Shown here piece after piece: positions 1-32,000 of a stretch of 32,000 nucleotides of DNA. A model generated the notes under the pieces. The model did not search any database. It was not told the origin of the DNA and worked only from the letters and a program-made list of their open reading frames with translations. The number at the start of each line of letters is the position of its first letter. Position 1 is the stretch's first letter. Position numbers and translations under genes: made by a program. Source of the DNA: a bacterium (GTDB taxonomy: Bacteria > Bacillota > Clostridia > TANB77 > RGIG9151); contig CAVHFU010000007.1 of the NCBI GenBank assembly GCA_963635575.1, positions 14,229-46,228 on the forward strand, given 5' to 3'.

Positions 1-1
1 T

Positions 2-904
2 TATAACAAAAAGCATTTTGATTCTTTATCACAAGCAATAGACTATTTTTATACATATAAACTAGAAAACAGAAAAATAGAAAGTGCTAAAAACGAACTG
101 GCTCACACAGTTTCAAAATTAGTATCAAAATATGAAAAAACCCTTGAAATAGTTAATAAAAAAATCGAATCCACAAAAGATATGGAAAAATTAAAAATAG
201 AAGGAGAACTTCTAAGCTCAAATTTATATAAAGTAAAGCCATTTGATAAAGAAATTACACTAGATAACTATTACACAGGCTGTCCCATAACATTACAGTT
301 AAATCCTAATTTAACAGCATCACAAAATTTGCAAAACATATTTAAAAGATATAATAAATTAAAAAATACTTTAGTTGCCTGTTCAAAACAGAAAGAAGAA
401 TTAATCTCTGCCCTAAACTACTTTGAAAGTCTATTTTATGAAATACATACTCAAAAGTATATTGAAGATTTAGAAGAAATAAAATTAGAATTAATAGAAC
501 AAGGAATCATAAAAAAAGCATCGAAAAAACAAAAGGATATGCCTTCAAAACCACTAGAATTTGATGTTAGTAACTATAAAGTATTAATAGGGAAAAATAA
601 CATTCAAAATGATAAACTAACATTTCATATTGCATCAAAAACAGATATATGGTTTCACGTAAAAAACGCCCCAGGCTCTCATACTATATTACGTTTAAAC
701 AATATCGATATTGATAATGTTTCATATGAAACATTAAATCAAGTAGCCTCTCTTGCTGCATATCATAGTAAATTAAAAAATTCCCCTAAAGTTGAGGTTG
801 ATTATACATTAGTAAAAAACGTAAAAAAAATACCCGGTGCAAAACCGGGTATGGTAATATATGAAAATTACAAAACTCTATATGTAAAACCTCTCGATAG
901 TTGA
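2..904 (+). CDS. rqcH: RqcH/FbpA-family (NFACT) protein, C-terminal part; the 5' end lies outside the window
   Basis: The frame is open from nt 2, upstream of the Met at 182 listed in the ORF track. It carries a C-terminal NFACT-R/DUF814-like signature (DIWFHVKNAPGSHTILR, PGAKPGMVIY). TGA stop at 902-904. Confidence 0.7.
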   Translation, partial: YNKKHFDSLSQAIDYFYTYKLENRKIESAKNELAHTVSKLVSKYEKTLEIVNKKIESTKDMEKLKIEGELLSSNLYKVKPFDKEITLDNYYTGCPITLQLNPNLTASQNLQNIFKRYNKLKNTLVACSKQKEELISALNYFESLFYEIHTQKYIEDLEEIKLELIEQGIIKKASKKQKDMPSKPLEFDVSNYKVLIGKNNIQNDKLTFHIASKTDIWFHVKNAPGSHTILRLNNIDIDNVSYETLNQVASLAAYHSKLKNSPKVEVDYTLVKNVKKIPGAKPGMVIYENYKTLYVKPLDS

Positions 905-906
905 AT

Positions 907-3465
907 TTAACGCTTTGTCATCGAATTTACTGCAAACGCAACACCACCAATCGCTAAAAGGCCCATGCTTACTGCCGCGATAGGAAGTGCACTACTTTTT
1001 TTGGATGAACCTCCCGTTGGTTGATTTCCACCGCCTCCTGAAGATGATTGTTGTCCACTACTAGAAGAACTATTTCTTTCATAAACGTATATTCCTCTTT
1101 TTAACTCTCTCTCTACTTCATCTATCAAATCTTCATTTTCATATTTGGCTGTTGCCGTAATAATTAACTCTGCCGACTGTCCGTCAGTAACTGACACGCC
1201 TGTGACCTGTCCTTTTGCAAATCCATTTGAATCCGGAGAAGAAGCACCACTAGCAGTTATACCACCTATTCCCTCCCAAGTAAGCTGAATGTCCTCATAA
1301 TCAACCAAGTTTTTGCTCTCATAATACTCTTGCACTTCTTTTCTGTCAGCATTTCCATATCCATACTGTGATTTGCAAAGAACAGTTATTTCTTTTGTTT
1401 CTCCTGCTTCTATTGAATTAATTATATCTCCTGTAAATCTTAATATAAACTGTGCACGTTCTGGAGCTTCTTTAATTAATTCAATAGTTTCAAGCCTTTT
1501 TTCGCCAAAATTATTCTCAACAGTTATATCAACTTCTGTTCTAGTAGGTTGAATATATCCTTCTTTTAGCTCTACCGTTATTATACGTTCGTCGTCACGC
1601 TTTTCGAAATTAACATCAAAAGCCTCTCGTGCATACTCATCCTTAATATTCCATTTTAAGGTAATACAATTATTATCTTTTCTTCCTTCCGTCCATTTTA
1701 AATCATTGTCATAAACAGAACCATATCTTATTGCTAAGTCATCTTCCACTCCCGTTATAATAACATCAACTTCTGTTTCTTCGTCTTTAATAACGAAAAA
1801 TTGTGACTGCAAAACATCAATTCCAAAATCTCTTGAATGTATTTTTTGAGGTTCCGTCATACCGCTTCCTTGTTCATAATAACAAATAATACACATATTA
1901 ACTTCTTTATCATTATTATACTTCCACCTATGCTCAGCTTTTGTACCCGGGATACCTTCCTTATAATATTCGCATTCCGGATAGTAACATCTCCTTAAAT
2001 GGCCTGATTCCGGATCTTCAGGGTCAGGAAAATATCCATCTGTATTACAAACATGTCTTCTGTTTACGCTTCCAGCTCCTTGACCATTTACAGGTCCTGC
2101 CGGTTCATGTCCAGGTCCCTCAATCACTTCCTCTTTCTTCGGACTTGATGCCGGTTCAGGACTAGGGCTTTGACCAGGACTCTTAGTTGGACTTTTATCT
2201 GGACTTTGTTCAGGGCTTGTCTCTGGATTAGGACTAGATATTTGTATTGGGCTTTGTACTGGTTGTTGCGGACTCTGCACTGGTTGTTGTGGACTTTGTA
2301 CTGGCTGCTGACCCGAGCTTTGTGTCGGACTTTGTACAACACTAGTCTCAGATGGTATTATGTATATCATTATCTTAACATATTTCTTTACTTTATATAT
2401 CTCATCTTTAACTTTTATTCTATCTTCTTTTATCCCATCTTCAAATTCAGTAAGCTCTTCATCCGAGAATTCTTTATCCTCATTCTCTACTTGTTGCTTT
2501 AGGTATTGCAATTCATCCTTACTATATAATGTAGTGCTTAGCATTAATGATTTTTCAACTTTCTCTTCTATAATTCGTAATTTGTTGTTTAACCATATAT
2601 CTACATTAATAACATCACTAGACTCATTAATAGCCCTAAACGATATTTCATTTTCATCTTCCTTTTTAATACTAACTTTCAGTATGTCCTTGTCCCATTT
2701 AAAAGCATCAAAATCAACATATTGATTTATATTAACATCTTTTCCTTTTTCTTTATGAGTTACATTTATTTTTCCTGTCCCCTGTTCATTAACATGTAAC
2801 TTATACTCATCAGGTTCCACGGAAAATGCTAAATCTCCTACAACAACTACACATTTGGCACTATAAGTACCATACGTAACAGAAATAACCGCTATACCAT
2901 CTCTTAAAGTTTCAACATTTCCTTCATCATCTATCGTAACAACATTTGGCATACTAGACTTCCATTTATAACCACCTTCAATTTCTACATCTTCTGGAAC
3001 AAAAGTTGCAGTAAGTTTATCTTTATCTCCAACCTTATATTCTAGATACTCATATTCATTAATTTGTAATTTTGCGACATAGAGCTTATTACATAGCTTA
3101 AATTCACAATAGCCATCATTAGTATTTCCACCATAATGTTTTTGAATTTCAAATTTATATGGACAATCTGTTAATTTGCATCTATACCAATGATATGTTG
3201 AGTCAGATTCAACATAAGCAGTCTTTTGATGTTCTTCTTTTTCAAAAACATAGTCACAATCTTTATATGAACATTTATACCAATGATATGTATCATCAAC
3301 ATTTATATTTTCAACATCTAACCCATGCGTCTGGTATATCTCTCCGCACACTTCACACACACCACCATTTTCGTGGTTGCCGCCGGAATGTTGACATTCC
3401 GCAAAAGAAAAACTAAACATCATACAAATAGAAAATATAAAACCAAAAAACAATTTATTCTTCAC
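907..3465 (-). CDS. Large secreted or cell-surface protein with a signal peptide, His/Cys modules, a Big_2-like Ig domain, a Pro/Ser/Gln linker, a Ser/Gly stalk and a C-terminal hydrophobic anchor
   Basis: 852-codon ORF with a GTG start preceded by GAGGTGA. The N-terminal KNKLFFGFIFSICMMFSFSFA looks like a signal peptide. VVTIDDEGNVETLRDGIAVISVTYGTYSAKCVVVV resembles a Big_2 domain. The C-terminus (LPIAAVSMGLLAIGGVAFAVNSMTKR) is a hydrophobic segment with a basic tail. No canonical LPXTG motif is present. Confidence 0.8.
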   Translation of the reverse strand: MKNKLFFGFIFSICMMFSFSFAECQHSGGNHENGGVCEVCGEIYQTHGLDVENINVDDTYHWYKCSYKDCDYVFEKEEHQKTAYVESDSTYHWYRCKLTDCPYKFEIQKHYGGNTNDGYCEFKLCNKLYVAKLQINEYEYLEYKVGDKDKLTATFVPEDVEIEGGYKWKSSMPNVVTIDDEGNVETLRDGIAVISVTYGTYSAKCVVVVGDLAFSVEPDEYKLHVNEQGTGKINVTHKEKGKDVNINQYVDFDAFKWDKDILKVSIKKEDENEISFRAINESSDVINVDIWLNNKLRIIEEKVEKSLMLSTTLYSKDELQYLKQQVENEDKEFSDEELTEFEDGIKEDRIKVKDEIYKVKKYVKIMIYIIPSETSVVQSPTQSSGQQPVQSPQQPVQSPQQPVQSPIQISSPNPETSPEQSPDKSPTKSPGQSPSPEPASSPKKEEVIEGPGHEPAGPVNGQGAGSVNRRHVCNTDGYFPDPEDPESGHLRRCYYPECEYYKEGIPGTKAEHRWKYNNDKEVNMCIICYYEQGSGMTEPQKIHSRDFGIDVLQSQFFVIKDEETEVDVIITGVEDDLAIRYGSVYDNDLKWTEGRKDNNCITLKWNIKDEYAREAFDVNFEKRDDERIITVELKEGYIQPTRTEVDITVENNFGEKRLETIELIKEAPERAQFILRFTGDIINSIEAGETKEITVLCKSQYGYGNADRKEVQEYYESKNLVDYEDIQLTWEGIGGITASGASSPDSNGFAKGQVTGVSVTDGQSAELIITATAKYENEDLIDEVERELKRGIYVYERNSSSSSGQQSSSGGGGNQPTGGSSKKSSALPIAAVSMGLLAIGGVAFAVNSMTKR
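2249..2311 (-). repeat. In-frame 21-bp tandem repeat (3 copies plus degenerate flanking copies) encoding QQPVQSP units within the Pro/Ser/Gln-rich linker (about 2130-2345)
   Basis: Forward-strand units are gggctttgtactggttgttgc, ggactctgcactggttgttgt and ggactttgtactggctgctga. The protein reads QQPVQSPQQPVQSPQQPVQSP. Confidence 0.85.
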
Positions 3466-3495
3466 ACTATCACCTCATCCATACATTTATCGACC

Positions 3496-3535
3496 AAAAA
3501 AGAGTATAATATTAGCTCTATTATACTCTTTTTTT
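3496..3535. terminator. Bidirectional rho-independent terminator-like hairpin downstream of the DUF234 ATPase-like gene
   Basis: aaaaaagagtataat / loop attagctct / attatactctttttt. The stem is 15 bp, with an A-run on one side and a T-run on the other. Confidence 0.6.
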
Positions 3536-3562
3536 ACTATTTAATCAACATAATGTGTACTT

Positions 3563-4927
3563 TTATTTTTTAGAAAAGAAAAATCCAATTTTTTTAGATT
3601 TTACAAAACTATCACTTACCATTTCTGAAAAAGAAATAAGCCTCAAATCATTTCTTTCTTTTGCTAATATCATAAGTTCTTTTGAAAAACCGCTTTTAGA
3701 AAATAAATAATATTCTCTTTCTATAACATCTACATCTTTTGCCTTTGCTTCAAGTTTATTAAATTCATTAACACCAATTTCATCATCAGTCCAAAAACAA
3801 TCTGCAACAATAGCCTCTAATCCACTTCCCGCAATAATATCAATAGTTTCATCTTTATTCCACCAAACATTGTTTTCTTTAATATCTAGCTTTATCTTAT
3901 CTTCTTTCTTTAATTTATTAATATAATCCCTACATAAATCTGGAAATTTTGTTTTTAAATATAAATTCATATTTTTTTCGATTTTTTCTTCAAAAACCTT
4001 ATCACCATTATTTAAAGCAATATCACTCATATTATCAGGCACAAAATAATACCAAAAATCCATTACAGGATTACAAATCTTATATCTACTCTTTCTGGTA
4101 TCCTTTCCAAAGGCAGGTTTTATCTTTTCTATTATTCCCAAAGAAATCATAACTGTAATATATTTATTGCATATACTTGTTGGCATTCCAACATACTCAG
4201 AAATATCGTTTAACGTAGATGCACCCTTAGATACAGCCTCTAAAATAACATTATAAATTTGTGTTTCTCTAAGTTCTTTTTTTAATATTTTCTTTGGCTC
4301 AAAGTAAAAATACCCATTTGTATTAAAAAATCCATTAACAATATTGGTTCTTAAACTCTTAGTATAATCAATCTTATTTCTATATTCTTTTTTAGTTCCA
4401 AAAATAGCATAATATTTAAATTTATCCTCAGCAGACATGTTCTCATTTTGTTGTAAAGTATAAAAACTTTGTAATCTATTCAATTCTTTATTAGCTAAGT
4501 ACTTAACCAACTTACTTTTCTCAAATTTATTAGCAAAAGATGCGCTCCTAGAAGCAAATATCACCATATTATTAGTCTGTTTTAAGCCTTTTATCATTTT
4601 TTCTATTTTAGGAAAATCGCTATCATCAATAACCTCATCAATTCCCTCTATTATCCATATCATTCTGTTTCTTGCGTTACTTACAATATAACTGCAAATA
4701 TCCTCTAATGTACATTCTGTCTTTTTGCTTTCTTTATCCTCAAAAAACATATTCATCTCTTTATATAATCTATTTAAATTGTTCTGCTTTCCAAACTCAA
4801 GTGCAGAAAAGAAAAAAGCCTTTTTATTAACAATAAAATTCCTGATATCTTCTAATATGTTTTCACCATCATTCTCCTTTACAAAAATAAAAGAAAACTC
4901 ACCTTTTTCAAATTCATTTTGAAACAT
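3563..4927 (-). CDS. ATPase-like protein of the archaeal-ATPase/DUF234 family with a degenerate Walker A
   Basis: 454-aa ORF with RBS AGGGG upstream. The C-terminus is DUF234-like (IDIIAGSG...ADCFWTDDEIGVNEFNKLEAKAK...YYLFSKSGFS). A Walker B-like IWIIEGIDEV is present. Where GxxxxGKT is expected, the sequence reads FIFVKENDGENIL. Confidence 0.65.
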   Translation of the reverse strand: MFQNEFEKGEFSFIFVKENDGENILEDIRNFIVNKKAFFFSALEFGKQNNLNRLYKEMNMFFEDKESKKTECTLEDICSYIVSNARNRMIWIIEGIDEVIDDSDFPKIEKMIKGLKQTNNMVIFASRSASFANKFEKSKLVKYLANKELNRLQSFYTLQQNENMSAEDKFKYYAIFGTKKEYRNKIDYTKSLRTNIVNGFFNTNGYFYFEPKKILKKELRETQIYNVILEAVSKGASTLNDISEYVGMPTSICNKYITVMISLGIIEKIKPAFGKDTRKSRYKICNPVMDFWYYFVPDNMSDIALNNGDKVFEEKIEKNMNLYLKTKFPDLCRDYINKLKKEDKIKLDIKENNVWWNKDETIDIIAGSGLEAIVADCFWTDDEIGVNEFNKLEAKAKDVDVIEREYYLFSKSGFSKELMILAKERNDLRLISFSEMVSDSFVKSKKIGFFFSKK

Positions 4928-4961
4928 TTTTTACGCCCCTTAATTATAAACTTTTAAGTAT

Positions 4962-4990
4962 ATTATATTTAAGAAGTCGTACTCTGTCAA
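4962..4990 (-). promoter_or_regulatory. Consensus sigma-A type promoter for the DUF234 ATPase-like gene
   Basis: The minus strand reads TTGACA (4990-4985), then 17 nt, then TATAAT (4967-4962). This lies about 35 nt upstream of the ATG at 4927. Confidence 0.6.
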
Positions 4991-5010
4991 TGTTTCTAAG
5001 ACTTGTAAAA

Positions 5011-6090
5011 TTACTTTTTACTTCTCACATTAACTATTAATTCTTGCGTTTGACCATCTCTTAAAATTTTTATTCTCATCTTTTCCCCAATATTTTTAGA
5101 AAACAAAACACTTCTCATCTTACACAAAGTATCTACACTCAAATCATCTACAGAAAGGATTATATCTCCCTTCTTTATTCCCGCCTCAAACGCTGGGCTA
5201 TCATTATCAACAGAATATACATAAACTCCGGTATCTATTCTTATATTAGAACCAAAACTGGAAGTAATCGCTTTATCATAACCTAAAACCCCAAAATATG
5301 GTTCTATAAACTCTCCATTTTCTTTAATTTTCGCTATTATTGGTTTAACCTGATTAATTGGAATAGCAAAGCCAATTCCTTCTGCACTGGCTACCTTCAC
5401 AGTATTAATTCCTATTACTTCTCCTTTTCCATTCATAAGAGGACCACCACTATTGCCACTATTTATACTAGCATCTGTCTGAATTAAATCCTCCATATAG
5501 TTTCCATCCACTTCAATACTTCTATTAAGTCCACTAATTACACCCGATGTTAAAGTGCCTTGAAATTCAAATCCCAAAGGATTTCCAATAGCTATTGCTT
5601 TTTCACCAATTCTTAAGGTTTCTGAATCTCCTACCGTCGCAACAGGTAAGCCGGCAACATCAATTTTTACAATAGCTAAATCTAAATTTTTATTTGCCCA
5701 AACAGTTCTACCTTTTATAACTTCCCCACCATATAAAGTAACATATATGTCATCTTTTGAATTTCCTATAACATGATAATTAGTAACTATATATCCTTTA
5801 GAATCCAGGATACATCCGCTTCCTACGCTCCAGCTGTTATCTAGTATTTGAGCAATTTTATTTGCTGAATTTTGTTTAACTGCAATTCCAACAACACTAC
5901 TGGTAGGAACAACAGAACTATTCTCTTCATTAATAAATTCAACTTTTTTTTCATCATTACTTTCATAAGAAATATATTTTGGTTCTTCAATACTATTTCT
6001 CTTACTATTTACAATGTTATCTATCCCTACTAAAGCAAAAACAATAACTAAAACAGACGTTATTCCAGAAACCATTATAGACTTAAACAT
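5011..6090 (-). CDS. htrA: HtrA/DegP-family membrane-anchored serine protease (trypsin-like S1C domain plus PDZ)
   Basis: N-terminal TM segment. Catalytic-triad context NYHVI / DLAIVKI / GNSGGPL. C-terminal PDZ-like region (GIKKGDIILSVD). Confidence 0.9.
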   Translation of the reverse strand: MFKSIMVSGITSVLVIVFALVGIDNIVNSKRNSIEEPKYISYESNDEKKVEFINEENSSVVPTSSVVGIAVKQNSANKIAQILDNSWSVGSGCILDSKGYIVTNYHVIGNSKDDIYVTLYGGEVIKGRTVWANKNLDLAIVKIDVAGLPVATVGDSETLRIGEKAIAIGNPLGFEFQGTLTSGVISGLNRSIEVDGNYMEDLIQTDASINSGNSGGPLMNGKGEVIGINTVKVASAEGIGFAIPINQVKPIIAKIKENGEFIEPYFGVLGYDKAITSSFGSNIRIDTGVYVYSVDNDSPAFEAGIKKGDIILSVDDLSVDTLCKMRSVLFSKNIGEKMRIKILRDGQTQELIVNVRSKK

Positions 6091-6181
6091 ACCATTATCA
6101 TTCCTTTTTTTATTTTAGTATGGCTTTTTAAGGAAAAATAATGTATAATATTTATAGTATTTTTTGAAAGGCGTTGATAAT

Positions 6182-6277
6182 ATGAATATAAATACTCTAA
6201 AAAAAGTTTTACTCTACTTAGCCTATTTTGCACTTTTTTATTTTGCAATAAAATTGCTTCTTTCTTTATTCATTTAA
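6182..6277 (+). CDS. Candidate 31-aa hydrophobic peptide (MNINTLKKVLLYLAYFALFYFAIKLLLSLFI)
   Basis: Too short for the ORF track. An extended -10 (TGTATAAT, 6142-6149) sits upstream, GAAAGG lies about 9 nt before the ATG, and a terminator hairpin starts 7 nt after the TAA. The peptide has a single predicted TM helix. Confidence 0.3.
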   Translation: MNINTLKKVLLYLAYFALFYFAIKLLLSLFI

Positions 6278-6283
6278 AACCTT

Positions 6284-6308
6284 AAAACACAGGTGTATCC
6301 TGTGTTTT
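6284..6308. terminator. Bidirectional terminator hairpin shared by two convergent small loci
   Basis: aaaacacagg / loop tgtat / cctgtgtttt. The stem is a perfect 10 bp, with T-rich tracts following on both strands. Confidence 0.65.
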
Positions 6309-6311
6309 ATT

Positions 6312-6563
6312 TTACCATCGATACCTTGAATATCTATTCACCCAACTGCATCTACAACATCTTGTCATATCTCTAATCATCCAAAACATCCACGGAGATA
6401 TAAAATTATTGCATCCACAGCAGTTATTCCTAAAACATTGTCCCCTATTACATCCTCAACACCCATTAAATCCACAATTCCTATTGCAATTACAGCAATT
6501 TCTCCTACAACAAAAATTATTCCAGCCGTAGTTACAATTTCTTTGACAACCCATACATCTCAT
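6312..6563 (-). other. Small-ORF locus with an ambiguous reading frame. Frame A is a Cys/Asn/Arg-rich ORF with one in-frame TGA. Frame B (+1) is a 60-codon Val/Ile/Gly-rich open frame without a start codon. It may be a small gene, a recoded gene or a pseudogene.
   Basis: AAGGGGTGAAAAAATG (ATG at 6563-6561) opens MRCMGCQRNCNYGWNNFCCRRNCCNCNRNCGFNGC, ending at TGA 6458-6456. The same frame then stays open for 47 more codons to TAA at 6314-6312, directly abutting the terminator. The +1 frame (6559-6380) has the better codon-position signature. Confidence 0.35.
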
Positions 6564-6597
6564 TTTTTCACCCCTTATATAGTTTATGAACTGAGGT

Positions 6598-6632
6598 AAA
6601 AAAAGGATACACCCGCAAACACGGATGTATCC
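6598..6632 (-). terminator. Rho-independent terminator of the hydrogenase operon
   Basis: The minus strand reads GGATACATCCG / loop tgtttg / CGGGTGTATCC (one mismatch or wobble), followed by TTTTTTT. It starts about 18 nt after the hydA stop. Confidence 0.6.
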
Positions 6633-6649
6633 CCAATTCTAGTATTTTA

Positions 6650-8383
6650 TTATCTTGCTTGATAACGTGTATGAAGTAAATGATGAGCTACTTCACTTCC
6701 TGGTTTTTCAAGGAATTCATCATACACCTTTTTAACATATGGATTTTGATGAGACTTTCTAAGAGGTAACCTCTTATCTTCGTTATATAAAGCATTTTTT
6801 CTTGCACCTTTCACATCAATACCTTCTCTTTCCTTTAGAATACGTCTAGGTTGACCTCCACCCATTACGCATCCTCCAGGACAAGCCATAACTTCTATAA
6901 ATTGATAGTCAGCTTCTTTGCTTCTTACCTTTTCCATTAGCTTTCTTGCATTTCCAAGACCACTTACAACAGCTATCTTAATCTTCTTACCAGCAATTTC
7001 AAGTTCCGCTTCTTTAATAGTTTCATTTCCTCTGACTTCCTCGTATTCTATTTTTTCAATGGTTTTTCCCTCTAATATTTCAGAAACCGTACGAATAGCA
7101 GCCTCCATAACACCACCAGTAGTACCAAATATAGTTCCGGCACCTGTAGCTTCTCCAAAAGGTTCATCAAAAGATTCATCCGGTAATTTATTAAACATAA
7201 TTCCGGCTTTTTTAATCATTTTAGCAAGTTCCACAGTAGTAATAACAGCGTCTACATCCTTACGACCGTCTTCACCAAGTTCAGGACGTTCACATTCAAA
7301 CTTTTTAGCTGTACAAGGCATAACAGAAACCACAAAGATCTTTTCAGGGTCAATTCCTTGTTCTTTTGCATAATAACTCTTAATTAAAGCTCCATACATA
7401 GACATAGGTGACTTAGCAGATGACAAATTAGGAATTAAATCCGGGAAATTATGCTCTAGGAACTTAACCCAGCCTGGACTACAAGAAGTAATAAGAGGTA
7501 AATTCTCATTTTTAGTAAGTCTATCTATAAACTCTGTTCCCTCTTCCATAATTGTAAAATCAGCACCTGTATTAGTATCTACTACTCTATCAAAGCCTAA
7601 TCGTCTTAATGCTGCCGCCATCTTACCGGTAACAGCCTCTCCAATCGGCATATCAAATTCTTCACCTAAAGCTGCACGAACCGCCGGAGCAGTCTGAACA
7701 ACAACATGCACATCAGGATTATGAATAGCATCCCAAACTCTATCTATATCATATTTAATCGTTAAAGCTCCAACAGGACATACAGCAACACATTGTCCAC
7801 AATTTACACAATTACTGTCTCTTAATGACTTATTAAAAGCAGGTGTTACTTTTGAATTCATTCCGCGATACGCAACATCAATTGCACCTACTGTTTGAAT
7901 ATTTTTACATACAGCAACGCATCTTCTACATAAAATACACTTTGAATTATCCCTTACAATAGATGTTGATAAATCATCTATATCTCTGGATGCATCTGCA
8001 TTTCCTTGATATATAACATCTCCAACTTGCATTTTTTCTGCTAATGCTTGAAGTTCACAATCAGTATTCCTTGAACAACTCAAACAATTCTTTTTGTGAT
8101 CTGAAAGTATAAGTTCCAAAGTAGCCTTTCTCGCATCTAAAACTTTTTTTGTATTAGTTTTTACTACTAACCCTTCTGAAACCGGATAAGAACAAGAAGC
8201 TTGAAGTCCTCTAGCACCTTGAACTTCTACAAGGCAAATTCTACACGCCCCAATTTTATTTGTATCTTTTAAATAGCAAAGTGTAGGAATCTCAATTCCT
8301 GCTAATCTTGCAGCCTCTAATACTGTCATATTATCTTCAACTTGTATATTAATACCATCAATAGTTATATTAACTTTACCCAT
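6650..8383 (-). CDS. hydA: [FeFe]-hydrogenase catalytic subunit (HydA/HndD type, multi-FeS N-terminus plus H-cluster domain)
   Basis: N-terminal 2Fe-2S and ferredoxin-like Cys clusters. H-cluster signatures MPCTAKKFE (L2) and EVMACPGGCVMGGGQP (L3). L1 reads TSCSPGW. The ATG at 8383 is preferred over the track's GTG at 8392, because the RBS AAGGGGTGA overlaps that GTG. Confidence 0.9.
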   Translation of the reverse strand: MGKVNITIDGINIQVEDNMTVLEAARLAGIEIPTLCYLKDTNKIGACRICLVEVQGARGLQASCSYPVSEGLVVKTNTKKVLDARKATLELILSDHKKNCLSCSRNTDCELQALAEKMQVGDVIYQGNADASRDIDDLSTSIVRDNSKCILCRRCVAVCKNIQTVGAIDVAYRGMNSKVTPAFNKSLRDSNCVNCGQCVAVCPVGALTIKYDIDRVWDAIHNPDVHVVVQTAPAVRAALGEEFDMPIGEAVTGKMAAALRRLGFDRVVDTNTGADFTIMEEGTEFIDRLTKNENLPLITSCSPGWVKFLEHNFPDLIPNLSSAKSPMSMYGALIKSYYAKEQGIDPEKIFVVSVMPCTAKKFECERPELGEDGRKDVDAVITTVELAKMIKKAGIMFNKLPDESFDEPFGEATGAGTIFGTTGGVMEAAIRTVSEILEGKTIEKIEYEEVRGNETIKEAELEIAGKKIKIAVVSGLGNARKLMEKVRSKEADYQFIEVMACPGGCVMGGGQPRRILKEREGIDVKGARKNALYNEDKRLPLRKSHQNPYVKKVYDEFLEKPGSEVAHHLLHTRYQAR

Positions 8384-8397
8384 TTTTTTCACCCCTT

Positions 8398-10266
8398 TTA
8401 CTTTTTATCTATAGCCTTAAAGTTACATTTACTCATACATAGTCCACACTTAATACACTTACTCTGATCAATCTTAAATGGACTCTTAATCTCACCGGAA
8501 ATAGCTCCAACAGGGCAATTTCTAGCACACAAACTACATCCCTTACATTTATCAGGATCAATAACATAATTAACAAGTTTCTTACAAGCTCCGGCAGGAC
8601 ATCTCTTTTCTTTTATATGAGCCTCATATTCATCTCTAAAGTATTTAATAGTACTCAAAACAGGGTTAGGAGCAGTTTGCCCTAGTCCACAAAGAGCAGA
8701 ACACTTAATATTGTTAGCAAGTTCTTCTAACTTTTCAATATCTCCTTCTTCTCCTTGACCTTTGGTAATTCTATCTAGTATTTCATACATTCTTCTAGTA
8801 CCAATTCTGCAAGGTGGACATTTTCCACAAGATTCACTAATAGTAAATTCTAAGAAGAATTTAGCAATATCAACCATACAGTTATCTTCATCCATAACAA
8901 TAAGTCCACCAGAACCCATCATAGAACCAATTGCCATTAAAGAATCATAATCAATAGGTGTATCTAAATGACTTGCAGGAATACAACCACCAGAAGGACC
9001 ACCGGTTTGGGCAGCTTTAAACTTCTTGCCATTAGGAATTCCTCCACCTATATCATAAACAATCTCTCTAAGTGTAATTCCCATAGGAACTTCAACAAGT
9101 CCGGTATTATTAATTTTTCCACCGACAGCAAAGACCTTTGTACCCGAACTCTTTTCAGTTCCGATAGAACTAAACCATTCTGCACCTTTTAATATAATCT
9201 CAGGAACATTAGCTAATGTCTCTACGTTATTTAATATCGTAGGCTTTCCAAACAGCCCCTTAATTGCAGGGAATGGCGGTCTTACTCTAGGTTCACCCCT
9301 CTTACCTTCAATAGAAGTCATAAGAGCAGTTTCTTCGCCACAAACAAACGCTCCTGCACCTAATCTAATTCCTATATCAAAACTAAAGTTTGTTCCAAAA
9401 ATATTATTTCCCAAAACACCATACTCTTTAGCTTGTTCAATTGCAATTCTAAGTCTGTTTACAGCAATAGGATATTCTGCTCTAACATAGATGTATCCTT
9501 GATTTGAACCAATAGCATAACCAGCAATTGCCATAGCTTCTAGTACTGAATGTGGGTCTCCTTCTAACACACTTCTATCCATAAAAGCTCCAGGATCTCC
9601 CTCATCAGCATTACAGCAAACATATTTTTGACCCTCCGGTTGTGCCGCAGCAAAAGCCCATTTTCTTCCTGTTGGGAAACCGGCACCACCACGACCTCTT
9701 AATCCGGACCTTAACATAGTATCAATTACTTCTTCGGGTTTCATCTCAGTTAAAACCTTCTCTAAAGCTTTATAACCATCAAAAGCCAAATATTCATCAA
9801 TATTTTCAGGATTTATTCTTCCACAGTTTCTTAACGCAAGCCTGTTTTGTTTTTGGTAAAAACCTAATTCGTGCAAAGTGTGTGCAAGACGCTCAGTTTC
9901 TGTGTCTTTTACAAGCAACCTTTCAACAACATTTCCTTTTGCAATATGTTCTTCCACTATTTCCGGTACATCCTCTGGTTTAACCATTGTATAAAATGTT
10001 TCTCCTGGATAAACAATCATTATAGGCCCTTTGGCACACAAACCAAAACAACCTGTTTTTACTACTTGAACTTCATTTTCTAAGTGTTTTTCCTTAATTT
10101 CTCTCTCTAATTCCTCGATAATCTTTGGAGATTTAGAAGATGTACAACCAGTACCGCCACAAACTAAAATATTTTTCCTATTAGAATCTATCTTCTCTCC
10201 AACTCTCATTTTTATTAATTCTAAAGTATTCTTACGAATCTGCTCTAATTCTTCTATCGTTTTCAT
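8398..10266 (-). CDS. hydB: NuoF-like NAD(P)H/FMN-binding FeS subunit of the trimeric hydrogenase (HydB/HndC)
   Basis: Thioredoxin-like 2Fe-2S N-terminus, GRGGAGFPTGRKW FMN/NADH motif, SLBB/4Fe-4S region, and two C-terminal ferredoxin CxxCxxCxxxCP motifs. RBS GGGAG. Confidence 0.9.
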   Translation of the reverse strand: MKTIEELEQIRKNTLELIKMRVGEKIDSNRKNILVCGGTGCTSSKSPKIIEELEREIKEKHLENEVQVVKTGCFGLCAKGPIMIVYPGETFYTMVKPEDVPEIVEEHIAKGNVVERLLVKDTETERLAHTLHELGFYQKQNRLALRNCGRINPENIDEYLAFDGYKALEKVLTEMKPEEVIDTMLRSGLRGRGGAGFPTGRKWAFAAAQPEGQKYVCCNADEGDPGAFMDRSVLEGDPHSVLEAMAIAGYAIGSNQGYIYVRAEYPIAVNRLRIAIEQAKEYGVLGNNIFGTNFSFDIGIRLGAGAFVCGEETALMTSIEGKRGEPRVRPPFPAIKGLFGKPTILNNVETLANVPEIILKGAEWFSSIGTEKSSGTKVFAVGGKINNTGLVEVPMGITLREIVYDIGGGIPNGKKFKAAQTGGPSGGCIPASHLDTPIDYDSLMAIGSMMGSGGLIVMDEDNCMVDIAKFFLEFTISESCGKCPPCRIGTRRMYEILDRITKGQGEEGDIEKLEELANNIKCSALCGLGQTAPNPVLSTIKYFRDEYEAHIKEKRCPAGACKKLVNYVIDPDKCKGCSLCARNCPVGAISGEIKSPFKIDQSKCIKCGLCMSKCNFKAIDKK

Positions 10267-10281
10267 CTTATATCTCCCTTC

Positions 10282-10773
10282 TTATTCATATTTAGCTAAG
10301 ATTCCCTCAACCATACCGGGAGTCATTTTTCCATACACTTCATCATTAATAACCATAACAGGTGCAAGACCACAAGCACCTACGCAACGGGTATCTTGAA
10401 TAGAAAATTTTCCGTCAGGAGTTGTTTCACCAGCCTTTATTCCAAGTACACTTTCAAGCTTTTCTAGCACCTTGTCTGCACCTTTTACATAACAAGCTGT
10501 TCCTAAACAAATCTGAATATTATATTTTCCTTTAGGTTCAAGTGTAAATCGTGAATAGAAAGTTGCAACACCATAAACCTCCGCCAAGCTGTGACCCAAC
10601 CCATCTGCTATCATCTGTTGTACCTTTTCCGGCAAATATCCAAATAGCTCTTGTGCTTCATGCAATACAGGTATTAATGCTCCTTCTTGCCCTTTGTGTT
10701 CTTCAATAATCTTTTGTAGTTCTTTTACTTTTTCTGCGTCTAACTCGCAGCAACAACACTTATTTCCAGCCAT
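10282..10773 (-). CDS. hydC: NuoE-like [2Fe-2S] subunit of the trimeric hydrogenase (HydC/HndA)
   Basis: Cys pattern ICLGTACYVKG ... RCVGACGLAPV, typical of the NuoE/HoxE fold. RBS GGAGGAG. It is the first gene of the hydC-hydB-hydA operon. Confidence 0.88.
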   Translation of the reverse strand: MAGNKCCCCELDAEKVKELQKIIEEHKGQEGALIPVLHEAQELFGYLPEKVQQMIADGLGHSLAEVYGVATFYSRFTLEPKGKYNIQICLGTACYVKGADKVLEKLESVLGIKAGETTPDGKFSIQDTRCVGACGLAPVMVINDEVYGKMTPGMVEGILAKYE

Positions 10774-10816
10774 TTTTCACTCCTCCTATTTTGTTTGTTT
10801 TACTTCACCAAAAGAT

Positions 10817-10845
10817 ATTCTATCACGTATATTTTTAATATTCAA
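10817..10845 (-). promoter_or_regulatory. Candidate sigma-A promoter of the hydCBA operon
   Basis: The minus strand reads TTGAAT, then 17 nt, then TAGAAT, with a TG at the extended -10 position (gTGaTAGAAT). It lies about 45 nt upstream of the hydC ATG. Confidence 0.5.
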
Positions 10846-10900
10846 CAAAAAACAATGGTGTTTTTGTTATTTTGTTACTTAACATCAACTATAATATTTA

Positions 10901-10930
10901 TTCACATTTTCTTAGGCTCAAGCATATAAT
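10901..10930 (+). promoter_or_regulatory. Candidate sigma-A promoter of the three-gene small-protein operon
   Basis: TTCACA, then 18 nt, then TATAAT. It is back-to-back with the hydrogenase promoter. Confidence 0.45.
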
Positions 10931-10953
10931 GTAACCGAAAAGGAGAGATGATT

Positions 10954-11208
10954 ATGGATGAAAAAATGATAAAAAAAATTTCTGCTGTTCTATCAAAACT
11001 TCCCAAAAAAGATTTATCAAAAAATTTAGAAAAAGCAAAAAGTATAATAGAGAACTCAAATAAAGAAGACATTAAAAAACTACTCGAATCTAATAAGGTA
11101 AAAAATTTACTCGGAAAAGACACAGAAACCTTAAAAGAAGTTTTAGAAAAAACAGATTTATCAAAAATAGACACAAGTACAATAGAAAAGGATTTAAAAA
11201 ACATTTAA
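10954..11208 (+). CDS. Small Lys/Glu-rich hypothetical protein (84 aa)
   Basis: RBS GGAGAG 6 nt before the ATG at 10954; the track's ATG at 10948 directly abuts the RBS. The sequence has helical, charged composition. The antisense ORF at 10902-11204 is low-complexity shadow. Confidence 0.6.
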   Translation: MDEKMIKKISAVLSKLPKKDLSKNLEKAKSIIENSNKEDIKKLLESNKVKNLLGKDTETLKEVLEKTDLSKIDTSTIEKDLKNI

Positions 11209-11223
11209 CAGGTGGTGAGCACT

Positions 11224-11478
11224 ATGGAAAACACATCAAACGCAGATGTATCCAACGATTCAGCAAGTGAACTATCAGACATAATTTCACTTTTATCAGA
11301 TACTTCTTCCTCTAACAATTCAGCAGAATCAAACCTACTTACTTCCTTAAAACCATACTTAAGCCCCAAAAGGCAAAAAAAATTAGAACAATGTGAAAAA
11401 ATAATTATGCTAACAGACACTTTCAAATTACTAAATGAACTTCATTTCTTTGATAGTAATGAAGAAGAAAAAACATAA
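11224..11478 (+). CDS. Small hypothetical protein (84 aa) with an acidic/Ser-rich N-terminus and a conserved-looking C-terminus (LKPYLSPKRQKKLEQCEKIIMLTDTFKLL)
   Basis: RBS AGGTGGTGA upstream of the ATG at 11224. It is tightly packed after the preceding gene. Confidence 0.6.
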   Translation: MENTSNADVSNDSASELSDIISLLSDTSSSNNSAESNLLTSLKPYLSPKRQKKLEQCEKIIMLTDTFKLLNELHFFDSNEEEKT

Positions 11479-11492
11479 GGAGGTATATTCTT

Positions 11493-11831
11493 ATGACATA
11501 CTCTTGCAGATACAGAAATAACTCTGCTTTTCCTTATTCAAAAAGAACCATACAAAACAAAACTAATAAGAATTCTACAAAAAACAATTCAAAAAAACAA
11601 GAAAACTGTTGCAATGATCCGGAAGAAAACGTAAAAAAAGAGCAGTCTTCTTTTCTAGACAGCTCTTTTCTTCGTTCTTTCTTAGACCCAATTGAAAAGC
11701 TAATAGGCAGAAAAATATGTTTTGATGACATACTTCTAATACTGCTTATATACATACTTTTCACCGATAAAGAAGAGGAAAGCGACAATAAAACATTACT
11801 TTTATGTCTTGCTTTCATTTTATTTAGTTAA
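11493..11831 (+). CDS. Small hypothetical protein (112 aa) with a basic N-terminus and a hydrophobic C-terminal segment
   Basis: A strong RBS AAGGAGG overlaps the stop of the previous gene. The C-terminus (DDILLILLIYILFTDKEEESDNKTLLLCLAFILFS) looks membrane-associated. The stop overlaps the convergent recF stop by 4 nt. Confidence 0.6.
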   Translation: MTYSCRYRNNSAFPYSKRTIQNKTNKNSTKNNSKKQENCCNDPEENVKKEQSSFLDSSFLRSFLDPIEKLIGRKICFDDILLILLIYILFTDKEEESDNKTLLLCLAFILFS

Positions 11832-12886
11832 ACTTCCTTTATTATTTCAAAAGAAGTAATATCACTTCCATTTAGCTTATCCGTACAAGTTATTAAAACC
11901 TGACAATTTTTTAATTTTTCATATAAATATTCTCTTCTATACCCATCCAACTCAGACATAACATCATCAAGTAAAAGTATAGGCATTTCACCTTTTTCTA
12001 TATAAAATAAATCTTTTTCAGCAAGCTTAAATGATAAAATTGCAGTTCTTATTTGTCCTTGCGAACCAAACAGACCTAAACTAAGTTCATTTATTTCAAA
12101 AATATAGTCATCTCTGTGTATTCCATAAGAAGTAAAGCCTCGCCTTAAATCCTGGATACGTCTATCTTTCAGAGCTTTTTCCACTTCTTCTTTACTACCT
12201 TCAACTTGAGTTCTATATTTTATTAACATATCTTCTTTCTGATTAGCGATTTCCTTATGATACTTTGCAAAAATAGGTTTTATCTTTTCAATGTATTCTT
12301 TTCTTATTTCTTTAATTTTTATATTCAATTCTGCTAACTTTTCATCCCAGACATCCAGTTCAGAATAATCGATATTCCTTTCCTTATTCTTTAATAAAGA
12401 ATTTCGTTGTTCCAAAACTTTATAATATTCTTGCAAAACATGCATATAAACGGGACTTAATTGACTAATCAATAAATCAAAACTTCTTCTTCTTTCGTTC
12501 GGTTCACCTTTAACAAAATTCATATCCTCAGGTGAAAACAAGACAACAAACAAATTACCAAGTAAATCGCTTATTTTGGTTTGCTTTATTCCATTAATTT
12601 TAATTTGTTTCTTACTGTTACTGGAAACTATGAAATTAATGTTTTTTCTTCTGCTTTTATCACAAAAAGAAATATCCACAATTCCAAAATCTTCACCAAA
12701 TTTAACCAATTCAGCATCTTTTCTGCTTCTAAAAGATTTACCTAAAGCACAAACATAAACAGCCTCTAAAACATTTGTTTTTCCTTGTGCGTTATTACCA
12801 AAAAAAACATTAGTCGTCGGCGAAAGAAAAAATTCTTTGGTTTTATAGTTTCTAAAATTTTTTAACTTTATACTTTCTATAATCAA
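11828..12886 (-). CDS. recF: DNA replication and repair protein RecF
   Basis: Walker A GNNAQGKTNVLEA, signature SQGQ, Walker B LLLDDV. TTG start 9 nt after AGGAG. Confidence 0.93.
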   Translation of the reverse strand: MIIESIKLKNFRNYKTKEFFLSPTTNVFFGNNAQGKTNVLEAVYVCALGKSFRSRKDAELVKFGEDFGIVDISFCDKSRRKNINFIVSSNSKKQIKINGIKQTKISDLLGNLFVVLFSPEDMNFVKGEPNERRRSFDLLISQLSPVYMHVLQEYYKVLEQRNSLLKNKERNIDYSELDVWDEKLAELNIKIKEIRKEYIEKIKPIFAKYHKEIANQKEDMLIKYRTQVEGSKEEVEKALKDRRIQDLRRGFTSYGIHRDDYIFEINELSLGLFGSQGQIRTAILSFKLAEKDLFYIEKGEMPILLLDDVMSELDGYRREYLYEKLKNCQVLITCTDKLNGSDITSFEIIKEV

Positions 12887-12911
12887 AAAGAACTACTCCT
12901 CTTTTTTTATT

Positions 12912-14012
12912 TTAAATTCTAACAGGGAGAACCATATATGTATATTCTTCCCCGTTTTCAGGTCTTATAACACAAGGTGAAATTGAAGAACCAAAATCCA
13001 AAATTATTTTTCCGTCATCCACTGCTTTTACCGCATCAATTAAATATTTAGGGTTAAAACCTATTTCTAAATTGTTTCCCACACTTTCAACAATAACCTC
13101 TTCCCTTACATTTCCTGATTGAACAGCACATTGAATAATAAGCAGTGAATCTGCAATAGTTATCTTAACAGGAAGTTGCTTTTCATCTCTTGACATAACA
13201 GCAGCTCTTTCCAAAGAACTTAAAAAAGTATTTTTATCAACAATAACTCGTAATTCTTTTTCTTTAGGAATAGCTTGTCTGTAATCTAAAAATTCTCCTT
13301 CCAATACTCTTGTAAAAGCTATACAATTAGGCATTTCAAAAATACCTTGATTTCTGTTAACACCAATTTTTACAATATCTTCTGTGTCTAAAAGAATTTT
13401 AGATATTTCTGTTAAAGTTCTTCCAGGAATAATTGCTTTAAAGTCACCTGAATTTTCATTTATTAATACTTTTGTTTGCAAAGCAAGTCTAAAACCATCT
13501 AATGCAACCATATTTAACATGTCGTTTTTCTTCTCTATTAAACAACCTGTAAAAATAGGTCTTGACTCATCTATTCCCACAGCAAATATAGTTTTTCGTA
13601 TCATTTCCTTTAAAACATTTTGCTTTATTTCGATAGACTGTTCAATATTAATCTCCGGGAAAACTGGAAAATCAGCACTGTTTCCAGTCACTACATTAAA
13701 TAAAGATCCTTCACACTCTATTATAAGAAGGTTTTGTTCATTTGTTGATAATTCAACGGTACTTTCAGGTAATTTTCTTATTATTTCAGAAAAAATACCT
13801 GCACTTACGGTAACCTCACCCTCTTCTTTTACTTCTACATTAAGTTTATATTCTATTCCTAATTCCAAATCAGTAGCCGAAATAGTAAGCATGTCATTTT
13901 TTACAATTAAGTGAAAACATTCTAACATAGGCATAGTTGTCTTAGTGGCTACTGCTTTTTGTGCAGCAGTAAGACCTATTAATAAACTTTCTTTTTCTAC
14001 TAATAATCTCAT
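12912..14012 (-). CDS. dnaN: DNA polymerase III beta sliding clamp DnaN
   Basis: 366 aa with a typical three-domain clamp sequence and a C-terminal MVLPVRI. Located directly downstream of dnaA. RBS GGAGG. Confidence 0.95.
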   Translation of the reverse strand: MRLLVEKESLLIGLTAAQKAVATKTTMPMLECFHLIVKNDMLTISATDLELGIEYKLNVEVKEEGEVTVSAGIFSEIIRKLPESTVELSTNEQNLLIIECEGSLFNVVTGNSADFPVFPEINIEQSIEIKQNVLKEMIRKTIFAVGIDESRPIFTGCLIEKKNDMLNMVALDGFRLALQTKVLINENSGDFKAIIPGRTLTEISKILLDTEDIVKIGVNRNQGIFEMPNCIAFTRVLEGEFLDYRQAIPKEKELRVIVDKNTFLSSLERAAVMSRDEKQLPVKITIADSLLIIQCAVQSGNVREEVIVESVGNNLEIGFNPKYLIDAVKAVDDGKIILDFGSSISPCVIRPENGEEYTYMVLPVRI

Positions 14013-14396
14013 TTTAACCTCCTTTTAAATGTTATCTAAGCATATAAAAGATAAACATTTTTATATTTATTTTAATATTTAATTGATAATCGAAAAATTC
14101 TTTTTTTAATATTATTAAAATATTAAAGAGTAATAATAGTAATAGGTATGTTGATAATGTTGAAAAGTTGATTTTTTTCAATTATAAACGGAATGTAGTA
14201 GTTAATAATATGAGGATAAAATGTTATAACTTATCCACATTATAAAATTTGTGTGTGGAAATAAAGTTTTTAACATGTTTTTTACAATATATCAACTGCC
14301 ACATGTGGATAAATAAAAAACCAGTAATAATGCTAATTGTAGGTTGTGAAAAACCGCTTGATATGCTATTTCTCGTATTGTGGAAACTGTGGAAAA
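14013..14396. promoter_or_regulatory. oriC part II (dnaA-dnaN intergenic region): DnaA boxes plus an AT-rich unwinding region
   Basis: Perfect boxes are TTATCCACA at 14231-14239 and TGTGGATAA at 14304-14312. Near-matches are at 14149-14157 (TGTTGATAA), 14211-14219 (TGAGGATAA), 14254-14262, 14379-14387 and 14388-14396. An extremely AT-rich tract spans about 14040-14150. TAGTAGTTAATAATA at 14196-14210 is a possible DnaA-trio. Confidence 0.75.
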
Positions 14397-15731
14397 TTAA
14401 AAGAATATAATCTTCTTGATTTCTTCTACTTTTTTCTTTATGTCCTCGTTTTCTATTACATCTTTAGAAATTTTGTTACAAGCATGTATAACAGTTGAAT
14501 GGTCACGTTTCCCAAATTCATACCCTATTTTAGGCAATGATAAATTTGCGACATCACGACAAAGGTACATTGCGATTTGACGAGGAACAGCAATATCTGT
14601 ACTTCTTTTTGCAGATTTTAAATCATCTACTTTTATATTAAAATATTTTGCAACAACTTTTTGAATAAGTTCAATCGTAATATTTTTTGTAGGTGTATTT
14701 GTTATATCTTTTAGTGCTATTCTAGCTAAATCGATGGAAAGAGGCTCATTATTAAGATGAGATAAAGCTAAAACTTTATTTAATGCACCCTCTAATTCTC
14801 TTATGTTAGAATCAACACGTTCAGCAATAAATGCATTGATTTCATCAGGCACATCAATGCTATCAAGTTGAGCTTTCTTTCTTAAAATTGCAATTCTGGT
14901 CTCATAATCAGGTGCTTGTACATCAGCAGTAAGCCCCCATTCAAAACGGGAACGAAGTCTGTCCTCTAAAGGTTCAATATCTTTTGGAGGTCTATCGCTA
15001 GATATAATAATTTGCTTATTAGCTTCATAAAGAGCATTAAATGTGTGGAAAAACTCTTCTTGAGTTCCTTCTTTTCCTGCAATGAACTGAATATCATCAA
15101 CAAGTAAAACATCTACATTTCTATATCTGTTTCTAAAAGCGTTATTACCTTCTGTCGCTTGTTCTTTTATAGCATTAATGAAATCATTCGTAAATTTTTC
15201 GGATGTTATGTAAAGTATTTTTTGTTCAGGATTTTGCTGGAGAATGTAATGACCTATAGCATGCATTAAGTGTGTTTTTCCAAGCCCCACTCCTCCATAT
15301 AAAAACAAAGGATTATATGCTTTTGCAGGAGATTCAGCAACTGCTAAAGACGCAGCATGTGCAAATCTATTATTATTCCCCACAACGAAGTTTTCAAAAA
15401 TGTAGCGTGGATTTAAACCGGTAGGAGTTTTATCAAAATTCTTTTGTCCTGGAAGCTTTTTTTCTTCCTGTTTTTTAGCCTCTTCAGGTATTAAATATTT
15501 TATATCTAAATCTTCATTCCTCACGAATTTAATTGTATTTTTTAATAAATCGTGAAATCTTGATTGTATATTAGTTCTATGAAAATCAGTAGGAATTTCT
15601 AAGAATAAAGTACTGTCTTCTATGTAAAGAGGTACAATTGGGGAAATCCAAGTATTAAAGCTAATTTCAGTAACCTCTCCCTTTAGGCAGTCAGTAATTT
15701 TCTGCCATTCTGAATCTAAAACTTTTACCAT
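14397..15731 (-). CDS. dnaA: Chromosomal replication initiator DnaA
   Basis: AAA+ Walker A GGVGLGKTHLMHA, Walker B LLVDDIQF, and a C-terminal DNA-binding domain (DHSTVIHACNKI). Confidence 0.97.
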   Translation of the reverse strand: MVKVLDSEWQKITDCLKGEVTEISFNTWISPIVPLYIEDSTLFLEIPTDFHRTNIQSRFHDLLKNTIKFVRNEDLDIKYLIPEEAKKQEEKKLPGQKNFDKTPTGLNPRYIFENFVVGNNNRFAHAASLAVAESPAKAYNPLFLYGGVGLGKTHLMHAIGHYILQQNPEQKILYITSEKFTNDFINAIKEQATEGNNAFRNRYRNVDVLLVDDIQFIAGKEGTQEEFFHTFNALYEANKQIIISSDRPPKDIEPLEDRLRSRFEWGLTADVQAPDYETRIAILRKKAQLDSIDVPDEINAFIAERVDSNIRELEGALNKVLALSHLNNEPLSIDLARIALKDITNTPTKNITIELIQKVVAKYFNIKVDDLKSAKRSTDIAVPRQIAMYLCRDVANLSLPKIGYEFGKRDHSTVIHACNKISKDVIENEDIKKKVEEIKKIIFF

Positions 15732-16074
15732 TGTAAACCCCTTTCCAAAAACAGTTTAGATATTGAAAAAAAACATAAAAAAAATTCCAAAGCAGTTAAT
15801 ATGAATAAATTGTGGCAATTTTGAAATAATAACAAGTTATCCACATAGTTATCCACAAGTGTTGATAACGCATAAATACAAGCTTTGAAATCTTTATCAT
15901 TAGTAATTGTATAAGTTAGAGGGATGTTGATAAATATTGGTCACACCCTCTAATACAAGAATATAAACAATATATCAGAAAGAAAGTTGTTTTTCAAGAT
16001 AGTTGATAAATTTTTCTTGTGTAAATTATATAAATAAGTTAGAATAATTAAGGTGGAAATAAGGAAGAAAGGAA
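15732..16074. promoter_or_regulatory. oriC part I / dnaA promoter region with a DnaA-box cluster
   Basis: Two perfect TTATCCACA boxes at 15837-15845 and 15849-15857. One-mismatch boxes (TGTTGATAA) at 15860-15868 and 15925-15933. A weaker match at 16001-16009. Gene orientation switches here. Confidence 0.75.
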
Positions 16075-16083
16075 TTGAAAACA

Positions 16084-18366
16084 ATGGTAGACATAAATGA
16101 TTTAAATCCCGAGCAAAAAGAAGCAGTAAACACAACAGAAGGACCTCTTTTAGTAATAGCAGGAGCAGGTTCCGGAAAAACAAGAGTTTTAACATATAGA
16201 ATAGCACATTTAATATCTAATATAGGGGTAAAACCATATAATATACTTGCAATAACATTTACTAATAAAGCAGCAAAAGAAATGAAAGACAGAGTTGAAA
16301 AATTATTAGAAGAAGATTCTAAAGATATGTGGATAAGTACATTCCATTCATCTTGTGTAAGAATTTTGAGAAGAGACATAGATAAAATAGGATATGACAA
16401 AAACTTTGTTATTTTTGATTCATCAGACCAAAAAACATTAATAAAAGAATGTCAAAAAGAATTAAGCATAGACGACAAACAAATATCTTATCAATATATA
16501 ATAAGTGAGATAAGTAAAGCGAAAAACACATTAGTAACAAGTGAAGAATATATAAAAAAATATCAAAGTGACTTTAGATTAGCGAAAGTCGGAAATGTTT
16601 ATAAGTTGTATCAAAAAAGGCTATTATCAAATAATGCACTTGATTTTGATGACTTAATAATGAAAACAACCCAATTATTATTAGAAAATCCGGAAGTTTT
16701 AACATATTACCAAAATAAATTTAAATATATTTTAGTAGACGAGTACCAAGACACTAACACAGCACAATTTACATTGGTAAGTTTACTAGCATCGGGATAC
16801 GGAAATTTATGTGTAGTAGGTGACGATGACCAAAGTATTTACGGGTGGAGAGGTGCAGATATGCGGAACATATTAGAGTTTGAAAAAGCCTTTCCGGGAG
16901 CAAAAGTCATAAAATTGGAGCAAAACTATCGTTCAACAAGCAATATATTAAACGCTGCAAACGAAGTGATAAAGAACAATAAAGGCAGAAAAAGTAAAAG
17001 ATTGTGGACAAAAAACGGTGACGGAGAAAAAATCCAGTTTTATAAGGCTGAAGATGAGAGAGATGAAGCTAAAAATATCATAAATAAGATAAAGACAATA
17101 AGGGAAGAAGAAAACAGAAAATATAGTGATTTTGGTGTTTTATATAGAACAAACGCACAATCAAGAATAATTGAAGATTATTTAATGAGTGAAGCTCTAC
17201 CTTATAAAGTTGTAGGAGGTCAGAAATTCTACGATAGGAAGGAAATTAAGGACATAATTGCATACCTAAGGTTAATTTATAACCCTGCGGATTTTATAAG
17301 CTTAAAACGAATAATAAACGAACCTAAAAGGGGAATAGGAAAGACTACTATAGATAATATTCAAAACTGTGCAAACCAAATGGAAACATCTGTATGGTCT
17401 GTAATTAGTAATATAGAAGAATATCCTGAGATATCAAGAGCATCTAATGCAATAAAAGAATTTGCCGAAAAAATAAAAGAGTTTATGGTGGATGTTAAAA
17501 ACAATATTTTAGTATCAGAACTTATAAAGAAGATAGTGCAGAACACAGGATACATCAGTGTTCTAGAGCAAGAAGAAACGATTGAAAATCAGACAAGAAT
17601 AGAAAACATAGCCGAATTTGTTTCAGTAGCGGAGGAATATGAAAGAGAGACAGAAAAACCTACATTGTCAGACTTCTTGGAGAATATTGCTTTAGTTTCA
17701 GACTTAGATGAAGAAAATAGTGATGAAAACGGTGAATATATAACATTAATGACACTACATAGTGCTAAAGGGTTAGAATTTCCTGTAGTATTTATTCCGG
17801 GAATGGAAGAAGGAGTTTTTCCGGGATATAGATCAATAGGAAATGATGAAGAAATAGAAGAGGAAAGAAGATTATGCTATGTTGGAATAACAAGAGCAAG
17901 AGAGAAACTTTATATTTCTTGTGCAAAACGAAGAACTTTGTTTGGAAACACATCATATAACAGACCTTCTAGATTTTTAGAAGAAATTCCAGAGGAATTA
18001 CTACAGGGATATCATAAATATGAAAAGTTAGATTCAGTATATGAACAAGCAAACGATTATGCATTGCAAAACAGTAATGTTATTGTAAATAAAATAGATA
18101 GTAGTTATATAAACAGAATAGGTAAATATAACGGAATGAGTTACAGGAGTGGTAATGAAGTTGCAAAAAGTGCTGCAACACAGGTGCACGCCGACTTATC
18201 TGTTTTTGAAAAAGGAAAATTTGTTATGCACAAAAGATTTGGAGCGGGTGTAATAACAAACATTACTCCGGAAAATGATGATTTAATGTTAGAGATAATG
18301 TTTGAAAATTCAGGTATGAAACGACTAATGGCTAAATTTGCACAGCTAGAGGTATATGGAAATTAG
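16084..18366 (+). CDS. pcrA: ATP-dependent DNA helicase PcrA (UvrD/Rep superfamily 1)
   Basis: Walker A AGAGSGKTRVL, DEYQDT, and further helicase motifs (VGDDDQSIYGWRGA, LEQNYRS, TLHSAKGLEFPVVF, YVGITRA). The ATG at 16084 is preferred; the in-frame TTG at 16075 is an alternative. Confidence 0.93.
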   Translation: MVDINDLNPEQKEAVNTTEGPLLVIAGAGSGKTRVLTYRIAHLISNIGVKPYNILAITFTNKAAKEMKDRVEKLLEEDSKDMWISTFHSSCVRILRRDIDKIGYDKNFVIFDSSDQKTLIKECQKELSIDDKQISYQYIISEISKAKNTLVTSEEYIKKYQSDFRLAKVGNVYKLYQKRLLSNNALDFDDLIMKTTQLLLENPEVLTYYQNKFKYILVDEYQDTNTAQFTLVSLLASGYGNLCVVGDDDQSIYGWRGADMRNILEFEKAFPGAKVIKLEQNYRSTSNILNAANEVIKNNKGRKSKRLWTKNGDGEKIQFYKAEDERDEAKNIINKIKTIREEENRKYSDFGVLYRTNAQSRIIEDYLMSEALPYKVVGGQKFYDRKEIKDIIAYLRLIYNPADFISLKRIINEPKRGIGKTTIDNIQNCANQMETSVWSVISNIEEYPEISRASNAIKEFAEKIKEFMVDVKNNILVSELIKKIVQNTGYISVLEQEETIENQTRIENIAEFVSVAEEYERETEKPTLSDFLENIALVSDLDEENSDENGEYITLMTLHSAKGLEFPVVFIPGMEEGVFPGYRSIGNDEEIEEERRLCYVGITRAREKLYISCAKRRTLFGNTSYNRPSRFLEEIPEELLQGYHKYEKLDSVYEQANDYALQNSNVIVNKIDSSYINRIGKYNGMSYRSGNEVAKSAATQVHADLSVFEKGKFVMHKRFGAGVITNITPENDDLMLEIMFENSGMKRLMAKFAQLEVYGN

Positions 18367-18970
18367 TAAGGGGGAATTTACTATATTTACAGTAAAAGAA
18401 CACACACAAACTGAATTAATAGAGAAAAAATCCAGATTTATTGCTAATATATATCCGATTGGTTCAAAAGAGGAGGCTGATGGGTTACTTGCACAAATAA
18501 AAAAACAATATTGGGATGCAAGACACAATGTATATGCGTATACATTAAAAGGAAACATAAGTAAATATAGCGATGATGGAGAACCACAAGGAACAGCAGG
18601 TTTGCCAGTTTATAATGTTATAAGTGTTAAAAAATTGGAAAATGTTTTGGTAATAGTAACAAGATATTTCGGGGGAATATTGCTTGGTAAGGGAGGACTT
18701 ACAAGGGCATATTCGAATGTAACAAAAAAAGTAATTGAAGAAGCCCAAATTTATGAAATAATGAACACAAAAAAAGTAAAAATAATCTGCGAATATAACG
18801 TAAAAGATAAGGTTTTGTTTGAATTAGAGAAAAATAACTACAAAAAGGAAATTTATTTTAGTGAAAAAATAGAAATTATTATACAGATACCTGAAAGAGA
18901 TGTAGATAATTTTACAAAAAACATAATAAAAACTACAGACAATAAGATATTAATAAGTTTTTTGTCGTAA
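18356..18970 (+). CDS. yigZ: IMPACT/YigZ-family (UPF0029) protein
   Basis: Motifs KSRFIA...HNVYAY...DDGEPQGTAGLP...VVTRYFGGILLG. It overlaps the pcrA 3' end by 11 nt. Confidence 0.85.
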   Translation: MEISKGEFTIFTVKEHTQTELIEKKSRFIANIYPIGSKEEADGLLAQIKKQYWDARHNVYAYTLKGNISKYSDDGEPQGTAGLPVYNVISVKKLENVLVIVTRYFGGILLGKGGLTRAYSNVTKKVIEEAQIYEIMNTKKVKIICEYNVKDKVLFELEKNNYKKEIYFSEKIEIIIQIPERDVDNFTKNIIKTTDNKILISFLS

Positions 18971-19079
18971 AAATACGACTAAAAACCTATATTATCGACA
19001 AATTTCACAAGTTTTTTTCGAGGTTAAACAATATAATAAAAATGTGTTTTGACTGCAAAAAAATGAGGAGGGATTTGTG

Positions 19080-19859
19080 ATGGAAAAAACAAGAATACTT
19101 ATTGCTGACAACAATGATTTTGACGCAAAAAAATTAAAGGATTATTTAGAAACACAAGATGAATTTTTAGTTGAAGAGGTTGTAAAAAAAGGCGATGAGG
19201 CTATAACTAAAGTTATAGAAAAACAACCAGATATGCTTATTTTAGATTTAATATTACCAAACATCGATGGAATTGCTGTAATGAGTGCATTAAATAAAAT
19301 GGGACTTCGTAAAAGACCGAAAATCATAGTAACATCATCTATTTCTCATGAAAAAACCATAAGAGAAGCTATGAATATGGGAGCAGCATTATTTGTATTA
19401 AAACCCTTTGATGAGCAAACAATATTAGACAGAATAAAAAGTTTAATGAGAATAAATATAAGAGAAAGGGCAAAAGATATGGTAAATCCCGAAAAAATTG
19501 AAAAGACGGTTTCTGTTGAAAAGGATGTTACTGCTATAATGCATGAAATAGGCGTACCGGCCCATATAAAAGGTCACCAATATTTAAGAAGTGCAATCTT
19601 AATGGTAGTGGAGAATAGTGATATTTTAAGCGGTGTGACTAAAAGTTTATATCCAATGGTTGCCCAAAAATATAATACAACGCCTAGCAGGGTAGAAAGA
19701 GCTATTCGCCATGCAATAGAAGTGGCATGGGGACGAGGTAGACTTGATACACTCCAAAATGTTTTTGGATACACAGTGAATTTGGGAAAAGGCAAACCGA
19801 CAAACAGTGAGTTTATTGCGATGATTGCAGATAAAATGAGATTAGAAATGAAAGTGTAA
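19080..19859 (+). CDS. spo0A: Sporulation master response regulator Spo0A
   Basis: Receiver domain (ILIADNN...[14 protein letters not shown]) plus the Spo0A-specific C-terminal domain ([18 protein letters not shown]...[15 protein letters not shown]). GAGGAGGG lies 7 nt before the ATG at 19080. Confidence 0.95.
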
Positions 19860-19860
19860 A

Positions 19861-19904
19861 AAAACGCCTTAAACGCAGGATACATTTGCGTTTGAGGCGT
19901 TTTT
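19861..19904. terminator. Bidirectional terminator between spo0A and the convergent gene
   Basis: aaaacgccttaaacgca / loop ggatacatt / tgcgtttgaggcgtttt. The stem is about 17 bp with one G-U pair, flanked by A and T runs. Confidence 0.75.
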
Positions 19905-19906
19905 AC

Positions 19907-20437
19907 CTATTCTAAAATTCTTAGCGAGTCTTTGTCTTCTTCTGAAAGTTGATCATAAAAAACATCTCCAACATTTGTGGTGTATAATATTTCATTATCG
20001 TTAATGTAATAAGAACCATCATGATCGACATAAAGATGAGGTTTAAAATGCCCACAATTGTATAAGCTGTTAGTAGAATATTTTAATTCAGAATAGCTAG
20101 TAATAGGTTTCCAATCATTATTTTTTAGTGGTGCGGTTCCGCCTGGTTGTTCAACACAATCCCCCATAACTTCATGAATAAAGTCAAAATTTTCTTTATA
20201 TTTTTCCACATATTCATTATATGTAGAAGAATCAGCCGGGTTAACGGCAGGTAAGATTGACTCGAAACCATCATAATCACCAGTATAAGGGCAACAAAAG
20301 ACCTTTACCTGTTTTCCGGACGGCAATTGTTTTATCCTAGCCTTACAATTCATGCACTTTGCACAACTTGGAGAGTCTGACATTCCAGGTGGTGTAAAGG
20401 CTTTTATTATAGAACCTAAAAATTCTGAAAAACCCAT
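19907..20437 (-). CDS. Hypothetical protein (176 aa), Cys-containing, translationally coupled to the upstream D-Ala-D-Ala carboxypeptidase gene
   Basis: The ATG at 20437 is preceded by AGAGGTGA, which contains the TGA stop of the upstream gene. I recognise no family. Sequence includes CAKCMNC...VFCCPYTGDYDG. Confidence 0.6.
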   Translation of the reverse strand: MGFSEFLGSIIKAFTPPGMSDSPSCAKCMNCKARIKQLPSGKQVKVFCCPYTGDYDGFESILPAVNPADSSTYNEYVEKYKENFDFIHEVMGDCVEQPGGTAPLKNNDWKPITSYSELKYSTNSLYNCGHFKPHLYVDHDGSYYINDNEILYTTNVGDVFYDQLSEEDKDSLRILE

Positions 20438-20442
20438 TAAAA

Positions 20443-21690
20443 TCACCTCTTAATTTTATTTTTCTTTCTTTTTTTTATTATTTTTCTTATGCCATTAAAG
20501 AATCTAAGTAGTACACCTAACATTATAACAGAAATAGCCAAATAAAGCAATACTTTCAATAAAACGAAGAACCAATGCTCCTTTTCGATATCTGTTTTTG
20601 CTACTAAGTTTACAATGCCAACTATTTCACTGTTTTCAGTATAAGTTAATGTTCCTAAAACATCTCCTTTTTTAATGGGTGCGACTATTTTGTCATTTAA
20701 TGAAATAATTTTATCAAACACAGGTGTATCCCCGTTTTCAACTAATACATTTATAGACGAATCTGTTATTAAGTCTAGTGTTTTATTTCCAGATTTCTTT
20801 GGGGATATAGTTGTAATTAAGTTGCTTTGTGCTACTAATTGATTATTATGATAATTTTCAAAGCCAAAGTCTAATAAGTTTATTGTATCAAGATAAACGG
20901 CAGATTTTCCAACAGGAACAATATTTCCTCCCATAACAACTGAAATTAGTTCAACGCCATCTTTTGAAGCAGATGCAACAAGACAATTACCTGCTTGGGA
21001 AGTATATCCGGTTTTTATGCCTGTTGCTGCTTCGTAGTAATATTCTCCAGAAGATAGTAATTTATTAGTATTTATAAAAGTTCTCTTCACATTAGAAACA
21101 TTAGTTTCCGGCATAACGTATCTTGTTTGGGAAACAATTTCCTTAAACTTTGGGATCTTCATCGCATTATATGCTATTTTAGCTAAATCAGCGGCGGTAG
21201 TATAATGCTCATTATCATGCCAGCCACTTGGATTTACAAAGTGTGAATTTGTTGCACCTAGTTTTTCGGCTGTTACGTTCATTAATTCGGCAAAATTAGA
21301 AGAAGAGCCTGAAACATATTCGGCGATTATATTAGCAGCATCATTTCCGGATGGAAGTAAAAGTCCAAAAAGAACTTGTTCTAATGTAAGTTTTTCGTTT
21401 TCAGAAAAATAAGCAAGTGAACTACCGACAGGTACAGACATAATTGCATTTTTTGTAGGAACTATTTCTGTATTGGTATCACTTATTTGTGTTAATGCTA
21501 TGTACGCCGTTAAAATTTTTGTTGTGCTAGCAGGATAGGCTTTTTGATTTGAGTTTTTTTCGTATAAAATATCGCCTGTTCTAGCATCAATTAAAATGGC
21601 TGAATTGCAGTATACATCAAAGCTTGGTGTTGCTGCAAAGCAAGTATTTATTAAAAGAAAAGAAAAAAGTAACCAAAGTAATTTTTTCAT
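20443..21690 (-). CDS. D-alanyl-D-alanine carboxypeptidase (S11 penicillin-binding protein, DacB/DacF-like)
   Basis: Signal peptide MKKLLWLLFSFLLINTCFA (ATG 21690, RBS AGGAG). SxxK (ASTTK), SxN (PSGND) and KTG (IKTGYT) motifs. C-terminal TM segment plus basic tail. The track's longer N-terminal extension lacks an RBS. Confidence 0.88.
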   Translation of the reverse strand: MKKLLWLLFSFLLINTCFAATPSFDVYCNSAILIDARTGDILYEKNSNQKAYPASTTKILTAYIALTQISDTNTEIVPTKNAIMSVPVGSSLAYFSENEKLTLEQVLFGLLLPSGNDAANIIAEYVSGSSSNFAELMNVTAEKLGATNSHFVNPSGWHDNEHYTTAADLAKIAYNAMKIPKFKEIVSQTRYVMPETNVSNVKRTFINTNKLLSSGEYYYEAATGIKTGYTSQAGNCLVASASKDGVELISVVMGGNIVPVGKSAVYLDTINLLDFGFENYHNNQLVAQSNLITTISPKKSGNKTLDLITDSSINVLVENGDTPVFDKIISLNDKIVAPIKKGDVLGTLTYTENSEIVGIVNLVAKTDIEKEHWFFVLLKVLLYLAISVIMLGVLLRFFNGIRKIIKKRKKNKIKR

Positions 21691-21715
21691 AAAAATTCTC
21701 CTATCGACAAAAGTA

Positions 21716-21744
21716 TTGACAAAAAAAGTAAAAAAAGATATATT
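21716..21744 (+). promoter_or_regulatory. Candidate sigma-A promoter of comEA
   Basis: TTGACA (21716-21721), then 17 nt, then TATATT (21739-21744). It lies about 23 nt upstream of the comEA ATG. Confidence 0.5.
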
Positions 21745-21766
21745 TTTCTTGGAAGGAAGTGGAAAA

Positions 21767-22372
21767 ATGAAAATAACCAAGAAAACAATGATATTCATAA
21801 TTTCAACTATATTCTTACTATCGGCATTAGTTTATAATTTACTTTATATTAATAATAAAAAAAATGAAATAATTCAAGAGATAGAAGGAGAAGAGGAGAT
21901 AAAAATCGTGGAAGAGGAAGTGAAAATGATATATATAGATGTGGGTGGGGAAGTAAATATGCCGGGATTATACTGTTTACCAGAGGGTTCTAGAGTTAAT
22001 GATGCTATAATTATAGCAGGTGGCCTAACAGAAAAAGCAGACTTATCAGAAGTTAATCTAGCTTATATTTTATCAGATGCATTAAAAATAACAATACCTC
22101 AAAAAGAAAGTGAGATAAAAAAGAAAAAAACAATTATTTCAAAAAGCATTAATGTGTCAAGTAATAGTTCTACTGAATCAAGTAAAGTAAATATAAACAC
22201 AGCAACAAAAGAACAGCTAAAAACCTTGTCGGGTATAGGAGATTCAACAGCTGAAAAGATAATTAAATACCGTGAAGAAAATGGAGTATTTAGCAATATC
22301 GAAGAACTAAAAAATGTGTCGGGAATAGGAGAAAGTAAGTACAATAAAATTGTAAACAACATAACTACATAA
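21767..22372 (+). CDS. comEA: ComEA-family DNA-binding protein (membrane anchor, SLBB domain and tandem helix-hairpin-helix)
   Basis: N-terminal TM segment MIFIISTIFLLSALVY. SLBB-like GGEVNMPGLYCLPEGSRVNDAI. HhH repeats INTATKEQLKTLSGIGDSTAEKI and ELKNVSGIGESKYNKI. The start at 21767 follows GGAAGGAAGTGG. Confidence 0.88.
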   Translation: MKITKKTMIFIISTIFLLSALVYNLLYINNKKNEIIQEIEGEEEIKIVEEEVKMIYIDVGGEVNMPGLYCLPEGSRVNDAIIIAGGLTEKADLSEVNLAYILSDALKITIPQKESEIKKKKTIISKSINVSSNSSTESSKVNINTATKEQLKTLSGIGDSTAEKIIKYREENGVFSNIEELKNVSGIGESKYNKIVNNITT

Positions 22373-22407
22373 TAAGTTTAATAATAAATCAAAAGCTTAT
22401 TTTGCTA

Positions 22408-22436
22408 TTGACAGTTTGAATATTATGTTATACAAT
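22408..22436 (+). promoter_or_regulatory. Candidate sigma-A promoter of the rpmH-rnpA operon
   Basis: TTGACA (22408-22413), then 17 nt, then TACAAT (22431-22436). Confidence 0.55.
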
Positions 22437-22473
22437 GTAACAGGTATTCTTATAAAAGGAAGTAGGTGTAAAA

Positions 22474-22608
22474 ATGAAAAGAACATTTCAACCAAATAAC
22501 AGAAAAATGAAAAAAGTTCACGGATTCCGTTCTAGAATGGAAACAGCTGCAGGAAGAAGAGTATTAAGGAACAGAAGAGCAAAGGGAAGATCGGTTCTTT
22601 GTGTATAA
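22474..22608 (+). CDS. rpmH: 50S ribosomal protein L34
   Basis: Not in the ORF track (44 aa). Translation is [44 protein letters not shown]. An RBS-like AGGAAGTAGGTG lies upstream. Confidence 0.95.
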
Positions 22609-22637
22609 TTTGTTTAAGTAAAAGGAAAGAAATATAC

Positions 22638-23000
22638 ATGGTAACAATTAAAAAGAACTTTGAATTTAAAAGAGTATTAAGTAAGGGGAAATTTGTTAAT
22701 AGTAACAATCTTGCTATTTATTTTTTCCCCAATAGACTTAATCTTTTGCGTTTTGGCTTTGCTATAGGAAAAAAAGCCGGAAAAGCAGTTGAGAGAAACA
22801 GAATAAAAAGAATAATAAGAGAATCTGTCAGATTAACTACGATTTCATTTAACAAAGGGTATGACCTTGTTTTTGTTTGGAAAAATAAAGTCTCTGCTGA
22901 TAATGTAAAGTATATAGACATAAAAAAAGAAGTAGAGTGCTTATATCATAAAATACAAAAGGAAATAAATAATGAAAAAATTAGTATTAAAAGCAATTAG
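22638..23000 (+). CDS. rnpA: Ribonuclease P protein component
   Basis: The sequence from the ATG at 22638 is MVTIKKNFEFKRVLSKGK...GKAVERNRIKRIIRE (RNR motif), about 120 aa. It lies directly after rpmH. Confidence 0.9.
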   Translation: MVTIKKNFEFKRVLSKGKFVNSNNLAIYFFPNRLNLLRFGFAIGKKAGKAVERNRIKRIIRESVRLTTISFNKGYDLVFVWKNKVSADNVKYIDIKKEVECLYHKIQKEINNEKISIKSN

Positions 23001-23184
23001 ATTTTATCAAAAATATCTTTCCCCATTAAAAGGAGAAGGGTGTTGCATATATAATCCGACCTGCTCGGAATATACTAGACAAGCCGTAGAAAAGTATGGT
23101 GTGATAAAAGGACTTGCTAAGGGTTTTTGGAGAATTTTACGTTGTAATCCTTTTGCTAAGGGCGGAGATGATCCGTTAAAATAA
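22972..23184 (+). CDS. yidD: Membrane protein insertion efficiency factor YidD
   Basis: Motifs FYQKYLSP...C.YNPTCSEY...RCNPF..GGDDP. It overlaps the rnpA 3' end by 29 nt. Confidence 0.9.
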   Translation: MKKLVLKAIRFYQKYLSPLKGEGCCIYNPTCSEYTRQAVEKYGVIKGLAKGFWRILRCNPFAKGGDDPLK

Positions 23185-23198
23185 TTTCGGAGGTATTT

Positions 23199-24002
23199 AT
23201 GGGAGCAATAATGGATATCATAGCCAGAGCTATGGGATGGATTTTAAGGTCGCTATATGATGCCACCTTAAATTATGGATTAGCGATTATTTTATTTACA
23301 GTTTTTATTAAGTTGTTATTAATACCGCTTTCATTAAAGCAACAAAGAACAATGAAAAAAACGCAAGAAATTCAGCCGGTATTATTAAAATTACAAGAAA
23401 AATATAAAGACAATCAACAAAAATTAGCAGAGGAAATGCAAAAAATATATCAGGATAAAAAAGTGAATCCATTTTCAGGATGTTTGCTTCTTTTAATCCA
23501 AATACCTATTATTTATGCGATGTTTTTTGCAATAGCACAACCGGTAAAATTTATGTATCCTGAAATAAAAACTGTAGAAGTTGAGCAAGCTATCGAAAAA
23601 TATGCTAATATGGGTACATATAAAGAACTGTATTATATAGTGAACGAACGAAAAGACTTGATAAAAACCGATTTCTTAGGATTGGATTTAGGACAGGTTC
23701 CTAGTATTGCTAATATTAGTATGTGGGCCACATGGATAATACCTATATTGTCCGGTATAGCTACATTCTTGTCATCGTACATAAGCATGAAACAAACTAA
23801 GAGTACGGATGCGTCTAACGAACAAGCAGAGGCCATGCAAAGAAATATGATGATAATGATGCCTTTACTAATCACATACATTTCATTTAAAGTACCACTA
23901 GGAATGGGACTATATTGGTTTGTTAATACTGCAATAACAATATTGTTACAAACTTGGATGATAACAAAACTTAATGCAGAAAGTAAAGTGATAGATAAAT
24001 AA
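23199..24002 (+). CDS. yidC: YidC/Oxa1-family membrane protein insertase (SpoIIIJ-like)
   Basis: Multi-TM protein with typical motifs (GLAIILFTVFIKLLLIPLSLKQ, NPFSGCLLLLIQIPI, GMGLYWFVN). RBS GGAGG. Confidence 0.9.
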   Translation: MGAIMDIIARAMGWILRSLYDATLNYGLAIILFTVFIKLLLIPLSLKQQRTMKKTQEIQPVLLKLQEKYKDNQQKLAEEMQKIYQDKKVNPFSGCLLLLIQIPIIYAMFFAIAQPVKFMYPEIKTVEVEQAIEKYANMGTYKELYYIVNERKDLIKTDFLGLDLGQVPSIANISMWATWIIPILSGIATFLSSYISMKQTKSTDASNEQAEAMQRNMMIMMPLLITYISFKVPLGMGLYWFVNTAITILLQTWMITKLNAESKVIDK

Positions 24003-24016
24003 GGGAGGAAAGCCAT

Positions 24017-24652
24017 ATGTCAAATTTTGTTGAAAAGATAGGTAAAACTATTGACGAGGCAGTAAAAATAGCATTACAAGAACTTAATACAACAGAAGAG
24101 AATGTTGAAATAGAGGTACTTGAAGAGCCAACAAAAGGTTTACTTGGGATAGGAGCAAAACCGGCATTGGTTAGAGTTTCTGTTAAAGAAGAAAAAATAG
24201 AAGAAAACAAGGTTGATAAAGTAAATGAAGTAATAAGCAATATTACTTCTTGTTTGGGATTAAACATAAAAAGTAATGTAGAAGATACGGCAGAAGCATT
24301 AAAAGTAAATTTGGAAGGCGAAAATTTAGGACTTATTATAGGGTATAAAGGCGAAACACTAGATGCTTTGCAATTACTTGCTAATGTGATAATAAATAAA
24401 AATGGAGAATATAAAAGAGTAGAGATTGATGCTCAAAATTATAGAGAAAAAAGAAAGGAAACATTAACGGCTTTAGCACATAAAAAAGCTAGAGATGTTG
24501 TAAAATATGGTAAAAATATTACTTTAGAACCAATGACACCATACGAAAGAAGAATAATTCACACAGCATTACAAGATGATAGTAAAGTTACTACTGTAAG
24601 TGTTGGTTCGGAACCTTTTAGAAAAGTTGTAATAAAAAAGGCACAGTTATAA
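24017..24652 (+). CDS. jag: Jag/KhpB RNA-binding protein (Jag_N, KH and R3H domains)
   Basis: Conserved position after yidC. KH-like GLIIGYKGETLDALQ and R3H-like LEPMTPYERRIIHTAL. Confidence 0.88.
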   Translation: MSNFVEKIGKTIDEAVKIALQELNTTEENVEIEVLEEPTKGLLGIGAKPALVRVSVKEEKIEENKVDKVNEVISNITSCLGLNIKSNVEDTAEALKVNLEGENLGLIIGYKGETLDALQLLANVIINKNGEYKRVEIDAQNYREKRKETLTALAHKKARDVVKYGKNITLEPMTPYERRIIHTALQDDSKVTTVSVGSEPFRKVVIKKAQL

Positions 24653-24673
24653 ATATTGCCGTTTAATACATTT

Positions 24674-24698
24674 GGGCGGATAGTATCCGCCCATTTTT
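24674..24698 (+). terminator. Rho-independent terminator after jag
   Basis: GGGCGGAT / agt / ATCCGCCC, followed by ATTTTT. Confidence 0.65.
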
Positions 24699-24725
24699 AG
24701 ATATTATAAAAAAGAGGAGAATACA

Positions 24726-26096
24726 ATGGAAAAAACCACAATCGCTGCAATTGCTACATCTCCGGGAATCGGAGGAATAGGAATTATAAGGATTAGCGGA
24801 GAGGAAGCATTTTCGGTCGTAGCAAATATATTTTGCCCGAAGGATGCTTTTTTTGATGTTAGAAATCCTAGGTCTAATGTAATTAAATATGGATATATCG
24901 TTGATGGAGAAAACAAAATCGACGAAGTTTTAGTGTCGTTTTTTAAAGCCCCATATTCATATACAACAGAGAACACAGTAGAAATAAATAGTCATGGTGG
25001 AACTGTTGTAATGCGAAAGATTTTAGATAAAGTTATAGAATCAGGTGCAAGGATAGCAGAGCCGGGGGAATTTACTAAAAGAGCTTTTTTAAATGGAAGA
25101 ATAGATTTGGCACAGGCCGAATCAATAATAGATATAATAACTTCAAAAACTGACAAAGCAAGAAGTGTAGCTATGAGTCAGTTAACAGGATTTTTATCAG
25201 AAAAAATAAATGAAATTCAAAAAGATGTTTATGATGTCCTGATCCAAATAGAAGCCGGAATCGATTATCCTGAGCATGAGATAGAAGATGTTACACGTGA
25301 AACATTACGAGATGTTTTGACGAAAACGAAGGAAAAGTTAGATAAGTTATATAATTCTTTTGATGAAGGAAGAGTGCTAAAAGAAGGCGTAAGGACAGCA
25401 ATTTTAGGTAAACCTAACGTTGGGAAATCTTCTTTAATGAATGTACTTTTAAGAGAAGAAAGAGCTATAGTAACTGATATTCCGGGTACAACTCGTGATA
25501 CGATAGAGGAATTTGTAAATATAAAAGGAATACCGCTTAGAATAATAGATACTGCCGGAATACGAAAGACAGAGGATATTATTGAAGAAATTGGTGTGAA
25601 CAAGGCCAAAAAAGAAGTTAATGATGCCGATATGATAATTGCTGTTTTTGATGTCTCAAGAGAGTTAACAGAAGAAGATTTTGAAATAATTAATCTTATA
25701 AAAAATAAGAAATCTATAATTCTAGTAAACAAAATTGATTTAGATGAAAAATGGAACATATCAGAAATTTTTGGAGATAAAAAAGTGTTTAATATTTCAG
25801 CAAAGTCAAAAATTGGAATAGATGAAATTGAAGATGAAATTGAGCGACTTTGGAAAAACAACGATATGGATACAGGAGAAAATGTAATAATATCTAATAT
25901 GAGGCATAAAAACTTAATACTGGAAGCTAGTAATAGCACGAAAAATGCACTCGAAGCTCTAAAATGCGATTTGCCGGTCGATATGGTGTCTATTGATATA
26001 AAATCATTACTAGATAGCTTGGGAGAGATTACAGGGCAAAATGTGAGCGAAGAGACTATAAACGGCATTTTTTCACGCTTTTGCTTAGGTAAGTAA
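24726..26096 (+). CDS. mnmE: tRNA modification GTPase MnmE (TrmE)
   Basis: G-domain motifs GKPNVGKSSLMN, DTAGIR and NKIDL. C-terminal CLGK. Confidence 0.95.
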   Translation: MEKTTIAAIATSPGIGGIGIIRISGEEAFSVVANIFCPKDAFFDVRNPRSNVIKYGYIVDGENKIDEVLVSFFKAPYSYTTENTVEINSHGGTVVMRKILDKVIESGARIAEPGEFTKRAFLNGRIDLAQAESIIDIITSKTDKARSVAMSQLTGFLSEKINEIQKDVYDVLIQIEAGIDYPEHEIEDVTRETLRDVLTKTKEKLDKLYNSFDEGRVLKEGVRTAILGKPNVGKSSLMNVLLREERAIVTDIPGTTRDTIEEFVNIKGIPLRIIDTAGIRKTEDIIEEIGVNKAKKEVNDADMIIAVFDVSRELTEEDFEIINLIKNKKSIILVNKIDLDEKWNISEIFGDKKVFNISAKSKIGIDEIEDEIERLWKNNDMDTGENVIISNMRHKNLILEASNSTKNALEALKCDLPVDMVSIDIKSLLDSLGEITGQNVSEETINGIFSRFCLGK

Positions 26097-26114
26097 TTTT
26101 GTGGAGATGATAAT

Positions 26115-27989
26115 ATGGAATTTTTTATAGATAATTATGATGTAGCAGTAGTAGGTGCGGGTCATGCCGGGTGCGAGGCAGCTTTAGCATCAGCAAGATT
26201 AGGATGTAAGACAATCATTTTTTCAATAAATTTAGACAGCATAGCTAACATGCCATGTAATCCGAGTATAGGTGGAACATCTAAAGGACATTTAGTAAGA
26301 GAAATAGATGCTTTAGGCGGTGAAATGGGAAAAAATACTGACAAAACATTTATTCAATCAAAAATGTTAAATACATCAAAGGGCCCGGCAGTATTTTCAT
26401 TAAGAGCACAAGCCGATAGAAGAAAATATCAAATTGAAATGAAACATACGTTAGAAACTCAGGAAAATCTAGATATTAACCAAGCTGAAATAAGTGATAT
26501 AGAGATAAAAGATGGAAGAATAATGGCCATAAAAACTGCAAGAGGTGGAATTTATCATGTAAAAGCAGTTGTACTTGCTACCGGCACATATTTAAAGGGA
26601 AGAATATTTTTGGGCGATGTTAATTATGAAGGTGGACCCGACGGAATGTTTCCAGCACAATACTTATCTAAATCCCTTATAGATAACGGAATCGAACTAA
26701 TGAGGTTTAAGACCGGAACACCGGCTAGAATAAATGCTAGAAGTATTAACTTTGAAGAAATGGAAATTCAAGAAGGCGATAAGGAAATAATACCATTTTC
26801 GTTTGAAAATGAAAAATTGGATCGTGAACAAATATCTTGTTATTTAACATACACAAACGAAAAAACGCATGACATTATAAAATCTAATATACACCGTTCA
26901 CCATTATATTCCGGAAATATAAAAGGCATAGGACCAAGATATTGTCCATCAATAGAAGATAAAGTTGTACGTTTCTCAGATAAAGAAAGACATCAAATTT
27001 TTATTGAACCTATGGGAGAAAACACAGATGAAATGTATGTTCAAGGAATGTCATCGAGTTTGCCAGAAGATGTTCAATACGAAGTATATCACAGCATAAA
27101 AGGACTTGAAAACGCGAAAATAATGCGACCGGCATATGCAATCGAGTATGATTGCATAAATCCTACTCAATTAAAACGTTCACTAGAACATAAAAATATA
27201 GAAGGAATGTTTTTTGCAGGTCAAATAAACGGAAGTTCTGGGTATGAAGAAGCAGCAGCTCAAGGTATAATAGCAGGAATAAATGCAGCACAGAAAGTAA
27301 AAGGATTAGAACCGGTAATATTGGATCGCTCAGAAGCGTATATAGGTGTATTAATTGATGATTTAGTTACTAAAGGGACGAATGAACCATATAGAATGAT
27401 GACTTCAAGAGCAGAATACAGATTAATCTTAAGACAGGACAATGCTGATACAAGATTAACACCTGTCGGACATAAGATAGGATTGATTTCTGATGATATG
27501 TATAATAAATTCTTAAAGAAACATGAAAATGTTGAAAAAGAAATAAAGAGAGTAAAAGAAACTGTTATTTCTCCTACTGAGGAGGTAAATGAATTATTAG
27601 AATCAAAGGGGACGAGTAGAATTACGACAGGTGTTCATTTAGATGAACTACTTAAAAGAACTGAAATTACATATGAAGATTTAAGCAAAATAGACAAAGA
27701 TAGACCTGAGCTTACAAGAGTGGAGAAAGAACAAGTAGAAGTGCAAATTAAGTATGAAGGATATATAAATAGGCAGTTGGTACAAATTGGACAGTTTAAA
27801 AAGCTTGAGAGAAAATTGTTGCCAAAAGAGATAGATTATAACGAAATAAGTGGGCTTGCATTAGAAGCAAGACAAAAGTTAAACAAGCAAAGACCTGAAT
27901 CAATAGGACAAGCATCTAGAATATCTGGTGTGTCTCCAGCAGATATTTCCGTATTGTTAGTTTGGCTTGCAATGAAAAATAAAAAATAA
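26115..27989 (+). CDS. mnmG: tRNA uridine 5-carboxymethylaminomethyl modification enzyme MnmG (GidA)
   Basis: FAD-binding [12 protein letters not shown], plus [30 protein letters not shown] and [13 protein letters not shown]. Confidence 0.96.
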
Positions 27990-28002
27990 CGGAGGAAATA
28001 GA

Positions 28003-28695
28003 ATGAATAATTCTAAAAAGTTAGTTGAAGATGCAAAAAAAATAAATGTTGAATTAGATATGTTTCACGTGAAACAATTTAAAAAATATCAAGAACTATT
28101 ACTAGATTGGAATGAAAAAATAAACCTAACTGCAATTACAGAAGAAAATGATATTATAACAAAACATTTTATTGATTCTTTAACTTGTTTAAAATATATA
28201 GATAACAAGAGCAAAGTGATAGACGTTGGTACAGGAGCAGGTTTCCCCGGCATACCAATAAAAATTGTTTCACGTGAAACAAAACTTACTTTGTTAGATT
28301 CGTTAAACAAAAGAATTGTGTATTTAAATGATGTCATAGATAAATTACAATTAACAGGGGTTGAAACTATACATAGCAGAGCCGAAGAACTTAGTAAAGA
28401 TAAGAAATACAGAGAAAAATTTGATATAGCTACTGCAAGAGCAGTTGCCAACTTAAAAGTTTTATCTGAATATTGTTTGCCATTTGTAAAAGTTGGCGGT
28501 AAGTTTATATGTATGAAAGGCTCGGGATATGAAGAAGAAATAAATGAGGCAAAGGCTCATATTGGAAATCTTGGTGGAAAGATATCTAAAGTAGAAGAAA
28601 TTATTTTGCCTGAATCGGATATAAAGCACACGATAATTATTATAGATAAAATAAGCGAGACACCAAAGCAATTCCCAAGAAGAAAAATAAAGTGA
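28003..28695 (+). CDS. rsmG: 16S rRNA (guanine527-N7)-methyltransferase RsmG (GidB)
   Basis: SAM-binding DVGTGAGFPGIP. Conserved position after mnmG. TGA stop at 28693-28695. Confidence 0.93.
   Translation: MNNSKKLVEDAKKINVELDMFHVKQFKKYQELLLDWNEKINLTAITEENDIITKHFIDSLTCLKYIDNKSKVIDVGTGAGFPGIPIKIVSRETKLTLLDSLNKRIVYLNDVIDKLQLTGVETIHSRAEELSKDKKYREKFDIATARAVANLKVLSEYCLPFVKVGGKFICMKGSGYEEEINEAKAHIGNLGGKISKVEEIILPESDIKHTIIIIDKISETPKQFPRRKIK
28061..28076. promoter_or_regulatory. parS site (perfect palindrome TGTTTCACGTGAAACA) inside rsmG
   Basis: Exact 16-bp palindrome matching the Firmicute parS consensus TGTTNCACGTGAAACA. Confidence 0.85.
28266..28281. promoter_or_regulatory. parS site (perfect palindrome) inside rsmG
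   Basis: TGTTTCACGTGAAACA. Confidence 0.85.
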
Positions 28696-28708
28696 GTTTG
28701 AAAAAACA

Positions 28709-28923
28709 TATAAAACACCCTGTGTAAATAAATGTCGCTCCGACGAACTACGTTTTACAAGGTTCTAACCAAATTACCGACCGTCGCTCAAAGTCGACAT
28801 CCTTGTCGACTTTCGCTCAAAATTTCATCCGCGAAATTTTGACGGTCTTGCCTACGGCAAATTTGGAGAACCGGACTAAAACTCCGTAAAGTCGCTCTAT
28901 TTATTTACACAGGGTGTTTTATA
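28709..28923. repeat. 215-bp GC-enriched structured element with perfect 25-bp terminal inverted repeats; candidate ncRNA, MITE or elaborate bidirectional terminator
   Basis: The left TIR is tataaaacaccctgtgtaaataaat (28709-28733) and its exact reverse complement lies at 28899-28923. An inner helix pairs 28761-28779 with 28855-28872. CCGTC (28781-28785) pairs with GACGG (28841-28845). Two central hairpins occupy 28790-28813 and 28819-28840. (G/T)TCGCTC occurs four times. There is no convincing ORF or RBS. Confidence 0.6.
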
Positions 28924-28952
28924 CTTTATAATGAAAACCAATAATATAAAAA

Positions 28953-28968
28953 TGTTTCACGTGAAACA
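28953..28968. promoter_or_regulatory. parS site (perfect palindrome) upstream of parA
   Basis: aaaaaTGTTTCACGTGAAACAttttt; the palindrome is extended by flanking A and T runs. Confidence 0.85.
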
Positions 28969-29050
28969 TTTTTTTGCATTCTTCTTCCTTTTTAGAAAAA
29001 AATATGCTAGAATGTGGAGGAAGATATACGTGATGAAGGGAGATACTTCT

Positions 29051-29830
29051 ATGGGAAAAATTATAGCAATTACAAACCAAAAGGGCGGAGTTGGGAAAAC
29101 TACAACCGCAGTAAATTTAAGTGCATCGTTAGCTGTTAAAGGGAAAAAGGTATTACTTGTAGACACTGATCCACAAGGAAATGCTACTAGTGGCCTTGGA
29201 ATTGATAAATCAAAAGACAATAAAAACATTTATTCTGTTATGATAGACGGAGAAACGATAAAAGACTGCATACAAGAAACAAAGATAAAAAAGCTAAATG
29301 TCTTACCATCCAGTATTGAACTTGCGGGAGCAGAAATAGAATTGGTTAGCGTTATGGCAAGAGAATTTGTATTAAAAACAGCGTTGGAGGAAGTAAAAGA
29401 TTTATATGATTATATAGTAATCGATTGCCCACCCTCACTAGGACTAATTACATTAAACTCGCTGTCAGCTGCTAATTCCGTATTAATACCTATTCAGTGT
29501 GAGTTCTATGCACTAGAAGGATTGGGTCAGCTTATTAACACAATAAATTTAATAAAGAAAAAAATAAATCCCGAACTTGAAATTGAAGGCATTGTGTTAA
29601 CGATGTACGAGTCGAGAAGAAAGCTTTCAAAAGAAGTGGCTGAAGAAGTAAAAAAACATTTTAAGGATAAGGTTTATCCTGTGATGATTCCTAGAAATGT
29701 AAGGTTAAGTGAGGCTCCAAGTCATGGGTTACCCATTGTTGTTTACGACAAGAATTCCATAGGTACTAAGAGTTATAATGACTTAGCCAGATTAGTACTA
29801 AAAGCAAATACAAATAAGGATAAAAAATAA
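29051..29830 (+). CDS. parA: Chromosome partitioning ATPase ParA (Soj)
   Basis: [18 protein letters not shown] (deviant Walker A) matches the Soj N-terminus, with GAAGGGAG 8 nt upstream. Alternative in-frame starts exist at 29030 (GTG) and 29033 (ATG). The track's start at 28931 would run through parS and is rejected. Confidence 0.9.
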
Positions 29831-29832
29831 AA

Positions 29833-29848
29833 TGTTTCACGTGAAACA
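29833..29848. promoter_or_regulatory. parS site (perfect palindrome) between parA and parB
   Basis: TGTTTCACGTGAAACA, lying between the parA stop and the parB RBS. Confidence 0.85.
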
Positions 29849-29863
29849 TCGAGGAGGAAAAAG

Positions 29864-30736
29864 ATGAAAAAGAGTTTAGGAAAAGGGTTAGATGCACTTT
29901 TTGGTGAAGAGATAGAAGAAAAAATAGAGAAAATAGAGGGTAAAAACACTTCTACAGGGATAACAGAGCTAAAAATAACGGAAATAGAGCCTAATACAAA
30001 GCAACCAAGGAAAATGTTCGATCAAGAAAAAATAGATAGTTTAGCTGAATCTATTAAAGAAAATGGAATAATGCAACCTGTTGTTGTTTCGAAAACGGGC
30101 GACACATATAAAATCATAGCGGGAGAAAGGAGATGGAGGGCTGCGAGAGTGGCCGGCTTAAAAACAATTCCTGTTATAATTAGAAATGATATAGCAGATT
30201 CAAAAATACTTGAATTGGCACTAATTGAAAATATACAAAGACAAGACTTAAATGTTTTAGAAGAAGCGAATGCTTTTCAAGTTTTAATGACAGAATACAA
30301 TATGACTCAGGAAGATGTTTCTAAAGTAGTGGGTAAGAGTAGGTCAGCAGTAGCAAACGTGGTGAGATTATTAAATCTAGACCAAAGAGTTCAAGAAATG
30401 TTAAATGAGAATAGGATTTCGGAAGCACACGCAAGAGCAATTTTATCTATTACATCCAATGAAAAGCAATATGAGATGGCATTGCTTATTGAAAAACGCG
30501 GAATGACTGTGCGTGATGTGGAAATGTTAATGAGGAGACGTAAAAAAAACAAAAACTCTGATAAAGTTGAAGATATTTTTACAAAGACATTAGAGGATAG
30601 TATGAAAGGATATTTAGGTACAAAGGTAAAGATAATATCTAAGTCTAATGAAAAGGGAAAGATAGTTATAGAATATATGTCTAATAGTGATTTGGACAGA
30701 ATTATGGATATTATAGGAATGGAAAAGGATTATTAA
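29864..30736 (+). CDS. parB: Chromosome partitioning protein ParB (Spo0J)
   Basis: ParB-box GERRWRAA, an HTH region (QEDVSKVVGKSRSAVAN), and RBS GAGGAGG. Confidence 0.93.
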   Translation: MKKSLGKGLDALFGEEIEEKIEKIEGKNTSTGITELKITEIEPNTKQPRKMFDQEKIDSLAESIKENGIMQPVVVSKTGDTYKIIAGERRWRAARVAGLKTIPVIIRNDIADSKILELALIENIQRQDLNVLEEANAFQVLMTEYNMTQEDVSKVVGKSRSAVANVVRLLNLDQRVQEMLNENRISEAHARAILSITSNEKQYEMALLIEKRGMTVRDVEMLMRRRKKNKNSDKVEDIFTKTLEDSMKGYLGTKVKIISKSNEKGKIVIEYMSNSDLDRIMDIIGMEKDY

Positions 30737-30755
30737 TTTTAGGAGGAAATAATTA

Positions 30756-31277
30756 ATGAGTTTTTTTGAGGGAATAATTCAAAATCCGGCATTTATATTT
30801 TCACTCTTAATAATAAATACGTTATTGATGATAATGTTTTTGATATGTACTTTAGTGGTTGGAAAATCATATAAAAATTTAAATGCACGGTATTTAGATT
30901 TTATGAGTAAACTTGGAAATGGTGAAAATGTAGAAAAAATTCTTTCCGAGTACTTAAAAATTGTTGATGAAATGATGAAAAAATCCAAGAATCACGAAGA
31001 GGAAATAATACGTTTAGAAAACAATTTAAAAAAGTGTGTACAAAAAATTGGAATTGTTCGATATAATGCATATGGTGATACAGGAAGTGATTTAAGTTTT
31101 ACCTTAGCTCTAATGGATTCTGATGATAATGGTGTTGTGGTAAATGGGTTATATTCTAGAGAAAGTTCTTCGATATTCGCAAAGCCTTTAGTAAAAGGAG
31201 AAACAAAGTATAATCTTAGTGCTGAAGAAATACAAGCAATAGATATAGCAAAGAGTAGTAGTAATGCCAGATACTAG
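30756..31277 (+). CDS. DUF4446-like membrane protein commonly found downstream of parB in Firmicutes
   Basis: N-terminal TM segment (FIFSLLIINTLLMIMFLICTLVV), a coiled-coil segment, and a conserved-looking RYNAYGDTGSDLSFTLALMDSDDNGVVVNGLY. RBS AGGAGG. The family name is from memory. Confidence 0.6.
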   Translation: MSFFEGIIQNPAFIFSLLIINTLLMIMFLICTLVVGKSYKNLNARYLDFMSKLGNGENVEKILSEYLKIVDEMMKKSKNHEEEIIRLENNLKKCVQKIGIVRYNAYGDTGSDLSFTLALMDSDDNGVVVNGLYSRESSSIFAKPLVKGETKYNLSAEEIQAIDIAKSSSNARY

Positions 31278-31297
31278 TCGGTTGAGGAGGAAATGAT

Positions 31298-32000
31298 ATG
31301 GCAATTGTTGATATTAAAAAGTATAAACGCTATGAACGACAAAAAAGAAAATTTAGTGAATTAGAAAAATTGGATACTATATTAAAGAGACAACTTATGA
31401 TTAAATGTGGAATGGCTATGATGTACGTTTCAAAAGGAAAAAACAGTGTTTTTATGACGCGTGGAAGACATTCTGAACAGGTCGCTGAGATAGGAGCGAA
31501 TTTAGCCAGAACTCTCGGTGGGGATGATGAAAAGGCTAGAAGAATAGGAATAGCACATGATTTTGGACATACCACTTTAGCACATAATGGAGAAACAGGA
31601 TTAGCTAGATTTTTAAATTCACCAGAAGAATTTAAAGAATTTGATGAGTTAAATGTTAGAAGTTTTTTTGACCATTCAAAACATGGTACAAAAATATTAA
31701 AAATAACCTGTGCGAGAGCAGGAGTTGAAATTCCGGACTATCTAATAAATGGCATAGAATCACATTCTTCGGGAAGTAATTCTAAAGGTGTGGTAAACTG
31801 TGAAAGTTTTGAAGCAGAATGTATAATGAGAGCTGATAAAATAGCAAGTTCTATATCAGACACGCAAGATATGCTAAAAGCGGGTGTTTTTGATTTATCT
31901 GATGAATCATTAAAAGAAGTCCTAGATAATAATGAAGAGGTAAGAAAAACGATTGCTAAGAGAGTGTTTGGAGATTATAAAAATAACGAGGACGATTTTG
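31298..32000 (+). CDS. HD-domain phosphohydrolase, dGTPase-like (dNTP triphosphohydrolase family); the 3' end lies outside the window
   Basis: Absent from the ORF track because it has no stop in the window. GAGGAGG lies 7 nt before the ATG at 31298. Hand translation gives ...TRGRHSEQVAEIGANLA...GIAHDFGHTTLAHNGE..., resembling the HS..V / HDxGHxPFxHxGE signature. The frame is open to the window end. Confidence 0.55.
   Translation, partial: MAIVDIKKYKRYERQKRKFSELEKLDTILKRQLMIKCGMAMMYVSKGKNSVFMTRGRHSEQVAEIGANLARTLGGDDEKARRIGIAHDFGHTTLAHNGETGLARFLNSPEEFKEFDELNVRSFFDHSKHGTKILKITCARAGVEIPDYLINGIESHSSGSNSKGVVNCESFEAECIMRADKIASSISDTQDMLKAGVFDLSDESLKEVLDNNEEVRKTIAKRVFGDYKNNEDDF

Follow-up and report, generated by a model that had tools for sequence, protein, structure and literature searches.

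The inverted-repeat element that lies between rsmG and parA in the window analysed here (the whole stretch of 32,000 nucleotides) is a genuine copy of TwoAYGGAY, a known orphan family, and it behaves as a dispersed foldback repeat. The repeat is non-coding, and its sense strand is the minus strand of the window. The reading that we consider best, and which we hold with moderate confidence, is that of a dispersed, mobile or formerly mobile foldback repeat built on a TwoAYGGAY core. The family itself is known, and what might be new is confined to the perfect stems that differ from copy to copy. In at least one gut Clostridia species TwoAYGGAY behaves as a dispersed repeat in terminator positions and not as a gene; a dispersed repeat with locus-specific stems reframes what any function proposed for it, CsrA titration included, must explain.

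Locus, fold and family assignment

The genes around the element follow the order rnpA, yidC, jag, mnmE, mnmG, rsmG, element, parA, parB and DUF4446, with dnaA and dnaN situated at 12.9-15.7 kb of the window; no mobile-element genes were found within these 32 kb. Perfect parS sites bracket the element (28266 and 28953), and three more are present at 25289, 28061 and 29833. The coordinates of the element and its parts are collected in Table 1. A TTTACA hexamer inside the right arm (28904-28909) and a TATAAT hexamer in the flank (28927-28932) together form an 11/12 promoter-like match directed toward parA.

Table 1. Features of the element and its immediate surroundings, in window coordinates
Feature	Coordinates	Strand	Remarks
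rsmG	28003..28695	+	Pfam GidB (E 3e-57); stop codon 13 nt before the left arm
P1 left arm	28709..28733		3' arm on the sense (minus) strand; outer part locus-specific
Window arm sequences			AAAACACCCTGTG...CACAGGGTGTTTT; A-tract/GC-stem/T-tract form
Conserved core	28730..28902	-	AAAT...ATTT, 173 nt; unit common to all copies
GAGCGA segment 4, GAGCGA(C)	28734..28740	-	Plus-strand GTCGCTC; faces 28891-28897
Helix GGTTCT..CCAAATT with AATTTGG..AGAACC	28761-28775 with 28860-28872	-	Predicted fold
Helix GACCGUC/GACGGUC	28779-28785 with 28841-28847	-	Closes the junction bearing hairpins 1 and 2
GAGCGA segment 3, GAGCGA(C)	28783..28789	-	3' side of hairpin 2
Hairpin 2	28790..28813	-	Stem AAAGUCGAC(A)/(U)GUCGACUUU; predicted fold
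Hairpin 2 loop	28799-28804	-	Sense AAGGAU, plus-strand ATCCTT
GAGCGA segment 2, GAGCGA(A)	28812..28818	-	Between hairpins 1 and 2
Hairpin 1	28817..28842	-	Stem UCAAAAUUUC/GAAAUUUUGA; predicted fold
Hairpin 1 loop	28827-28832	-	Sense GCGGAU, plus-strand ATCCGC
Third, small hairpin at the junction	28848..28860	-	Sense UUGCC-GUA-GGCAA; predicted fold
GAGCGA segment 1, (A)GAGCGA	28891..28897	-	Adjoins the 5' arm of the sense strand
P1 right arm	28899..28923		5' arm on the sense (minus) strand; recognised by complementarity and uniqueness in the window
Perfect parS	28953..28968		30 bp right of the element; context, outside the repeat
parA/soj	29051..29830	+	Pfam AAA_31, CbiA, ParA

The two 25-nt arms of the inverted repeat (28709-28733 and 28899-28923) are 100% complementary and are separated by 165 nt; they are unique in the window even when up to three mismatches are allowed (0 further occurrences expected). 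The GC content rises to 0.40-0.45 over 28700-28899, as against about 0.21-0.38 in the flanks. Both strands fold with exceptional stability: the minimum free energy is -88.5 kcal/mol on the plus strand (z -11.8) and -90.7 kcal/mol on the minus strand (z -9.8), with 0 of 200 shuffled sequences as stable in either case, and structure persists in the core stripped of its arms (z -3.3). In the minimum-free-energy folds of both strands the outer helix is followed by the GGTTCT.../...AGAACC helix, then by GACCGTC/GACGGTC and finally by the two hairpins; the core is predicted to form a rod that ends at a junction bearing two hairpins with GGA loops. A preliminary description made from the letters of the window had proposed perfect 25-bp inverted termini around a GC-enriched, highly structured interior and had drawn this fold by hand; all of these points are borne out, save that it missed the third hairpin (28848-28860, plus-strand TTGCC-TAC-GGCAA), the stem of which is invariant in 12 copies while its loop varies (GNA). 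Its statement that no target-site duplication is obvious also stands, with no direct repeats beside the arms of the window copy; a palindromic TA or TATA duplication could be contained within the ends of the repeat.

The family assignment comes from a scan of the window with Rfam 15, in which TwoAYGGAY (RF01731) matched the minus strand at 28889..28745 with 52.0 bits, above the gathering score of 43, covering the full model (positions 1-168; E 6.5e-6 for the whole window). A resemblance to TwoAYGGAY had earlier been put forward, and this match confirms it; the 6S or Csr/Rsm-type families that had been named beside it found no counterpart, there being neither another Rfam family nor a plus-strand match in 28600-29050 at E<=10. 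Seven copies from a metagenome-assembled genome (MAG) of the same species (49-59 bits) and three further orthologues also exceed the gathering score of RF01731.

The element is like TwoAYGGAY as described (PMC2864571) in its one-strand covariance score above the curated threshold, its two GGA(U) terminal hairpins, its very long P1, its tandem G.A pairs and its occurrence in multi-copy genomes (the family's seed sequences are multi-copy in Psychromonas ingrahamii), and it fits the host range of the family (Clostridia, human gut). In the 2010 description P1 is 'often very large (e.g. 24 base pairs)' (PMC2864571 supplement), and the 25-bp termini are hence a trait of the family: the long closing P1 is perfect over 25 bp here and measures 25-30 bp across the complete copies. 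Unlike the strict AYGGAY of the name, the loops of the element (GCGGAU and AAGGAU/AGGGAU) keep the GGAU and lack the AY prefix; the name is, however, looser than the family, since the loops of gut seed members include CAAGGAU and CAAGGAC. The element also differs in running 36 nt past the model on each side, and its outer stem is copy-specific in this species, whereas the Psychromonas and gut seed copies have outer sequences in common.

Covariation was examined in an alignment of 12 sequences, with 500 shuffles and slid registers as controls. In P1, 94% of the cells are paired, and both partners have changed in 22 of the 26 pairs; for the core the paired share of cells is 99.4%, with five compensatory pairs. 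None of the 500 shuffles reaches the observed values for P1 or the core, and the slid registers fall far lower. The proposed helices, which the preliminary description had tied to covariation among homologous copies, are thus supported. The differences between copies in the inner arms are always matched in the partner arm, and the GACCGUC/GACGGUC helix has a G-C pair at columns 83-151 in seven copies and A-U in five. In the helix 28761-28775/28860-28872, 99.3% of the cells are paired with one compensatory change from G-C to A-U. Among orthologues, P1 shows a compensated A-T to G-C change, and a change from A-U to G-C at columns 43-180 supports the bulged helix AC[GGA]GUUUUA/UAAAACGU. A compensatory A-U is also seen at columns 39-189, beside segment 1, in contig L018 (L numbers designate the individual contigs compared).

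Several features point to the minus strand as the one that folds, namely the GGA loops, the tandem G.A pairs, the G.U wobbles and the one-strand Rfam match. The loops of this strand read AAGGAU and GCGGAU, as had been noted beforehand, and present GGA in both hairpins; among orthologues the loop of hairpin 2 is either AAGGAU or AGGGAU. In L038, L039 and L044 hairpin 1 has undergone two transitions, so that U.G wobbles stand on the sense strand where the opposite strand has C.A mismatches, and one-sided changes in the core stems result in sense (minus) G.U at six sites versus A.C at two. Segments 1 and 4 face each other, with C-G pairs flanking G.A/A.G tandem mismatches, and the same arrangement holds for segments 2 and 3 on either side of hairpin 2, where the GC-GC pairs 114-144 and 115-143 do not vary. 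Facing GAGCGA segments can form tandem G.A pairs on the minus strand alone; the other strand would have pyrimidine mismatches there. These pairs agree with a remark on tandem G.A pairs in TwoAYGGAY (PMC4333381) and take the place of an earlier suggestion that the segments are iteron-like: the underlying heptamer KTCGCTC does occur four times in the element as claimed (28734, 28783, 28812 and 28891; 4 of 7 matches in the window, with 2.3 expected per 32 kb), and is better explained by these facing segments of C-G plus tandem G.A pairs.

Dispersed copies with copy-specific outer stems

A single MAG (CAKSUD01, uncultured Clostridia bacterium, Hadza gut) has an exact core 20-mer on 11 of its contigs; this MAG belongs to the same species as the window, with 95-98% amino acid identity over the syntenic block. 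Counted by this exact 20-mer in the one MAG, there are at least 11 copies. One of the MAG copies is interrupted by the end of its contig. The cores (~173 nt, invariably bounded by AAAT...ATTT) of eight paralogous copies are 88-96% identical (mean 91%). In the outer 16 nt of the arms identity between copies is 33%, no more than random sequences would show; what the copies have in common in their arms is confined to the inner 4-14 nt, and a subset of them has the inner 14 nt CAGTATATATAAAT in common. Despite this divergence, the arms span 25-30 bp with 0-2 mismatches in all ten complete copies, and the locus-specific outer part of the closing helix amounts to 10-20 bp. In L011 a 29-nt deletion with its ends at two GAGCGA repeats has removed hairpin 2 precisely.

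Every copy follows a stop codon (in one case, a tRNA) at a distance of 0-60 nt. Four stand between convergent genes, three are antisense to the flanking genes (the window locus among them) and four are in the sense orientation. No recurring protein family is found beside the copies, nor is there a transposase, reverse transcriptase or HUH gene near any of them. Nothing upstream of the 5' arm is conserved across copies, which indicates that there is no family promoter. No direct target-site duplication is present at any of the ten complete copies; five of nine arms start with TA, and a palindromic TA duplication could be hidden at these five.

The arm sequences were not found elsewhere in 295 kb of DNA from the species, including the flanks of other copies, where transduction was sought. 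A 20-mer from the P1 arm is absent from GTDB genomes, which fits arms that are specific to locus and strain. Neither the whole element nor a gut seed member of the family had a match in phage and plasmid collections; the core 20-mer had no match in IMG/VR, and its matches in JGI metagenomes were all in coding sequence and due to chance. Matches of the core 20-mer to Campylobacter, Treponema and Levyibacteriota genomes in GTDB were set aside as chance, being without an Rfam match.

With at least 11 dispersed copies the element is not the single syntenic non-coding RNA gene that the preliminary description had entertained. Its account of the parS sites, and of a position corresponding to the noc slot, is correct as a description of the context, but that context is incidental, since the other ten copies are at unrelated loci. 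The feature in the window is accordingly an inserted copy of the family and not a locus-specific regulator of chromosome partitioning.

The alternative that had been offered, a plain MITE, fails in turn: different copies have different arms, and there is no sign of a duplication. Under the classical form of that explanation the 25-bp repeats would be the transposase-binding termini of a deleted DDE insertion sequence, moved in trans. A small, non-coding, multi-copy, intergenic element with inverted-repeat ends that is present or absent between relatives is what such a history would leave behind, and the inner 14 nt common to a subset of copies, as well as the TA at the start of five of nine arms with the palindromic duplication that it could hide, are compatible with it. 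We nevertheless regard it as very unlikely: copies with about 91% identity in their cores have unrelated outer 10-20 bp, no unambiguous target duplication is seen, the interior is covarying and strand-specific in a way that a terminal-repeat transposase does not need, and phage and plasmid collections yield no match.

The Correia elements of Neisseria, ERIC and RUP are likewise intergenic, 100-250 bp long and endowed with inverted ends, RNA folding and presence/absence differences between relatives, and they can supply promoter or terminator signals; however, their inverted ends are the same in each copy and are flanked by a TA duplication, whereas the element has copy-specific outer arms and no such duplication was seen. 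REP and REPIN-RAYT systems share with it the dispersed palindromes downstream of genes, the single-strand hairpins, the lack of target duplication and of coding capacity. REPs, however, are 20-40 nt long with a conserved sequence, REPINs are doublets of REPs, and a RAYT gene accompanies them; no RAYT gene was seen for the element, in which the conserved part is the interior and not the arms.

Occupancy of the site in relatives and origin of the stems

All strains sampled from the species carry the rsmG-parA copy, which is missing from the sister species. In the latter (RsmG 83-86% and ParA 93% identical) the rsmG-parA spacer measures 169-176 bp (L002-L004 and L029-L031), against 355 bp in the window, and lacks the element while keeping both the parS at 28953 and the downstream region with the extended -10 promoter of parA. 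The element occurs in the orientation of the window on 16 contigs (the window, L001, L007, L013, L027, L028 and L037-L046), which, the L005 and L006 lineage apart, include all contigs with RsmG at least 94% identical. L005-L007 and L037-L046 come from Hadza and other gut samples. In L005 and L006, which derive from two independent samples and have RsmG 96% identical, a nearly identical core occupies the same site in inverted orientation. The left half of this inverted allele is known, and its left arm is unrelated to the arm of the window type; its right half, sought from the parA side and via cluster members, yielded the common allele only.

The presence of both core orientations at the rsmG site in different strains, together with inverted repeats that flank a segment of ~165 bp and the promoter-like match that spans the right arm and the flank, is reminiscent of an inverton, in which a recombinase would flip the core between the repeats and so alter the expression of parA. 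Yet all 16 contigs with the window arms have the core in one orientation, and the flipped L005 and L006 have a different arm; the core contains no strong promoter, no recombinase lies nearby, and parA has a native extended -10 promoter further downstream that is conserved in the species without the element. We consider an inverton exceedingly improbable.

We infer mobility from the copy number and from the absence of the element in the sister species, the spacers of which are too diverged to define the junctions. In the mechanism that we propose, the core would spread as a mobile or formerly mobile element without coding capacity. Its targets would be terminator regions rich in hairpins, immediately past a stop codon; it would enter them in either orientation and leave no target duplication. 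For the locus-specific part of the stem, which would derive from the target, two routes are proposed: the loop of a pre-existing terminator-like hairpin may be invaded and the helix perfected later, or an inverted copy of one flank may be made at insertion. A pre-existing hairpin is favoured by the abundance of native terminator hairpins that resemble the arms: 53 hairpins with a stem of at least 11 bp were counted in 96 kb, 17 of them with 13-18 bp, and most are built, like the arms in the window, of an A-tract, a GC stem and a T-tract. Simple insertion into the loop, however, predicts leftover unpaired bases, and this is contradicted by P1 helices that are continuous without any remainder of loop bases (28 of 28 positions paired in L021, 29 of 29 in L024). 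Furthermore, separate ordinary terminators adjoin the element in L018, L019 and L024, and the locus-specific stem parts reach about 16-24 bp in some copies, as against 18 bp for the longest native hairpin.

The second route can be cast as a distinct proposal, in which a foldback element makes its own arms, one flank being copied in inverted form by fold-back priming or template switching so that the stem is perfect at birth. It would account for the near-perfect continuity of the helices across the junction of conserved and locus-specific parts in L021 and L024, for locus-specific parts at or beyond the native maximum, for an intact terminator standing separately beside some copies, for inner-arm differences that always find their match in the partner arm and for the lack of a direct target duplication. 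Against it, many arms look like ordinary terminators of the A-tract/stem/T-tract type; moreover, native-like sequence in the left arm of L005 and the right arm of the window, compared with the sister spacers, was not significant on shuffling (p 0.08-0.6) and was dropped. Gut seed members of the family, too, have a variable paired segment inside conserved outer sequence, which suggests that variable stems can arise by ordinary compensatory drift. On balance we think it unlikely that the element makes its own arms; were it so, the outcome of transposition would be one not described for bacterial repeats. As an alternative, imperfect palindromes may have been perfected by template switching. The inverted core with an unrelated left arm in L005 and L006 is not simply explained by either arm model. 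For L021, a young copy, an empty allele was sought by way of the neighbouring amidase gene, and the DNA of the relatives after the stop codon proved entirely different.

A broader form of the target-derived stem would make TwoAYGGAY as a whole a structure-guided mobile class, with a core of ~170 nt that folds as a single strand, hairpin sites after stop codons as targets, an enzyme supplied in trans and no duplication; the stem would again be either a host hairpin that was invaded and perfected or one flank that was duplicated in inverted form. Parallels are offered by IS1397 and ISKpn1, which integrate into REP loops, and by the class C group II introns, which integrate beside terminator stems; in these, integration is directed by hairpins and host stems adjoin, as would be the case for the element. 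These, however, encode their own enzyme, and none is known for the element; the group IIC introns moreover insert after the stem, whereas the element lies within a continuous helix that has no remnants of a loop. This generalisation remains doubtful in our estimate. If true, it would recast what is now an orphan 'RNA motif' as a bacterial repeat of a new kind, inserted by a chemistry that has not been described.

Proposed CsrA binding and transcription termination

The orthologous copies of the window and the MAG are 97.1% identical in the core; the flanking genes reach 90-95% and the adjacent spacer 92%. A core more conserved than its neighbours implies either constraint or exchange between copies; it may be conserved owing to an RNA function at the level of the host, or to gene conversion, rather than to a selfish history.

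One such function would be that of a CsrA-sequestering small RNA, the GGAs in the loops binding a CsrA dimer and the many copies together acting as one CsrB-type sponge. The two loop GGAs are about 28 nt apart, and hairpin 1 offers GCGGAUG. Hairpin 2 contains ACAAGGAUGU, matching the core of RUACARGGAUGU, the SELEX consensus for high-affinity CsrA sites. The sense strand has four GGA motifs in all, adding to those of the hairpin loops one in a bulge and one in an internal loop, and GGA is kept in all copies, the AAGGAU/AGGGAU polymorphism included. The conservation of the core relative to the neighbouring genes would also be consistent with such a role.

In these respects the element is comparable to CsrB, RsmY and RsmZ, with loop GGAs at a spacing that a CsrA dimer can bridge and one loop that fits the high-affinity consensus. 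Those RNAs, however, are products of single-copy genes with a regulated promoter and a terminator of their own and many GGAs per molecule, whereas the element has two loop GGAs per unit, at least 11 units, no conserved promoter and random orientation. The sequence upstream of the 5' arm is locus-specific, there is no promoter-like site on the minus strand at the window locus, and the sequence evidence gives no sign of a discrete sense transcript with its own promoter and terminator. Orientation with respect to host transcription looks random, the sense strand being antisense to the flanking genes at three loci, that of the window among them. Neither this randomness nor the lack of a promoter fits a dedicated small RNA gene. 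No csrA was found in 295 kb of DNA from the species, which as part of a genome is uninformative on this point.

Sequestration of CsrA has itself been published as a hypothesis for TwoAYGGAY (PMC4333381), an Rfam family dating from 2010 that was described as 'relatively unexplored' as late as 2025. A preprint of September 2026 (10.64898/2026.09.22.753630) mentions the family 52 times; in the term counts available for it, reverse transcriptase occurs 14 times, phage 5, toxin 3, retron and palindrom 2 each, and transposase and mobile once each, while CsrA, transposon, recombinase, integrase, nuclease and terminator have 0 each. These counts do not suggest a CsrA, transposon or terminator reading, and the zero for CsrA tells against the sponge. 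Weighing both sides, we judge a CsrA sponge improbable. Within the favoured reading of a mobile or formerly mobile foldback repeat, the GGA loops and tandem G.A pairs, displayed on a single-stranded fold, may be recognised by a trans-acting partner, for which CsrA is the published candidate.

At the window locus the copy lies antisense to both rsmG and parA, its sense strand being the minus strand, and its most direct effect is therefore expected to be that of the large hairpin. Located 13 nt past the stop codon of rsmG and having A-tract and T-tract shoulders, this hairpin probably acts, incidentally, as a terminator or insulator. The preliminary description had also supposed that the element would terminate transcription in both directions, and such a putative bidirectional action is plausible; a simple terminator scan found nothing at the element because its 'loop' is 165 nt long. 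If transcribed, the long perfect helix would be a substrate for RNase III.

Surroundings of the element at the rsmG site

In a 4.6-kb part of the window, near mnmE, rsmG, parA and parB, five perfect parS sites are found as against a chance expectation of 0.07, and a sixth, parS-like site with two mismatches is also present in the window. A near-consensus promoter-like site (TTTACA-17-TATAAT, 11/12) is directed at parA; the -35 hexamer belongs to the element's right arm and the -10 to the flanking sequence, and both hexamers are retained in the orthologues. Downstream of it there is a native extended -10 promoter (TGCTAGAAT), which is also conserved in species without the element.

The same rsmG site is occupied by the same core, inverted, in contigs L005 and L006, which come from two independent samples of one lineage with 96% RsmG identity and each end inside the element; the left arm of this inverted allele (…AAGAGCAAGGAGTGCAATATATAATAAAT) is an unrelated one. 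In a further rsmG-site contig, L046, the right arm ends after 9 nt and is followed by unrelated sequence.

Features in the window and in other contigs
Feature	Location	Basis or state
parS, perfect	window 25289-25304, 28061-28076, 28266-28281, 28953-28968, 29833-29848	TGTTNCACGTGAAACA match
parS-like site	window 718-733
Promoter-like site	window 28904-28932 (+)
Extended -10 promoter	window ~29006-29014
Terminator-like hairpins	window 3496-3534, 19860-19904
Inverted core	L005:1310-1438, L006:1301-1434
Truncated right arm	L046:2100-2158
Fused element	L040:1600-1900
Decayed element copy	L011:7053-7247 (-)	hairpin 2 lost, arms with extra mismatches
Palindromes	L019:234-266, L021:2880-2916, L021:3086-3122	GACCAAAAGG/CCTTTTGGTC
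Amidase breakpoint	L021:5560-6000 vs L047, L048
Amidase-uvrA stretch	L048:2527-3157 (also L049-L055)

Possible exchange, decay and other palindromes

In another rsmG-site contig, L040, the rsmG-side half of the element is fused to flanking sequence of the L026 copy; the crossover point lies within the shared core, and the junction reflects either a chimeric assembly or genuine recombination of one copy with another. The loss of hairpin 2 in the L011 copy is a precise 29-nt deletion between two direct TTTGAGCGA repeats.

The two native terminator-like hairpins of the window, with stems of 17-18 bp and A-tract/T-tract shoulders, show what lengths the ordinary hairpins of this species reach. Three palindromes of 13-15 bp on contigs L019 and L021 have GACCAAAAGG/CCTTTTGGTC in common, and a similar AACCAAAAAG is seen within the arms of the L021 element; these sequences could belong to an operator family or to a second palindromic motif that is repeated.

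The amidase locus

The amidase gene neighboring the L021 copy has an exact gene-order breakpoint at its 3' end in three lineages, being followed, depending on the lineage, by cysS, by a 182-aa ORF and rpsB, or by uvrA. The element in the conspecific Hadza gut MAG (CAKSUD01) is located at this breakpoint. Between the amidase gene and uvrA, relatives at 89-91% amidase identity display a GC-richer non-coding stretch of ~630 nt, which recovered no Rfam match at gathering score or E<=1. The stretch is conserved in several samples and may represent a structured RNA not yet described.
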